A stretch of DNA of 64,000 nt from an uncultured Chthonomonadaceae bacterium (GCA_963817895.1 CAWFQB010000004.1:224001-288000); one strand, 5' to 3'. Positions 1-64,000 are shown, counted from the first letter of the stretch. Numbers and translations are program-made. The notes: a model not told the origin generated them from the sequence alone.

Positions 1-624
1 GCCAATGCTCCCGGCAGCAACCGTGTTCTTGTACAGGGGACAGATATCAGCGGATTTGATGCACCTGTCGCCAGCATCAATACGTTCTACAATACGCTTC
101 CCGGTGTGACCTCTACCATCCAAGCCGGACCTGTAACCGCGGCTTCGTTAAGCGGCGTCAATCTGTTCGTTAGCGCCATTCCCGCCACCGCCTTTACACC
201 CGCTGAAATCACCGCACTGTCCAACTTCTCCACAGGAGGCGGCTCCATTTTCCTGTTGGGTGACGGAGCAAACTTTGCCCCTGTGCCGGATGCGAACCTC
301 AATGCTTTATTGGTAGGCCTGGGCAGTTCCCTGCTCATTGTTCCTGATAATCTTGACCCGGGTTTCCAAACGGTTGGCGGATCGCAGATTGCGGCGGGCA
401 ACCCCTTGACGGCAGGCGTTACCTCCTTCACCTATACCTTCGTTTCACAGGTGTCTGGAGGCACTTCTCTGTTCACAGCATCGGGGGGGCAGACATACAT
501 CGCCGCCACAGGCATACGCCCAACTGCCGTTCCCGAACCCGGCTCTATCGCCCTCCTCACCGGCCTGAGTCTCACCGGAGCCGCCTTCCTGCGCCGTCGC
601 AAACACGCTCACGAAGCCGCCTAA
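1..624 (+). CDS. PEP-CTERM sorting-domain surface protein (5'-partial)
   Basis: Frame of ORF 106..624 is open back to base 1; C-terminus VPEPGSIALLTGLSLTGAAFLRRRK is a PEP motif + TM helix + basic tail. Confidence 0.9.
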   Translation, partial: ANAPGSNRVLVQGTDISGFDAPVASINTFYNTLPGVTSTIQAGPVTAASLSGVNLFVSAIPATAFTPAEITALSNFSTGGGSIFLLGDGANFAPVPDANLNALLVGLGSSLLIVPDNLDPGFQTVGGSQIAAGNPLTAGVTSFTYTFVSQVSGGTSLFTASGGQTYIAATGIRPTAVPEPGSIALLTGLSLTGAAFLRRRKHAHEAA

Positions 625-815
625 ACGCCCCGCATAGTGAAGCCAAAAGCGTACACAGTCATACAGCCACAGGAACCGCGAACGTGCGGCCTGTGGCTGT
701 TGTGCGTTGCAGTCTCCCCATTTGGAGAAACTTACCTGCAATGTCTCCTACCTGACGACAGAAGCGGCCTGTTCGCGAACAAGGAACAGGCCGCTGTCAC
801 CATCGGATACGCGCA

Positions 816-1367
816 TCACGGCTCAACAGGCATATCTTTCCATTCGCTTACCACACCGCTTCTGAAAGTGACCGACTTTCGCCCGTATTCCGCATAGTCC
901 CATTGCTCCGTATAGGTAAAATCGTGTACGGTTTGCGGTTTGCCAAACACGCGCCGTACTTTCTCCATTGCGTCGCCCCGGTGAACAACTTCCTCAGACG
1001 CGGGTTGCGCTGCTGGTTCCTTTTCCGCGCTCCTGCTCACTTTGCTTGCGGACGGCGCGGGCGCTTCGATACGCTGATAGATGATTTTCGGCTTGACGTT
1101 CTTTACAGCTTCAATGTCCTGTGCCAGTTGCTTGTTGTCTTCTTCCAGCGCGGCTATGCGGGCATTGGCGGCGTCCAGTTCGCCTCTCTGCTGTTCAAGG
1201 GCTTGCAATCGGGTTTCCAGCGCGGTGATCCGGTTACGTTCGGCAGGCGATTGTTCCGGGAAAACCTGACCGAAGCGCAATGTCACAAAGCGAGAACCGA
1301 ACATGATGAGAACGAAACTGAAGGAACATAGAAGGATGTAGCGGCCTAACTTACTGTCAAGTTTCAT
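816..1367 (-). CDS. Hypothetical membrane-anchored coiled-coil protein with small C-terminal SmpA/BamE-like domain
   Basis: N-terminal hydrophobic helix, heptad-rich middle, C-terminal 'VRRVFGKPQ...EQWDY...VTFRSGVV' pattern. Confidence 0.6.
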   Translation of the reverse strand: MKLDSKLGRYILLCSFSFVLIMFGSRFVTLRFGQVFPEQSPAERNRITALETRLQALEQQRGELDAANARIAALEEDNKQLAQDIEAVKNVKPKIIYQRIEAPAPSASKVSRSAEKEPAAQPASEEVVHRGDAMEKVRRVFGKPQTVHDFTYTEQWDYAEYGRKSVTFRSGVVSEWKDMPVEP

Positions 1368-1514
1368 GGTTTGCCTCGTGTGTCAAAAGTGAGAAGGAGC
1401 AAACATACGACAGAAGCAACAAAACGCCTCTATCGAGCAGGGAATTGAATCACTGTACCCGATGAAGGCGTAAATTTCGCAGTATACTGTCTCCATTGGC
1501 AGGGCCGGCGCATC

Positions 1515-2681
1515 TTAACTGACGAGAACTTGCTCTAAATAGGCGTTGTCCCATCCGGCTTTCTTCTGCCGGGCCTTGATGCCGCGCTCACAGGTCTTCT
1601 CCTGCCGGATCAGGTTGAGCGCGATGTGGCGCAGAACGGCCATGTTCTCGGCTCCATGCTCTTTGCGGATGCGGCAGGCGTCTTCGTTGAGGCTGACATC
1701 CAGGACATAGTGTAAGCGGTTCTCAATGCCCCAGTGTTGCCGCACCGCTTTGAGAACTTTGCGGGCCTCATGAGGGACACTGCTAATGAAGTAACGCGCT
1801 TCCTCGCTGGTGGTGTCGCCGATGTGGCGGGTGCAGGTGACACGCGCCAGACTGCGCAAGCCTTTCCAGTGCTGCTGCGCGTCGCCCCAACAAAGATCGT
1901 CAAGATCAAGGGTGAGCAGGTCACACCGTCGTATGTCTACACGCCCGTGTCCGCGCCCGCTCGTGGTATGGCAACTATGATTGCAGTCGCGCCAGTGCTT
2001 TTCTTCGGCATAGGCGAAGCGGGCTTGTATATCCTGATGTAGATGAGGCTGATTGTCCTTGACCGCAATCACGTAGTCGCCTCCCTGTTGGACAATCTGC
2101 GCGACCGTTTCGGTCTGGCAGCTCATCGCGACCGTTTCGGTCTGGCAGCTCATCGCGTCCGTGGTGACGATGCAGCCCTTGATGTCGAGCAGATGCAGCA
2201 GGGCGGGAACCATGGGGATTTCGTTGGTTTTCTCTTCAATCTTGAGTTGCCCCAACACCAGACGCGCGCTTGCCGCCCAGGCGCTGACCATGTACATGGC
2301 TTTTTGCCCACACGCCAGATCAAAGCTGTGGCGCAACGCCTTGCCGTCGAGGGCAATGGTCTCGCCTTCGGTAAACTGATGCAGCGTTTGCGTCCACAGC
2401 CGAAAACACGCTTGCAAGGCCGTTGGCTCCAGGCGGGCAAAGACCCGCCGAAACGTGTCTGCCGAGGGGATGCCGTTGGGCAACGCCAGACGTTCTTGCA
2501 GCCACGCTTGCTTGGCAGTCCCAAAAGCGGCCATGTCGTCCCACCCTTCCGCGCCGCACAGCACGGCGCAGATGGCAATCACCAGAATGTCCATTAAGGA
2601 ATGCAGGCGGGTACGTTCCACGCGCGGATCGGGCAAGTCCGACAGGCACTCCACGAGCGTAGGAAAAGCAGACACAGACAT
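1515..2681 (-). CDS. ISAs1-family DDE transposase
   Basis: Motifs DPRVERTRLH, GIPSADTF, IALDGK, DYVIAVKDNQ, RQHWGIENRLHYVLDV. Confidence 0.95.
   Translation of the reverse strand: MSVSAFPTLVECLSDLPDPRVERTRLHSLMDILVIAICAVLCGAEGWDDMAAFGTAKQAWLQERLALPNGIPSADTFRRVFARLEPTALQACFRLWTQTLHQFTEGETIALDGKALRHSFDLACGQKAMYMVSAWAASARLVLGQLKIEEKTNEIPMVPALLHLLDIKGCIVTTDAMSCQTETVAMSCQTETVAQIVQQGGDYVIAVKDNQPHLHQDIQARFAYAEEKHWRDCNHSCHTTSGRGHGRVDIRRCDLLTLDLDDLCWGDAQQHWKGLRSLARVTCTRHIGDTTSEEARYFISSVPHEARKVLKAVRQHWGIENRLHYVLDVSLNEDACRIRKEHGAENMAVLRHIALNLIRQEKTCERGIKARQKKAGWDNAYLEQVLVS
2101..2154. repeat. 27-bp tandem duplication inside the transposase (AMSCQTETV x2)
   Basis: GCGACCGTTTCGGTCTGGCAGCTCATC occurs twice in direct succession. 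Confidence 0.95.
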
Positions 2682-2742
2682 CAGGCAGGCTCCTCAAAGA
2701 TGAATGGGGTGCCATTCACCATTGGCGAGACGAGTTCCTGTC

Positions 2743-3789
2743 TCAAACTATTTTAGATGCGCCGGCCCTGCGGCTGATCCGCCTTGATTTCGGGCGCGTG
2801 GGTTGGTCCGGGAAATGCAGGTTTTCGCGTCTGTCGGCTTTGCGCATGGGTTCATCGGGCGGCGTCTGGTTCCGTAGAACGGTCAATTCGCTGATGTTGC
2901 GCAGTTGTTCCTCGGACGAATGGCAGTAGATCGCGGTGACAGTCAGGCTGCTGTGTCCCAAGAACGCCTGCACATCCCTGATGTTCGCGCCGCTCCGTAG
3001 CAGGTCGGTGGCCCGCCAGTGACGTATCGAATGGGGTTTGATGTTGTCATGTCCCGCAAGTCCCGCTTGATGTTTTACGTCTTCCACGAGCATCTGCAAA
3101 CTTGTGTGTCCCAAGCGGCGGTTCACATCATACGTGAACAGATAGGGATGCTTGCAGTTGTTGGGACGCAGGGCAAGCCATTCTTTCAGCGCGGCAATGG
3201 CTTCCTCGGGCAGGTAGATTTTCCTTGACTTGCCGCCTTTGCCACTGCGTACCAGCAAGCTGCCCTTGCTCTTACCGTTCTTCGGATCGGGAAGCGTCAC
3301 ATCGTCCAGATGCAGATCGCACAGTTCCGAACGGCGCAAACCGCCATAAACCAGAACGCACAAGACAGCGCGACACAGCGCGACGCGGCGCGGACTGCGA
3401 TTGCGGCGGCAGGCATCGAGAAGAAGCGCGATTTCTTCATCGGTAATCGTCTTGCGAATGGCGGCGTCTTTCTTTGGAAGGGTGACAGTCTTTGCCGGGT
3501 TGTCGGCGATGACACCGTTGCGGATAAGGAATTCTCCCAAGCCTTTCAGCGGGTGAAAGTAACTTCGGATGCTGCGCGGGCGCAATCCCTTGCCGCTCAA
3601 GTAGTAGAGGAAGCGGCGGCAAACGGGCGGGTTGAAGTCGCTTAATGTCGGTTCCGGGTAGCCGTTTTCCGTCAGCCAGGTGTGGAAGTGGCGTAACTGC
3701 GCCCCGTAGCCTTTCTGCGTGGTCGCCGCTGCGCCTTGTTCGACGCGCAGGGCTTGCAGGTAGTCGTGAATGAGAGTGTCCAGTTGCAT
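2743..3789 (-). CDS. Tyrosine recombinase/integrase (XerC/D-like); native stop replaced by IS sequence
   Basis: Catalytic set GLRRSEL, GKGGK, HSIRH, LGHSS, TAIY; last residues (RAGASKIV*) are read from the IS end. Confidence 0.92.
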   Translation of the reverse strand: MQLDTLIHDYLQALRVEQGAAATTQKGYGAQLRHFHTWLTENGYPEPTLSDFNPPVCRRFLYYLSGKGLRPRSIRSYFHPLKGLGEFLIRNGVIADNPAKTVTLPKKDAAIRKTITDEEIALLLDACRRNRSPRRVALCRAVLCVLVYGGLRRSELCDLHLDDVTLPDPKNGKSKGSLLVRSGKGGKSRKIYLPEEAIAALKEWLALRPNNCKHPYLFTYDVNRRLGHTSLQMLVEDVKHQAGLAGHDNIKPHSIRHWRATDLLRSGANIRDVQAFLGHSSLTVTAIYCHSSEEQLRNISELTVLRNQTPPDEPMRKADRRENLHFPDQPTRPKSRRISRRAGASKIV

Positions 3790-3905
3790 GTTGGGCTGCC
3801 TTTCAGAGTGCTTAAAGACAGCGACATAGCGGGGTAGAGCGGTGACTTAAACCCGCAACGCGCACAGGTAGGACAAAGTCCTGTACCTATGCGCCATGCT
3901 CAAAA

Positions 3906-3977
3906 TGCCGCAGGTCCGAGTTGAACGGACAACGTCCACGTTTTCAGCATGGCGCTCTACCACTGAGCTACTGCGGC
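3906..3977 (-). tRNA. tRNA-Phe(GAA)
   Basis: Cloverleaf; anticodon loop CTGAAAA; no encoded CCA. Confidence 0.92.
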
Positions 3978-4025
3978 GTACCTACCTGTTTCCTAAAATC
4001 TTAGAACCCTAACACCCTAACCCCA

Positions 4026-4096
4026 TGCGCCCGGAAAGAATCGAACTTTCGTCGCGCGGTTATCAGCCGCGTGCTTTCCCATTAAGCTACGAGCGC
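4026..4096 (-). tRNA. tRNA-Ile(GAU)
   Basis: Anticodon arm CGCGG-CTGATAA-CCGCG; T-loop TTCGATT. Confidence 0.9.
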
Positions 4097-4100
4097 AAAA

Positions 4101-4172
4101 CTCCCCCGGCTGGATTCGAACCAGCAACCGTTCGGTTAACAGCCGAATGCTCTACCATTGAGCCACAGAGGA
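4101..4172 (-). tRNA. tRNA-Asn(GUU)
   Basis: Anticodon arm TTCGG-CTGTTAA-CCGAA; G73. Confidence 0.93.
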
Positions 4173-4192
4173 TCAGAAACGGAAACGCAATT

Positions 4193-4266
4193 ACCTCACC
4201 CCGGGCGTCCACCCGAAGGGAAGGACACCCCTCTCCTTGCCGCTCCTTCGTCACCAAAAGAGGGGC
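4193..4266. repeat. REP-like palindromic repeat, family A variant
   Basis: ACCTCACCCCGGGCGTCCAC...CCCCTCTCCTTGCCGC...GAGGGG; reverse-complement match at ~45203-45270. Confidence 0.75.
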
Positions 4267-4274
4267 TTTTTGTA

Positions 4275-4345
4275 TCCTCATTCCCGTGTTTGAATCGGGT
4301 TCAACCCCTTATAAGGAGGCCGCTCTACCCATGAGCTAAACGAGG
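4275..4345 (-). tRNA. tRNA-Ile(UAU), atypical T-stem (A53-A61 mismatch)
   Basis: Acceptor CCTCGTT/AATGAGG, D-stem GCTC/GAGC, anticodon loop CTTATAA, T-loop TTCAAAC. Confidence 0.75.
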
Positions 4346-4400
4346 CGCTCAATTCCTACGAACAACCAAACTGTCACAACGCACATTTACCAACATATCA

Positions 4401-4473
4401 GGCGAGAGACGGGATTCGAACCCGCGACCTTTTCGATGGCAACGAAACGCGCTTCCAATTGCGCCACTCTCGC
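4401..4473 (-). tRNA. tRNA-Gly(GCC), discriminator C
   Basis: Anticodon arm TTTCG-TTGCCAT-CGAAA. Confidence 0.9.
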
Positions 4474-4571
4474 ATATTGCAGGGAGTAGGGGATAGGCAG
4501 TAGGGAGTAGACCTGTACTGTAATATCCTGTCTTTCCTATTCACCACTCCCCACTCTCTACTCCCTACCCA

Positions 4572-4644
4572 TGCCCCCGGCAGGAATCGAACCTGCTGTC
4601 TTCACGTCCGAAGCGTGACGCCGTTTCCAGTTGACTTCAGAGGC
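4572..4644 (-). tRNA. tRNA-Arg(UCG)
   Basis: Anticodon arm TCACG-CTTCGGA-CGTGA. Confidence 0.87.
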
Positions 4645-4665
4645 ACATTCAACCACAACAACCAG

Positions 4666-4739
4666 TGCGCAAGGCAGGATTTGAACCCGCAGCCGTTTCT
4701 TTGTAAGAGAGCCGCTCCACCGGATTGAGCTACTCGCGC
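4666..4739 (-). tRNA. tRNA-Val(UAC), two mismatches in the anticodon stem
   Basis: Anticodon arm GCTCT-CTTACAA-AGAAA; acceptor and T arms intact. Confidence 0.8.
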
Positions 4740-4795
4740 TTATTGAGTGAGAGTGAGAGAAAATGCGGCTTGTTCTCTCACTCTTCACTTTTCTA

Positions 4796-4867
4796 TACGG
4801 AGGACGGGAGTCGAACCCGCGTTTTGTCCTTGAAAGAGACGCCTCCTGACCGTTAGAGGACCCCCGC
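4796..4867 (-). tRNA. tRNA-Glu(UUC)
   Basis: Glu-type D-arm TCCTCTAACGGTCAGGAG; loop CTTTCAA. Confidence 0.85.
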
Positions 4868-4885
4868 GCAGCACACAACAAATTA

Positions 4886-4956
4886 TCGGGGTAACAGGAA
4901 TCGAACCTGTGACAGATAGGCCCAAGCTATCCGTTATACCATTTCACTACACCCCG
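4886..4956 (-). tRNA. tRNA-Pro(UGG)
   Basis: 5' CGGGGTG; anticodon arm GATAG-CTTGGGC-CTATC. Confidence 0.88.
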
Positions 4957-4967
4957 TTTTGCGCCCA

Positions 4968-5039
4968 GGCCGACGAGCGGATTTGAACCGCTGACCTGCT
5001 GTTTACGAAACAGCTGCTCTACCTCTGAGCTAAGTCGGC
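4968..5039 (-). tRNA. tRNA-Thr(CGU)
   Basis: Anticodon arm GCTGT-TTCGTAA-ACAGC. Confidence 0.9.
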
Positions 5040-5069
5040 GCTTGAAGAGAGTTTACAGATGATAGTTGA

Positions 5070-5244
5070 TTCACTATCGGACACATTCTTGCCAGGGGTT
5101 GAAAACCCCTGTCTACATGGCCTGCGGCCAAGCGTCCTTCGGACGCAAATGCTTGTTTACAAATTCTCGCGTCCGAAGGACGCTTGGCCGTAGGCCACTC
5201 AGACGGGTATTTTCAATGCCCGGTAAAATGTGTCCAGTAGTGAA
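5070..5244. repeat. ~175-bp nested palindromic element (family B, MITE/REP-like) within the tRNA array
   Basis: Imperfect terminal IRs (TTCACTA.CGGACACATT...GCCAGGGGTTGAAAACCCCTGTCT / AGACGGGTATTTTCAATGCCCGG...TGTGTCCAGTAGTGAA); internal GCGTCCTTCGGACGC hairpins; relatives at ~34423-34493 and ~52301-52425. Confidence 0.8.
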
Positions 5245-5301
5245 ATAGTTGATAAACACGCGCCTTTCCTATCAACTAATAACCATCAACTTCTTAGCGG
5301 A

Positions 5302-5375
5302 TGCCAATCGGGGGATTCGAACCCCCAACACGTTAGTTCTGAACCAACGGCCTCTACCAGTTGGGCTAGATCGGC
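5302..5375 (-). tRNA. tRNA-Leu(CAG) with short (5-nt) variable loop
   Basis: Anticodon arm GTTGG-TTCAGAA-CTAAC, variable GTGTT, A73. Confidence 0.85.
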
Positions 5376-5404
5376 GTCTTCCCTCCTCTTTTCCGTTTAT
5401 CAAA

Positions 5405-5476
5405 CAGGGGCGGCAGGATTCGAACCCGCAACAGATGGTTTTGGAAACCATGGCTCTACCGTTGAACTACACCCCT
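5405..5476 (-). tRNA. tRNA-Trp(CCA)
   Basis: Anticodon arm ATGGT-TTCCAAA-ACCAT; G73. Confidence 0.93.
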
Positions 5477-5585
5477 TCGTCGGTATTCGGTGTTCGGTAT
5501 TCGGAACTACAGGACAGGAGCTTTATAGTGCATAGAAGGCTTTTGACTGAATACCGAATACCGAACACCGAATACCGTTTCTGCA

Positions 5586-5658
5586 TGGAAGCGAGAGGAT
5601 TCGAACCTCCAACTCTTTGCTTAAAAGGCAAATACTCTGACCGTTGAGTTACGCTTCC
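5586..5658 (-). tRNA. tRNA-Lys(UUU)
   Basis: Anticodon arm TTTGC-CTTTTAA-GCAAA. Confidence 0.93.
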
Positions 5659-5743
5659 GAAGAAGTTGAGAGTTGATAGTCCATAGTTGATAGTAAAATT
5701 CTCCGACTATCAACTATCAACTACAAACTATCAACTCTCCCCA

Positions 5744-5816
5744 AGCGCCGGGTCGGAGTTGAACCGACACAATACGGCTTTGCAGACCGCTCCCTTAACC
5801 GTTCGGGCACCGACGC
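5744..5816 (-). tRNA. tRNA-Cys(GCA)
   Basis: Anticodon loop CTGCAAA; U73. Confidence 0.9.
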
Positions 5817-5836
5817 GAAACAAACACAAACTTGTA

Positions 5837-5855
5837 TATGCAGTTATCAAGGTAC
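5837..5855 (-). promoter_or_regulatory. rrn-type boxA-like antitermination element
   Basis: GTACCTTGATAACTGCATA resembles the GAACCTTGAAAACTGCATA-type boxA of rRNA operon spacers. Confidence 0.6.
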
Positions 5856-5859
5856 AAAA

Positions 5860-5933
5860 TGGGGATGGGAGGACTCGAACCTCCGGCCTTCACCTTCGCA
5901 GAGTGACGCGCTAATCCACTGCGCCACATCCCC
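5860..5933 (-). tRNA. tRNA-Arg(GCG)
   Basis: Anticodon arm TCACT-CTGCGAA-GGTGA; D-loop has A20 (Arg identity); no G3:U70. Confidence 0.87.
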
Positions 5934-5971
5934 AAACTCTCACTCTCCACTCTCACTCTTCACTTCTCAAA

Positions 5972-6043
5972 CGCGCTCGACGAGAGTTGAACTCGCTTCT
6001 TCTGCTCGACAGGCAGGCATGTTGACCGGTACACCACAAGCGC
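5972..6043 (-). tRNA. tRNA-Asp(GUC), first gene of the array
   Basis: Anticodon loop CTGTCGA; G73; acceptor GCGCTTG/CGAGCGC. Confidence 0.87.
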
Positions 6044-6142
6044 AGGAGAGGCATCAGGCATTAATATTAGGTAGTAGCTAAAAGCCACAAGACACGAGAG
6101 ACAAGTTGAAAACCCAACACCGAACAAACGAGCAATTCAGCC

Positions 6143-6182
6143 AAAAAAAGCCCACTGTGCCTTTGGAGTTGGGACAGTGGGC
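6143..6182 (-). terminator. Intrinsic terminator upstream of the tRNA array (attenuator)
   Basis: GCCCACTGT...ACAGTGGGC 9-bp stem followed by T7 on the minus strand. Confidence 0.88.
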
Positions 6183-6210
6183 GAAGAATTCGCGCTGGTT
6201 GAGGAAACGG

Positions 6211-6390
6211 TTAAGCGTCTCCTCCTGTCCCAACAAGGCATTTGCAATTATTGCCACAACCGCGCAGGCCAATACTATCCATCAGGCGCGGGCAGGCAAG
6301 ACGTATCTCATCGTTACAACTCGGAATCGCGAGCTGCGTTTGCCATTTGCGTCTGCGGCCTGTCTGCGGTTGTCGGTTGGTTTCAAACAT
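6211..6390 (-). CDS. Putative 59-aa attenuation leader peptide MFETNRQPQTGRRRKWQTQLAIPSCNDEIRLACPRLMDSIGLRGCGNNCKCLVGTGGDA
   Basis: ATG at 6390 to TAA at 6211 (read manually); codons 51-56 are complementary to the terminator 5' arm and loop; stop codon lies in the loop of a 9-bp hairpin. Confidence 0.7.
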   Translation of the reverse strand: MFETNRQPQTGRRRKWQTQLAIPSCNDEIRLACPRLMDSIGLRGCGNNCKCLVGTGGDA

Positions 6391-6528
6391 TGTGTGCTTG
6401 CCTGATCCTCAAAATTGCGTTTGTTTGGCGCGGTTCGTTTTGTATTTTCCGTTTCCGCGTCCTTCACACCTATTGATTGGATTGCGCGGAGATTAGTTGC
6501 ACCCTCTTGAAAAGAAATTTTGAGCCAC

Positions 6529-6969
6529 TCAAATAAGTCTCACCACATAGCGCATGAAATACAGAAGGAGCAGCAGTGTCACCGCAGCCAGTAGGGAAGA
6601 TAAAATACCCAGTTTTCGGGAACGAATCCACCCGCTTGTTCCCAGACTGGCAAGCAACGCGACCATTCCCAGCATAAACCCCATTCCCGCCCACCGTACC
6701 GCGCCCATGATCGCTGCCCGTACTTCCAGGGGCAAATCCGTAGCCGAGCGCAGGGCAGGACGATCCACGATGTAGAACACGCCTGTCACGCTGACAACCG
6801 CGCAGACAATCAGGCAGACGGCGGCAACCAGTGCCGCTCCTGCCGTATAATCTACGGATCGGCGGTTTGTCGGGGCGTTCAAAAGGCCAACCAGAAACGT
6901 TACGGCAAACCCTGCCAGCACAGTGCCAAGAAAGGCAAGTTGACGCAACGTTTCAGCGACAGATTCCAT
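6529..6969 (-). CDS. Hypothetical four-TM membrane protein
   Basis: Four hydrophobic segments, ATG start. Confidence 0.7.
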   Translation of the reverse strand: MESVAETLRQLAFLGTVLAGFAVTFLVGLLNAPTNRRSVDYTAGAALVAAVCLIVCAVVSVTGVFYIVDRPALRSATDLPLEVRAAIMGAVRWAGMGFMLGMVALLASLGTSGWIRSRKLGILSSLLAAVTLLLLLYFMRYVVRLI

Positions 6970-7064
6970 AAAAATTCAACTCTCAACAGGGAAAAAGGGT
7001 ACGCCGCACAAATAAAAGCGCGAGTTTCCGTAGCGGGCAGACAGGACAGAACGCGCCTGTTGCT

Positions 7065-8630
7065 TTACGGGCGCAGCGCTGTCTTACCCGAAGTCGCTTG
7101 ATCTGTCCAGGGCGAAAGAACAGACGCGGGTATGATTTCAGAGGGAACGTTTCCGGTTTGACCGGGCTTGAGCCAGCCGACGGAAAGGCTGTCGCCGCCC
7201 ACATCCTGTTTTTGCAGGGCTTCGATGTAGTAACGCTTGCCTGCCTGTAAATGGACAGGGGCGGATTTTTGTTCGGGCAGTTTGTTCCACTCGCGCCGCC
7301 CGGTATAGCCGTCGCCCGTTGTCACACTTGCGATTTTGACCGCGCCGGCAGGTTTGTCGTCCATTCCTAAACGCAACTCGCAGTTGTCGTCGCCCGCAAT
7401 CCAAAAGGTGTAGTCGCCCGTTGTCGGCGGCGTCAGATACCCGCGCAGGCGCGTGCCGTAGTTGATGCCGACACTGGTGGGCGCTTCAAAATCGCGCAGG
7501 TAGGTGACGGAGTGGGGCTTGCTGGCGACGGGAATGTCCGATACCTGCTTGCCGCGTATGTCCGTCCAGACTTCGCGCGTCAGATGGTTGTTGAGCGCTT
7601 TGTCGGTGGCGCGATAGGCGGCGATTTGCGCGGCATTGGCTTTGGACTGGTACACGCGCACATAGTCGCACTGCATCTTCCAGGGCATGGAAGCCTCGTC
7701 AACCTGCCAGGGCTTATACGGCGTTTTGTTGGCGTCCATCTCCTGCGAGTACCACTGCCCACCAACGGCGAGATTGATGAGCAGGTACATCGGACGGTTG
7801 AACGCGGGCGCGGTTTTGCTCTTCGCCCATACCTTGCCGTCGAAAGTGAATACCATGTCTTCCGGCGTCCATTCCAAACCCCACGTATGGAAATCTTTGG
7901 AAATGTCCGCGCCCACTTCGTTGTAGCCGAACTTCCACGGGATTTCCTCGCCCTCGCGGGGTAGGATGCCCGCGCTGTGCTTGGTGGGGCGATGGCCGAA
8001 GAATTCAAACAAGTCCACTTCCGGCGGCCACTGATGCGCTTCATCTTCGGTGGCTTTGGTCGGATCGTCGCCCAACAGCCAGAACGCGGGCCACGCGCCG
8101 CGAACTCCGGGCAATTTGAATCGCCCCTCCACATAGCCATACTGAAACGTGAACCGCTTGTCGGAGATCAGCAGGCCGGAAGAAAAGGGCCGCTGTTCGC
8201 CCATATAAAACTTGCGCCACAATTCTTCGGGCGTTTTCCACGCTTTAATGGTCAAAATTCCGGGCGTTTCAAACGAAAAGGGATTGAGGCTGCCATTGGC
8301 TTCGGGATGAATGTTGCCCTCGCCGTTGTAGTCCTTATCCACGTAATACTGCGCCTCGACGTTGCTGAACAGCGACCGTTGACTCGAACCCTGCCAGAAC
8401 GTCGTCTGCCATTTGGAACGGTCAATGTACGGCTTGCCGTCCTTATCGGGAACCGCGTCGAATTCATCATGCCATACAAGGGAAAGCGGGTGTCCGAGGG
8501 GCGAAGTGATGGTTTGGGGAACAGAGGCAGTTGCGGCTTTGTCTGCTTTCGGCGGGGCGGCACACGCGCAGGATACGCTCAGAACAATCGCGCTCAGGGC
8601 GCACAAAGCCGATACGAATGTGTTTCTCAT
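7065..8630 (-). CDS. Secreted GH16 glycoside hydrolase with C-terminal PA14 domain
   Basis: Signal peptide; WPAFW and EVDLFE (ExDxxE) motifs; PA14 'GYLTPPTTGDYTFWIAGDD'. Confidence 0.9.
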   Translation of the reverse strand: MRNTFVSALCALSAIVLSVSCACAAPPKADKAATASVPQTITSPLGHPLSLVWHDEFDAVPDKDGKPYIDRSKWQTTFWQGSSQRSLFSNVEAQYYVDKDYNGEGNIHPEANGSLNPFSFETPGILTIKAWKTPEELWRKFYMGEQRPFSSGLLISDKRFTFQYGYVEGRFKLPGVRGAWPAFWLLGDDPTKATEDEAHQWPPEVDLFEFFGHRPTKHSAGILPREGEEIPWKFGYNEVGADISKDFHTWGLEWTPEDMVFTFDGKVWAKSKTAPAFNRPMYLLINLAVGGQWYSQEMDANKTPYKPWQVDEASMPWKMQCDYVRVYQSKANAAQIAAYRATDKALNNHLTREVWTDIRGKQVSDIPVASKPHSVTYLRDFEAPTSVGINYGTRLRGYLTPPTTGDYTFWIAGDDNCELRLGMDDKPAGAVKIASVTTGDGYTGRREWNKLPEQKSAPVHLQAGKRYYIEALQKQDVGGDSLSVGWLKPGQTGNVPSEIIPASVLSPWTDQATSGKTALRP

Positions 8631-8645
8631 ACGAATACTGGTTCC

Positions 8646-9302
8646 TTATGTATCGCGGGAAAGAAACGTGAAAAAGTGCACGTTGCGCCGCAAAGGTTCC
8701 GGGGTACGGACCATTCTGGCGACGCCGACACCATAGTTTTCGGGCGGGCCGTCAAACGCGATTTCGTCAAACCCCGCAAGCCCCACCCACTGCCGAACAT
8801 CGTTGCGCAAATCGGGGCCGGAACGGAACGCGCCCCGCGTCCAGATCACCGTCGCGCCGGACGTGCACAGCATCGGCCACGCATGGATGGTATTCAGAAT
8901 ATCCTCATCGCTCACATTGCCGAACACGCCGCAGCACAGCAGCAGATTGGCGGGAACCGCGCCCGCATATGCATCGCTCAACCCGGCGTCACGGCAGGCA
9001 ATCTCGATACCCGGAGGCGCGTCTGCCCGCGCCCGTTCCGCCAATATCGAATCCAACTCCACCAACCGCCCCGAAACATCCCCGGCGCGAGGATGATTTT
9101 GCAGGACGCCAAGCAAATCCCGCCCATCCCCCGCGCACATACTCACGACACGAACAGGGCCGGGAGGACGCTGATCCAACGCCTCACCAATTCGCTGCCG
9201 AACCACGGCCAGCCGTCGAGACAGCGAGGAGTCCGGACTCTGGTAGTTCTCATGCCATTGCTGCCAGTACGTCAACTCTGCCCTGTTCTCCTGCAATCCC
9301 AT
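8646..9302 (-). CDS. Class I SAM-dependent methyltransferase-like protein
   Basis: VVSMCAGDGRD motif I-like segment, LVELD motif. Confidence 0.7.
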   Translation of the reverse strand: MGLQENRAELTYWQQWHENYQSPDSSLSRRLAVVRQRIGEALDQRPPGPVRVVSMCAGDGRDLLGVLQNHPRAGDVSGRLVELDSILAERARADAPPGIEIACRDAGLSDAYAGAVPANLLLCCGVFGNVSDEDILNTIHAWPMLCTSGATVIWTRGAFRSGPDLRNDVRQWVGLAGFDEIAFDGPPENYGVGVARMVRTPEPLRRNVHFFTFLSRDT

Positions 9303-9354
9303 AATTCACCTTGATTGAAAATCATCGTTGATGCTCAGAGGCTAAAGCGTGGGC

Positions 9355-9555
9355 CTAATCTTCCATACCCTCTTCTGCCATTTGCCGGTCTTCTTCGGCA
9401 AACTCCGCATACAGCGCAGCCAGTTGCGCATCTTCCAGCAGGGATATTTTAGGCCGCGACTGAAACCGCAGAAAGGCCAGATAATCAGCGACCTGCTGCA
9501 ATTTCGTGTCATCCAAACAGTCAATTTCTTGCGCGACACGCTCTTTCAGGGACAT
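9355..9555 (-). CDS. Small antitoxin-like protein (DUF2281-like)
   Basis: 'LQQVADYLAFLRF' and acidic 'YAEFAEEDRQMAEEGM' patterns. Confidence 0.55.
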   Translation of the reverse strand: MSLKERVAQEIDCLDDTKLQQVADYLAFLRFQSRPKISLLEDAQLAALYAEFAEEDRQMAEEGMED

Positions 9556-9647
9556 GCGAATACCTCCATTGACATGCTTCATAAACCCATGTATCTAATT
9601 TGATGCCCACAAACTTGATGCTTTAGAGATTCCAGTAAGTGCCGATC

Positions 9648-9893
9648 TCATACACCCTCAAAATCCGCAAGGGTCGGGTCCGGCAAAGGCGCGTCAAAAT
9701 CATCAGGAACCGCAAATTCACTGGCACAAAGACCAAACGGGCGCAACGCCTTTTCGGAAGACGGTTCCGAAATAAGTTTGAGTTCTGCTACCGGGTGATT
9801 ATCCTGAACAATCAGCACGGTTTCCCCTGCATGAAGGCGTTGCAGATAGCCGGGAAGGTCATGGGAAATAACGTTGAGGTCAATGGTTATCAT
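9648..9893 (-). CDS. Phd/YefM-family antitoxin
   Basis: 'LPGYLQRLHAGETVLI...PVAEL...RPFGL...VPDDFDAPLP'. Confidence 0.8.
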   Translation of the reverse strand: MITIDLNVISHDLPGYLQRLHAGETVLIVQDNHPVAELKLISEPSSEKALRPFGLCASEFAVPDDFDAPLPDPTLADFEGV

Positions 9894-10010
9894 ATTTACT
9901 GTACCTTCAAAAGTGCCAGCATGGTTTCGGTGAGAACGCGAGGATGCTCAACGTGCGGAACGCCTTAATTGTTAAAACTACAATTCTTGTGCTGAATTGT
10001 AGTTGCGCAT

Positions 10011-10496
10011 CTACATAGCGGCAATAATACGAGATTTTATGAGTTCTTTCTTTCGATAATCCATCATTTCCTCGGTAACTTCAAGCGCATAGTTCAGGTT
10101 TCCTCTACTAATAGCAATATCCACTATCTGTTCTAATTGGGACTGCTTCATTCTGTAATCCATCATAGTTCTGATAACGACTAATTTCGTCTCTAAATCT
10201 TGCATGTCGGGATTGACTTGCCTAGAGCCTAAGCGTCCATGTACATCTGGAACGGGTATACCGCCTAAGTATATTGTTTTCGCATGAGAATACAGTTGAG
10301 TATCCGTGCGGGGAATGACTTGTGGTAGGAGGTCATCCGAAGGTTTCTCAGTACTGTTACTGCGTTTCTTCTTGGTTGTAAGAAGAGTGACATAGATGCC
10401 GAAGCATGGAATCAATACTGCTCCGATGATCCATTTTATAGTTTCAACTTCCAACTTGGCCTCCTTCTGGTAACATCCGAGTGGTGTATCGCTCAC
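10011..10496 (-). CDS. Hypothetical AT-rich protein with N-terminal TM helix
   Basis: Open 161-aa frame, visibly lower GC than flanks. Confidence 0.55.
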   Translation of the reverse strand: MSDTPLGCYQKEAKLEVETIKWIIGAVLIPCFGIYVTLLTTKKKRSNSTEKPSDDLLPQVIPRTDTQLYSHAKTIYLGGIPVPDVHGRLGSRQVNPDMQDLETKLVVIRTMMDYRMKQSQLEQIVDIAISRGNLNYALEVTEEMMDYRKKELIKSRIIAAM

Positions 10497-10710
10497 AACA
10501 TAAAGCGGAGTATGTGGATGTGCACTGTTAGAACATTATAACAAGTCGAATACAAGGTGTCAATAGCGTCTTACGGAGAATTCAGCGTCTTCAACCATTC
10601 ATTTATAGCAGATCGCCTCAACACCATCTGGAGTAAGATCAGTAGATCACATTTTATAGATAAGCAGTCCAACTGTTGCGTGAAGCAACAGTTGGACTGC
10701 GTTGTTGGTT

Positions 10711-13510
10711 TTACTGGCCGCCGGCAGTGGAGGGCTGCTTTTTGGTTTTTTGGGCGAGGGTGGGGGAGGAGGAGGATTCGCCCAATCGCTGCATGTAGAG
10801 TTCGTACAGGCGCGTGTGCTTGCTTTCCAGCAGGATGGGCTTGCCCGCAATGAACAGGTTGTGGACGCAGGTTGTCACTTCCAGCGGGTCGCCGTCCGTG
10901 ACGATGATGTTTGCCAGTTTGCCCGCGTCCAGACTGCCCATGCTGTCCGCAACGCCCAGCGTTTCCGCCGCGTCGAGCGTCAGAGCGCGAAGAGCGGCCT
11001 GTTTGGGCAGGCCATACGCGCACATGATGCCTACCTGACGCGGCAGGTTTTTGGCTTCGGCGGCGCTCAGGGTTTCAAACGACAGCTTTACGCCCGCCCG
11101 CTGCAAGACAGCGGGGGCCGTCCACGGGGTATCCGTCGGGTCGTAGTCGTTGGCGGGCGGCATGTCGTTGATGCTGTTGTTGATGGGGATGTTGTAGATG
11201 TAAGGCACTTTCTTCTTTGCCAGCAGGTCGGCCACTTTCCACACGTCCGGGCCGCCCGAAAGGATGATTTTCAGGCCCAGATCGTCCGCGAACTGAATCG
11301 CCCGTTTCGCGCCCGTCGCCGTGGAAACCGTGAAGATGATCGGCGCTTTGCCCGTCACATACGGCGTCATGGCTTCGAGAGAGGGTTCCAGCAGGGTGCC
11401 GGTCGGGTTTGCTTTGCGGGCATTCGCGTACAGTTTGGCATGCTCGAAGTAGTCGCGCAATAGGCGGGCGCGGGCGGTATCGCGCTGTGATACCTGCTGA
11501 AGCAGCTCGGGCGTCAGGAACGCGGCGAACCGTCCGCCGCGCTGCGATTCGGGAAAGTTCACCTGCAAGAGCAACCGGACTCTTGACGCGCATCAGTTCG
11601 GGCGTCCAACCGGCAAGGTCAATGATGCCGATCTGCCCCGATACCGTGCCGCCCGAAGGCCGCACCGCCGCGCTCGTAATGCCGTTGCCCCGCGCAATGG
11701 CAAGCATCTCGCTGCCGGGATTGACCGCTGTTGCCGCCAGCAGGTCGGGCTGAAACTCGCCGCTCTCGGACGTGTCAATGGTCGCCCGGATGCTTTCAAT
11801 CTCCTGCAAGCCCACTTCGGAACCCGCATCTATCAGGCCGGGGTAAACGTGCATCCCTTTGGCGTGAAGCACATACGCGCCGGAGGGAATCGCCACGTTT
11901 TTGCCCACCGCTTTGATTTTGCCGTCTTCAATGACAACCGTGCCGCCGACAATATCTGCCGAAGAAACGGGATGCACGGTCGCGCCCACAATGGCATACG
12001 CGCGGCGAACGGGCGGCACGAGCGGCACGGTCGGTTCCGCGACATGCGTATCCAGAACCTGCGTCGCGCTGGCCTGCTTGTCCACGCCGAACGGGTCTTT
12101 GCGCTGATAAAATACGTCGCCCTCCACAAGCGTCATGCGCGGTTTGGAGAACACGCTCAGGGGGTGTCCATCCCAGATCGTGATGTCGCCGTCCTTGCCC
12201 ACATCCAGACTGCCCGCCCGTTTGTCAATCCCCAATTGCATCGCGGGGTTGATGGTGACGAGGCGCAGGGCTTCGTTTTCGTTCAGGCCGCCGTACTTCA
12301 TGCTGTTGGCGGCTTCGATGTTGAGCCGGTACGTGCCTGCCGTGTTGTCGGAATTGACGCTGGTAACAATCCCCGCCCGGGTACACAGCGCGGCGTTGTA
12401 GGGAATGGCGTCGAACGCCTCCTCCTTATAGGCCCACGCATCCGCGAATGTGGATACCTGAACGCCCGCAGCCGCTATCTCCGGCGCGATTTTATACGCT
12501 TCCAAACCGTGCTGAAAGACCAGTTTGAAATGGTACTCCTGACTTAATCGCACCATCATCAGCATCTCATCGGCGCGGTAGGAGTGGCACTGCACCCATA
12601 TTTTGCCGTTGAGAATGTCGGCAAGGGTTTCCAACCGCAGGTCACGGCGGGGCGGAAGGGCGTTGGGATTGCCGCTCTTTCCCGCGTTGTATTTGTCCCA
12701 TAGCCCGTTGTACTTGCGGGCTTCGGCAAAGGCGCGGCGATAGACCGCTTCCACGCCCATGCGCGTGCCGGGAAAGCGCGACGGCCCCTGATTGAATCCG
12801 CCGCCGTTCGACTGCTTCACGTTTTCCCCAAGCGCGAACTTGATCATGCGGGGCGCGTCCGGCACAATCAGCTCCTCGACAGGCCGCTTGTACTTCATCT
12901 TCACGACCACGCTTTGCCCGCCGATGGGGTTCGCGCTGCCGTGCAGGAGGAGCGAACTCGTGACGCCATTGGACAGGCCGCGATAAATTGACAGGCTTTG
13001 CGGATTAATAACATCGTGCATTCGCACTTCGGCGGTAATGGCGTCGCTGCCCTCATTGACCGAATCCAGCGCGATATGCGAGTGCGCGTCAATCAGTCCC
13101 GGCGACACGAATTTACCGGTCGCGTCAATGGTGACGACACCGGCAGGCGCGGTTAAATTCTTGCCGATGGCCGCGATCTTGCCGTTCTGAATCAGAACAT
13201 CCGTAGCAGGCAAAATGCCATGCGTGACCGTGAGCAGTGTTCCGTTTTTAATCAGGCAGTTGCCTTTGGTGACGGTGGCAGGCGTTCGGTCCGAGTCCAG
13301 TTCCAGAATCGTCTGCGTACTGGCGGGCAAGGCAGGGGGCAGGGGTTGAGGGTTGAGGGTGGCATTGCCCTGTGGCCGAGTCGCCTGCGTTCCGGGCGTT
13401 CCGACGGGCCGTGTTCGCGGAACCTGATTGGTGGTTTGCGGCGTTTGCGCGCCGACCTGCGCGGTTAAAAGGGCGCATCCGAGCGGCAGTGTCCAGCGTG
13501 AGTTTTTCAC
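10711..13510 (-). CDS. Secreted double-domain amidohydrolase-family protein (one frameshift near 11570)
   Basis: PGLIDAHSH, SVNSD and GSLDVGKDGD motifs; second domain continues in ORF 10711..11574. Confidence 0.85.
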
Positions 13511-13568
13511 TCATCGTTCCTTTCTGAAAACCAATGCAGCAAAAATGGAAAAGAGAATACAAGAAGAA

Positions 13569-13722
13569 TTAGCCGCGAATGAACGCGAATGAACGCGAAT
13601 ATGCAGAGAGGAGGTGAGGCGGATTCTCATCATGGCTCTGTTACCCTCTGTGACCCCTCGGTGTCTCTGTGCCTCTGTGGTGAAATCCCATTCGCGTTTA
13701 TTCGCGTTCATTCGCGGCTAAA
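13569..13722. repeat. Inverted nonamer arrays (CGCGAATGA)n...(TCATTCGCG)n enclosing a CTCTGTG repeat
   Basis: Read directly; half-copies at ~48232-48265 and ~62662-62696. Confidence 0.8.
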
Positions 13723-13730
13723 TTCTCCTC

Positions 13731-15573
13731 CTAGTCGCCGTCATCGTCATCGGCGGGGCGGCGGCGCTGCGGCAGGGCGGGCAGCGGGCCTAAATCCCGA
13801 TCCGGCTCGAACTTGTTCTTGTCTATGAACAGGTAACGGACGCGGGTTGTCGGCTGAACAAAATCGCCCGACATAACCACTAAGGCCGCCACTTTGCCCG
13901 CTTCAACCGTACCCATCTGCTTGTCCACGCCCATCAAACGCGCGGCGTCAATGGTCAGGGCGCGAAGCGCGGCGTCGCGGGGCAATCCCGCGGTAATGGC
14001 GCGGCGCAGGTTGGTCAGGAACTCGGCCTGACTGCGGTTGCCTCGCGTGGTGAAGGCGATGGGAACGCCCGCTTTGCTCAACATGCCCGCGTTCGCGACT
14101 TTCTCTTCCCATTTGAGATGCCGCTCTTTCAGCACGGGCGCAGGAAGGGCGGTATCTTCGGCGTCCGTGTTGCTGGTGTTGACGGTGCTGTTCGGGCGGC
14201 GCGTTGGGGTCAACGGGTTTGTTGGCCTGATTGGGGTTGGCGTTGGGCGGAACGGCATCCTCTTTGTCGGGCTTGGGCGGAACGGGCTTGCCCTGATCCT
14301 GTCCGGGCTTTTCGTTGGTGGCCGGTTTGTTGGCGTCCGTTTGCGCGGGCGCGGCGGGATTGGGAACCGCTGCGGGCTGGACGGCGGGCGGATCGGAGGG
14401 GGGCGGAACAGTTGTCGGAGGGTTCGCGGGGGGATTGGTTCCGGGCGCGCCGGGAACGCCGGGCGCGCCACCGGGCTGGCGATTGCCTCTTCCCTGCCGG
14501 TTGCCCAAACCGCCGGGACGTCCGCCCACGCCGCCACCGCTGCCGGGGAAACCGCCGCCCTGACCGGCGGGAGCCGTCACGCCGGGTTCCTGCCCGAAAT
14601 TAAGGCTGACGATTACGGGGATTTTGCGCTGCGACAAGACGGGCAGGGCTTTATAGGCTTCGGTTCCGCCGCTGACCATCAGCTTCAGGCCGAACTCATC
14701 CGACATGCGAATGGCGCGCCGAATCTCGTTTTCGCTGTCGGCATCGAACAGGACGGGCATCGCGCCGCTCAAAACCGGCTGAAGCGCGGCCAGCGACGCA
14801 TCGGCGGGCGGGCGGTGGCTGCCGCCATGCGCGAACGAGGTTTGCGCCATCTGAAAATACTGCGCGTCCAGCAGGGTTTGCCGCGTCAGGGCTTGAATCC
14901 CCATCAGGCTGCCGGGGTAGCCGCTTCCACTGGTGGTAAACGTGAAATTCATCGCCACATCGGGCCGCACGATGCTGTCCCGGCGCGGCATCCCCGTCAG
15001 GTTGACCAGCGTTCCGATGCCGTTCATGGTTCCGCCCGTCGGCATCACCAGTTCCGTTGTAAATCCACTGGCGCGGGCCGGAGTGAGCAGGTCGTCCGTC
15101 AGCGTCAGGTAGTCCCCGGCGCGGAGTTCGGGCCGGATACCCTTGCGGTTGGCTTCCCGCATGAACGGGGGAGCGCCCGCGCTGATGTCGGGCGCGACAT
15201 CCTGAATTGGCTGCGCGTCGGGCGGCGTGACGCCTCGGATGGAATGGGCGTCAATGAAGCCGGGGTACACGGTCAGGCCGTCGCCCTTGATAATTTCGGC
15301 TTCCGGCGGAACTTTCACGTCCACGCCCACAGCCTCAATCATGCCGTCGCGGACAAGCACGGTTCCCTTTTCGATCACTTTGCCGTTGCCGACTTCGATA
15401 CGCGCCCCGACAACCGCGTACACGCTGTTGACCGAAGAGAACGGCGTCTGCGCGTGTACCGCAGGCAGTGAAAAGCCTGACAGCAGGCAGGCAAGCCCCG
15501 GCAATAGTAGAATGTGTCTGCGCAATGGATGGTTCCTCCCGAAGCGTGGTAAATACTCTGCAACGCTTCCCAT
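13731..15573 (-). CDS. Secreted amidohydrolase-like protein with long Pro/Gly-rich insertion (frameshift near 14195)
   Basis: VYPGFIDAH motif; C-terminal 'ALRALTIDAA...GTVEAGKVA' lies in the ORF 13731..14537 frame. Confidence 0.8.
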
Positions 15574-15999
15574 GCGAACAAGGCCAAACGGTTACAGGCT
15601 CAATTGAAGAACAGGTTGAGAATGAAGAACGCGGCAAACAGCATACGATTGCCGCAAAATGTCTCTGGAAGAACGGGTAAATCGCTGACAATTCTGATAG
15701 GAGCGTATCAGCGGATACTTCCGAACAGCAGTGTTGGGGAAGGTTGGATGAGTGCGGGGAACTCCGGCGCGAATTTGCGCGTCGAAATTCGGGCCACAAT
15801 TAACGTCAGATTAAGAATAGCGCAAACGGGCTTGCCTTGTCAATGCGTTGTCTTGAACCATAAATTTTCGTGATTTCAGGATTAGCATGATTGAGAAGGC
15901 GCGTTCCTCATGGGTATCCAATAATCATAAAATCATGGTTCGAGACAAAAAGCAGTGAGAGTAAAAGGATTCGGAACGAAGATTGCTAAATAAGGACTT

Positions 16000-17328
16000 A
16001 TGAACATAGTCTTTATCGTGATTGACACTTTGCGGGCCAGCCGACTGGGATGTTACGGGTATCCGCTTCCCACCAGTCCGGCCATAGACGCGCTGGCCGA
16101 ACAGGGGGCGCGGTTCGAGCGGTGCTTTGCGCCCGGTATCCCCACAACGCCCGCGCATACAACGATGTATACCGGTCTGCATCCCCTTTCGCACAACATC
16201 GTGTGTCACGGCGGGCAGGCGGATTTAGACCGCAAAATCCCCGTTCTGCCGGAACTGCTGCAAAACACCGGGTATACGACCTGCGCTGTGGATAATCTTT
16301 ACGATATCAAAGCGTGGCTGGCGCGGGGCTACGAGTTTTACATCAACCCCTCGTTTCGGCATAAACTGCGCCTGCTTGTGTCCTGTGACGAAATCAACGC
16401 CCGCGCCATTCCGTGGATCAAAGACCATGCGCGGGAACAGTTCTTTCTGTTTCTGCACTACTGGGAACCGCATACACCCTATACGCCTCCCAAACGCTAC
16501 CAGAATTTCTACCCCTCCGAACGCGACCCCTACTCGCCCGAATTCAGCAGTTTCGAGGCCGTGAAGCAGCAGCCGATTTACGGCATGTTCGGCGATTTAT
16601 GGTTCCACAAGTTGGGGCCGATTACGGATGCCGATTACGTGGCGTCGCTGTATGACGCGGAAATCCGGCGCGTGGACGATGGCATAGCCGAGATTTTGCG
16701 AACGCTGGACGAGACGGGATTGAGCGAGGATACGCTTGTCGTTCTGACCGGCGATCACGGCGAAAGCCTGACCGAACACGACATTTATTTCGAGCATCAC
16801 GGTTTATACGACGAAACCATTCACGTCCCCCTGATGATGCGCTGTCCGGGCAAAATCGCGCCGAACACATCTGTCAAGCCGATGGTACAGCATCTTGACC
16901 TTGCGCCGACCCTGCTGGACGCCTGCGGCGTTGCCGTTCCCGACAAAATGGAGGGGCGCAGTTTGTGGGCGAGGGCGACTGGTAAGGAGGAAACAGGAGG
17001 GTGGGAACAGGTCATTTGCTGTGAAAGCACATGGCAAAGCAAGTGGTGTCTGCGTACCGATGAGGTCAAGTTCATCCTGTCCCGGCAGCCCGATCATCAC
17101 GGACAGCCGATGCGCGAACTCTATGACCTGACAACCGACCCGGCAGAAAACCACAACCTTGCCGACACGCGCCCCGAACAAGCCGCGCAACTGGAAGCGG
17201 AATTGGAAGTGTGGATCGCGGCCAGTCTTGCGCGGACGGGCAAAACGGAAGACCCCTTGATTACGCAGGGCGTCACGCTTGGCAAGCGCTGGGAAGAATG
17301 GGTAAAAAAAGGCGGCAGCAAATCCTGA
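16000..17328 (+). CDS. Sulfatase-like hydrolase (alkaline phosphatase superfamily)
   Basis: NIVFIVIDTLRA, HYWEPH, GDHGE, ELYDLTTDPAE motifs. Confidence 0.88.
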   Translation: MNIVFIVIDTLRASRLGCYGYPLPTSPAIDALAEQGARFERCFAPGIPTTPAHTTMYTGLHPLSHNIVCHGGQADLDRKIPVLPELLQNTGYTTCAVDNLYDIKAWLARGYEFYINPSFRHKLRLLVSCDEINARAIPWIKDHAREQFFLFLHYWEPHTPYTPPKRYQNFYPSERDPYSPEFSSFEAVKQQPIYGMFGDLWFHKLGPITDADYVASLYDAEIRRVDDGIAEILRTLDETGLSEDTLVVLTGDHGESLTEHDIYFEHHGLYDETIHVPLMMRCPGKIAPNTSVKPMVQHLDLAPTLLDACGVAVPDKMEGRSLWARATGKEETGGWEQVICCESTWQSKWCLRTDEVKFILSRQPDHHGQPMRELYDLTTDPAENHNLADTRPEQAAQLEAELEVWIAASLARTGKTEDPLITQGVTLGKRWEEWVKKGGSKS

Positions 17329-17422
17329 GTACCACTTTGGAATTATATGCCGCTCTACAGTGTATAATACATGCGGCTCGCAGGAGCCGATAAATTTTGT
17401 TCGTAGAAAGAAACCCTAACAC

Positions 17423-18481
17423 ATGCAGGCTCCCACTGCGCCATCGGCGAAAACCAAGACACCCCACGCGGAAGCAAACACCCACACGGCTTTCAATGCA
17501 ACCACCGAAGTATACACAAAACCCGATACCGAATCGAAGCCGAACACCGGCACCAAAAAGACGGACTTCAAAACAAGAACCCGGCCCTTCCTTGAAAAGT
17601 TCGGTATGTTTCTGGCGGTTGTCGTGCCGCCGTGTGGCGCGTTGTATGCCGCTGTCCTCCTGACGCGCGGGCATGTTTTCTGGGGCTACCCCATTCTCGC
17701 CTTTGTGCTGGCGTCGCTGACCAATCTGGGAACTACGGCGGGCTACCACCGGATGCTGACCCATCAGGCGTTCAAAGCGCACCCCGTCGTGCAGTACGCG
17801 CTGCTCATTTTAGGCGCGGTTGCGGGGATGAGTTCGCCCATTGTGTGGGCGCACGACCATATATACCACCATTCCCATAGCGATACGGATAACGATCTTC
17901 ATTCCCCGCATACGCGACGTTATGAGGGTTGGGGAGTTGAGGTCTTCTGGCAATGGCTACATGCCCACATCGGCTGGCTGTTTTGCAGCACCATCCCCTT
18001 CGACAAAGCTACGCAGGCGACGGACACGCCTGCCGCCCGCTTCGTGCATAAAACCTGCTACGTCTGGCTTTTGGCGGGGATTTTCGTTCCCCTTTGCTTT
18101 GGTTGGAACGCATTTATATGGGCGGGACTGGTGCGCCTGTTCCTGAGCCACCACATCACCTGGAGCGTAAACTCCATCTGTCACCTGTGGGGACAGCAGC
18201 CGTTTCAGGGAACCAAAGACAAAAGTAAGAACAACGTCCTTGTCGGCATACTCGCGCTTGGCGAAGGCTGGCACAACAACCACCACTTCCGCCCCGCCTC
18301 GGCGCAGCACGGGATGCTGCCGCGCCAGTTGGACATCACCTATTCCGTAATTTGCCTGCTGGAGCGCTGCAAACTGGTATGGCAGGTAAAGCGGTACGCC
18401 CCCTGCCCGACGTGCCAGACATGGCAGGCCGCCGACGCATGCAAAAACGTTACCTGTACACAGTGCCGTGTTGTGGCGTAG
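17423..18481 (+). CDS. Acyl-lipid/acyl-CoA delta-9-type fatty acid desaturase
   Basis: Three His boxes HRMLTH, HIYHH, HNNHH; GEGW motif. Confidence 0.92.
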   Translation: MQAPTAPSAKTKTPHAEANTHTAFNATTEVYTKPDTESKPNTGTKKTDFKTRTRPFLEKFGMFLAVVVPPCGALYAAVLLTRGHVFWGYPILAFVLASLTNLGTTAGYHRMLTHQAFKAHPVVQYALLILGAVAGMSSPIVWAHDHIYHHSHSDTDNDLHSPHTRRYEGWGVEVFWQWLHAHIGWLFCSTIPFDKATQATDTPAARFVHKTCYVWLLAGIFVPLCFGWNAFIWAGLVRLFLSHHITWSVNSICHLWGQQPFQGTKDKSKNNVLVGILALGEGWHNNHHFRPASAQHGMLPRQLDITYSVICLLERCKLVWQVKRYAPCPTCQTWQAADACKNVTCTQCRVVA

Positions 18482-18482
18482 T

Positions 18483-18676
18483 GACCTCACCCCAACCCCT
18501 CTCTTGGCCGCGCAACGCGCTAGGAGAGGGGAGCAGTTAGTTGGAAAAATTTGTGGCCGCAATGAAACTGATGTGATGTTTTGGCAGGCTCAAGTAAGTA
18601 TTTTAGGGAGGCTAACATCTACGCTCTCCCCTCTCCTGGCGCGTTGCGCGGCCAGGAGAGGGGTTGGGGTGAGGTC
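18483..18676. repeat. Inverted pair of family A REP-like repeats between convergent genes
   Basis: GACCTCACCCCAACCCCTCTC...GGAGAGGGG (18483-18531) and its reverse complement (18628-18676). Confidence 0.85.
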
Positions 18677-19173
18677 ATAAAAGCAGCCGATAACAGTGCC
18701 ATTCAGGCAAATGTTGTGCGCCGAATTTCTGATAGAACGTTTGCGCGTCCGTATTCCAATCCAGCACCACCCACTCCATGCGTCCGCAATCCCGCGCTTC
18801 AGCCTCCCGTTTGAGATGTTCCATAAAGAACGTTCCGATTCCATGACGCCGAAATTCGGGCAAGACGAAAATATCTTCGATGTAGAAGGTGGGGAGGCAC
18901 AAAAACGAAGAGTAGGTCAGGAAGGTAATGGCGTAGGCGGCGGGCGTGTTTTCTCCCGTCTGAGCGTCCCGAACATACGTCAGCCAGGCGTTGAAAAGGG
19001 GCGGCTGTCCGTCTTTGGGCCAGCCGTGCTGTTCCAATCGCTGCCGGGCGTCCGCATCCGGCGGAGCCAGTTTCTCGAAATCCGCAAGCGCGTCAATCAG
19101 GCGCAGCAGGGTAGGAATGTCTTCGCGTTCGGCTCGTTTAATCGTTAAATGATGTGTGGTTGAATTCTCGTTC
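18675..19173 (-). CDS. GNAT N-acetyltransferase (SSAT-like)
   Basis: YIEDIFVLPEFRRHGIG and RMEWVVLDWN motifs; start approximate. Confidence 0.9.
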
Positions 19174-19195
19174 ATGGTTTGACCTTGCTTGTTTT

Positions 19196-19300
19196 TGTCT
19201 TGAACCATGATTTCACATGATTGGGATGATTAACATGAAGAACGCGCCTCCTCAATCATGGTAATCACAAAAATCATGCCTAATCATGGTTCAAGACAAT
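19196..19300. repeat. Inverted nonamer-array element (TCTTGAACCATGATT...AATCATGGTTCAAGA)
   Basis: Also at ~15849-15947 and ~61425-61560. Confidence 0.8.
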
Positions 19301-19302
19301 TT

Positions 19303-20277
19303 CTACCGAACCCCCGTAAGCCGATCCAGTTTGCGCAGCAGCGGCTTTTGTTCGATGAGTTTTGTCAGGGAAACGCGCTCGGCAAGGATGTGCAGGCCGA
19401 TAAGCAGCGACAGAGCAAGCAAGCGGAAGGGAATAGCGATTGGCGATGTGGCTAGAGCAAGTCCAAGCGTGGCCCCCAACAGATTGCTACCCGTATCGCC
19501 CATCATCACCTGCGCCTTCGCGTCGCGCTGCCAGACGGGGAGGGTGGGGATAAGAACTAAGAGCAGGAGGGGCGTTCCCGCTTCCCCGGAAAACAGCGTC
19601 AGGGCGCACAGGGGAAAGGCGACGAGAATAAACACGCTGCCCGCGCGTCCGGGGCGCAAATCCAACAGGTTTATGGCGTTCGCGCTCAGGGCAATCAGCG
19701 CGGCGGCAAGCAGGGCAAGGGCAAAATCTTCCGGGTACAAACGCCAGCCGAGCAACAGCGCCAACACTCCGCCGCCAACGGCTTTGACAAACCCGGTTGT
19801 AATCGTTCGTTCCCGAAACGCGGCGCGAAAATGGCCGCGCAGCCCCTTGATGCGTTTGGTTCCCCACGTATCGTCAATAAATCCGAGCAGTCCGAAGCCG
19901 GTTACGGCAAATAGCCAGAGCAGGCTTTCTCCCCGCTGAACGGCAAACAGCCATGCGTTCAATGCCAGCATCATTCCCGCCCACAACCAAATTGCCAATC
20001 CGAAACTTTGCGGAATTTTTTCGCCCCGGAAGTTGGCTTCCATGCGGTTTGCGCGGCGCAATAAACCGTTTACCGCGCCAAGAACAAGCGGAAGCAGCAG
20101 CAGGCCGACAAGAGCGAACAACAGGCCGCGTGATGACAGCAACCCCTGCGCGCGTACCGCGCCGAGGATGCCGAAACGCTGCCCCAAATGCTGTATCAGG
20201 CGGTCAAGGCTGTCAAAAAGCCCGCTCAAACCGTTGACAGGGAAGGACGCGCCCGGATCGCCGCCGATTTCATCCAT
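19303..20277 (-). CDS. MraY/WecA-like polyprenyl-phosphate transferase (glycosyl transferase family 4)
   Basis: GFIDD, NAINLLDLRPGRA, MMGDTGSN motifs; multi-TM. Confidence 0.85.
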   Translation of the reverse strand: MDEIGGDPGASFPVNGLSGLFDSLDRLIQHLGQRFGILGAVRAQGLLSSRGLLFALVGLLLLPLVLGAVNGLLRRANRMEANFRGEKIPQSFGLAIWLWAGMMLALNAWLFAVQRGESLLWLFAVTGFGLLGFIDDTWGTKRIKGLRGHFRAAFRERTITTGFVKAVGGGVLALLLGWRLYPEDFALALLAAALIALSANAINLLDLRPGRAGSVFILVAFPLCALTLFSGEAGTPLLLLVLIPTLPVWQRDAKAQVMMGDTGSNLLGATLGLALATSPIAIPFRLLALSLLIGLHILAERVSLTKLIEQKPLLRKLDRLTGVR

Positions 20278-21043
20278 CGCGCTGTTCCTTATTTACAGGG
20301 GTGGGGGCAGGAGGCAGGGAAGAAGTTTGAGGTGGTGACAGTTGACTTGTAATGCGGGGGAGGGGATTCCGCCATAACCGAAACAGGATACCGGCTGCCG
20401 CAAGGAACTGTTTTGCCCGGTGCAGAATCGCGCCCCACGTTCGCCCGGTCACGCGGTGCGACATCTGCGTCGGCACTTCCTGAACCCGATAGCCCTGCTG
20501 CAAGGCGCGAACCGTCAAAGCCACTTCCACGCCCCACCCGGACGCGAAGCCGCCGCCGTTCACAATCACCTCGCGCCGAATAGCCCGTTGCCCGGAAAGC
20601 GGGGCCTGCATAGTTCGTCCGGTAAGCCTGCGTATGCCCCACCGCGATAGTTTTACCACAAGCCCCATGCCGCCGCCCTTGCCCGGAATGACGGGGAAAG
20701 TGGCAATCGTCATGTCAGCCTGTTCAGCCAAAACAGGGGCGAGCAACAGTCCTGCATTAAACGCCGTTGACCCTAAATCCGCGTCAACCAGCAGCACAAT
20801 ATCGCCGCTCGACATGGCAAACCCCGCCTGCAACGCCGCGCCCTTGCCCGCGTTAGTCTGCCGCAATACCACATCCGCGCCCCCGGCTTCGGCAAGGTGG
20901 GCGGTATCGTCCGTAGAGCCATCGTCTACCACGATAATTTCACCGATTGAGACTGCATCCGCGTCCGAAAGGGCTTGCAGCGCCCGAAGCGTTTGCCCGA
21001 TGAATTCGGCCTCATTATATGCGGGAATGATGATGGAGATCAT
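20270..21043 (-). CDS. GT2 glycosyltransferase
   Basis: IIIPAYNE, VVDDGSTD, VDAD motifs. Confidence 0.9.
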   Translation of the reverse strand: MISIIIPAYNEAEFIGQTLRALQALSDADAVSIGEIIVVDDGSTDDTAHLAEAGGADVVLRQTNAGKGAALQAGFAMSSGDIVLLVDADLGSTAFNAGLLLAPVLAEQADMTIATFPVIPGKGGGMGLVVKLSRWGIRRLTGRTMQAPLSGQRAIRREVIVNGGGFASGWGVEVALTVRALQQGYRVQEVPTQMSHRVTGRTWGAILHRAKQFLAAAGILFRLWRNPLPRITSQLSPPQTSSLPPAPTPVNKEQRDG

Positions 21044-21978
21044 GGCGTGGAATTGGCGAGAGCGGTGACAAGCTGCCAGCGGCCCGGATCGGTGTTGGCG
21101 CGTTCAATGGCGGTCAGGGCGAGGCCGGCGGCGTGGTACGCGGTAAAACTGGAAGTAGTCACATCCTGCGCTTCACAGGCGTACACGGGAACCCCGGCTT
21201 TTTGCAGCGCGGCAATCAGCGGCACATCCACATTCTGCGCCAGACTTGTGGCTTCGCTGCGGCTGCCGGTCAGCAGAATCACCGCCCGCGCAGGCGCATC
21301 ATAACGGCTGTCCGGTTCGCTGCGAAGAAATCCGGCCTCCTGTAACTCCGACATGAAGGTTTTGGAAGCCGAGTCGCTATTTGAATTTGCGCCGTTGGAA
21401 TTCGCGTTGTCTGTTGCGCTGTTGTTCGGTATATCTCTGGAAGCGTCTGAATTGGCAGGCACATTCTTCGTTGCGGAGGGCGGTGACTCGCCGGACTGCA
21501 AAATGGAGGCGAAACGGGCAACAAGTTCTGCGCGGTCAGCAGGAAAGCGGTTGTTGCCTACCCGCTGTTCCGTTAAACGGGGCAGAAGCAATTCGTCCGG
21601 CTGATTGAAGGGCCGTTCCAGCAGGGTAATGGAAACCACGCGCGCCCCGGCCTGCGTCAGCGTGTCGCGTATGTCGTTTGTCAGTCCGCTCGCGTCTGCC
21701 GACGTTTGCACAATCGCCAGAGAAAGCCCGCTCAATCGGCCTTTTAGCGCAAAGGGAAGGGATTGATGCAGGCTTGTTTGCAGCGTGTCCCGCTCCTGCT
21801 TCACGTCCAGCGTGTTCTTTTCCAGTATTGCCTGCGACTTTTTCAGCGCTTCAATGGCGATAACCGTGGTTTGCGGCACGCGGGGCGAACCGAAAAGGCT
21901 GCCGACAACAAGGCCAATCGTCAGCGCGAAAAAGATGGCGGCAATTGTCACCACATGGTATTTGAAGCCGGGTCCCAC
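21040..21978 (-). CDS. steB: SteB/MctB-family ('copper transporter', DUF3186) protein
   Basis: N-terminal FKYHVVTIAAIFFALTIGLVVGS, coiled coil; downstream of steA. Confidence 0.75.
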   Translation of the reverse strand: MGPGFKYHVVTIAAIFFALTIGLVVGSLFGSPRVPQTTVIAIEALKKSQAILEKNTLDVKQERDTLQTSLHQSLPFALKGRLSGLSLAIVQTSADASGLTNDIRDTLTQAGARVVSITLLERPFNQPDELLLPRLTEQRVGNNRFPADRAELVARFASILQSGESPPSATKNVPANSDASRDIPNNSATDNANSNGANSNSDSASKTFMSELQEAGFLRSEPDSRYDAPARAVILLTGSRSEATSLAQNVDVPLIAALQKAGVPVYACEAQDVTTSSFTAYHAAGLALTAIERANTDPGRWQLVTALANSTP

Positions 21979-21979
21979 G

Positions 21980-22489
21980 CTACTGTTTTTTCCTTTGCGC
22001 TTCGCGTCGCTGCTGCCGGTTTACCGGCGTTGTATTGGGACGGGCGGCGTTGCGGGCATCCTGCATGCTTTTGCGAACCTGCTGCGGCGTCATGGGCGGC
22101 TGTTTCGCGGCCTGCTGTTTCATCTGATCCATCAGTTGCTTCTTAATCAGCGGAACTAGCCGGTCTTTGAATTTGAACACCAGCAACGCGACAACCAGGC
22201 CCAATACCAGCAGAACAATTCTGGCAATCAGTGAGGGAATAAGGAAAATTCCCATCAGAAAGAACGCCACGCCGACGCCGCCCGTCACCTGACTGATGGT
22301 AGGCAATCGTTCCAGCATTTGAAGCGATTTTTTCACTTTGGGATCGGACTCGGCCATTAATGCGTGAAGCTGGCGCGGAAACCCGTCCATAAACGACTTG
22401 ACGGCCTTACGCGCCGACATCATCACGGTTGCGGCGACCATCGCCACCGTGCCAAGCAGAAGAAGCAGAATTGCAAGCGCTATGCCCAT
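21980..22489 (-). CDS. Hypothetical membrane protein
   Basis: Three hydrophobic segments, basic tail; in operon. Confidence 0.65.
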   Translation of the reverse strand: MGIALAILLLLLGTVAMVAATVMMSARKAVKSFMDGFPRQLHALMAESDPKVKKSLQMLERLPTISQVTGGVGVAFFLMGIFLIPSLIARIVLLVLGLVVALLVFKFKDRLVPLIKKQLMDQMKQQAAKQPPMTPQQVRKSMQDARNAARPNTTPVNRQQRREAQRKKQ

Positions 22490-22596
22490 TAGTTGACCCT
22501 TTTGCCCTCACCCCCGCCCCTCTCCCAAAAAGGCTTGGGAGAGGGGAGACTGATTACTTAGAAGATGGGACGAATGTAAACTGTTTTTGAAGTAAG

Positions 22597-23770
22597 TTAT
22601 CTGTGAAAATGGATGCGAAGCCAGACGCCGAGGGCTTGCAGCAGAGTTTGCCCGCCGGTTGTCAGCAGAAATGTGGCGATAATGGGCGTGGCTGCCGCGA
22701 AAATCACGAGAACAATGCTGCCCATATTGACCCGGTTGCCTTTCCACAGGCGGGCAATACCTTTGGCGTCTACCAGTTTTGAGCCGATGCGCAGGCGCGT
22801 CAGAAACGTGCTTGCCATCCCGCGCCGGCCCTTGTCAAGAAAATCTTCCAGACTGAAGTGCGTTCCGACCGCCACAATCAATTGCGCGCCGAGTTCATCC
22901 GCCAGCAGCATCGCGACATCTTCGCTCGTGCCTGACGCATGGAAAACCGTCGCTTCCACGCCCAACGCCTGCGTCCGTTCCAGGCCGGGAACGCCACGCG
23001 CATCGCCCCTCGCGTAGCCATGCACAATGATTTCCGCGCCGCAACGCAGGGCGGCGTCGCTCACGCTATCCATGTCGCCCAATATGATGTGTGGGCGCAG
23101 GCGGGCTTCCAAAAGCGCGTCTGCGCCGCCATCTACCGCGATCAGAACGGGGCGAACATCCCGAAGATACTGATGTAGCAGGGCTAGATCGTCCTTATAA
23201 CCCTCGCCGCGCACTACAATAAGCGCATGTTTGTTGTGAAAACTTGTTCTCAACTTCGGCACATCAACCGGATCGAACAACAGCGCCTTTTCATTATTGA
23301 GATATTCCAGCGTATTGCGCGCGAAATGATCCAGTTCCACGCTGAGATTTTCGCGCGCCGCTTCCATCTGCCGCGCAACCAGTTCGGGCGTCAGCAGTGT
23401 GCCGTGAATACAGGCTCCGTTTTCCAAACGCAGGCAGTCGCCGTTGAGAGTTGCTGCGCTGCCATCGGCAATAGCATCGAACGCCTCAATGCCGATGTTG
23501 TCGAGCAGAGGAATACCGGCTTCCAGCAGCACGTTCGGGCCGCGATTGGGATAGCGACCGGAGATGCTCGGCACGGCATTTACGACAGCGGCAACATGGC
23601 AATCCACCAGAGCGCGGGCCGCAGTCGAATCGAGGTCGGCGTGATGAATAACCGCCACCTCTCCCGGACGCAATCGTCGCGTCAGGTTCTTGGTGCGTTT
23701 GTCTTTACGCGCCCGCAGCGTGGGCGCGTTTGTCGAAGGCGTAGACAGCGTTTCTCTGCTCAACAGGGGC
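22597..23770 (-). CDS. steA: SteA-family putative cytokinetic ring protein
   Basis: DKRTKNLTRRLRPG, ISGRYPNRGP, VDGGADAL, GDMDSVSD, AVGTH...FLDKGRRGMASTFLTRL; start approximate. Confidence 0.88.
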
Positions 23771-24040
23771 ATATCAACAACACCAGACCATCGTAGCGCC
23801 TGAGTTCAGCGTTGCAGACGGATTTCGGAACATGCAAACGCTTCAAGCATTATGCGGATTTTAGCGGCAATTGTCAACGGCAATGCGGCATGTGCCGCCG
23901 AACAAAACCCTCTATCTGGTACAATACATCACTTAACTCTGCATACGTTAGCGAGAGGAGAGGCGTTTCGAGAAAAGCCTGTAACTCGCGCTGCGCAGGC
24001 AAACAATTCTAAACGTAGATTTTGTGAACGGATGCGAACC

Positions 24041-24412
24041 ATGCCGGATACCATATTGATTGAGGGGCTGGAGTTCTACGGCTATCACGGCGTTCCTGAC
24101 GAGGAACAGGCCATCGGACATCGCTACGGCGTGGATGTTCGGCTCACGGTAGATACGCGCCACGCCGCGCAAACCGACAATGTGAAAGACACGACAAACT
24201 ATTCCAAAGTGGCGCGCGCGCTTATCGAAGTTGGCACGAAAACGCAATTTCGCCTACTGGAACGCCTTGCCGAACGTATGATACAGGAGATATTCGCGAA
24301 TTTTGAACAAGTTCAGGCGGTAAACTTGTGCCTGCGCAAACTGATGCCGCCGATGAACGTGATTGTTTCGGCTGTCGGCGTGGAAATCACGCGGCAGCGC
24401 ATCGAGGAGTGA
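24041..24412 (+). CDS. folB: Dihydroneopterin aldolase
   Basis: GLEFYGYHGV..EEQAIG, TTNY, LLERLA motifs. Confidence 0.93.
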   Translation: MPDTILIEGLEFYGYHGVPDEEQAIGHRYGVDVRLTVDTRHAAQTDNVKDTTNYSKVARALIEVGTKTQFRLLERLAERMIQEIFANFEQVQAVNLCLRKLMPPMNVIVSAVGVEITRQRIEE

Positions 24413-24419
24413 ACCTATC

Positions 24420-25511
24420 ATGTTACAGCAGCCTTTGCCTGTGGAACTGACGAAATTGACGCCGGAAGAAACGGACGCGCGCATTGCCCGCGCCCGCCGG
24501 TGTCTGGGCGAAGACCTGATTATTCTGGGCCACCATTACCAGCGGGATGAGATTATTAAATGGGCGGATTTTCGGGGCGACAGCCTGAAATTGTCCCAAC
24601 TGGCCGCGCAACACCCGGAAGCTAAAACCATTATTTTTTGTGGCGTTCACTTTATGGCCGAGTCCGCCGATGTGTTGACAACGGATGAACAGGTTGTGAT
24701 ACTGCCCAATATGAGCGCGGGCTGCTCTATGGCGGACATGGCGAACATCCGGCAGGTGGAGGACGCCTGGGAAGACATTGGCAGCGTAACGGATACCTCC
24801 AAAATCATTCCCATCACCTACGTCAACTCCACAGCGGCTATCAAAGCCTTTGTGGGGCGCAATGGCGGGGCGTGCTGCACCTCCTCCAATGCGCGAAAAG
24901 TGATCGAATGGGCGTTCGCGAACGGCGAAAAACTGATGTTTTTCCCCGACCAGCACCTTGGCCGCAATACGTGCGTCGCGCTCGGCCTTGACCCCGACAA
25001 AGACATGCTTTTATGGGACCCGCACAAGCCGTTCGGCGGCAATTCGCCCGAAGATGTGGCAAGCAAAAAAGTGCTGCTGTGGAAAGGCCACTGTTCCGTT
25101 CATGCCCGCTTTACCGTCGAGCAGATCGCGAAAGCGCGGCAGGATTATCCCGGTGTTCAGGCCATCGTCCACCCGGAATGTTCGCTGGACGTGGTACGCG
25201 CTTCAGATTTGAACGGCTCGACAGAATACATTATTGATACGATCCGCAAAGCGCCCGCAGGCACAACATGGGCGGTGGGAACCGAAATCAATCTGGTCAG
25301 CCGACTCGCCCACGAGATGCCCGATAAAACGATTTTCTGCCTCGACCCGGTGGTGTGTCCCTGCTCCACGATGTACCGCATCCATCCGAGCTACCTGCTG
25401 TGGACAATGGAAAACCTGCTGGAAGGCAAAATCGTCAATCAGGTAAAGGTGAAGACGGAAATCGCCGATGATGCGCGGCTGTCCCTGAACCGTATGCTGC
25501 AAATTACATAA
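24420..25511 (+). CDS. nadA: Quinolinate synthase
   Basis: LGHHYQR, FCGVHFMAE, AGCSMAD, HCSVH, HPEC, CPCSTM. Confidence 0.96.
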   Translation: MLQQPLPVELTKLTPEETDARIARARRCLGEDLIILGHHYQRDEIIKWADFRGDSLKLSQLAAQHPEAKTIIFCGVHFMAESADVLTTDEQVVILPNMSAGCSMADMANIRQVEDAWEDIGSVTDTSKIIPITYVNSTAAIKAFVGRNGGACCTSSNARKVIEWAFANGEKLMFFPDQHLGRNTCVALGLDPDKDMLLWDPHKPFGGNSPEDVASKKVLLWKGHCSVHARFTVEQIAKARQDYPGVQAIVHPECSLDVVRASDLNGSTEYIIDTIRKAPAGTTWAVGTEINLVSRLAHEMPDKTIFCLDPVVCPCSTMYRIHPSYLLWTMENLLEGKIVNQVKVKTEIADDARLSLNRMLQIT

Positions 25512-25512
25512 C

Positions 25513-25645
25513 TCACCACAGAGACACAGAGACACAGAGGCTTCACAGAGAAAAGCAGAGGGAATGATATGAAAGGGGCCGTTGATCTTCTCCTTTTCTC
25601 TTTTTCCCTCTGTGAAACCTCTGTGTCTCTGTGTCTCTGTGGTGA
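25513..25645. repeat. Inverted (CACAGAGA)n/(TCTCTGTG)n arrays between convergent genes
   Basis: Read directly; related half at ~13645-13684. Confidence 0.8.
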
Positions 25646-25649
25646 AGCA

Positions 25650-27512
25650 TTATCCCGGCGTAACATCCAGCGTTTGTTCGTTCAGGTAGTCGGCGGCTCC
25701 CGGCGCGGAACCGCGCGGCTTGCGGACGTACTTTTTGAGCGTGTAGTCTACCGAGACAAGGGACGAGTGTTTCTGCTGGCTGTGCTGGGCGCAGATCAGG
25801 GCAGCGCGTTCCAGAACGGGGCGCGGCACTTCGTAGGGCTTGCCATGTGAACGGACGACGACGTGCGCGCTGACGGCGGCGCGGACATGCAGCCACCAGT
25901 CGTTAGGCGCGGCGACGCGCAGGGTAAGATAATCGTTGGCGGTCGCGCTCTCCCCAACCAGTATGTCGAATCCCCGCTCATGGAAACGCCGGATTTTATG
26001 TCCGGCGAATTCCGATTCGTTGCCGCGTTTGGAACTGTCGTTTCCGGCGGCAGCGGCCCGTAAAACGTGGCGGGCCAGCAGGTCGGCGCGTAAAGCGCGT
26101 AATTCTTCTTCCGTATGCGCGTGGTTCAGGGCGGCCATTGCCACGCGAAGTTCCTCGCCTTGATCTGCTATGCGAATGTTGTCTTCAAGGGCGCGTTCCT
26201 CGGCGTCCCGCGCCTTGCGATACCGCTTGAAGTAGTGGTCGGCATTCTCCTGCGCATTCAAGCGCGGGTCCAGTTCGATGCTGCGGTCAGGAAAGTTCGG
26301 ATCGTAGTAATCCTGAACCACAATCTCTTTTGCGCCCGTCTGGTATTTCCACAGGTTGGCGAGGATCAATTCCCCGGTTTGTTTATACAGTTCGCTGCGC
26401 TCCGCTTCGGCAAGCGTTTTCAGGACGGATTGCAGTTGTCGCTCGACGCGCTTGCTTTCCTGCTGCAACTGGCCGCGCAGTTCGCCCGCAATGGCGACAA
26501 ACCCCGCCTGTTCCGCCTGAAACGTAAACGCATCGTCAAGGGCAGCGTTCAGCGAGGCAACGGGTGTCTGGCGCAGGTTCGGCAGGCGCGTAATTGGAAT
26601 GGGGTAAGCGCCGATGACGTGACCGGCTTCGTCGCGTATTTGGATGGGGCTGACCTCACCCCAACCCCTCTCCTTGCCGCGCAACGCGCCAGGAGAGGGG
26701 CTATCTAAGTTGAAAGTTTGTGTCCACAATGCCGTTAGCGCGTCCTTTAAATTGGAGGAGGGCATGGAAAGAACTTCTGAAACCTCTTCCGCGCTATTGT
26801 TTAGTTGAGCCGCAAACCTGTGCGCCATTTCTCGCGCCAGAAAAGGGGACAGGCCGACATACAGCGACAGCAGCATGTCGGCAAACTCCTGCTGTGATAT
26901 GTGCAGGTTTGAGCCGATTTCTTTGACCAGAAACGGCACGGCGTCGCGCACAAACGGGCTGACCTTATCGGATTGTGTGGGCGGCGGCTGATAGACTAGA
27001 CCGGGCAGAATTTCGCGGACGCGGTTGATGCGCTTGCTGATGCGCTTAACGGCGTCTAAAATTGTGCCCTCCTCGTTGATTAAAATCAGGTTGCTGTGTT
27101 TGCCCATCAGTTCTGCAACGAGGGAGAACGTTTGCGCCTCCTCTTCCGGGTTCCGAGGCCCTACCTCGATTTCCAGTATCCTGTCGAAACCGATTTGCCG
27201 AATATCGCGTATCCACGAATCTTCCAGATATTTTCGCAGCACCATGCAGAAGTTCGGCGGCGTGGACGGGTTGGGGCGTCGGCGCGTGGTCAGGTGCGCG
27301 CGGGCGAACTGCGGGTCAACCGACAGCAGCAATACATGCGTTTTGTTCAGGTTGCGAACCGTCAGGGTAATATCCGCAGGCGCGGGCTGCCGTATCTCCT
27401 GTATCTGCCCGCCAACGAGCAGTGAACCTAATTCCTCCACAACGCCGCGAAGTGTCAGGCTGTCGAAAGGAATTTTAGCGGTATTGGGTGTTTGTTTTTC
27501 GGTGTTCGGCAT
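25650..27512 (-). CDS. rqcH: NFACT-family ribosome quality control protein (RqcH/FbpA)
   Basis: PFDSLTL, FCMVLRKYL, FDRIL, ELMGKHSNLIL, NAQENADHYFKRYRK; C-terminal NFACT-R 'WWLHV...SAHVVV'. Confidence 0.92.
   Translation of the reverse strand: MPNTEKQTPNTAKIPFDSLTLRGVVEELGSLLVGGQIQEIRQPAPADITLTVRNLNKTHVLLLSVDPQFARAHLTTRRRPNPSTPPNFCMVLRKYLEDSWIRDIRQIGFDRILEIEVGPRNPEEEAQTFSLVAELMGKHSNLILINEEGTILDAVKRISKRINRVREILPGLVYQPPPTQSDKVSPFVRDAVPFLVKEIGSNLHISQQEFADMLLSLYVGLSPFLAREMAHRFAAQLNNSAEEVSEVLSMPSSNLKDALTALWTQTFNLDSPSPGALRGKERGWGEVSPIQIRDEAGHVIGAYPIPITRLPNLRQTPVASLNAALDDAFTFQAEQAGFVAIAGELRGQLQQESKRVERQLQSVLKTLAEAERSELYKQTGELILANLWKYQTGAKEIVVQDYYDPNFPDRSIELDPRLNAQENADHYFKRYRKARDAEERALEDNIRIADQGEELRVAMAALNHAHTEEELRALRADLLARHVLRAAAAGNDSSKRGNESEFAGHKIRRFHERGFDILVGESATANDYLTLRVAAPNDWWLHVRAAVSAHVVVRSHGKPYEVPRPVLERAALICAQHSQQKHSSLVSVDYTLKKYVRKPRGSAPGAADYLNEQTLDVTPG
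26652..26700. repeat. Family A REP-like repeat inserted in frame within rqcH
   Basis: GACCTCACCCCAACCCCTCTCCTTGCCGCGCAACGCGCCAGGAGAGGGG, nearly identical to 18483-18531. Confidence 0.9.
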
Positions 27513-27589
27513 AGTAGTTTCAATGATTGCACAGGAAAAACCGCCCGTCAAGGGGAAAGATAAGGACAAATTTCAAGAGGTAGATTATT

Positions 27590-29633
27590 ATGCGATTCGG
27601 CGCGGATTATTATCCTGAGCATTGGCCGGAACAGCGTTGGGAAACGGATGCCCGCTTGATGCGGGCAGCGGGCTTTAATGTAGTACGCATGGCAGAGTTT
27701 GCCTGGGCGAAACTGGAACCGGAAGAGGGTACATACGATTTCGACTGGCTGGACAAGGCGATTTCGCTGTTGGGCAGGCACGGAATTCAGACCGTGTTGG
27801 GGACGCCGACCGCCATTCCACCCGACTGGCTTGTGGCGCGACACCCCGACATTATGCCCGTTGATGAGCGCGGCCTGACGCGGCGCGAAGGGACGCGGCG
27901 GCACTATCGCTATGGCAGCAAGGCGTATCAGGATTTTTGCGCCCGCATTGTCCGCGTCATGGCGGCACACTATTCCGACAACCTGGATGTCATCGGCTGG
28001 CAGATAGACAACGAATGGGGCTGTCACAGCACGACGTATGATTACAGCGAAGAGTCAAGGCTGCAATTTCAAGCGTGGCTGCGGCTAAAGTACGAGAGTT
28101 TGCATGAACTGAACCGGCGGTGGGGAACCGTGTTCTGGAGCCAGACATTCCATACGTGGGACGCGATTCCTCTGCCCTGGTACGCTCCCGCCGATCACAA
28201 CCCGTCTCTGATGCTGGATTTTCAGCGCTGGTCGAGCGATACGGTGGCGGATTTTCAGCGGATGCAGATTGAGATTCTGCGCCGCGCCAACCCCGATTGG
28301 TTTATCACGCACAACTTCATGGGCGCGTTTGACGAAGTGGATGGCGCGGCATTGTCGCGTGACCTTGATTTTGCCTCGTGGGACAATTATCCGCTGACGA
28401 CGTGGGGCGGCAGCAAGGTCGAATCTGAGTCACGCCGCATTTGCCCACGACATTACGCGCGGGTTCAAAAACCGCAACTTCTGGGTGATGGAGCAGCTTG
28501 CCGGCCCGACCGGAGCGGGAACCCTGTCTCCCACGCCGCGCCCCGGCCAGATTCCGTTTCTCGCCTGGCAAGCTATCGCGCATGGGGCGGACGGGCTGGT
28601 ATTTTTCCGTTGGCGAACGTGTCCCTTCGGAGCGGAGCAATACTGGCACGGCATTCTGGAGCATGACGGCAGCGCGCGGCGGCGCTACCGGGAAGTGGCG
28701 GGAATGGGGGCGCAACTGGCGCTTGTCGGCGCGGCTATCGAAGGGGCGAGGGTTCCCGCCGAGATCGCCATTCTGCGCGACTTCAACTCGTGCCGCGCGT
28801 ATCGTATCCAGAAGCAGACGCCGGGTTTCTCCTACGACGGCGAACTGGAAAGCTACCATGCCGCCCTGCGAACCTCGCATCTGCCCTGCGATGTTGTCGG
28901 TTCCGAAACCGATTTTAGTTGGTATAAAGCCTTATTAGCGCCCTGCCTGCATCTTGTCAGCGAAGCAACGGCGGCGCGACTGCGAACCTGGGTGGAAAAC
29001 GGCGGCGTTCTGCTTGGCGGGTTCCGGTTTGGCGTGAAAGATGTGGATAACAGGGTCGTGGAAACGCCCCTGCCCGGACTGTTGCGCGATGTTTTTGGCG
29101 TGATGGTGGAAGAGTACGACGCGATGGGAACCACGCTTGTCAATCACGTTTCACCCGGACTGACACAAACCGGTGGGCATCTGCTCGGCAGTCACGGCTA
29201 TGAAACCCGCCTGTGGTCGGACGTATTGCGCATCGAAAGCCCAACTGCGGAAGCGCTGGCGCGTTATGACCTGGATTACTACGATGATCAGCCCGCGATT
29301 ACGCTGAACCGGGTGGGTAAGGGCTGCGCCATTTATGTGGGAACCAGTTCGCCCAACAGCCACTTTTACGACGCGCTTGTCCGCCTGATAACAACCCGCG
29401 CCAACATCCAACGCCCCGCGCCCGAACTGAACGCGCCGCCCTGGATAGAGCTGATGCCCCGCATAACACCTTCAGGCCGCACCCTGATGTTCGCGCTGAA
29501 CGGGAGTTCCGAACCCTCCGGCATAGAGGGAACCGAAGGCTACGTCAATCTGCTTGCGGACGGGGAAGCGGAACCGCTCGGCCCGCAACTTTTCCTGCCT
29601 CCCTGGGGCGTCGCGCTGCTTGCCAAAACTTAA
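27590..29633 (+). CDS. GH42 beta-galactosidase (frameshift near 28425)
   Basis: FGADYYPEHW, AEFAWAKLEP, WQIDNE, then WVMEQ and EQYWHG in the shifted frame. Confidence 0.88.
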
Positions 29634-29729
29634 CACGCTCTTAACAAGTACGTTACAAACTTCTACGTAACTTTTTCAGGTTTATTCCGTCCAATACTTT
29701 GTAATCTACGGACGCGCTTGCCTGTCCGG

Positions 29730-29759
29730 TTGCAGGCCGACCCGGAAATATGCTATAAT
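29730..29759 (+). promoter_or_regulatory. Sigma70-type promoter for efp operon
   Basis: TTGCAG-N18-TATAAT with extended -10 TG. Confidence 0.6.
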
Positions 29760-29848
29760 GGCGCGAAAACTGTGAAATCATCAAGCCACCTGTCCCCGTA
29801 TAAGAACTGTGCTTCGCGGGGCGGGAACGCTTGCTGGAGGTAGCGTCC

Positions 29849-30415
29849 GTGCCAAAAGTAGATACCGCCGACTTCAAAAACGGCCTGTCGTTTATTCTGG
29901 ATGGCGACATTTGTACGATTATCTGGTTTCAGCACCACAAGCCCGGTAAGGGCGGAGCGGTGATGCGAACCAAGTTCCGCAACCTGCGTTCCGGCGCGAC
30001 CGTCGAGCGCACGTTCAACGCGGGCGAAAAATTTGAACAGGCGATTCTGGATCGTCACCCGATGCAGTACCTGTATCATCAGGACGACGAGTACGTGCTG
30101 ATGCACCCGGAAACCTTCGATCAGGCCAGCGTCAGCAAAGCCGCCTTCGGCGACGGTATCAAATACCTCAAAGACGGCGTGGAAGTGAACGTTCTGGAAC
30201 ACGACGGCAAAATTCTGAGCTGCGAAGTTCCCAACTTCATGGAATTAGAGGTTGTGAACACCGACCCCAGTTACAAGGGCGATACGGCTTCAGGCAGTTC
30301 CAAGCCCGCCTCACTGGAAACCGGCGCGGTTATCAATGTCCCCTTCTTCGTAAACATCGGCGACAAAGTGAAAGTGGATACGCGCTCTGACACGTATCTT
30401 GAGCGAGTCAAGTAG
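29849..30415 (+). CDS. efp: Elongation factor P
   Basis: HHKPGKGGA, KGDTA, LETGAVINVPFF; GGAGG SD before GTG. Confidence 0.97.
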   Translation: MPKVDTADFKNGLSFILDGDICTIIWFQHHKPGKGGAVMRTKFRNLRSGATVERTFNAGEKFEQAILDRHPMQYLYHQDDEYVLMHPETFDQASVSKAAFGDGIKYLKDGVEVNVLEHDGKILSCEVPNFMELEVVNTDPSYKGDTASGSSKPASLETGAVINVPFFVNIGDKVKVDTRSDTYLERVK

Positions 30416-30529
30416 TCCCGGGGGCTATACGAACCCCGATCCATCGGGAGCTTGCCGCATGCGCCTGTTTGTTTCTTGATGCAATACCCACCGCGCGCCG
30501 GAGCCTGGCTTCGCGCCGCATAGAAACAG

Positions 30530-31744
30530 GTGATTCCCGTGCCTACCATCAACCATGCGGACGGTTCTTCCGAAAGTTTTCTGCCCCAGGCTGTCGTAGA
30601 CATTCTGGCGAAAGTGTTTATTGTCGCTCTGATTGTAACAATCTGCGCGTTCGGCTATCTGCTGTACGGCCTGTTTTCCGGTGAACTTGCCGGCGCAACG
30701 AGCACACACGAAATCCGGCTTCACGCCCTGCAACTGGTTCAAAGCGCGTCCAACATTCTCAGTATTAGTCTGGCAGTCACGCTTGTCTGTGGCCTGCTGC
30801 TGTTTTATGAGAATGAGGCCGTTGCTATTATCATGCTGGCCGTGTCGGCGTTTTTGCTGTTCGGCCTGAAGTTTCTGCTGGATTACTTTGGTTCACAGAC
30901 CAGTCTGACGGCGGGACCGGCGGCAACATCCACCCTGCGCGAGATCAAGCAGGCGGCCATAATGATCGGCGTGCCGGGCGTCCTGCTGTTCCTGTGGAAT
31001 ATGCTTCAGCGTATCCGTGACGCGCGTTCGGGCGTTGACCTTGCCAACATGAAATACGGCAAGGAGGCGTCTGAGGAGGAGGTTCGCGGCTCTCTCATCG
31101 GCGCGTTCGCCAAATGCTGGCAACTGCCGTTCTGCCGCGAGGGTATCCGCGTCAAATGCCCCATCTACCATGCCCGCACCAAATGCTGGAAACAGCGCGT
31201 CGGGTGCATGTGCGAAGAAAACATACTGCGCCTCGCCGCCGGTGGCGACGAGAACAAGCCGATAGACATGACGCAAAGCGCGGGCTTTGTCCCTATCGGC
31301 GACCTGATTATCAAAAGCGAAAAGGAAGCGCGTCCCTCCATTCCGACCAAAGCCGGACCGCGCGGCGTTCGCATTCCGACCAATCCGCACCTCACGGAGC
31401 ATCAGAAGCGCGAACGCTGCCGTAACTGCGTGATTTACAACGAGCATCAGCGCCAGAAATACGGCCTGGCGTCGCCGCTGGTAACGATTGCGGTTCCTAT
31501 TCTCGTCTTCCTGAACTTCGACATGCTCAAGGATTTGCTGACAAGCCTGCTCACCACTCTTGACCGCATTATCGGGCATCTGAATTTCAATCCCGCCGCC
31601 ACTACACATGGTCCGTCGCAGTTAAGCATGGACATCAACGGTTCCCTGCCCATCGCTGCCATTCTCATCATGGCCCTGACCCTGTTGGTTATGACATGGG
31701 CGCTGCGGTTCCTTGAATACTGTATGTTTCAGATAAAGATATAG
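30530..31744 (+). CDS. Hypothetical multi-TM protein with Cys-rich (CW-type) domain
   Basis: Several TM helices; CWQLPFC...CPIYHARTKCWKQRVGCMCEE...CRNCVIY. Confidence 0.75.
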   Translation: MIPVPTINHADGSSESFLPQAVVDILAKVFIVALIVTICAFGYLLYGLFSGELAGATSTHEIRLHALQLVQSASNILSISLAVTLVCGLLLFYENEAVAIIMLAVSAFLLFGLKFLLDYFGSQTSLTAGPAATSTLREIKQAAIMIGVPGVLLFLWNMLQRIRDARSGVDLANMKYGKEASEEEVRGSLIGAFAKCWQLPFCREGIRVKCPIYHARTKCWKQRVGCMCEENILRLAAGGDENKPIDMTQSAGFVPIGDLIIKSEKEARPSIPTKAGPRGVRIPTNPHLTEHQKRERCRNCVIYNEHQRQKYGLASPLVTIAVPILVFLNFDMLKDLLTSLLTTLDRIIGHLNFNPAATTHGPSQLSMDINGSLPIAAILIMALTLLVMTWALRFLEYCMFQIKI

Positions 31745-31745
31745 G

Positions 31746-31870
31746 GGGTAGATGGGTAGATGGGTAGATGGGTAGATGGGTAGATACATAGTCGAAGCGC
31801 TGATTTTCTCAGAAATGTCTGAAGCGCAAGGCTACTCATCTACCCATCTACCCATCTACCCATCTACCTC
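31746..31870. repeat. Inverted octamer tandem arrays (GGGTAGAT)n / (ATCTACCC)n
   Basis: Read directly. Confidence 0.9.
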
Positions 31871-31875
31871 TGACC

Positions 31876-32325
31876 ATGAACGTCTCCGAACTTGAACAAC
31901 TTGTCACTCTGGTACAGGGCGCGAACATTCGCGAACTGACGCTCCGGCACAATGGCGCGCGGGTTACAATTCGCAAGTCGCCCACCGTTTCCGAAATAGG
32001 CGCGGAGGAGGGGGAATCGGCATCTGAAGGGGAACTCGAAGCCGACAGTAACACGCAAACCGGGAAAACCGAATCGGATTTGCCGGAAGTGGATGGCACG
32101 GTTCCCGTCACTTCTCCCCTGGTCGGAACCTTCAAGCCTGCCAAAAATCCGGTAGCGTTAGGCGCGCTCGTCGAGTCGGGGCAGGTTATCGGCATCATCG
32201 AAGCCATGAAACTGCCCAACGAAGTGACGGCTCCCTGCGCGGGAAAAGTGGTGGAGGTGTTTGTGGAAGAGGGGCAATTCGTGGAGTACGGGCAGGAGTT
32301 GTTCGCGCTGGAACCCCAAAATTAA
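31876..32325 (+). CDS. accB: Acetyl-CoA carboxylase biotin carboxyl carrier protein
   Basis: SPLVGTF, EAMKL biotin motif, VEYGQELF. Confidence 0.9.
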   Translation: MNVSELEQLVTLVQGANIRELTLRHNGARVTIRKSPTVSEIGAEEGESASEGELEADSNTQTGKTESDLPEVDGTVPVTSPLVGTFKPAKNPVALGALVESGQVIGIIEAMKLPNEVTAPCAGKVVEVFVEEGQFVEYGQELFALEPQN

Positions 32326-32339
32326 ACATTTTTAATTCA

Positions 32340-32377
32340 GCCCTGTACGCCCGTTTGCGCCGTACAGGGCCTTTTTG
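32340..32377 (+). terminator. Intrinsic terminator after accB
   Basis: GCCCTGTACG...CGTACAGGGC followed by CTTTTT. Confidence 0.7.
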
Positions 32378-32506
32378 CGTCTGTTCGCCGGAACGTAGCG
32401 CGTCAAAGCGTCCGATTGTGCTACTATGTTAGTACAACTTTTTCTAGTAACCGCAGAGTGTTCCCCGTTTTCGGATAGTTCAGACTGGAACGAGAAGGAG
32501 ACTATT

Positions 32507-32902
32507 ATGTTGCCTCAGAACAGATTACGTTTCTTCAAAACGAACAACGCGCAGGGTGGTTTCGCGCTGATCGAACTGCTGGTCGTGATGGCGCTGATCG
32601 TGGTTTTGAGCGCGGGAATGTACAAGTTCTATCTTGGCAAAGGAACCGGCAAGCCCGGTGAAGCCAAAACTCCCATGACTGCCACCTATGACAGCGTATG
32701 CCTGCAAAATCTGCGCAGCGTCCGTCAGTGCGTGGAAGCCGCGCATACCGGCGACACGGACACGAAATTCCCCGCCTCGCTCACGGAAATCAAAGAACTC
32801 TCGTCTGACCTACGCGCCTGTCCTGAAGGCAAAGAACCCTACGCCTACAATGCCCAAACCGGGGAAGTGCATTGCATCCACCCCGGACATGAAAAATACT
32901 AA
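32507..32902 (+). CDS. Type IV pilin / T2SS pseudopilin-like protein
   Basis: Prepilin cleavage motif G|FALIELLVV; AAGGAG SD. Confidence 0.85.
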   Translation: MLPQNRLRFFKTNNAQGGFALIELLVVMALIVVLSAGMYKFYLGKGTGKPGEAKTPMTATYDSVCLQNLRSVRQCVEAAHTGDTDTKFPASLTEIKELSSDLRACPEGKEPYAYNAQTGEVHCIHPGHEKY

Positions 32903-33043
32903 AATGCAGGTTGTTAGTTGTTAGGTTGTTAGGGAAATACCAGAACGTTATGGTTGCTATGTAGTACAGGAACAACCTGACTTACGCGCAAATCTAACAA
33001 CTAACAACCTAACAACTAACAACCTGACAACTCCCTCCCAACC

Positions 33044-34405
33044 ATGTTTAAAAAAATTTTAATCGCCAATCGCGGCGAAATCGCGGTTCGGATTATCCGC
33101 GCCTGCAAAGAACTGAAAATAAAAACGGTCGCGGTTCATTCGACGGCGGACGAACACTCGCTGCACGTCCACCTTGCCGATGAAGCCGTGTGTATCGGAC
33201 CGCCGCCGCCCCGCGACAGTTATCTCAATGATGTCAATATCATCAGCGCGGCCTTAATTACGGGCGCGGAAGCCATTCATCCAGGCATCGGTTTTCTGTC
33301 CGAGCGGGCCAGTTTCGCGGAAGCCTGCGAAGCGCACGGCTTGAAGTTTATCGGCCCATCCGCTGCGGTGATGGAGCGGATGGGCGACAAATCCGTAGCG
33401 CGGGAAACTATGCGCGCGGCAGGCGTCCCCGTCGTGCCGGGTTCCAACGGCCCGCTGGAAACCGTAGAAGAGGCGCAGCAGTTCGCCCAAAAAATCGGCT
33501 TTCCGCTGCTCATCAAGGCGTCATTGGGCGGCGGCGGCAGGGGAATCCGGCTTGTGCAAAACGAGGACGAGCTGCCGCGCCAGTTTGATATGGCGCGGGC
33601 GGAAGCCGCTTCCTCGTTCGGCAAGCCCGACGTGTATATGGAAAAATTTGTCGAAGAGCCGCGCCACGTCGAGATACAAATATTGGCGGACGAACACGGG
33701 CATGTGGTACATTTAGGGGAGCGCGAATGTTCCATCCAGAATCTGCGCCATCAGAAGGTTATTGAAGAGTCTCCCTGGGAGAAAATGCCCACCAGCCTGC
33801 GAAATAAGATGGGCGACGCGGCGATTCGCGCCGCGAAAGCCATCAATTACGCGAACGCGGGAACCGTAGAGTTTCTCGTGGACGCCAACAATGACTTTTA
33901 TTTTATGGAGATGAACAAGCGGCTTCAGGTGGAACACTGCGTTACCGAACAGGTGACTGGGATTGATCTGGTGAAGCAGCAGTTGCGCATCGCGTCCGGG
34001 GAAAAACTGTCGTTCGGGCAGCGCGATATTAGGTGGGAAGGCCACGCTATCGAGTGCCGCATCAACGCCGAAGACCCCGATAGAAATTTTGCCCCAAGCG
34101 CGGGGCGTATCGAGCGCGTCGTCCTGCCAGGTGGCTACGGCGTCCGCGTGGATACGCACATCACGGCGGGCTACGATGTGCCGCCTTATTACGATCCCCT
34201 GCTGGCAAAAATCATCGTGTGGGACAAAGACCGCATGGGCGCGATTACCCGGATGCAGCGTTGCTTACAGGAAACCGAAATCGTCGGCGTGAAAACAAAC
34301 ATCGCCCTGCAACTCAAAATCCTCGCCAATGCGTTTTACCGGCGCGGCGAACTGTCCACAGACTTTTTACAACGCCGTATCATTGACGGCGGCACTGGTA
34401 AATAG
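33044..34405 (+). CDS. accC: Biotin carboxylase
   Basis: KILIANRGEIA, GGGGRG, FMEMNKRLQVEH, PPYYD. Confidence 0.97.
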   Translation: MFKKILIANRGEIAVRIIRACKELKIKTVAVHSTADEHSLHVHLADEAVCIGPPPPRDSYLNDVNIISAALITGAEAIHPGIGFLSERASFAEACEAHGLKFIGPSAAVMERMGDKSVARETMRAAGVPVVPGSNGPLETVEEAQQFAQKIGFPLLIKASLGGGGRGIRLVQNEDELPRQFDMARAEAASSFGKPDVYMEKFVEEPRHVEIQILADEHGHVVHLGERECSIQNLRHQKVIEESPWEKMPTSLRNKMGDAAIRAAKAINYANAGTVEFLVDANNDFYFMEMNKRLQVEHCVTEQVTGIDLVKQQLRIASGEKLSFGQRDIRWEGHAIECRINAEDPDRNFAPSAGRIERVVLPGGYGVRVDTHITAGYDVPPYYDPLLAKIIVWDKDRMGAITRMQRCLQETEIVGVKTNIALQLKILANAFYRRGELSTDFLQRRIIDGGTGK

Positions 34406-34534
34406 TTTTTGCCGTTGCGCCTCTGGACACATTTTGCCGGGCATTGAAAATACCTGTCTGTGTGGCGTTCCGCCAGGCGTCCTTCGGACGCGATTCACTG
34501 CAAACAAAGGCTGGACACTGGAGAATAACAAGCA

Positions 34535-34735
34535 ATGACAATGCTGGAAACGGCTGAAGAAGTTGTCGGTAAACTGTCTCTTGATGAACTGACTCGTTTC
34601 CGCAAATGGTTTGCGGAGTTCGACGGCAAAGCGTGGGATGAACAGATCGAAGCCGATGCCAATGCGGGCAAACTGGACGCGCTCGCCGAAGAAGCCTTGA
34701 CAGAATATCGCGCAGGCAAGGCAAAAGAGATTTGA
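34535..34735 (+). CDS. Small acidic antitoxin-like protein
   Basis: 'ELTRFRKWFAEFDGKAWDEQIEADANAGKLD'; stop overlaps next start. Confidence 0.7.
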   Translation: MTMLETAEEVVGKLSLDELTRFRKWFAEFDGKAWDEQIEADANAGKLDALAEEALTEYRAGKAKEI

Positions 34736-34994
34736 AGCACCTCGCTTCAGAGCGGTTCTGGCGCTGTTTTGATGCGTTGCCGGAACATATTCAGCAACTC
34801 GCTCGGCGTAACTATGCGCTGTTGCGGCAGAACTCCGCGCATCCCTCCTTGCAGTTCAAGACGGTCAAGGAAGGCAAATACTACAGTGCGCGCGTCGGCC
34901 TGCATTATCGCGCGCGCTCGGCGTAGCTGTGCCGGAAGGGATACTATGGTTCTGGATCGGCCCTCATGCGCAGTACGACCATCTGATTGCGTGA
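34732..34994 (+). pseudogene. RelE/ParE-like toxin, frameshifted in a CG dinucleotide run (~34910)
   Basis: HPSLQFK...SARVGLHYRA, continuing LGVAVPEGILWFWIGPHAQYDHLIA* in the shifted frame. Confidence 0.75.
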
Positions 34995-35051
34995 AGCAGT
35001 TCCGAAAGTATCGCGGCCTTTCTACGGGATTGGGAAGTTTGATTTTGGAAT

Positions 35052-37601
35052 ATGAATATTATTTCCAGACATTTGAAAACTTGTTATACCATTGGAGCGG
35101 TTATGACCGTAGGGCTGTTTTCCACTCTGGTTATTGCGGCAAGCTTGCCACCGTCTGCCAAAAGCATCGGTATTAAAGAGGATGGCGGGGAGGCGCAATT
35201 TCGTCAGGAGATTCAGCCGCTTCTCAAAAAGTATTGCTACGCCTGTCACGCGGGCGGGGCGAAATCCGGTAACGTGTCTTTTGATGAAGTCAAATCGTAT
35301 GCGGCGTTGCGGCAAAATCGCAAACTTTTCGAGCGGGTCTTGAAGAATTTGCGCAGCGGGCTGATGCCGCCGATGGGTATGGAACAGCCGCCGGAGACAG
35401 CAAAGCGCAGCATCGAGCAGTGGATTAAAACGCATGTTTACGAGATAAATCCCGCCAACCCCGATCCGGGGCGCGTCACCGTGCGCCGCCTAAATCGCGT
35501 CGAATACGGCAATACCGTTCACGATCTCATGGGCGTTAATTTCGATACGCAAACGGAGTTCCCCGCCGATGACGCGGGACACGGTTTCGACAACATCAGC
35601 GACGCTCTTACCCTGTCGCCTCTGCTGATGGAAAAATACCTCAACACCGCCCAAACCATCGTGTCGCAGGCGGTTCCCACAGCCTCAAAGGTGGTCGCGG
35701 AAACCGAGATTTCCGGCGGCAGTTTCGCGCGGGAGGGCGCAACGTCTGCAACGGATAAAGCCGGCGATTTCCGTTCGCTGTCCTACTACGAGCCGGCGAC
35801 GGTTGCCCATACCCTGCAAGTCGAACATCCCGGCAATTATCAGCTTGTTCTGGATATGTCCGCCAATGAGCGGTATGTTGACAATGTATTCGATTACAAC
35901 CGCTGCCGACTTATCATCAAATCCGATGGTCAGGAGTTGTTGCGCAGAGACTACAACCGCGAAGGCGGCAAGCGCCTGCATTTCGAATTCGATCAGAAAT
36001 GGCAGGCGGGTGGGCATAATCTTTCGTTTGAAGTTCAGCCGTTGACGCCGGGGACGGAGCAGGTTCGCGCGCTCACGTTGCGCATCAATAAAGTGACCCT
36101 GCGCGGCCCGATGAACGCGAAATACGAGGTGGAGCCGCGTAACTACCGCGCCTTCTTCCCCAAACCGGTTCCCGCTTCTGCCCCGGAACGCCGGGCCTAT
36201 GCGCGCGAACTGCTCAACAATTTTGCCCGCCGCGCGTTCCGCCGTCCTGTGGAGGCGAAAACGCTTGTCCGGCTTGTCGCGTTGGCGGAGGGCGTTTACA
36301 CCCAACCCGGCCAGACATTCGAGGGGGGCATTGCGCAGGCTATGGCCGCTGTTCTCGCTTCGCCCCGGTTCCTGTTCCGCGAAGAGGGCGTTGCAGTCGA
36401 AAAGAGTAACCATTCGTATGCTCTGATAGATGAGTACGCCCTTGCGTCGCGCCTCTCCTACTTTTTGTGGTCTTCCATGCCGGATGATGAACTGTTCCGG
36501 CTGGCCGGTCAGGGACAACTGCGAAAAAACATGGCCTCACAGGTGAAGCGCATGTTGCAGGACCATCGTTCAGAAGCCTTGATTCAGAACTTCAGCGGGC
36601 AATGGCTGCAAACGCGCGACATTGAGAAGGTCGCCATCAATCCCTTTGCCGTGCTGAACCGTGAGGCTGACCCGACTGCGAGTGGGCAGGGGAATAATGG
36701 GCGTCGTGGCGGCAACCGCCCCCGCGTTCGGTTCGACGATCCGTTGCGCAAAGATTTACGGCGCGAAGCGGACATGTACTTCGGGCATATCGTCCGCGAA
36801 GATCGCAGCGTTTGCGAACTGATTGACAGCGACTACACGTTCCTCAATGCGCGTCTGGCGCAGTATTACGGGATTGCGGATACGGGAATAACCGGTGATG
36901 ACTTCCGCAAGGTCACGCTTCCCGCCAACAGCCCACGCGGCGGAATGTTGACGATGGGCAGCGTTCTGGCGGTCACTTCCAACCCAACGCGCACATCGCC
37001 CGTCAAGCGCGGCCTGTTTATTCTAGACAACATTCTCGGCGCGCCCGCCCCGCCCCCGCCGCCGGATATTCCGCCGCTCGAAGCCGCCGCGACGGGTTTG
37101 AAAAACAGTAAGCCGACACTGCGCGAAATTTTAACGGCGCACCGCAGCAAGCCGGAGTGCGCGTCGTGCCATCAGCGTCTCGACCCGCCCGGACTGGCTC
37201 TGGAAAACTTCAACGCGCTCGGCTTATACCGCGACAAAGAGTTCGGCCAGCCGATTGAACCCGGCGGAACGCTGGTAACGGGCGAGTCCTTCAAAGACAT
37301 TCGCGAGTTGAAGCATATTCTGGTCAGTCGCCACAGCGCGGAGTTTTACCGCTGCCTGACCGAAAAACTGCTCACCTACGCTTTGGGACGCGGGCTGGAA
37401 GATTATGATGTAGAATCAGTAGACCGCATTGTAAAACGAATGGAACAGGACAAGGGACAATTCTCCACTCTCCTGACAGGCGTAATCGAATCCGCGCCCT
37501 TCCAAAAGTGCCGAAATACATCTGCGATAGCAGACATTAAGCCTTCAAAGCAGGAGTTGTCCTCGCAAAAATTGAAGGTGGCCGCAATAAAAATCAAGTA
37601 G
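35052..37601 (+). CDS. Planctomycete-type cytochrome c/DUF1587-DUF1595-DUF1592-DUF1588-DUF1585 protein
   Basis: CYACH and CASCH; RRLNRVEY, ASRLSYFLWSSMPD, TSPVKRG, YALGRGL. Confidence 0.9.
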   Translation: MNIISRHLKTCYTIGAVMTVGLFSTLVIAASLPPSAKSIGIKEDGGEAQFRQEIQPLLKKYCYACHAGGAKSGNVSFDEVKSYAALRQNRKLFERVLKNLRSGLMPPMGMEQPPETAKRSIEQWIKTHVYEINPANPDPGRVTVRRLNRVEYGNTVHDLMGVNFDTQTEFPADDAGHGFDNISDALTLSPLLMEKYLNTAQTIVSQAVPTASKVVAETEISGGSFAREGATSATDKAGDFRSLSYYEPATVAHTLQVEHPGNYQLVLDMSANERYVDNVFDYNRCRLIIKSDGQELLRRDYNREGGKRLHFEFDQKWQAGGHNLSFEVQPLTPGTEQVRALTLRINKVTLRGPMNAKYEVEPRNYRAFFPKPVPASAPERRAYARELLNNFARRAFRRPVEAKTLVRLVALAEGVYTQPGQTFEGGIAQAMAAVLASPRFLFREEGVAVEKSNHSYALIDEYALASRLSYFLWSSMPDDELFRLAGQGQLRKNMASQVKRMLQDHRSEALIQNFSGQWLQTRDIEKVAINPFAVLNREADPTASGQGNNGRRGGNRPRVRFDDPLRKDLRREADMYFGHIVREDRSVCELIDSDYTFLNARLAQYYGIADTGITGDDFRKVTLPANSPRGGMLTMGSVLAVTSNPTRTSPVKRGLFILDNILGAPAPPPPPDIPPLEAAATGLKNSKPTLREILTAHRSKPECASCHQRLDPPGLALENFNALGLYRDKEFGQPIEPGGTLVTGESFKDIRELKHILVSRHSAEFYRCLTEKLLTYALGRGLEDYDVESVDRIVKRMEQDKGQFSTLLTGVIESAPFQKCRNTSAIADIKPSKQELSSQKLKVAAIKIK

Positions 37602-37629
37602 AGGGCCAGTTTGAAAGGAAGCCAAAGCC

Positions 37630-39042
37630 ATGAAAGAGGATCGCGCTATGCAGGCGGAGATTGCCGCGCGGCAACGGGATAGTTTCAGCAGACGCGCCTT
37701 TCTGCGCGGGGCCGGGGTGTGCCTCGCCCTGCCTGCTCTGGAATCGCTGCTGCCGGGGAATGCGCTTGCCGCCCTCACGGACGCAGGCGCGAAAACCGGC
37801 GGGTTGGCGACAACGGCAACCGGCGCGCCCCTGCGTACCGCGTATATTTATTTCCCAAATGGCGCGATTCAGTCCAACTGGTGGCCAGGCGGAACCGGGG
37901 CCAACTTCAAACTGAACGCCACGCTTCAGCCCCTTGAATCCCTTCGCCAGCATATTCGCGTGTTGGGAGGACTGGATCACGCCTGCGCGGTGGGCGGAGC
38001 CGATGGCGGGGGCGACCATGCCCGCGCAAACGCCGTTTTCCTGTCCGGCGTCCGTCCGAAAAAAAGCGCGACCGACATTCACCTCGGCGTGTCCATTGAC
38101 CAGATAATGGCGCGTCAGGTGGGGCATCTGACCCGCTTGCCGTCGCTGGAATTGACGTGCGATGACACCCGCAAATCTTCTGCCTGCGACTCGGATTACG
38201 CCTGCGCCTACCAGTACAACATTTCGTGGAGTTCGCCCACCACGCCGGTTGCGGCAGAGGCCAATCCGCGCCTTGCTTTCGAGCGTTTGTTTGGGACGGG
38301 TGCGCCCGGTGAGCGCGCGGAGAACACCAAACGCCGCCAACTCGCGCAAAAATCCGTGCTTGATTTTGTGATGGACGATGCCCGCAGTATGCAGCAGCGG
38401 TTGGGCGGGAATGACAAAGCCAAACTGGAGCAGTACCTGACCGGAGTGCGGGAAATCGAGGCGCGTATCCAGAAGGCGGAACGCTTTGGAACCGCGCATG
38501 ACCCGGCAGTAGAAACCCCGTCAGGCATACCTTCAGATCAGGCGGAGTACGTCGGCATCATGTACGACCTGATGGTCATGGCCTTTCAGACTGATTCCAC
38601 CCGCGTCGCCTCCTTCTGTCTGGCGCACGACGGCGATAACCGCTCGTTCAGCCACATCGGAATTCCCGAAGGTCACCACGACCTGTCCCATCATCAAAAT
38701 GACCCGGATCGCGTGGCGAAAGTGGCAAAGATAGACCTCTGGTACGTGCAGCAGTTCGCCGCCTTTTTGACGAAACTGCGCGACACGAAAGATATAGATG
38801 GCAACTCCCTGCTTCACAATTCCATGATCGTGTACGGCAGCGGCGACGCGGACGGCAATAGCCACACCCACAGTAATCTGCCGATTGTGCTTGCGGGCAG
38901 TGGCGGCGGCACTCTGTCCCCCTCCGGTTACACAAGTTACAAATCTACGCCCGCCTGCAACCTGTACCTGAGTCTGTCCGACCGCATGGGCCTGAAAAAT
39001 CTGGAACGGTTCGGGGACTCTACAGGAAGAATCAGCATCTAA
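37630..39042 (+). CDS. DUF1552 (HXXSHH) Tat-exported protein
   Basis: SRRAFLRG twin-Arg signal; HHDLSHH; canonical partner of upstream gene. Confidence 0.9.
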   Translation: MKEDRAMQAEIAARQRDSFSRRAFLRGAGVCLALPALESLLPGNALAALTDAGAKTGGLATTATGAPLRTAYIYFPNGAIQSNWWPGGTGANFKLNATLQPLESLRQHIRVLGGLDHACAVGGADGGGDHARANAVFLSGVRPKKSATDIHLGVSIDQIMARQVGHLTRLPSLELTCDDTRKSSACDSDYACAYQYNISWSSPTTPVAAEANPRLAFERLFGTGAPGERAENTKRRQLAQKSVLDFVMDDARSMQQRLGGNDKAKLEQYLTGVREIEARIQKAERFGTAHDPAVETPSGIPSDQAEYVGIMYDLMVMAFQTDSTRVASFCLAHDGDNRSFSHIGIPEGHHDLSHHQNDPDRVAKVAKIDLWYVQQFAAFLTKLRDTKDIDGNSLLHNSMIVYGSGDADGNSHTHSNLPIVLAGSGGGTLSPSGYTSYKSTPACNLYLSLSDRMGLKNLERFGDSTGRISI

Positions 39043-39123
39043 ACCCAATACCGTTCAAATAAGAGTTCGTAGTGACACAACTTGTTGTGTCCTCCTCCAA
39101 TTTACGAGAAGGCGACAAAACCA

Positions 39124-40044
39124 ATGCGTATAAAACTTCTTATCGGTCTGGCCCTGCTTGCGCTTCCGCTTGCGCTCCCGATGCCGGGAACAGCGCAGGG
39201 AACTCCGCAGGCCGCAACTCAAAACGGTACTGCAAACGCGCATCCCGTCGTGTATCTGTGGCCCAACGGCGCGCCCGGTTTCGAGTCGCGCAAAGACATA
39301 CCCGAACAGGCGGCGAGTTACTGGGTGAAGGGCGTGAACAACCCGTCCCTTACCGTGTTTCTGCCTCCGAAAGAAAAGGCGACCGGGGCGGCGGTAATCC
39401 TGTGTCCCGGCGGCGGCTTTCGGGAACTCGGATTTATCCCCGAAGGGATTCAGGCGGCGGAGTATTTCAACAGCATCGGCGTGGCCGCCTTTGCCCTCAA
39501 ATACCGCCTGCCCCGCGAGCCGGGTTCCGTTTACAACATGACGCACCCCCGTCAGGACGGATTACGCGCTATGCGATTAGTGCGCAGTCGGGCGACGGAA
39601 TGGGGCATTGACCCGAACCGAATCGGCATGGTGGGCTTTTCGGCGGGCGGCGAAGTGGTTTCCATGACCGCGTTTAGCGACAATGCCGGAGATACGAGCG
39701 CCACCGATCCCATTGATAAACTCAGCGCGCGTCCTGATTTTATTGCGGAGATTTATCCGGGCGGCGCGGGAATTCCCCAATCCCTGCCTCCTAACGCGCC
39801 GACAGCGTTCCTGCTTGTAGCGAACGATGACGACCACACGGATTCTGTGTTAAAAATTTTTCGCCTGTACCGGGAAGCCAAACTTCCCGTCGAGGTTCAT
39901 GTTTTCACCAAAGGCCAGCACGCTTTCAACATGGGCAGCCGCTCGAAACTGAAAACGATCAAAAACTGGCCGCAGCGACTGGCGGATTGGATGGGCGACA
40001 ACAACCTGCTCGACCCCGCCGTACCCGCCAAAAATGCCAGATAA
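39124..40044 (+). CDS. Secreted alpha/beta hydrolase (esterase)
   Basis: PGGGF, GFSAGG nucleophile elbow. Confidence 0.85.
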   Translation: MRIKLLIGLALLALPLALPMPGTAQGTPQAATQNGTANAHPVVYLWPNGAPGFESRKDIPEQAASYWVKGVNNPSLTVFLPPKEKATGAAVILCPGGGFRELGFIPEGIQAAEYFNSIGVAAFALKYRLPREPGSVYNMTHPRQDGLRAMRLVRSRATEWGIDPNRIGMVGFSAGGEVVSMTAFSDNAGDTSATDPIDKLSARPDFIAEIYPGGAGIPQSLPPNAPTAFLLVANDDDHTDSVLKIFRLYREAKLPVEVHVFTKGQHAFNMGSRSKLKTIKNWPQRLADWMGDNNLLDPAVPAKNAR

Positions 40045-40074
40045 TCGGCATCATGCGCAAAACAGGGATATGGT

Positions 40075-40356
40075 ATGTTCGTTTACACGCAGGAAAACAT
40101 TCAAACGCGTTCGCAACTCAAGCAGATCGTCAACCTTGCGCAGTGCAGCCATATCACTATTTTGCTGTCGGACAAGCACTACATCATTGCGCATTTCGGC
40201 AAGGAAGAGCGTGTGCCGCTGGCAAAAGCCGATACCTTGCCGGAAGCGGAAGGGTTGCTGCGCCTGATCTTGCAGTCTATCGCCAATCAAGTTCCTACGC
40301 TGGACTTGACTGAACCCAACGTCGAAGGGATGCGTCGCTCACTGTCGCCGCGATAG
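40075..40356 (+). CDS. Hypothetical protein
   Basis: ORF fills the gap in a co-oriented run. Confidence 0.5.
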   Translation: MFVYTQENIQTRSQLKQIVNLAQCSHITILLSDKHYIIAHFGKEERVPLAKADTLPEAEGLLRLILQSIANQVPTLDLTEPNVEGMRRSLSPR

Positions 40357-40396
40357 TCTCTACAATTCCAAATACCAAACGGGGAGAGTACAAATA

Positions 40397-41725
40397 ATGA
40401 AGTTTAACTCTATCGTGTGTGCCGGTCTACTCGCGGCAAGTTTGTCCGCTGTTGCGCCAATCGCGGCGCGGGCGGCGGAACCACGCGCCGCCCATGCGCC
40501 GCGCAAAGCCGCAACGTTCTTCCTCAAAGACAATGACCGCGTGGTGTTCTATGGCGACAGCATCACGGATCAGCGCCAGTACACCACGTATATCGAAAGC
40601 TACTGCGTCACCCGTTTTCCGAAAAAGAATCTTACGTTTGTTCATTCGGGATGGGGCGGGGATCGGGTCACGGGTGGCGGCGGCGGTCCGATTGATCTGC
40701 GCCTGCAACGCGACGTGCTGCCGTACAAGCCCACTGTGGTAACGATCTGTCTGGGCATGAACGACGGAAGTTACAAGGCTTTCGACCAGAACATTTTCAA
40801 CACCTACGTCAGCGGCTATCGCCATATCATCGAAACGCTGCAAAAGGAGTTGCCGGGTGTCCGCCTGACCCTGATTACCGCGTCCGCGTATGATGATGTG
40901 ACCAAAACGCCCGGATTTGCGGGGGGCTACAACAGCACGCTTGTGGCGTATGGCGAGGCTGTCCGAGAACTGGGACATGAGTACAACATTCCCGTCGCCG
41001 ATACCAACGCGCCCCTTGTCGCCGCCCTGAGCCGCGCCAATACGGTCAATCCGGCTGTGGCTTCCAAAATTATGCCGGATCGCGTTCATCCGCAGCATGG
41101 CGGGCATCTGATTATGGCGGCTGCCGTGCTGAAAGCCTGGAACGCGCCCGCCACTGTCGCCGACATTGAAATCAACGCGCAAAACGGGCAGGTGACGCGG
41201 GCGGAAAATACCAAAGTTTCCAGTGTATCCACGAGTGGCGACACGCTTGCCTTTACGGAACAGGACATCGCGCTTCCCTGGCCGCTCGACCGCGACCCGG
41301 AACGCGATCAGGATACGCAGTTGTCGCTTGGCGTGACGGAAATCGAGCAGGATTTAAACCGCTACATGCTGAAAGTAACGGGGCTGAAATCCGCCCGCTA
41401 TCAGATGTCAGTTGACGGCAAGGCTCTCGGAACCTTCGCGAGCGGCGACCTTGCCAACGGTATTGACCTTGCCGCCATCACCGCCCTTCCCTCCAACGAG
41501 CAGGCGCGATTGGTGCTGGGCGTAACACGCAAGCACAACGACCTGCATTTCCGCAAGTGGCGCGAAATCCAGTTGGGCAACAAGCGCAAGGGCATTGACG
41601 ATGTTCCCGCCGACGCGCGGACGCAAATGGACGCTCTGGACGCGCAGGAAGTGGATGCCGTCAAGGAGCAACGCGCCCTGGCGCAGCCCCGCCCGCACCG
41701 CGTCGAGTTGAAGCCGGAAGCGTAG
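40397..41725 (+). CDS. SGNH/GDSL hydrolase
   Basis: GDSIT, GMND, DRVHP motifs; signal peptide. Confidence 0.9.
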   Translation: MKFNSIVCAGLLAASLSAVAPIAARAAEPRAAHAPRKAATFFLKDNDRVVFYGDSITDQRQYTTYIESYCVTRFPKKNLTFVHSGWGGDRVTGGGGGPIDLRLQRDVLPYKPTVVTICLGMNDGSYKAFDQNIFNTYVSGYRHIIETLQKELPGVRLTLITASAYDDVTKTPGFAGGYNSTLVAYGEAVRELGHEYNIPVADTNAPLVAALSRANTVNPAVASKIMPDRVHPQHGGHLIMAAAVLKAWNAPATVADIEINAQNGQVTRAENTKVSSVSTSGDTLAFTEQDIALPWPLDRDPERDQDTQLSLGVTEIEQDLNRYMLKVTGLKSARYQMSVDGKALGTFASGDLANGIDLAAITALPSNEQARLVLGVTRKHNDLHFRKWREIQLGNKRKGIDDVPADARTQMDALDAQEVDAVKEQRALAQPRPHRVELKPEA

Positions 41726-41747
41726 GACAAAGGATGAAGGATGAAGG

Positions 41748-43169
41748 ATGAAGGATGAAGACTGCTTGTTTCCCCACGTCGTAAATGATGCAGAACATGA
41801 TCCAGCAGACGTTGGCGATGCAGACGATTTTTCATCCTTCATCCTTCATCCTTCATCCTTTGCCGACATCCCTCATCCCTCATCCCTTGCCGAACTGGAC
41901 ACGGTTCTGCGCGTGATGTGCGCGGCGTTTGAGTTGCCGTATGAGGTGGCGCGTCCTATTTTCTATGCAGACCCGTATTTCGATGCGGCGAACAAGCGGG
42001 TGTGGCGCGTGAACGGGGAAATCGTGTCGTGCCTGACGCTGACTTCGGCGCAGTGCCGGGTTGGAAAAGCCGTGCTGTCTGTTGCGGGCATTGCGGGCGT
42101 GGCGACGCTGCCGGAACATCAGCGCAGGGGCTACGCCAGCCGGTTGATTATGGACGCCCTGCAAACCCTGCGAAAGCGCGGGCATGGCCTTGCCGGATTA
42201 TTCCCCTACGATTACGGCTATTATCGCCGCCTGGGATGGGAAACCGCCAGTACAGGCTGCAAGTATTCCATTGCGCCAATGTTGTTGCCCGCTTATTCCG
42301 AAACTGCGGCGGGTGACGGTGATTTGCGAAATGCGATGCTGCATCATATGGATGGAATGGCGAATGTGTACCGGCAGTGCGCGGACGGGCAGGCGCTATG
42401 GGCCGAACGGGACCGGAAACGCTGGCAGTACGTGATGGACAGAGTGGCGCATAAATACGTGGCTGTCAATTCCAATGAAACCGTCGAGGGGTATCTGCTG
42501 TATGATATACAGTCGGGCATTGTGCAAATCGGCGCGGCGCAACGGGAACAGCCGCCCGTTCTGCGTATACTGGAACTGTGCGCGGTCACAGGACAGGCAA
42601 AGCGCGGACTGATCGCGCATCTTTCCGCGCAACGACAGGTTGGCAGAATCGAGTACGTCACCACAGCGCGGCATCTGGAATTTACAGGCTTATTGCCCGG
42701 TCTGTGTCCCGTCCAAACGGAAGAACCCTTCGCGCGCATTGAACTTGCGCCTGACCTGATGCTTCGCATAGTGGATTTTCCGCGCCTGCTGCAAGTTTTG
42801 CGCGTGAATTGGGAGGACTTTGCGGGTGAAATCGTATTAAAACTGCGTGATGAGGTTTGTGAGCAATTTTCGGCAAGCGTCCGTGTTATCGGCAACGGTT
42901 CGGGTCTGCCGCAAGTTCTGGCAGTATCGGAATGGCCGACTGCGCATGACCAGAACGGGCGTAATTCGACGGGGATGGACTTGCCCCCGGAGTTAAACCG
43001 CGTAGAGGGGGATGTGCGCGCCTGGTCGCAGGTCGTTGTCGGACATTGTAGCGGCGAGGATGCCTGCGCGTATGGACGGCTGCATGCCTCCACGCCTGCC
43101 GCCGCGCATCTGATGGGACTGCTATTCCCCACCCGCGCGCCGTTTCTGCCCGCCCCGGACCATTTTTAG
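41748..43169 (+). CDS. Eis-like GNAT acetyltransferase (start uncertain)
   Basis: GIAGVATLPEHQRRGYAS, YYRRLGWE, C-terminal 'PFLPAPDHF'. Confidence 0.82.
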   Translation: MKDEDCLFPHVVNDAEHDPADVGDADDFSSFILHPSSFADIPHPSSLAELDTVLRVMCAAFELPYEVARPIFYADPYFDAANKRVWRVNGEIVSCLTLTSAQCRVGKAVLSVAGIAGVATLPEHQRRGYASRLIMDALQTLRKRGHGLAGLFPYDYGYYRRLGWETASTGCKYSIAPMLLPAYSETAAGDGDLRNAMLHHMDGMANVYRQCADGQALWAERDRKRWQYVMDRVAHKYVAVNSNETVEGYLLYDIQSGIVQIGAAQREQPPVLRILELCAVTGQAKRGLIAHLSAQRQVGRIEYVTTARHLEFTGLLPGLCPVQTEEPFARIELAPDLMLRIVDFPRLLQVLRVNWEDFAGEIVLKLRDEVCEQFSASVRVIGNGSGLPQVLAVSEWPTAHDQNGRNSTGMDLPPELNRVEGDVRAWSQVVVGHCSGEDACAYGRLHASTPAAAHLMGLLFPTRAPFLPAPDHF

Positions 43170-43251
43170 CGTTTGCCCGCCTGTCGGATAACCCGAAAGC
43201 GTTGCCCGCGTCTGTATTAGATGAAGTCGTTTTGGAAAGGAAACTTGAAAT

Positions 43252-45137
43252 ATGATTCGTGCCGCCTGTCTTCGCGCTTACGCGCTGCTTCTCCTGGCCG
43301 CTGCGAGCAGCGGGGGAACACGCGCGCAAGCGGAACAGCCGGAACCTGCTCACCAGAATAAGCAGGCCGATATGCAAATCGCTTCCGCGCCGCGTTCGCC
43401 ACAGACTGCTTCCGCGCCCGTTCCACAGTCGCCTGCCCCTCCCGTTGCTCCACAGGGAGGCGGTACCGGCGGGGCGCAATTGCCCAATGCCAACGCGCCC
43501 CTGCCAAACGCAGCCACTCTACAAACGCCCGCGCAACTGCAATACAACATTCCGCGTAACCCGCTTACCGGCGGTTTGGTTGACCTGAGTTTGAACAAGC
43601 CGCTTTCGCTGGATCGCGCTATTCGCATCGGCCTGCTGCGGCAAAACTCAATCGCCATTGCGCAAACGCAGATTGACGTGGCGCGTAACCGGCTGGTGCA
43701 GGCGCGTTCCAGTTACTTCCCGCAGGTGACGCCAACTTTTCAGTATCAATCTAACCTTTCCCCCGGCCAGCGAACCATTTTTACCACTCCCATTACGACG
43801 GGCGGCACAACGGGAACCACGACCGGCGGAATTACGCAGTCCGTCACAGGCCGACAAACCACCGGTGGCACCGGCACGGGAAGCGGCAGCAATCCGGGAA
43901 CCGGAAGCAGTACGGGCAGCGGCACGGGGACAGGAACGGGAACGGGGACAGGAACCGGGACAGGAAGTACGGGTACAGGAACCGGTACGGGAACAGGAAC
44001 CGGCACTGGCACAGGAGGGACAGGGACGGGAACCGGGCAAACCACTGTCTTCGGCTCCTTTGCTTCCGATTCGCGCACCGAACTGCTGACAGCCTCGCAA
44101 ACTCTTTACGACTCGGGCAAGCGCGAGGCCAATGTCGGGGCGGCGCGGCGCAATGTGTTTGCGGCTGAATTCGGCGTCGGCAATGACGCGTCAAGCCGTC
44201 GTGCTGAACGTCACGGAAAGCTACTATAATCTGCTTCGGTTTCGGGAACTGGTGCGCGTTCAGGAAGAGAGCGTTCGGCGCGCGCAGACGACATTGGAAG
44301 CGATTCAGGCGCAGGTACAGGCGGGAACAGCGGCGCAAAGCGACACATTGCAAGCGCAGTCCGACCTCGCCAACGCCCGCATCAATCAGCTTTCGGCGCA
44401 AAACGATGTGCGCAATGGGGAAGCAACCCTGAAAAACGCGATGGGCGTGATTACTTCGCAGCCTCTGGTACTGGCGGATGAGATCATACCGACGCCTGAC
44501 CCTACTCCCGACCCGACGACCGATAGACGCTTATACGCAGCTTGCGTTTGCCAACCGCTTTGATTTGCGGCAGCAGCAGGAGAACATCTACGCGCAGGGC
44601 TACAATGTCCGCATCGCCCGCATCAACAACGGCGTACAGGTGAATGCCAGCGTGAATGAGGGCTACCAACTGAACCCAGATCAGGGGGAAGTGCGTTCGT
44701 TTGTGGTCGCGCTCTCGTATCCTCTGTTCGACGCCGGGAATACGCGGGCGGCAGTGCGGGAAACGCAGGCGCAGTTGGAATCGCAGCGCCGCAGCCTCGA
44801 CCAGTTACAGCAGAACGTGCGCCTTGATCTGGAACAGGCGCTGAATACGCGCGAGTTGGCGCGTTTGCGGGTGGGCGCGGCAGATCTGGCGGTGCAGGCG
44901 GGGCAGGTGAACTACAACGCCGCGCTGGAAAAACAGCGCAACGGACTGGTCAACATTCTGGACGTTATCAACGCCGAAGTGCAGCTTGTCAATGCGCAGG
45001 TTTCGCAGGTGCAGGCGATTTATGACTTTTATGTCGCCGACGCCCGCCTGCGTCGCGATACTGGACAGAACGACCCGGACTTCATTCCCAACGTCCCCGG
45101 CAGCAAAGCTCCCCGCCGCGAATTTACCCGGAAGTAG
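43252..45137 (+). CDS. TolC-family outer membrane protein with Thr/Gly low-complexity insert (frameshifts ~44190, ~44520)
   Basis: OEP repeats ([35 protein letters not shown]) spread over three ORFs. Confidence 0.8.
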
Positions 45138-45349
45138 CAACAATAGCCCTCAACCCCCGGCCCCTTCTCCCAAAAAAGCCTGGGAGAAGGGGAGTTATAA
45201 ATAGCCCCTCTCCTGGCGAGGAACGAGCGGTCAGGAGAGGGTGTCCACAAGTGGACGCCCGGGGTGAGGTGATTGTGAAAGACGGTTCTAACTGGCCGGA
45301 GGAACCCCGGCGTTTAGCATAAGCGCGACGCGCAAAGGAGATTCAGCAG

Positions 45350-46156
45350 ATGCAGCGAACAACGCGGAAACACATTCAGACAGCGCATGTTACTGGCAGT
45401 TGTGGCGGCGATAGGGGCCGCATGGCGCACAGGCGCAGCCCCCGCCTCCCCCTGCGGGCGGACAGGGCGCTCCCGGCGGTATGCGTCCCGGTGGCCCCGG
45501 TGGCCCCGGCGGTCGCGGCATGGGACGGGGCTGGCCCTTTCGCGCAAATGGGGGGAAGAGCATAAAAACGTAATGGCGGTCAGCCGCAAACTGCGCCGTA
45601 TCGGGGAGATGAACAAAACCCCGGATATGAAGCTGAACAAACAGCAGTCCGCAAAATTGCTGGCAATCATCAATACCTGGAAAAGCAAGCCCTCCATGTC
45701 TGAAGATCAGGCCAAAAGCGTGGATGGCCAGATCACGGCGTTGTTGAATGACAAGCAGCGCAAGGAACTGGAGGCTCGCAGGCCGGGTGGCTTCGGCGGC
45801 GGGGGCGGCGGTATGCGTCCGGGCGGTGGCGGAATGCAGGGTGGCGGGCAAGGGTGTTGCCGGTGGTCCAGGCGGTATGCGTCCGGGTGGTCCGGGCGGC
45901 GCGGGAGCAAAGGGCGGACCGGGAGCGCCTGGTGGTCCCGGTGGCCCCGGCGGTATGCGTCCGGGCGGGCCGGGTGGGTCTCGGCGGCGGTGGTATGCGC
46001 CCCGGTGGTGGTCCCGGCGGTCCCGGCGGTGCGGGCTTCACCCTGCCGAAAACGATCAACCCCCTGAACCCGGCAACCATGCCTGCCATGATGCAGGAGC
46101 GAGCCAAAAAAAGCATGGAGGAGTTTACCGCTGATCTGCAAAAACAGGCGAAGTAG
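45350..46156 (+). CDS. Secreted Gly/Pro-rich protein (GGMRPGG repeats), several frameshifts
   Basis: Signal-like N-terminus, helical core 'LNKQQSAKLLAII...LNDKQRKEL', repeated GGPGGMRP in different frames. Confidence 0.6.
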
Positions 46157-46281
46157 GTGATTGGTGGTTGATGGTTAGTGTCTGGTTATACTAACGGCGT
46201 GTGAAAAGTTCATGTTGTAGGGGCTTAATTCATTAAGCCCGCTTGTCACAGTCACCAACCACCAACCACCGGAGTTTCAAC

Positions 46282-47046
46282 ATGCCGGACACCATTATCG
46301 AAGTTGTCAACGCTTCCAAAGTCTACAAGATGGGCAAAATGGAGGTGCGGGCGTTGCGGGGCGTGTCCGTTTCCATTGCGCGCGGCGAGTTTGTGGCGAT
46401 CATGGGGCCGTCCGGGTCGGGCAAATCCACGTTTATGAATATGATCGGCTGTCTGGACAAGCCCACGCAAGGCTCGTACAAACTGGACGGCATCGAAGTC
46501 GCCGAACTCAACGACAATCAGCTTGCCGAAATCCGTAACCGCAAAATCGGGTTTGTTTTCCAGACGTTCAACCTGTTGCCGCGCACGACCGCGCTGCGAA
46601 ACGTGGAACTGCCCATGCTGTACAGCAACGCCCGCAACCGTGTACAGGTGGCAAAGCAGGCATTGGCAATCGTCGGACTGGAAGACCGGATGGATCACAA
46701 GCCCAACGAACTCTCCGGCGGACAGCAGCAGCGCGTTGCCATTGCCCGCGCCCTTGTCAACGATCCGCCCATCATTTTCGGGGACGAACCAACCGGAAAT
46801 CTGGACACGCGCACCAGTGAAGAGATCATGGCGATTTTCCAGCGGCTGCATGGCGAAGGTAAAACCGTCGTTATCGTCACTCACGAGCAGGACATTGCCG
46901 AACACGCCGAGCGCATCATCCGCTTCAAGGACGGCAAAGTAATCGCGGATGAGCGCGTCACAACGCGCTACAACGCCGCCGAGGAGATCATAAAACTGGA
47001 CGCGCAGCGGGAGGAGCAGGAAGAGGTGTCAGGTGTCAGGTTTTAG
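46282..47046 (+). CDS. MacB/LolD-type ABC transporter ATP-binding protein
   Basis: [32 protein letters not shown]. Confidence 0.95.
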
Positions 47047-47147
47047 GTGTCAGGGCCAGACCTTCTACTCGTTTCTTACTCTTCAAAATACACGCTGAAG
47101 CAACGATGCATTACCCTGACACCTGACACCTAAAACCTGACACCTTT

Positions 47148-47390
47148 TTAAATGCTTTCCGCCGTATTGACATCGAAGTGGTCGGTATGTTCTTTGGGGT
47201 CGAAAGTGGCGCAGTGGGCCATGCCGTTGACAAGCGCGACTTCGATGGAACCGGCGTAACAGCGACGCATTTTGTTAAAGCGGCAGACGGTGACGCCGCA
47301 CTCGCCCACATAAGAATCCGATTCCTGTTCCGTCTGATCGGTCTGTAGCGGTTCGTCGCCCGGTATGGCGGTTAAATCTGTATTTGACAT
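47148..47390 (-). CDS. DUF1540-like small Cys protein
   Basis: CGVTVCRFN..C.AGSIEV....AHCATF; GGAGG SD. Confidence 0.7.
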   Translation of the reverse strand: MSNTDLTAIPGDEPLQTDQTEQESDSYVGECGVTVCRFNKMRRCYAGSIEVALVNGMAHCATFDPKEHTDHFDVNTAESI

Positions 47391-47514
47391 GCGAGTGGCC
47401 TCCGAAATGAATGGTTCTGTTCAGACAAAACACGCCGGAGGATTGTTCCGAGACATTGCGCCGAAGGGCAGGCAATAAAGAGTGTGGTGATAGAAGCGTA
47501 AAGAGAGGCAGGGG

Positions 47515-47727
47515 ATGCAGATGAATTGGGCAATGCGGTTGGGAAATCTTGCTCTGCGCCTGTCGGTAACGGCAGGATGCGCCGCGCTGCTGGTTGCCCT
47601 GCCCGACCCTGCGCCGGACGAAACCCTGCGCCTCAAAAACGCGATTGTGGTGCTTGTTGCTATCGTGGTGGCCGGCAAGCAGTTGTGCGATACGCTGTTT
47701 TATGACCGCTATTACGGCAGACTATAA
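47515..47727 (+). CDS. Small two-TM hypothetical protein
   Basis: Two hydrophobic helices; 'DTLFYDR' tail. Confidence 0.55.
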   Translation: MQMNWAMRLGNLALRLSVTAGCAALLVALPDPAPDETLRLKNAIVVLVAIVVAGKQLCDTLFYDRYYGRL

Positions 47728-47731
47728 AGCG

Positions 47732-48214
47732 TCAGGCAAGCGCGGCAAGCAGTTTTGGCGGCAGAAGCCATTGCAGAACGCCCCGTCCCGGTTCCGCGCG
47801 ATCCGCTTCCACATACGCGAGGCAGGCCGTTTTCATTTCGCACACGCCCCCGGTAAGCCGCTCGACAACCTCGCTCAAATCCGGCTCGTGGCCCACAAAC
47901 AGCAGGGAAGCGTTTGCCCCATGTCCCGCCGTCAGGGTTTGCAGGTCGCCCATACCGAAATGCCCCGACGCCAGTTCCTCTGTTGCTTTCAAACGCGCCG
48001 ACAATCCCAATCCTTCCGCGACAATGGCAGCCGTTTCCGCCGCGCGAGGGTAGGGGCTTGTATAAATAGCGGTGAACGATACATTGAGGGCTTGAAGTTT
48101 CGCGGCAAGCGCGGCTGCATCCTCCACGCCTCGCTGCGTCAGACGCCGTTCTCGGTCGGATTTACTGACGGTATACTCTTCTGCCTTGCCGTGCCGCAGG
48201 AAATAAAGATGCAT
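47732..48214 (-). CDS. sixA: Phosphohistidine phosphatase SixA
   Basis: LYFLRHGKA, TSPYPRAAETA, VGHEPDL. Confidence 0.88.
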   Translation of the reverse strand: MHLYFLRHGKAEEYTVSKSDRERRLTQRGVEDAAALAAKLQALNVSFTAIYTSPYPRAAETAAIVAEGLGLSARLKATEELASGHFGMGDLQTLTAGHGANASLLFVGHEPDLSEVVERLTGGVCEMKTACLAYVEADRAEPGRGVLQWLLPPKLLAALA

Positions 48215-48486
48215 AACTCTGCCCTTCATAAATTTAGCCGCAAATAAACGCGAATGGACGCAAATTTGAAACCCGCATTCCAATTACATTAAAAGTTCGT
48301 ATGCGGTGGAGGGGCAAACCCCTGTGTTTGCCCCTCCTGTGTTTGCCCGAACCCCCATAAGCACAAAGAGCGATGCATCGGCGCATCGCTCTTTGAAGTA
48401 ACGGTTCAGACATAAACACATGGGAACAAGCAATACAGCCTCTTGTTCGTCACGCTTGCGGATTGTTATTGTTGAAGGAAACGGCT

Positions 48487-48807
48487 CTACTCTTCGATAA
48501 GCGGGTTCGGGATCGCGTTGAGATTTTCGAGGGCATGATGAAAATCGCGCATTTCGTCGAGGGTAATGCCCCCCAACTGGGCAAAGCGGGACTTTTCGCC
48601 TTCCACCACGTCACTGGTGTTTTCCCGCAACATACCGTCTTCCCACTCCTCCTGCTTGACAAAGTGTTCGCCCAATTTCTTACAGCGTGAGCAGCGATAC
48701 TTGACATAAACGTAACTCGGGCCGGCCTGCCGGACATACATCCCCTGCTGCATCACATCGCGACGCAATATGCGCTGACCACAATGGCACTTAAGGCTGG
48801 TCTTCAT
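48487..48807 (-). CDS. Zinc-ribbon hypothetical protein
   Basis: CHCGQ...CSRC; GGAGGTG SD. Confidence 0.7.
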   Translation of the reverse strand: MKTSLKCHCGQRILRRDVMQQGMYVRQAGPSYVYVKYRCSRCKKLGEHFVKQEEWEDGMLRENTSDVVEGEKSRFAQLGGITLDEMRDFHHALENLNAIPNPLIEE

Positions 48808-49064
48808 GCCGTCTCACCTCCGTACCGCTGCACGTAACTCCGGTACTCGAAAGCTCGTGCTGCGCGGTCGCGCCACGCAACGTTATGGGCGTATTTTAAC
48901 TTCAAGCGGGCAGCGCTATGGTACTGTCCACTGCTTTATTATACCATAAGTAGGGGGTAGGGAGTAGAGAGTGGGCCGGTAGAAAACTTTACATGCCATA
49001 ATTTTACGTAAAGTATGTCTAAAGTTGCACAACCATCTACTGCCTACTCTTTACTCCCTACTCC

Positions 49065-50186
49065 CTACGCAAAATCGCTTGGCCTCATGCCACGCGGGAC
49101 GAAATGGCCCTGAAAGCGGGTGACGGCGTACCGGTCTGTCATGCCGGCGATAAAATCGCAAACGTACACGGCGCGTTCGGGCAGGGGCAGAGCGCACAGG
49201 GATTTGTTGCCGTTCATCAATTCCGGCTGTTCCATGTACAGGCGGAACAGGAAGCGAATGACGTGCTGCGACTTGCGCAAATCCTGATTGCCCGTTGCCG
49301 CGTTCCAGTACACCCGCTCGAACATGAACTCTTTCAGGCGGTCGGTCGCGTCTCCGATGGGCGGCGACATTTCCACGACGGGACGTTCCGCGCTGTAGTT
49401 CACAATATCAATCACCATGTTGGAAATGCGTTCCGAGTGGGAGTGTCCCAACGTTTCCAGTTCCTCGCGAGGCAAGTCCTGCGGCTTGATGACCCCGGCG
49501 CGGAGGGCATCGTCAATGTCATGGTTGATGTAGGCCACCCGGTCGGCAATACGCACGGCCTTGCCTTCCAGCGTTTGCGCCCGCTCCGCCGAAGTGTCCG
49601 CAAGGTCTTTGCGCCCCTTGCTATGGTGAGCAATGCCGTCGCGCACTTCCCACGTCAAGTTTAATCCGCGCTGAACGTGATGGGAAGCGGCGTCTGCATC
49701 CTGTGCAAACGTTTCCCCCGTGCCGTATTCCAGCAGTTCCACGACGCGCAGGCTCTGCTCGTAGTGGCGAAAGCCGGCTTCCGGCACGAACTCGCGCAGG
49801 GCGGCGTCGAGCGCTTCCTCCCCGGCGTGTCCAAACGGGGGATGTCCCAAATCGTGCGCGAGGGCAATGGCTTCGGTCAAGTCTTCGTTCAGGCGCAGGG
49901 CGCGGGCAATGGTTCGGGCGATCTGCGACACTTCCAGCGTGTGCGTCAGGCGCGTGCGGTAATGGTCCTCTTCGGGATCAATGAAGACCTGTGTTTTATG
50001 TTTCAGGCGGCGAAAGGCTTTGGAATGTAAAATCCGGTCGCGGTCGCGCTGAAAGGCCGTGCGGACCGGGTCGGGCGATTCGGGGCGTAACCGTCCCTGC
50101 GAAAGCGCGGATTTCGCCGCCCATTCCGCCAGACTGTTTATTTCCCACTGTTCCTGTCGTTCGCGAGGCGTCTGCATCTGGTTCAT
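49065..50186 (-). CDS. dgt: dGTP triphosphohydrolase-like HD protein
   Basis: FQRDRDRILHS, RTRLTHTLEV, HDLGHPPFGHAGE, DFIAGMTD. Confidence 0.92.
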   Translation of the reverse strand: MNQMQTPRERQEQWEINSLAEWAAKSALSQGRLRPESPDPVRTAFQRDRDRILHSKAFRRLKHKTQVFIDPEEDHYRTRLTHTLEVSQIARTIARALRLNEDLTEAIALAHDLGHPPFGHAGEEALDAALREFVPEAGFRHYEQSLRVVELLEYGTGETFAQDADAASHHVQRGLNLTWEVRDGIAHHSKGRKDLADTSAERAQTLEGKAVRIADRVAYINHDIDDALRAGVIKPQDLPREELETLGHSHSERISNMVIDIVNYSAERPVVEMSPPIGDATDRLKEFMFERVYWNAATGNQDLRKSQHVIRFLFRLYMEQPELMNGNKSLCALPLPERAVYVCDFIAGMTDRYAVTRFQGHFVPRGMRPSDFA

Positions 50187-50214
50187 AGCGCCTCCCGTCG
50201 CGCAAAATGAAGTT

Positions 50215-50463
50215 TCATCCGGCAAGCAATTCCACCCATGTTTCCACTTCAAACAAGCGTTCCAGCAGGTGTTCCAAACGTTCCAGACTGGTAGAGCTTT
50301 GTACAATGCTCAGAACTGTCGCATCCGGCTCACCCAGGCGTTTGCGTCCCAATCTCAGCAGCAATTTACGCGCTTCCTTTATCTCACCTTCGGCGTATCC
50401 TTGCGCGACAATAGCCTGATACGTGACGGAATCTTCCAGCCAGGAGGGGAATGATTTTGACAA
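50215..50463 (-). CDS. Stand-alone Rpn C-terminal (RpnS/DUF4351-like) small protein
   Basis: AAAGGAG SD + TTG; LEDSVTYQ...RLGEPD...LFEVETW paralogous to the upstream gene's tail. Confidence 0.65.
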   Translation of the reverse strand: MSKSFPSWLEDSVTYQAIVAQGYAEGEIKEARKLLLRLGRKRLGEPDATVLSIVQSSTSLERLEHLLERLFEVETWVELLAG

Positions 50464-50498
50464 GGCTCTCGCTCCTTTGAGCAACTCTCCCACTTTTG

Positions 50499-51389
50499 TC
50501 AGGCAAGCAATTCCGACCACGTTTCTACTTCCAACAGGCGTCCGCCTAACTGTTCTAAACGCGCAAGTTCCGTAATCGTATCCAGCGCATTTAGGGTTGC
50601 CGCGTCGGGTTCTCCGAATCGCTTCCGGCCCAAAAGAAGAAGCCAGTTCCGCGCTTCTTCGGCCCGGCCTATGACTTCCCCTTCGGCGCGTCCTTCAACA
50701 CGTCCTTCGGCGCGTCCTTTGGCTTCGCCTTTGGCGATAATATCTTGATACGTGACGGAATCTTCCAAAGCGATCACTCCTTTCAGCAATACGGCTGCTT
50801 CATCTAGCGGGTAACGCACACCCATGAGTAGATACGTTGATGTCCACAAAAAATCTGCTTCGGAAGCCGTTGCTTCCTGCTGAATACGGCTTTCCATACT
50901 CCGAATCACGTCGGGCAGGCGGTCTGCGGCTTCATCGGTGAGCGGGGCCAGTGGCAAGGCTGCCAGCGCGCCGCTCAACAACTCGTCAAGAGACAATTCC
51001 CATACTCGGATGATGCGGTAACGGAACGAGAGCGAACCGTCTGGAGCCGTCGCGTAATCCACCCGGCTTGTCATGCGTGGGCCATCGGCTGAGGGACGCA
51101 TCAGGAAAATCACGCTTTGTACCGGCAGGCCGTATTCGTAGTACACAATAACGTTGTAGCGCAGAGTGCGATCCGGCAGGTCGGGCTTATATCGAGTCTG
51201 AAACTCCATGTGCGCAAGGTAAGGGTTAGCGCTTTTCACGCGCAATACTCTGTCAGCTTCGGTGCTGATAGTCGCAAGGTCCGTGCCGAGTAGTTCGGTT
51301 GGGCCAACGGGAAGACCAGCCAGACGTATAAACGCTTCGGGGTCAGCCTCTACAAGTTCTTTCGTTGTCACATCATACGGTTTCGACAA
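50499..51389 (-). CDS. Rpn-family (RpnC/YadD, PD-(D/E)XK) nuclease/putative transposase
   Basis: KPYD start, ADRVL...HMEFQT, LPLAPL, GRAEG repeats, DUF4351-like tail. Confidence 0.85.
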   Translation of the reverse strand: MSKPYDVTTKELVEADPEAFIRLAGLPVGPTELLGTDLATISTEADRVLRVKSANPYLAHMEFQTRYKPDLPDRTLRYNVIVYYEYGLPVQSVIFLMRPSADGPRMTSRVDYATAPDGSLSFRYRIIRVWELSLDELLSGALAALPLAPLTDEAADRLPDVIRSMESRIQQEATASEADFLWTSTYLLMGVRYPLDEAAVLLKGVIALEDSVTYQDIIAKGEAKGRAEGRVEGRAEGEVIGRAEEARNWLLLLGRKRFGEPDAATLNALDTITELARLEQLGGRLLEVETWSELLA

Positions 51390-51451
51390 GGTTTCAGGTT
51401 TCCTGTTGAGTGGAATTTTCCGCAGCAGCGTGTTTGCAGCAAAACAAGGCG

Positions 51452-52189
51452 TCACAAACCAAAAGTATCGCGTAGATAGCGGCGGCTTGCCTGCATATCG
51501 GCCAGCGGGTCGGCAGACGGGTCTTGTTCCACAACGAGATACTCTAAGTTAGGCAGATGCGGCAACAGGGCAATTTGCGCCGCCAAATCTATGTCGCCCT
51601 GTCCGAGCGGAACCGACTGCGCCCCGTGAAAATCGCGCAGATGCAGAAAGTGAACGCGCTGCCCGTAATTGGCAAGAAATTCTGCCGCGTTTTGGCCTGC
51701 CCGTTCTGCCCAACCCGCATCAAAGCAGAGCGTCACCGCCTCCGGGTCAAGTTCCAAAAGCAGCAAATCCATCGCCGTTTGTTCGCCATCCACTTATGCA
51801 AACTCGAATTCGTGATTGTGGTAATGCAGGCGGATTCCGTGTTCGCGCAAACGACGGCCTTTAGCGTTGAGAAACGCCGCCGTTCGTCGGTAATCGTCTG
51901 CAGTTCGCGCGTTCCATTGCAGCGGGCCGGAACTGCAAACATGGCGGGCGGCAACTTCCTGAAGAAAATCAAGCAGGGGTTCCAGCGGTTCAAGGTTCTG
52001 CGGGGTTAGATGAGTCGCGCCATAAGCGATTCCGGCGGTTTGCAGCGTTGCGGCCTCGTGGGGCGCTTTGCCCATCATCCCCTCGACCGACTCGTACCCC
52101 GCTTCCGCCAACCCGCGCAGCAAGTCGGCAATTTGCCCATCCAGATCAGGCGTTTGAGTGAAAATCCACAACTGCGCTGCAATAACCAT
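51452..52189 (-). pseudogene. Sugar phosphate isomerase/epimerase (IolE-like) with in-frame TAA at 51794-51796
   Basis: YHNHEFEF, FDAGW, HLRD, LGQGDID, VEQD; both halves in the same frame. Confidence 0.75.
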
Positions 52190-52584
52190 TTTCCTGCCTT
52201 TAATATGTGTTCATTGTGGCAATAGCATACCACAGCAGGCCAAACTTCTTCAATGTTCGTTAGGGCGCGTTGCAAACTTAAGGCGCTCACATTGGCGCGG
52301 GTTGCCAGGGATTGAAAATCCCTGTCTGGAAAAAGCAAGCGTCCTGCGGACGCGCCTCTCTATGCAGATTCCCGCGTCTGAAAGACGCTTGCACTTTCCT
52401 GCCGGGTATTTTCAATCCCCGGCGCAGACAATGCCTTAAATTCGCAGCGCACACTGTTCGTTACAAGATGGAAAAGATGAAAACCTGAAAATAACTGCCC
52501 CGGCTTTGCCGTTTATTGCTTCGGGCGGGTAGTAATTGAGTAAAACTCGCCGTGTCCTCATTATCTACTGGGAGACAACCAACC

Positions 52585-53427
52585 ATGATTGAAACTGCCA
52601 TACCCGCCGAACACACGCAGACTATTTTTGCCTTTATCAAACAAGGCGACACAGAAAGCATTGCCCGACTGCTGGACGCCGATGCGATGCTGGTTCATGC
52701 GCGACACGCCGACCCGAATCTGCATCACTGGACAACCCTGCAATTCGCCGCTTCGGAGGGGCAACTCGCCGCCTGTCGGTTGTTAGTCGAGCGCGGCGCG
52801 GAAGTCTACACGAACCCGATGAGTACGTACCCGCCTGTGATTCAGGCGGCATGGAAAAACCATCAGGACGTGGTAGATTATTTCCTCAAGGAGATACCGG
52901 ATAAGGCGGAGGGGACAAACGGGCTGGGCGTAGCGATCAACCTTGCAGGGCGGGAAGGGTGGATCGAGATTGTGCGCAGGCATATCGAGGCCGATCCTCT
53001 TAGCGTTCATCAGCGCGGCTGGATTGGCGACACGCCGCTGCATTGGCCGGCCCACAACGGCTACATTGCAATCGTCCGCCTGCTCCTGGAACACGGGGCC
53101 GACTCGACCGCCCATGAAATCAACTGGATGGGCGGAACGCCGCTGCACTGGGCCAGCGAACGGCATCCCCACATCGCGCAACTGCTCATAGACGCCGGGG
53201 CGGATGTGAACGCCCGCGTGGTTCGTCCCGGTTCGGATCATCTGGGCGGAACCCCGCTGCACTGGTGCGCCCGCCAGAAAGACGACTGCGCCGAAGTCAT
53301 CGCCGTCCTGCTCAAAAACGGCGGCGACCCAACCTTGACCGACGCTTTCGGCAAGACAGCCCTCCAATACGCCCAAGCCGCCGGACACGCCCGCGTTGCC
53401 GAAGCCCTCCGCTCGAATGCCGCATAA
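52585..53427 (+). CDS. Ankyrin-repeat protein
   Basis: Repeated GxTPLHW...LLxxGAD units. Confidence 0.9.
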   Translation: MIETAIPAEHTQTIFAFIKQGDTESIARLLDADAMLVHARHADPNLHHWTTLQFAASEGQLAACRLLVERGAEVYTNPMSTYPPVIQAAWKNHQDVVDYFLKEIPDKAEGTNGLGVAINLAGREGWIEIVRRHIEADPLSVHQRGWIGDTPLHWPAHNGYIAIVRLLLEHGADSTAHEINWMGGTPLHWASERHPHIAQLLIDAGADVNARVVRPGSDHLGGTPLHWCARQKDDCAEVIAVLLKNGGDPTLTDAFGKTALQYAQAAGHARVAEALRSNAA

Positions 53428-53682
53428 AGCGAACCGCAAGTTTATGGAGATAGAAGCGGACGAATATTGAAAACAATCGCGTGTATAAATGTCAGCACAT
53501 TGAGGTATAATATACATGCGAATCATTGTTGCATGGGGCAACTTTTAAGGTGAAGCTATTGATGCTAACAAGACTGCATGTGCTGCATTTACATCAATGT
53601 ATATTTCGTCAATAATTTGTGACTGAACACTATAACTTCGGCAAGCATGTTAAAGCTTGCCACGGCCATGAGGAGGGAATAA

Positions 53683-53964
53683 TTGTCAACTTTTGAAGAA
53701 TTTCTGGCTCTAACACCTGCACGGCAGGAACAAACGCTCAATAAGATACGCTTCAGATTCGCAAAAGAATACCAAGCTACTGCAAAGCCTGCAAGTCCAC
53801 CTATTGAAGCTGTAGCTGAAGCAGTTACAACAGTAAAACGGTTGAAAGCAACGTATGTGCGCTCTAACGCCATCACTAAATTAGCGCAAATCAAAAATCT
53901 TGAAGAAGCTAGATTTAGAGAGATTAAAGCGTTGCTAAACTGGGTTGATACGATCAGTCCGTGA
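53683..53964 (+). CDS. Hypothetical AT-rich protein
   Basis: GAGGAGGG SD before TTG; 93 aa. Confidence 0.5.
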   Translation: MSTFEEFLALTPARQEQTLNKIRFRFAKEYQATAKPASPPIEAVAEAVTTVKRLKATYVRSNAITKLAQIKNLEEARFREIKALLNWVDTISP

Positions 53965-54016
53965 GCAACGACAAACTATGCCCTCATACAAACGCATTCA
54001 ATGGATCGGCTTCTAA

Positions 54017-54056
54017 CTAATGCGCCCCGGATCAGTAATGATCCGGGGCGCATTAG
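54017..54056. repeat. Perfect 18-bp inverted repeat between convergent genes
   Basis: CTAATGCGCCCCGGATCA-GTAA-TGATCCGGGGCGCATTAG. Confidence 0.9.
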
Positions 54057-54154
54057 GATTGGAAAATAAAATGTTTTCCAACATATTGTTTTGACGCTTC
54101 AATTTAACTTCAAGAGTAGAGAACAAGATTAAGTAGCAACCACCGGTAGGATAA

Positions 54155-54712
54155 TTACTCAGCATCTTTGGGAGCGTGGTGTTTAGGATTGAGGATTTCC
54201 CATGTTGGATTAAGTTTGTTAGCGTCAAGCTGCTTTTCACTAAAAAAGTATTTCATTGCACGAATGAGGCCCCAACCTATACCAGTTCCCGCAATGGGAA
54301 GTGCTGCCGCTACTGTAATTCCGGCAACCATACCTCCCCCGACAAGAGCGCCGAGAGCGGCTAATCCAGAAGATATACCCGCAGCAGAAAGCCCTGCAAC
54401 AGAACCCATTAGGCTAACTGCTGCCGTAACTGAGCCAAAGCCGACAACTCCTCCTCCCACAGTACCTATCTTCTCTGAGAGTTGCTTACGTTCAGCATGA
54501 GTTAGTTTAGAGTAACGGACAAAACCTAACTCGATCAAAACCGCACACTGTTTAAGCATCTCATCGGACGGTAATGTATAACCAACGAGAAGGCGGAGGA
54601 TTGTAGACTCAGAGCATGTTAGTGCTTTTGCAATGCGGCGGTAGGCAAGATTTTCCTTCTCCATAAATGCAGCCATTACTAATGCAAAGTTGTCACGGCT
54701 CATTGATTCCAT
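54155..54712 (-). CDS. HTH-like N-terminus fused to Gly/Ala-rich membrane helices
   Basis: 'LAYRRIAKALTCSESTILRL' followed by GxxxG-rich hydrophobic segments; GGAG SD. Confidence 0.65.
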   Translation of the reverse strand: MESMSRDNFALVMAAFMEKENLAYRRIAKALTCSESTILRLLVGYTLPSDEMLKQCAVLIELGFVRYSKLTHAERKQLSEKIGTVGGGVVGFGSVTAAVSLMGSVAGLSAAGISSGLAALGALVGGGMVAGITVAAALPIAGTGIGWGLIRAMKYFFSEKQLDANKLNPTWEILNPKHHAPKDAE

Positions 54713-54924
54713 TATGTTTTCTCCAAGTTGGCAAGGTCAGAGTGCCAAAGGTAGCTAGCTGATCTCTATAAGGGCCAGCAGGATGAGGCGAACACTACAT
54801 GTTTATCTCTCACCTATAATTTATCCTGCTGGAAAAAGTGAAATATTGTACTTTTTCCAAAAATTTCACATGACGGCGACGGTGAATAACTTCCACATTT
54901 TACATAGGGTAAATCAATGTTGAA

Positions 54925-54985
54925 TCAGGCAAGCAGTTCCGACCATATTTCCACTTCCAGCAATCGTTCGCCTACCTGTCCTAAA
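54925..54985 (-). pseudogene. Remnant of an Rpn C-terminal tail
   Basis: Reads LGQVGERLLEVEIWSELLA*, matching LEQLGGRLLEVETWSELLA* at 50499. Confidence 0.7.
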
Positions 54986-55274
54986 CAACAGCATAGTCCA
55001 CCAAACCAGCAAAAAATTCAGAAAAAAAGAGCCGCACAACGCAAAAAACACGAAACCTTCGCTCGACTCCACATGTCAAATGCAGTACACAAAAATCTAC
55101 ATATCCGGCAGGTACTATACAGAAGCCAGACACACAGGAGGGGAGGTGCAAGAAGATGCCTGTCCACTCCCGTGCGCCCTGACGCTCACGAGGTCACGAC
55201 GCCTCTACCTAAAAACTTGACACAACGAGACAGAGTGCTGAAAGCGCTGCATTGCCAATATTTCGACAACGTCT

Positions 55275-58200
55275 CTACATACTCTCCTTCTTTTGCCTGC
55301 GTCGGAACGTGACGTACAGCAGAGGGACGAAAAACAGCGTAAATAGGGTGGAGAAACTCAGGCCGCCGATGACGGCGACGGCGAGCGGTTTCTGCATTTC
55401 CGCGCCTGCGCCCAAGCCGAGCGCGAGGGGAACGAGGCCGAGAATGGCCGTTAAGGTTGTCATCAGAATGGGGCGAAGGCGGACTTCAGCGGCGTGGACG
55501 ACCGCTTCTTCCAGTCCCATGCCGTTCTGTTCGCCCTTTTGCGCCTGATCCAGCAGCAGAATTCCGTTCTTTACCACGATGCCGACCAGCATGATCGCGC
55601 CCATGAACGAACTGACGTTGAGCGCGGTATGTGTTGTCCACAATCCGAGCGTGACGCCGAACAGGGACAGAGGCATGACGAGCAGAATCACGAGCGGCGC
55701 GGTGAAGTTGCGGAACTGGAACAGCATCACGGCGAACACGAGCAGAATCGCCAATGCCAGCACTTGCATCAGGTTGCGGAACGATTCGGTCTGGCTTTGC
55801 GCCTGCCCTGCCAGCAGGTACGTGACGCCGGCCGGAAGCGTGGTTTGTTTCATCAGCGCGGACACGTCTTTGCATCGCGCTGCCCAGATCGCGGTTTTCC
55901 AGATCGCCCCGATACGGATACCACGCGCCGCTGATCTTCGCGGTTGATTTCCGTTGTGCCGGGAACGGTTTCGATCTGCCCAAGCGAAATCAGGGGCAGA
56001 TTGAAACCGCCGGGTGTGCGAATCGGCAACAGGGCCATTTGCGTTTTGTCCGCGCGGAACGCGAGGGGATAGCGAACCCGAACGCCGATCTGCCGGTCGC
56101 CTTGCAGCAATTGCGTGACCGTATCGCCGAACATCGCCGCGTTCGCCTGATCCGCAACCGCGTTCGTCGTCAGGCCAACCCGCCCCGCTTTCAAAGGATC
56201 AATGCGCGTTACCAGTTCCGGCCCGGTTTCCACCACGCCGGATTTCACGTCCACCATGCCCTTCACTTTGCCCAGTTTGTCGGCAAGGCTTTTGGCAATC
56301 GCCATCAACTTTGCCTGGTCTTCCCCGAACAGTTTGATTTCGATCGGACTCGGCGCGCCGGACAGGTCGCCAATCAAGTCCTGCAAGATTTGAATGAAAT
56401 CCACGTCAATGCCCGCCACATCCGACTTGATCTTGCCCCGCACGTCGTCAATCACGGCATCAATGCTCTTTTTGCGATCCGCTTTCAGCACCACCGCAAA
56501 GTCGCCGGTATTCTGCTCGTGTATTTCAAAGCCCAATCCCGCTCCCGTGCGCCGAGAATAGCCGGACACTTCGGGCGTCTCGTGGAGAATGGTTTCGATC
56601 TGCTTCAGCACACGGTCGCTCTCCGCCAGACTCGTGCCGGGTGGCAGCACATAATCCAGCACGAACGCGCCCTCATCCATTTCCGGCATAAGCCCGGTTT
56701 GCAGATGCCCGCCCATCCAGACCGTCGCGCCGATAATGGCAATCGCGCCAATCGGCAGCAGCCACTTGTGATGCAGGGTGAAGCGCAGCGCTTTTTCGTA
56801 AACGCGCAAAAACCGCTCGAACAGACGGCCATGTTCCTGCGCCCCCGCCCGAGTCTTCAGAAACGCCGCGCACAGGGTAGGACTGACAAGCAGGGCAAGC
56901 GCAAGCGAGACAAGCAGCGCAATCGTGAGAGTGACGGCAAGGGCGGTGAAAAACGCGCCGTACACGCCCGCCACAAGCACAAGCGGCAGAAACACGACAA
57001 CCGTTGTCAGCGTGGAAGAGATCATCGGCACGGCGATCTCCTGCGCCGCCAGTTGAACCGCGTCCTCCCGGCTTGTTCCCGCCGCCAGATGCCGAAACAC
57101 GTTCTCCACTACCACAATCGCGTCGTCAATCACCAATCCGATACCAACCGCTAACGCTCCCAGTGTCATTAAATTCAGCGTCAGCCCGGACAGCCGCATC
57201 AGCAGAAACGTGATGAGAACCGTTGCCGGGATAATGGCGGCGGTGACAAGGGTTGCCCGCAAATCGCCCAAAAACAGCAGCAGCACCACGACCGCCAGAA
57301 CCGCGCCGATGAGAACCGCGTCACGGACACTGTTGATAGCGTCGTGAATCAACACGGACTGGTCATAAAACGTGCCAACCTGTGTACCCGAAGGGAGCGT
57401 TTTGCGCAGGCCGTTGATCTCCTGCCGAACCCCCTCGACAACCGTCACCGTATTGGCATCCGGCTGCCGCGAAATGTTGAGCAGAACGCTCTCCGCGCCG
57501 TCCGCCGTGATAACCGTTGTCGGGTCCTGCGTGGAGGGCGCAACCGTCGCCACCATATCTATGGTAATGGGAACGCCGCCCCGCTGCGTGATAACGATTT
57601 TATTGAGTTGGCTGGCATCTGTGATTTCGCCGGAAACGAGCGCCTGATACTGCTGATATTGCCGGTTGAGGACGCCGACGGAACGCACGACATTGGACTG
57701 CTGCAGCGCCTGTTCCACATCCAGCAGCGAAAGTTTATATGCGGCCAGTTTCTGCGGGTTGACCTGTACGGCCATTTCGGGGATGCGCCCGCCCTGCACA
57801 TTGACACGGGCCACGCCGGGTACGCGGGTCAATACAGGCTTGAGCGTGTACGTGGCGAAATTCCACAATTCGGTTTGCGACAGATGATTGGAACGCAGCG
57901 ACAGCCCCATAATCGGGAACACGGTCGGGTTCATGCGCTCGACGCGAACCTGCGTTTCCGGCGGCAGTTGCGAACGTACCTCATCCACTTTGCCGTTAAT
58001 AAGCTGCTGCGCGGTCAGCATGTCCGTTCCCCACGCCATGTCAACCGACATTTCGCTTGTGCCGCGCGTCGTATTGGAACGCAGGCGGGCCACGTTGGGA
58101 ACTGTAGAAATCGCCTCTTCCAGCGGGCGCGTGATACCGGCAACCATCATGCGGGCAGGCCGCTCGCCCGCATCCGCAATCAGCTTGACGCGGGGAAACG

Positions 58201-58321
58201 TCACATCGGGCAGAATGGAAACGGGAAACGAGCCGAGCAGCATCACGCCGATCAAGCACAAAACAACCGTGACAAACAGCACGGCCTTGATGTTATTGGT
58301 GGCGAAGCGGCTGAGGTTCAC
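55275..58321 (-). CDS. RND efflux permease (AcrB/CusA family), frameshifted near 55870-55915
   Basis: IGLVIDDAIVVVEN; RLRPILMTT in the distal ORF. Confidence 0.9.
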
Positions 58322-60072
58322 GGCTTGCCTCCTTTTGCGTCTGCCCCTGCGCTTTTGTCATCCGCTTTATCAGCGCTTTTACCCTTGTCATTGGCATCGC
58401 TCTTGTCCGCGCTTTTCTCGTCCGCTTTGTCCTCGGACTTTTTGCTTGCTGCGTCGGTTTTGTCGTCACCGCCCGTTTCCGCCGCTTTGGTTTTCGCGCC
58501 GTCCGTGAGTTCATAGTTGCCGACGCTGACGACCGGCTGACCGGCTTGCAGTCCACTGAGCAGGGCGACCATTTTGCCTCCGTTCACTTCGGGGCCAAGC
58601 GTGACCACATGAGCCTTTGCCGTGTCGTCTTTGGCAACCGTGTAAACAGTGGGCTTGCCGTCCTGCGTGACAACCGCGCTTTTGGGAACCACAATAGCGC
58701 GACTAATGCGGCGGAGGACAATATCCGCAGTGGCGAACGCGCCCACGCGCAGGCTACCGGGATTGGCGACCTCGATGCGAATGGATAACAAATTGGTTTG
58801 CGGGTCCACCTGCCCCACATTGAGAACGCGCCCCGCGAATGTTTTGCCGGGAACATCGGATGTAGCGACATGTGCCTCCATCCCCGCCTTCACCTTCAAG
58901 CCGTCCTCGGCAGGCAGATTGGCGACAAGATTCAGGCCGCGCGTGTTGGATATTTCTAAAATAGGCGTGGTCACATCCGCCATATCGCCCGCGTTGGCAT
59001 TGCGTTTGGTGATCGTGCCGTCAATGGGCGCGCGGATTTCGGCGTAACTGGCAGTTGCCTGCGCCGCCGCGTAATCGGCCTGCTTCTGGTTCACCATGTC
59101 CTGCATGGCCTGCGCGTCCGACTGCTTTACGCTCACGTTCAGGCGACTGCGCTCGGCCTGCTGCAAGGCGGCGCGCGCCTGCAAAATTCTGGCATCCCCA
59201 CTCTTTTGCGCCTGAACCAGCGCGTCACGGGCGGCGTCTACCCGTAATTGCGCGGCGCGTAGCTCTTCCGGTCGCGCTCCTGCCCGCACCAGACTGGACG
59301 CCTGCTGCGCGCTTGTCAGCCCGGAATTGGCGACGGCAAGCGCGGTTTGCGCGTCATCCAGTTGCCGTTTTGCCGAGATTCCCTTATCGAAGAGAAACTG
59401 TACCCGCGTCAATTCCGTTTGCGCCCGGTCACGGGTGGCCTGCGCCTGCGCAATCGTCTGCTCGGCCTGCGCGATTTCCTGCGGACGCGCCCCCGCCCGC
59501 GTTCGCGCCAGATCGGTTTGCGCCGATTCCAGCGCGTTTTGCGCCTGCCGAACGGTTGCTTCCCGGTCTAAATTGGCGGATTCCAGCGCAAGCCGCGCCG
59601 TTCGTACCGAGCCGGTTTGATCCACCTGCGCCGCGCCCGCCGCCAACCGCGCCGAACGCGCCTGCGCTGCCGAAGCGATGAGAGCGGCCTGTGCGCTCCG
59701 CGCCTGCGCCTGTTGTGGCCGGTTATCCACAACCGCCAATTTTTGCCCCATCGTCACATGCTGGCCTTCGCTGGCATACACCCCAAGCAGCCTTCCGGCA
59801 ACGGGGGCGGTCACGCGAACATTCGCGCCCTGTCCCGGCGAAAGCGTCCCCTGCGCTCCAACCGTGATTTCCACCGCTTGCACCGTAGGCGTCGCCATTT
59901 CAACCGTGACAGGCGCGGCGGTTTCGGCCTCCCCGCCCGCCGCTTCGCCACCCGCTGCCGCGTCTTTCTTGCCGCACCCGCTCAATACACAACCGCAGAG
60001 GACGCAGAAAAAAAGGAACCGCAAAGGACGCGAGGGAAGCAAAGTAGAGTTAAAAGAATTATATAAAATCAT
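58318..60072 (-). CDS. RND periplasmic adaptor (MFP) lipoprotein
   Basis: LSGC lipobox, APVAG/APIDG lipoyl halves, long coiled coil. Confidence 0.9.
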   Translation of the reverse strand: MILYNSFNSTLLPSRPLRFLFFCVLCGCVLSGCGKKDAAAGGEAAGGEAETAAPVTVEMATPTVQAVEITVGAQGTLSPGQGANVRVTAPVAGRLLGVYASEGQHVTMGQKLAVVDNRPQQAQARSAQAALIASAAQARSARLAAGAAQVDQTGSVRTARLALESANLDREATVRQAQNALESAQTDLARTRAGARPQEIAQAEQTIAQAQATRDRAQTELTRVQFLFDKGISAKRQLDDAQTALAVANSGLTSAQQASSLVRAGARPEELRAAQLRVDAARDALVQAQKSGDARILQARAALQQAERSRLNVSVKQSDAQAMQDMVNQKQADYAAAQATASYAEIRAPIDGTITKRNANAGDMADVTTPILEISNTRGLNLVANLPAEDGLKVKAGMEAHVATSDVPGKTFAGRVLNVGQVDPQTNLLSIRIEVANPGSLRVGAFATADIVLRRISRAIVVPKSAVVTQDGKPTVYTVAKDDTAKAHVVTLGPEVNGGKMVALLSGLQAGQPVVSVGNYELTDGAKTKAAETGGDDKTDAASKKSEDKADEKSADKSDANDKGKSADKADDKSAGADAKGGKP

Positions 60073-61475
60073 GGGAGTTGTCCACCTACGGCGCGTTGCA
60101 GCGCGGCGAGGGCAATGTTGTAATCCGCGAGGGCGCGGGTGTAATCGGTCTGTTCGGTACGATACACCTGCTGCGCGTCCAGAAGTTCCAGATAGGTCGT
60201 CGCGCCCTGATTGTAGCCGATTTGCGCCATGTTGAGCAGTTCGCGCGAGTTGTCCAATCGCCCGCCTCGAAATCCCTCTACTGTTAATCGCGCCTGCTGC
60301 AAATTGCGGTACGCGGTTTCTACTTCCAGAAGCGCGACGCGGCGGGCTTCGGCAATCACAGCCTCCTGCTCCGACACGGCGGCTTTGGCGCTGGCAGCGT
60401 CGGCGCGGTTGCGCCCGAAATCGTAAAGGGGGAACAGCAGGCCGGCGCGGAGAGTATTGCCGCCCTGCGTGGGATCAATGTTGCCATGCCGCGCTTCCAC
60501 AAACAAATCGGGCTGTGACGACGCCCGCGCCCCGTGCAGCAGGGCTTCGCGATTGGCGCGGGTTTGTAGCGCGGACTGCAAATCGGGGCGGCGGGCGAGG
60601 GCGAGTTGCTGCAAATCTTCCAGTTTATATGCGGCGGGAGTAAACGGCAGGGTGGGAGCAACCGCAAAATCCGAATTGCCCTCCATGCGGGTCAGGCTGC
60701 GGAGGGTGGCGAAACGGTTGGCGCGTTCGGTTTGGGCGGCGGCAACCGCTTGCTCCGCTCGACTCTGCTCGATGCGGCTGCGGACAACCTGTGTTCGGGC
60801 TACATCCCCGGCGGTAAACTGCAATTGCGCGGTTTCGGCAAATTTGCGGGCGTTGTCCAGCGCGTCCAGCGCGAGCTGCCGCGCCGCTTCGGAACGCTGC
60901 GCCTCATAATACGCGGACTGCACCGCAAACACAAGATCGTTCCGCGCCGCCTGCCGATCCAGCGTGACCGATTCGCGCTCCGCCCGCGCCGCAAGAACGC
61001 GCTGCCGCCGCTTATCGCCCAACTCGAACGATTGGGAAATCAGATAATCCTCGTCCGTGCCGCCCGTATTCTGTCCGACGTGCGCGGCGATACTCGCAAC
61101 CGGATTCAGCAGCCGACCCGCGCCCGTCAATCGCGCCCCCGCCCCGACCACGCGGGCATCGAACTGCTGCGTGGTGAAACTCCGTTGCTGCGCGAAGTTC
61201 AGCGCGTCCGTCAGCGCGAGCGTTTGGGTATTCGCAGACAGAGCAGGCGGTGTTTGACCCGTAGGAGTTTGCGCAGTCGGAGTGGCGGCAGGCGTTTGTA
61301 CGGGTGTTACTGGAGCGGGTTGAGGCGTGGTTTGCCCGAATACGGCTACACGCGACAAGCCACAGAACCCGATGATAGCGAATAAACAAGACGAACGCAC
61401 GATAGCGATTAGCCTTTCAGTCTTTTGTCTTGAACCATGATTAAGATGATTACCATGATTGAGGAGGCGAGTCAT
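60069..61475 (-). CDS. TolC/CzcC-family outer membrane factor (start uncertain)
   Basis: ISQSFELGDKRRQR, PLYDFGRNR, YLELLDAQ. Confidence 0.88.
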   Translation of the reverse strand: MTRLLNHGNHLNHGSRQKTERLIAIVRSSCLFAIIGFCGLSRVAVFGQTTPQPAPVTPVQTPAATPTAQTPTGQTPPALSANTQTLALTDALNFAQQRSFTTQQFDARVVGAGARLTGAGRLLNPVASIAAHVGQNTGGTDEDYLISQSFELGDKRRQRVLAARAERESVTLDRQAARNDLVFAVQSAYYEAQRSEAARQLALDALDNARKFAETAQLQFTAGDVARTQVVRSRIEQSRAEQAVAAAQTERANRFATLRSLTRMEGNSDFAVAPTLPFTPAAYKLEDLQQLALARRPDLQSALQTRANREALLHGARASSQPDLFVEARHGNIDPTQGGNTLRAGLLFPLYDFGRNRADAASAKAAVSEQEAVIAEARRVALLEVETAYRNLQQARLTVEGFRGGRLDNSRELLNMAQIGYNQGATTYLELLDAQQVYRTEQTDYTRALADYNIALAALQRAVGGQLP

Positions 61476-61564
61476 CGAAAACTCTTCTCATTAAAAAGAT
61501 CATTACTCAACAGGGGTCATGTTAATCATCGTAATCATGCCTAATCATGGTTCAAGACAATCCG

Positions 61565-62632
61565 TTACTTCTTGCCCATACTCGGCTCAAATACCAGAAT
61601 TACGGCGGTGTTCGGTTCCATAGTGGGACGGCCCTGCTGACCGGCAGCCATCGGCTTGAATTTGGCGGTAATCAGGTAGATGCGGTGCGTTTTCGGGTCC
61701 AGAGTCATGGTGCGCGCGCCGGTTTGCGTGGGTACTGTGGCGGCAACCGAGAACTTGTTTTTGCTGTCCTCATGCACGAGGGTCATGGTTCCGTCCTGCC
61801 CGTTGGAACTGACGGCCAGCTTGAGCGTAGGATCGAACACGCTGGCATCCGGGCCGTTGCCAATAGCCGGCATGGCGACAACCTTGCCGCTGTCCGCGTC
61901 CACAACCGCCATTTTCTGATTGCCGCACACCGCGAACAGGCGGCGCGTGGCTTTGTCGAACGATAGGCCGGAAGGTTCTTCGCAGGGATCAATCTTCCAG
62001 TGCTGCATGGCCTTCATCTCTTTGGCGTCAATGGCGACGATCTCGTTTTTATCTTCGACATTGCAGTACACCATCCCTTTTTCATCGGTGACGGCGAATT
62101 CAGGCTTGCCGCCGACAGGAATGGTTGACAACACCTTGCCGGAACGGGCGTCCAGAACGGTCACATCGCTGCTGCTGCCGTTGAAAGTAAAGACGCGATG
62201 GGTGGCGGGATCGTACAGAATGGCGTCCGGGTTTTTGCCGACCGCAACGCGCTGCAATTCTTTGAGCGTCTTCAAATCGAAAATCGTGACGCTATTTTCG
62301 CGCCCGTTGCTGGTATAGCCCCGGTTGAGGGCGGGCGCGAGCGCGACGCCGTGAACGCCCGGAGTATTGGGAATATCGCCGACTACAGCGTCTTTTACGG
62401 TGTCAATCACCATAACATGCGTACCCCGCGTGACATAAAGACGATGCGCCGCGCTGTCTACGTTGAGATAGTCCCAGCCGCCCTCGCCGCCGATGGCGAT
62501 TTTGGAAATTTGATGGTAGGCGGGGGAGGCGGGTTCCGCCGCCTGCGAGGAGAGAGTGGAAAACCCTGTCAGCAACGCGGTAACGCCTGCGCTGCAAGCC
62601 AGAAGAGAAGCAAACCGTTGGAAACGTGACAT
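61565..62632 (-). CDS. YncE-family beta-propeller protein
   Basis: GGEGGWDYL, PGVHGVA, GKNPDAI, GARTMTLD. Confidence 0.88.
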   Translation of the reverse strand: MSRFQRFASLLACSAGVTALLTGFSTLSSQAAEPASPAYHQISKIAIGGEGGWDYLNVDSAAHRLYVTRGTHVMVIDTVKDAVVGDIPNTPGVHGVALAPALNRGYTSNGRENSVTIFDLKTLKELQRVAVGKNPDAILYDPATHRVFTFNGSSSDVTVLDARSGKVLSTIPVGGKPEFAVTDEKGMVYCNVEDKNEIVAIDAKEMKAMQHWKIDPCEEPSGLSFDKATRRLFAVCGNQKMAVVDADSGKVVAMPAIGNGPDASVFDPTLKLAVSSNGQDGTMTLVHEDSKNKFSVAATVPTQTGARTMTLDPKTHRIYLITAKFKPMAAGQQGRPTMEPNTAVILVFEPSMGKK

Positions 62633-62707
62633 AGAACAACCTTTCTTCAATACAAGGAGAAATTTAGCCGCGAATACACGCGAATGAACGCGAATAAAGG
62701 ACATAGA

Positions 62708-64000
62708 TTATAAGACGGACATATCCGGCGGAAAAGAAACTGTTGCTGTTACCCACCCGGCGCTGCAAGCGAGAGACAACTGCCAGTCATTAGAAGCGGC
62801 GACGGCTTTGCAGATGGCTAACCCTAATCCGTTGCCGCCCGTTCGTAGATTGCGCGAAGCGTCCGGGCGGTAGAACGGCTCGAACCACTTTTCCGGCGTC
62901 CAATCTACGTTCGGGTCGCAGGAATTGGCGATTTCCAGCAGTGCCGCAGTGTCGTTCATCGTCAGTCGCAGATGAATTTGTCCGCCGAACGTGGCATACC
63001 GTACCGCATTTTCCAGCAGATTGCGAACCAAAATATCGGCATGGGTAGACGCGGCGGAAACAAGGGCCTCGTCCGCTATCTGAACATTGAATGTCAGGCC
63101 GTGCGCCTGCGCCTGTGACGCAAGCGCGCGCAGGGTTCGGGTACAGACTTCAGCCAGATCAACCGGCTCCTGAGTGGGCCGCGGATTGCCCTCCAACTGA
63201 TGCAGGCGCAACAGGTCGCGCGTCAGCGAGGTCAGCCGCCGGGTTTGGGTGTCCGCTTCCTGCACGACAGCATGGTACTCTTCGCGGGTACGTGGACGCT
63301 GCAGGGCCAATTCCAAATGCCCGGAAAGCGCCTGCAACGGGGTGCGAAGTTCGTGCGAGGCGGCGGCGTAAAAGCGTCCCCGCGATTGAATGGTTTCCTG
63401 TTGGCGCGTCAGCAGATCGTTCAGGGTTTGAACCAGTTCCCGCACTTCCGCGTCCTGCGAGGGCGACTTTAGTTGAATTTGCTCTTCACTCCCCACGATA
63501 ACTCGCGCCTGCTGCGACAGTTTGCCGATGGGCGACAGGGTTCTTCCCACCAGTACCCACGCTCCCAATGTGGCGAGCAGGCCGGTGGCAAAACTGAAAA
63601 TCGCCAGTGTCCGCGCCTGACGATCTAATGCGCGCTGCGTATGCGTCCACGGCAGGCCGATGACCACTTTATACGCGCCGGTGGGAACCGCCAGAGTACG
63701 CCACTCCGACGCCCGCGCGCTGCCCGGCAGGGCTTGCGCAAGTTGAGACGTTGAAGGCGAGACTTCCACCACACTGCCCTGCGGATTCAGCAACATCAGC
63801 GAAACATGATTGTCGCCCAAATCGCTTTCCACTTCGCGCAGTTCCACCAGATTGAGCGCGGGCGCGTCGGCGGGCAGTTCATGCCCCACCTGCGTGGCCG
63901 CATTACGCAAAAGCGCGTCCGCGCTGTTTTCCGTCTGCTGCTGCGCATAGCGAACCATCAGCAGGCACGACGCCAGCATCAGCGCGAAAATGCACAGCGC
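62708..64000 (-). CDS. HAMP-domain sensor histidine kinase (5'-partial)
   Basis: ASHELRTPL, NLLENAVRY, FEPFYR, GNGLGLAI. Confidence 0.93.
   Translation of the reverse strand, partial: ALCIFALMLASCLLMVRYAQQQTENSADALLRNAATQVGHELPADAPALNLVELREVESDLGDNHVSLMLLNPQGSVVEVSPSTSQLAQALPGSARASEWRTLAVPTGAYKVVIGLPWTHTQRALDRQARTLAIFSFATGLLATLGAWVLVGRTLSPIGKLSQQARVIVGSEEQIQLKSPSQDAEVRELVQTLNDLLTRQQETIQSRGRFYAAASHELRTPLQALSGHLELALQRPRTREEYHAVVQEADTQTRRLTSLTRDLLRLHQLEGNPRPTQEPVDLAEVCTRTLRALASQAQAHGLTFNVQIADEALVSAASTHADILVRNLLENAVRYATFGGQIHLRLTMNDTAALLEIANSCDPNVDWTPEKWFEPFYRPDASRNLRTGGNGLGLAICKAVAASNDWQLSLACSAGWVTATVSFPPDMSVL

Follow-up and report, generated by a model that had tools for sequence, protein, structure and literature searches.

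The window analysed here, a stretch of 64,000 nucleotides, belongs to the genome (G000) of a soil bacterium of the Armatimonadota, family Chthonomonadaceae. Its minus strand carries a long tRNA array preceded by a leader with a small open reading frame (ORF), an intrinsic terminator and a set of competing RNA helices (Table 1). The 16 genes lie on the same strand within 2.1 kb, redundant and co-directional as in the L-arrays, and read Asp, Arg, Cys, Lys, Trp, Leu, Thr, Pro, Glu, Val, Arg, Gly, Ile-UAU, Asn, Ile-GAU and Phe. They are largely a redundant set of spare tRNAs: the assembly holds 67 tRNAs, 16 of which are in the array, and 14 of the 16 array anticodons are also found elsewhere, the exceptions being Ile-UAU and Phe-GAA. 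The array genes and the housekeeping genes of the same anticodon are 51-92% identical. A housekeeping tRNA-Phe is present in G001, and G002 has one that is 89% identical to it (G001 and G002 are the other two species of the genus). In the assembly of G000, which is 81% complete, such a gene was not found and the array copy is the only tRNA-Phe. If this holds for the cell as well, the array could not be fully silent.

Table 1. Features of the leader and the tRNA array, in the order of transcription (positions counted from the first base of the window)
Feature	Position	Strand	Sequence or remark
Conserved upstream block	6455-6503	-	GGUGCAACUA, 12 variable nt, UCCAAUCAAU-nn-GUGUGAAGGACGCGG
Leader ORF, 59 codons + TAA	6211-6390	-	ATG at 6390, TAA at 6213-6211, predicted product of 59 aa; starts ATG-TTT-GAA; same frame open in homologues
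Antiterminator helix P1, 5' strand	6225-6240	-	UGCCUU-GUUGGGACAG (6240-6225), full sequence UGCCUUGUUGGGACAG; ORF codons 51-56
Hairpin P2, 9 bp	6201-6224	-	arms GAGGAGACG (6224-6216) and CGUUUCCUC (6209-6201); 6-nt loop holds the ORF stop codon TAA
Hairpin P3	6181-6193	-	GCGAA/UUCGC; last two bases common to terminator stem
Antiterminator helix P1, 3' strand	6158-6177	-	CUGUCCCAAC-UCCA-AAGGCA; CUGUCCCAAC (6177-6168) and AAGGCA (6163-6158) pair with 6240-6225, UCCA bulged
Intrinsic terminator	6143-6182	-	9-bp stem, 15-nt loop, U7
Terminator, 5' arm	6174-6182	-	GCCCACUGU
Terminator, loop	6159-6173	-	15 nt
Terminator, 3' arm	6150-6158	-	ACAGUGGGC
Terminator, U tract	6143-6149	-	U7
Conserved block past the terminator	6116-6139	-	UGAAUUGCUCGUUUGUUCGGUGUU; kept in G000, G002, G001
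tRNA array, 16 genes	3906-6044	-	all 16 above the Rfam tRNA cut-off
Integrase gene	2743-3789		Pfam PF00589

The far end of the array has been altered by an insertion. Some 550-600 nt ahead of the window's first base lies a second copy of 61 bases from the 3' part of the array's tRNA-Phe, followed by a tRNA-Ser-GCU gene, and in G002 the tRNA-Phe repeat lies 15.2 kb downstream, with an integrase and a D5-like primase in between. The combination of repeat and integrase suggests that an island was integrated into the last tRNA of the array, and that the array once ran on to tRNA-Ser. An earlier note on this DNA had described a 16-gene operon; 16 genes are what is left now, but the operon was originally longer, with an island in tRNA-Phe and tRNA-Ser-GCU beyond it. 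The integrase was also considered as a mark of the array itself being a mobile element, and this was rejected, as the gene belongs to the island inside tRNA-Phe.

The earlier note had placed an ORF, a terminator, an antiterminator and a stop codon within a hairpin in the leader, and the coordinates of all four were found to be correct on the minus strand. The isolated terminator has a predicted energy of -19.3 kcal/mol. It had been missed by a simple pattern scan, since that scan takes loops of 3-8 nt only. Within the terminator, the 3' strand of P1 overlaps the 5' arm and the loop and extends one base into the 3' arm. Together with P2 and P3, a hairpin additional to the elements first noticed, P1 forms a three-way junction that is the minimum-energy fold of positions 6130-6260 (-48.7 kcal/mol, z-score -3.55, none of 200 shuffled sequences as good); the fold of 6159-6240 alone, which comprises this junction, has a z-score of -6.44 (again 0 of 200). 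Some bases of P1 and P3 are also needed for the terminator stem, which makes junction and terminator mutually exclusive. When either is forced, the predicted energies are close: -44.4 kcal/mol for the antiterminator and -43.0 kcal/mol for the terminator. The exclusive pairing proposed in the earlier note is thus borne out by the minimum-energy fold and the forced folds, and it is conserved in four genomes of two genera. The element is short and self-contained. Among the Rfam covariance models, only the 16 tRNAs exceeded the family cut-off between positions 3500 and 7200, with neither a T-box nor a riboswitch among the matches, and for positions 6044-6530 nothing was reported at E-values up to 5. 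The sub-threshold matches in the range 3500-7200 were microRNA-like and fell on hairpins in the spacers of the array.

The leader was found to recur in front of the tRNA arrays of G002 and G001, as well as in a second genus of the Chthonomonadaceae (G016), in each case directly upstream of an array that begins with tRNA-Asp-GUC. The array of G002 has the same gene order as that of G000, and that of G001 is a longer version; the sequences flanking it in G001 differ from those in G000 and G002. Positions 6100-6520 served as the BLAST query against 41 related genomes, G000 included, in which the leader of G002 showed 75% identity over nearly the whole query. A motif scan of the genome collection gave matches in G002 and G001 only. 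The copy in G016 was found with a covariance model built on three sequences, as the sole further true match among 68 genomes of the order; it is truncated at its 5' end. A model built on all four sequences yielded no additional true copy among the 41 genomes of the family. The distribution is patchy: the leader is found in four of the 41 family genomes and in none of the 26 genomes of the other families of the order, and a sample of 151 genomes from the phylum yielded no true match besides G000 itself. Conservation was judged on only four genomes, of which three belong to one genus, together with two incompletely covered metagenome variants.

Several candidate homologs elsewhere were discarded. 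The one motif match in the viral collection lies inside a coding region without tRNAs, and a second motif gave none there. Ten motif matches in the metagenome collection had neither similar flanks nor tRNAs. A BLAST search of array and leader against plasmids hit 117 records, always with single tRNAs and never with the leader. Two covariance-model matches (L024 and L025) fell in coding sequence without tRNAs and were taken as false, as were eight weak matches within the family that lack tRNAs, one of which (L041) represents terminator-like hairpins between genes. A BLAST match of 38 nt in another genome (G038) has no tRNA nearby.

Before the 3' arm of the terminator exists, the junction is the minimum-energy structure in all four homologues, with z-scores of -6.4, -4.6, -3.75 and -3.3 and none of 200 shuffled sequences as good in any of them. 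The core of P1, GGGACAG/CUGUCC, is invariant in the four sequences, as would be expected if CUGUCC has to pair with two partners. In outer P1, P2 and P3 the sequence differs between G000/G002, G001 and G016, and the pairing is kept; as these parts could not be aligned together, they are described here sequence by sequence. The hairpin that bears the stop codon occurs at the same place in the three relatives, with different sequences, and P3 is present in all four homologues, shifted or changed in sequence. The terminator stem is likewise kept in all four, with 95.5% of the cells of the alignment paired and one compensatory change from A-U to G-C. With four sequences its covariation is not significant (125 of 500 shuffled alignments reach the observed score). 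A comparison of related arrays, as proposed in the earlier note, thus recovered the combination of ORF, antiterminator and terminator, but not a significant covariation. In sum, there is good support for an attenuator in the transcript that carries the spare tRNAs, consisting of the terminator and the junction that competes with it.

The balance between the two structures differs among the homologues. The terminator stem is longer in G001 (11 bp) and in G016 (18 pairs in the predicted fold), and in both species the terminator wins at equilibrium, with -43.9 kcal/mol versus -39.5 kcal/mol for the antiterminator in G001 and -55.0 versus -38.4 kcal/mol in G016. For these two of the four homologues, the only role left to the junction would be that of a kinetic trap, formed ahead of the terminator.

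The leader ORF is complete in three of the genomes, with predicted products of 59 (G000), 59 (G002) and 56 amino acids (G001), and begins with ATG-TTT-GAA in each; the start codon and the first codons are invariant. Compared to G000, the ORF of G001 has one gap of 9 nt and no frameshift. This frame is the only one that is open in all three complete leaders, the number of in-frame stops in the other two frames being 1 and 5 in G000, 0 and 4 in G002, and 3 and 3 in G001, against the ORF's own stop in the first. The contig of G016 begins within the ORF, so that 15 codons are visible; there the same frame, and no other, is open up to a TAA in P2. A BLAST search of the G016 genome for the 5' half of the leader gave only matches with E above 2. 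In all four homologues the stop codon is a TAA inside P2, at a distance of 11, 11, 11 and 17 nt from GGGACAG. The two metagenome variants, seen on contigs in public sequencing runs, have no indels within 6211-6390 (those found sit just outside the ORF, at 6208, 6454 and 6514), and none of their listed substitutions creates a stop. In the genome alignments, too, indels are seen next to the ORF and not within it, the 9-nt gap of G001 aside. One of them (P0001) is also on record as a complete predicted protein of 59 amino acids.

The peptide itself shows no sign of constraint. Of the 180 positions of the ORF, 59 are different between G000 and G002, distributed 25, 16 and 18 over the three codon positions, with 4 synonymous and 31 non-synonymous codon changes; the peptides are identical at 29 of 60 aligned positions (stop included), where 24.9 are expected under random substitution. 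Such an even spread over the codon positions is what would be expected for a frame that is read while the peptide is immaterial. The chance of encountering no stop was estimated at 0.18 for G002 and at 0.175 for G001, the latter with a further factor of 1/3 for the frame. Judged from these comparisons, the pattern is that of a frame whose reading matters in itself, although it could still have arisen by chance at roughly the 1% level. No Pfam family matches the peptide. A profile of the three leader peptides, searched against 1.84 billion proteins with E up to 0.001, gave four matches; two of these (59 and 68 amino acids) were judged to be real, and two in long proteins (460 and 2316 amino acids, with 8 and 4 matched stretches, respectively) were taken as spurious.

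An SD-like 4-mer at the usual distance is absent from the three complete ORFs, which have only AGG or CGG near -12. In the same genome such a 4-mer is found between -20 and -7 in front of 391 of 1054 long ORFs, and its absence here speaks against translation of the leader ORF. The leader ORF contains no regulatory codon runs, and codons read by the array tRNAs are not enriched in it (0.57-0.66 of the leader codons versus 0.56 genome-wide); the codon set used for this count wrongly included ATG as read by the UAU anticodon, and the result is unchanged by this. The diversity of amino acids, 17-19 kinds, is the same as in shuffled open frames. Since no codon signature is present, the leader would sense the general speed of translation and not the supply of one amino acid.

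The effect of a ribosome on the choice between the structures was modelled by masking a footprint of -12 to +15 around the P site, in RNA extending from the ATG to the U tract. For G000 and G002, the antiterminator is predicted with a probability of 0.89-1.0 when no ribosome is present or when the P site is at or before codon 48, and the terminator with a probability of 0.91-0.98 when the P site is at codons 51-59. In G000 taken by itself the two ranges are 0.93-1.0 and 0.92-0.98. The predicted flip from antiterminator to terminator thus falls between P-site codons 48 and 51. For G001 no such switch is found at equilibrium, as the terminator forms at every position of the ribosome. The proposal that ribosomes approaching the stop codon mask the antiterminator and shut the array off is therefore reproduced by the model for G000 and G002 and, at equilibrium, not for G001; in G016 the terminator is far more stable than the junction. 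With the A site on the stop codon, no more than the last 4 nt of the 5' strand of P1 are within the footprint in G000, G002 and G001, and in G016 the strand lies entirely outside it. Given this small overlap, a block exerted at the stop codon would have to rely on steric hindrance.

In the attenuators of amino-acid operons (trp, his, leu, thr, pheA) a leader ORF is combined with an antiterminator and a terminator that exclude each other, and the signal is where the ribosome stands. The tRNA leader shares the first two properties, and ribosome position is its proposed signal. The earlier note had assigned it to the trp/his type, and this assignment did not hold: there is neither a run of product-cognate codons nor an enrichment of array-read codons, and in folds of the full leader no conserved trp-like 1:2 hairpin was found, the 5' strand of P1 sharing no partner other than P1. 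Moreover, the ORFs of trp/his-type leaders are shorter by a factor of three to four, and without translation the tRNA leader is predicted to read through by default, whereas leaders of the trp/his type show super-attenuation.

The absence of a codon signature and of a 1:2 hairpin makes the design resemble the bmrB leader, which belongs to the bmrBCD operon of Bacillus subtilis, more than trp or his. For bmrB, ribosome-mediated transcriptional attenuation has been tested experimentally (PMC4191407): efficient translation favours the terminator, and ribosome-targeting antibiotics or slowed translation favour read-through into bmrCD. Both leaders have a long ORF without regulatory codon runs (53 amino acids in bmrB, 56-59 here) and antiterminator sequences within the ORF, and in both the signal is the general speed of translation, which for the tRNA leader is deduced from sequence and predicted folds. 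They differ in that the ORF of bmrB includes the terminator, with an anti-antiterminator predicted in addition, whereas here the terminator follows the stop codon, which is located in a hairpin of the junction. The targets differ as well: an ABC transporter in the case of bmrB, and here a tRNA array or, in G016, a few tRNAs with a TROVE/Ro60-like gene behind them. The two leaders are unrelated in sequence.

The explanation we prefer, with a probability of roughly 55%, is that the leader of about 450 nt is a transcription attenuator of a supernumerary tRNA array, which is ribosome-coupled in the manner of bmrB and does not involve codon matching. The nearest competitor, which we consider less probable by a clear distance yet still a serious option, is an attenuator made of RNA only. 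The choice would then be set by a protein, a small molecule, a tRNA, or the speed of the polymerase or the NTP level, and the ORF would be incidental or would serve to keep Rho off. Such an attenuator would fit the RNA elements being the best-conserved parts of the leader, as well as the lack of a canonical Shine-Dalgarno sequence, of constraint on the peptide and of a codon signature; a factor that stabilises the junction would also help against the stronger terminators of G001 and G016. What it leaves unexplained is that the frame, the start codon and the position of the stop in P2 have been kept through heavy divergence, with a gap of 9 nt and no frameshift. Also, the strands that join the helices of the junction are short, and neither the length nor the sequence of the P2 and P3 loops is constant, so that no conserved pocket is visible; the lack of any match in Rfam, T-box and riboswitches included, points in the same direction.

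The block at 6455-6503 is nearly invariant in the three congeners, and the sequence further upstream is unrelated, so that the block coincides with the 5' limit of homology between the genomes; it is unique in the genome. It contains no match of at least 9 of 12 positions to TTGACA-N16-18-TATAAT. The block is likely to be a non-sigma-70 promoter or an operator of the unit formed by leader and array, as judged from its conservation and position. Its layout, GCAACUA-N16/17-UCAAU, is reminiscent of promoters for extracytoplasmic-function sigma factors. A match of at least 10 of 12 to TTGACA-N17/18-TATAAT is present in the 200 nt upstream of 27 of the 51 housekeeping tRNAs; in the three leaders no match exceeds 8 of 12, and the arrays contain nothing at or above 10 of 12.

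It could be argued that the locus consists of two units, i.e. a small gene or small RNA with its own terminator, and an array transcribed from its own promoter further downstream. In G000 there is room for such a promoter, as the first tRNA (Asp-GUC) begins 98 nt after the U tract, and the block at 6116-6139 in this interval is conserved in three genomes. This block is unique in the genome, without a sigma-70-like promoter and absent in G016, where about 17 nt separate the terminator from tRNA-Asp; with that spacing, transcription of the G016 array must pass through the terminator. The interval between terminator and tRNA contains no sigma-70 match of at least 9 of 12 in any of the three leaders, in marked distinction from the housekeeping tRNAs, although promoters for alternative sigma factors would escape the scan. 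The earlier note had named an array-proximal promoter among the observations that would refute its interpretation, and the region between terminator and tRNAs holds no promoter of the sigma-70 type. A plain terminator, furthermore, needs no conserved competing junction, and the peptide shows no sign of the selection expected for a gene, which together make the arrangement in two units improbable. Even less credit is given to a role in processing or stability, as a cap-like 5' fold or an RNase site of the tRNA precursor without any regulatory decision: tRNA precursors do carry structured leaders and long hairpins are also found in the spacers of the array, but processing requires neither the GC-rich stem with U tract nor its overlap with a competing helix, both of which are kept in all four homologues.

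The ribosome-coupled attenuator would then operate as follows. Transcription would start at a non-sigma-70 promoter, probably in 6455-6503, and the polymerase would cross the ORF of 59 codons before it meets the terminator in front of the first tRNA. In the emerging RNA, codons 51-56 could pair with the 5' arm and loop of the terminator, and the junction of P1, P2 and P3 would prevent the terminator from forming. A ribosome that follows closely, and is at codons 51-59 or at the stop codon when the 3' arm is made, would hold the P1 strand, so that the terminator forms and the array is off. When ribosomes lag behind, stall earlier or are not loaded at all, the junction would form first and the polymerase would read through into the tRNAs. 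It appears that the leader probably turns the spare tRNAs on when ribosomes fall behind. Possible triggers would be damaged or scarce tRNAs, ribosome-targeting antibiotics and starvation.

Attenuation by a leader is known for amino-acid and antibiotic-resistance genes. To our knowledge, the silencing and induction of a long supernumerary tRNA array is known for one case only, the trn operon of Anabaena with its repressor TrcR. In Anabaena PCC 7120 control is exerted at the level of initiation (PMC10272220, PMC8421152): TrcR, a repressor of the ribbon-helix-helix type, binds to direct repeats that cover the -10 box. The statement of the earlier note on TrcR agrees with PMC10272220. The words attenuator, leader and terminator do not occur in the available parts of these two texts. 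Like the L-arrays and the Anabaena trn operon, the array studied here is long, redundant, patchy in its distribution and without strong promoters of the housekeeping type, and a response to translational stress is expected. The Anabaena operon is controlled at initiation, whereas the leader described here would act on elongation via its ORF. Tandem 9-nt repeats of the TrcR type (TGTWNWWNW) were not found near the leader: with up to one mismatch, the two TrcR-type motifs tried gave 0 and 1 matches in the window, the single match lying at 55081-55101, far from the leader. The earlier note knew of no description of a leader-peptide attenuator that controls a tRNA array, and a search of the open-access literature, supplements aside, likewise found neither an attenuator nor a leader ORF described in front of tRNA genes.

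If the ribosome-coupled reading is true, a cis-acting leader that reports the progress of ribosomes would constitute a second, independent solution beside TrcR, and attenuation by a leader ORF would be extended from protein-coding operons to RNA genes. Since no protein regulator is needed, such a leader could travel together with its array. It is tempting, though decidedly tentative, to go one step further and to regard the element as a portable sensor of the coupling between translation and transcription, which might induce spare tRNAs as a stress kit when ribosomes trail the polymerase, joined in one genus by a Ro60/TROVE gene for RNA quality control. Attack by anticodon nucleases, antibiotics directed at the ribosome, and starvation could then be among the triggers, and attenuation would do here what TrcR does in Anabaena. 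The switch would also provide a link between spare tRNAs and RNA quality control, as in G016 it is followed by four tRNAs and then by a gene for a Ro60-like TROVE protein (PF05731, E-value 2.7e-25).

The tRNA-Phe gene of the array is the site occupied by an integrative island, which carries an integrase gene and an insertion sequence with a DDE transposase (coordinates in the table). The far end of the island, about 550-820 nt ahead of base 1 of the window, is marked by a 61-nt repeat of the 3' part of tRNA-Phe, with tRNA-Ser-GCU behind it. At the same site in the congener G002 a 15-kb island is found, which encodes a D5-like primase-helicase.

In the second Chthonomonadaceae genus (G016) the same attenuator precedes four tRNA genes, namely Asp-GUC, a second of ambiguous anticodon, Ile-UAU and Tyr-GUA. 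Behind these lies a TROVE/Ro60-like ORF, which ties the switch to RNA quality control. A match to a Y-RNA family was sought and none was found. The array of the congener G001 includes a Phe-GAA-like tRNA that matches the Rfam tRNA family with 51.7 bits and is not called by ARAGORN. Downstream of it lie a TATAAT-like box, a Shine-Dalgarno sequence and a Cys-rich ORF of 152 aa without a Pfam match; this region may represent a gene inserted into the array.

Features in and around the tRNA arrays
Feature	Position	Strand	Location
Island	window 1515-3977; far end at G000:C4:223181-223455		inserted in tRNA-Phe of the array
IS with DDE transposase	window 1515-2681		inside the island
Integrase	window 2743-3789		part of the island
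Long hairpins	window 4479-4568, 5115-5200, 5483-5575, 5668-5739		spacers between tRNA genes
Conserved 24-nt block	window 6116-6139		directly past the terminator
Phe-GAA-like tRNA, then Cys-rich ORF	L019 (G001) 8282-8871	minus	within the G001 array
tRNA genes and TROVE/Ro60-like ORF	L023 (G016:C677) 595-1617	plus	downstream of the attenuator

The block past the terminator is kept in the three congeners (G000, G001 and G002), occurs once in the genome and is absent from G016; no sigma-70-like promoter was found in it.

Within the G000 assembly, tRNA-Ile-UAU (window 4275-4345) is present only in the array. The housekeeping set contains three CAU tRNAs labelled Met, and one of these presumably represents the lysidine-type Ile2 tRNA. 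Two of the complete leader ORFs (three in total) carry AUA as codon 29, and the leader ORF of G001 has it at codons 17 and 50. Outside the window, the ARAGORN calls among the 51 non-array tRNAs of G000 also include one with a CUA anticodon, which is given the label Pyl, a tRNA-SeC, and a tRNA-Cys whose anticodon is ACA.

Finally, several spacers of the array are filled by long hairpins, for which Rfam gave microRNA-like matches below threshold, on either strand. These hairpins may serve as processing signals or represent small palindromic repeats. One 47-nt piece (window 5245-5291) has a match in G002 in inverted orientation.
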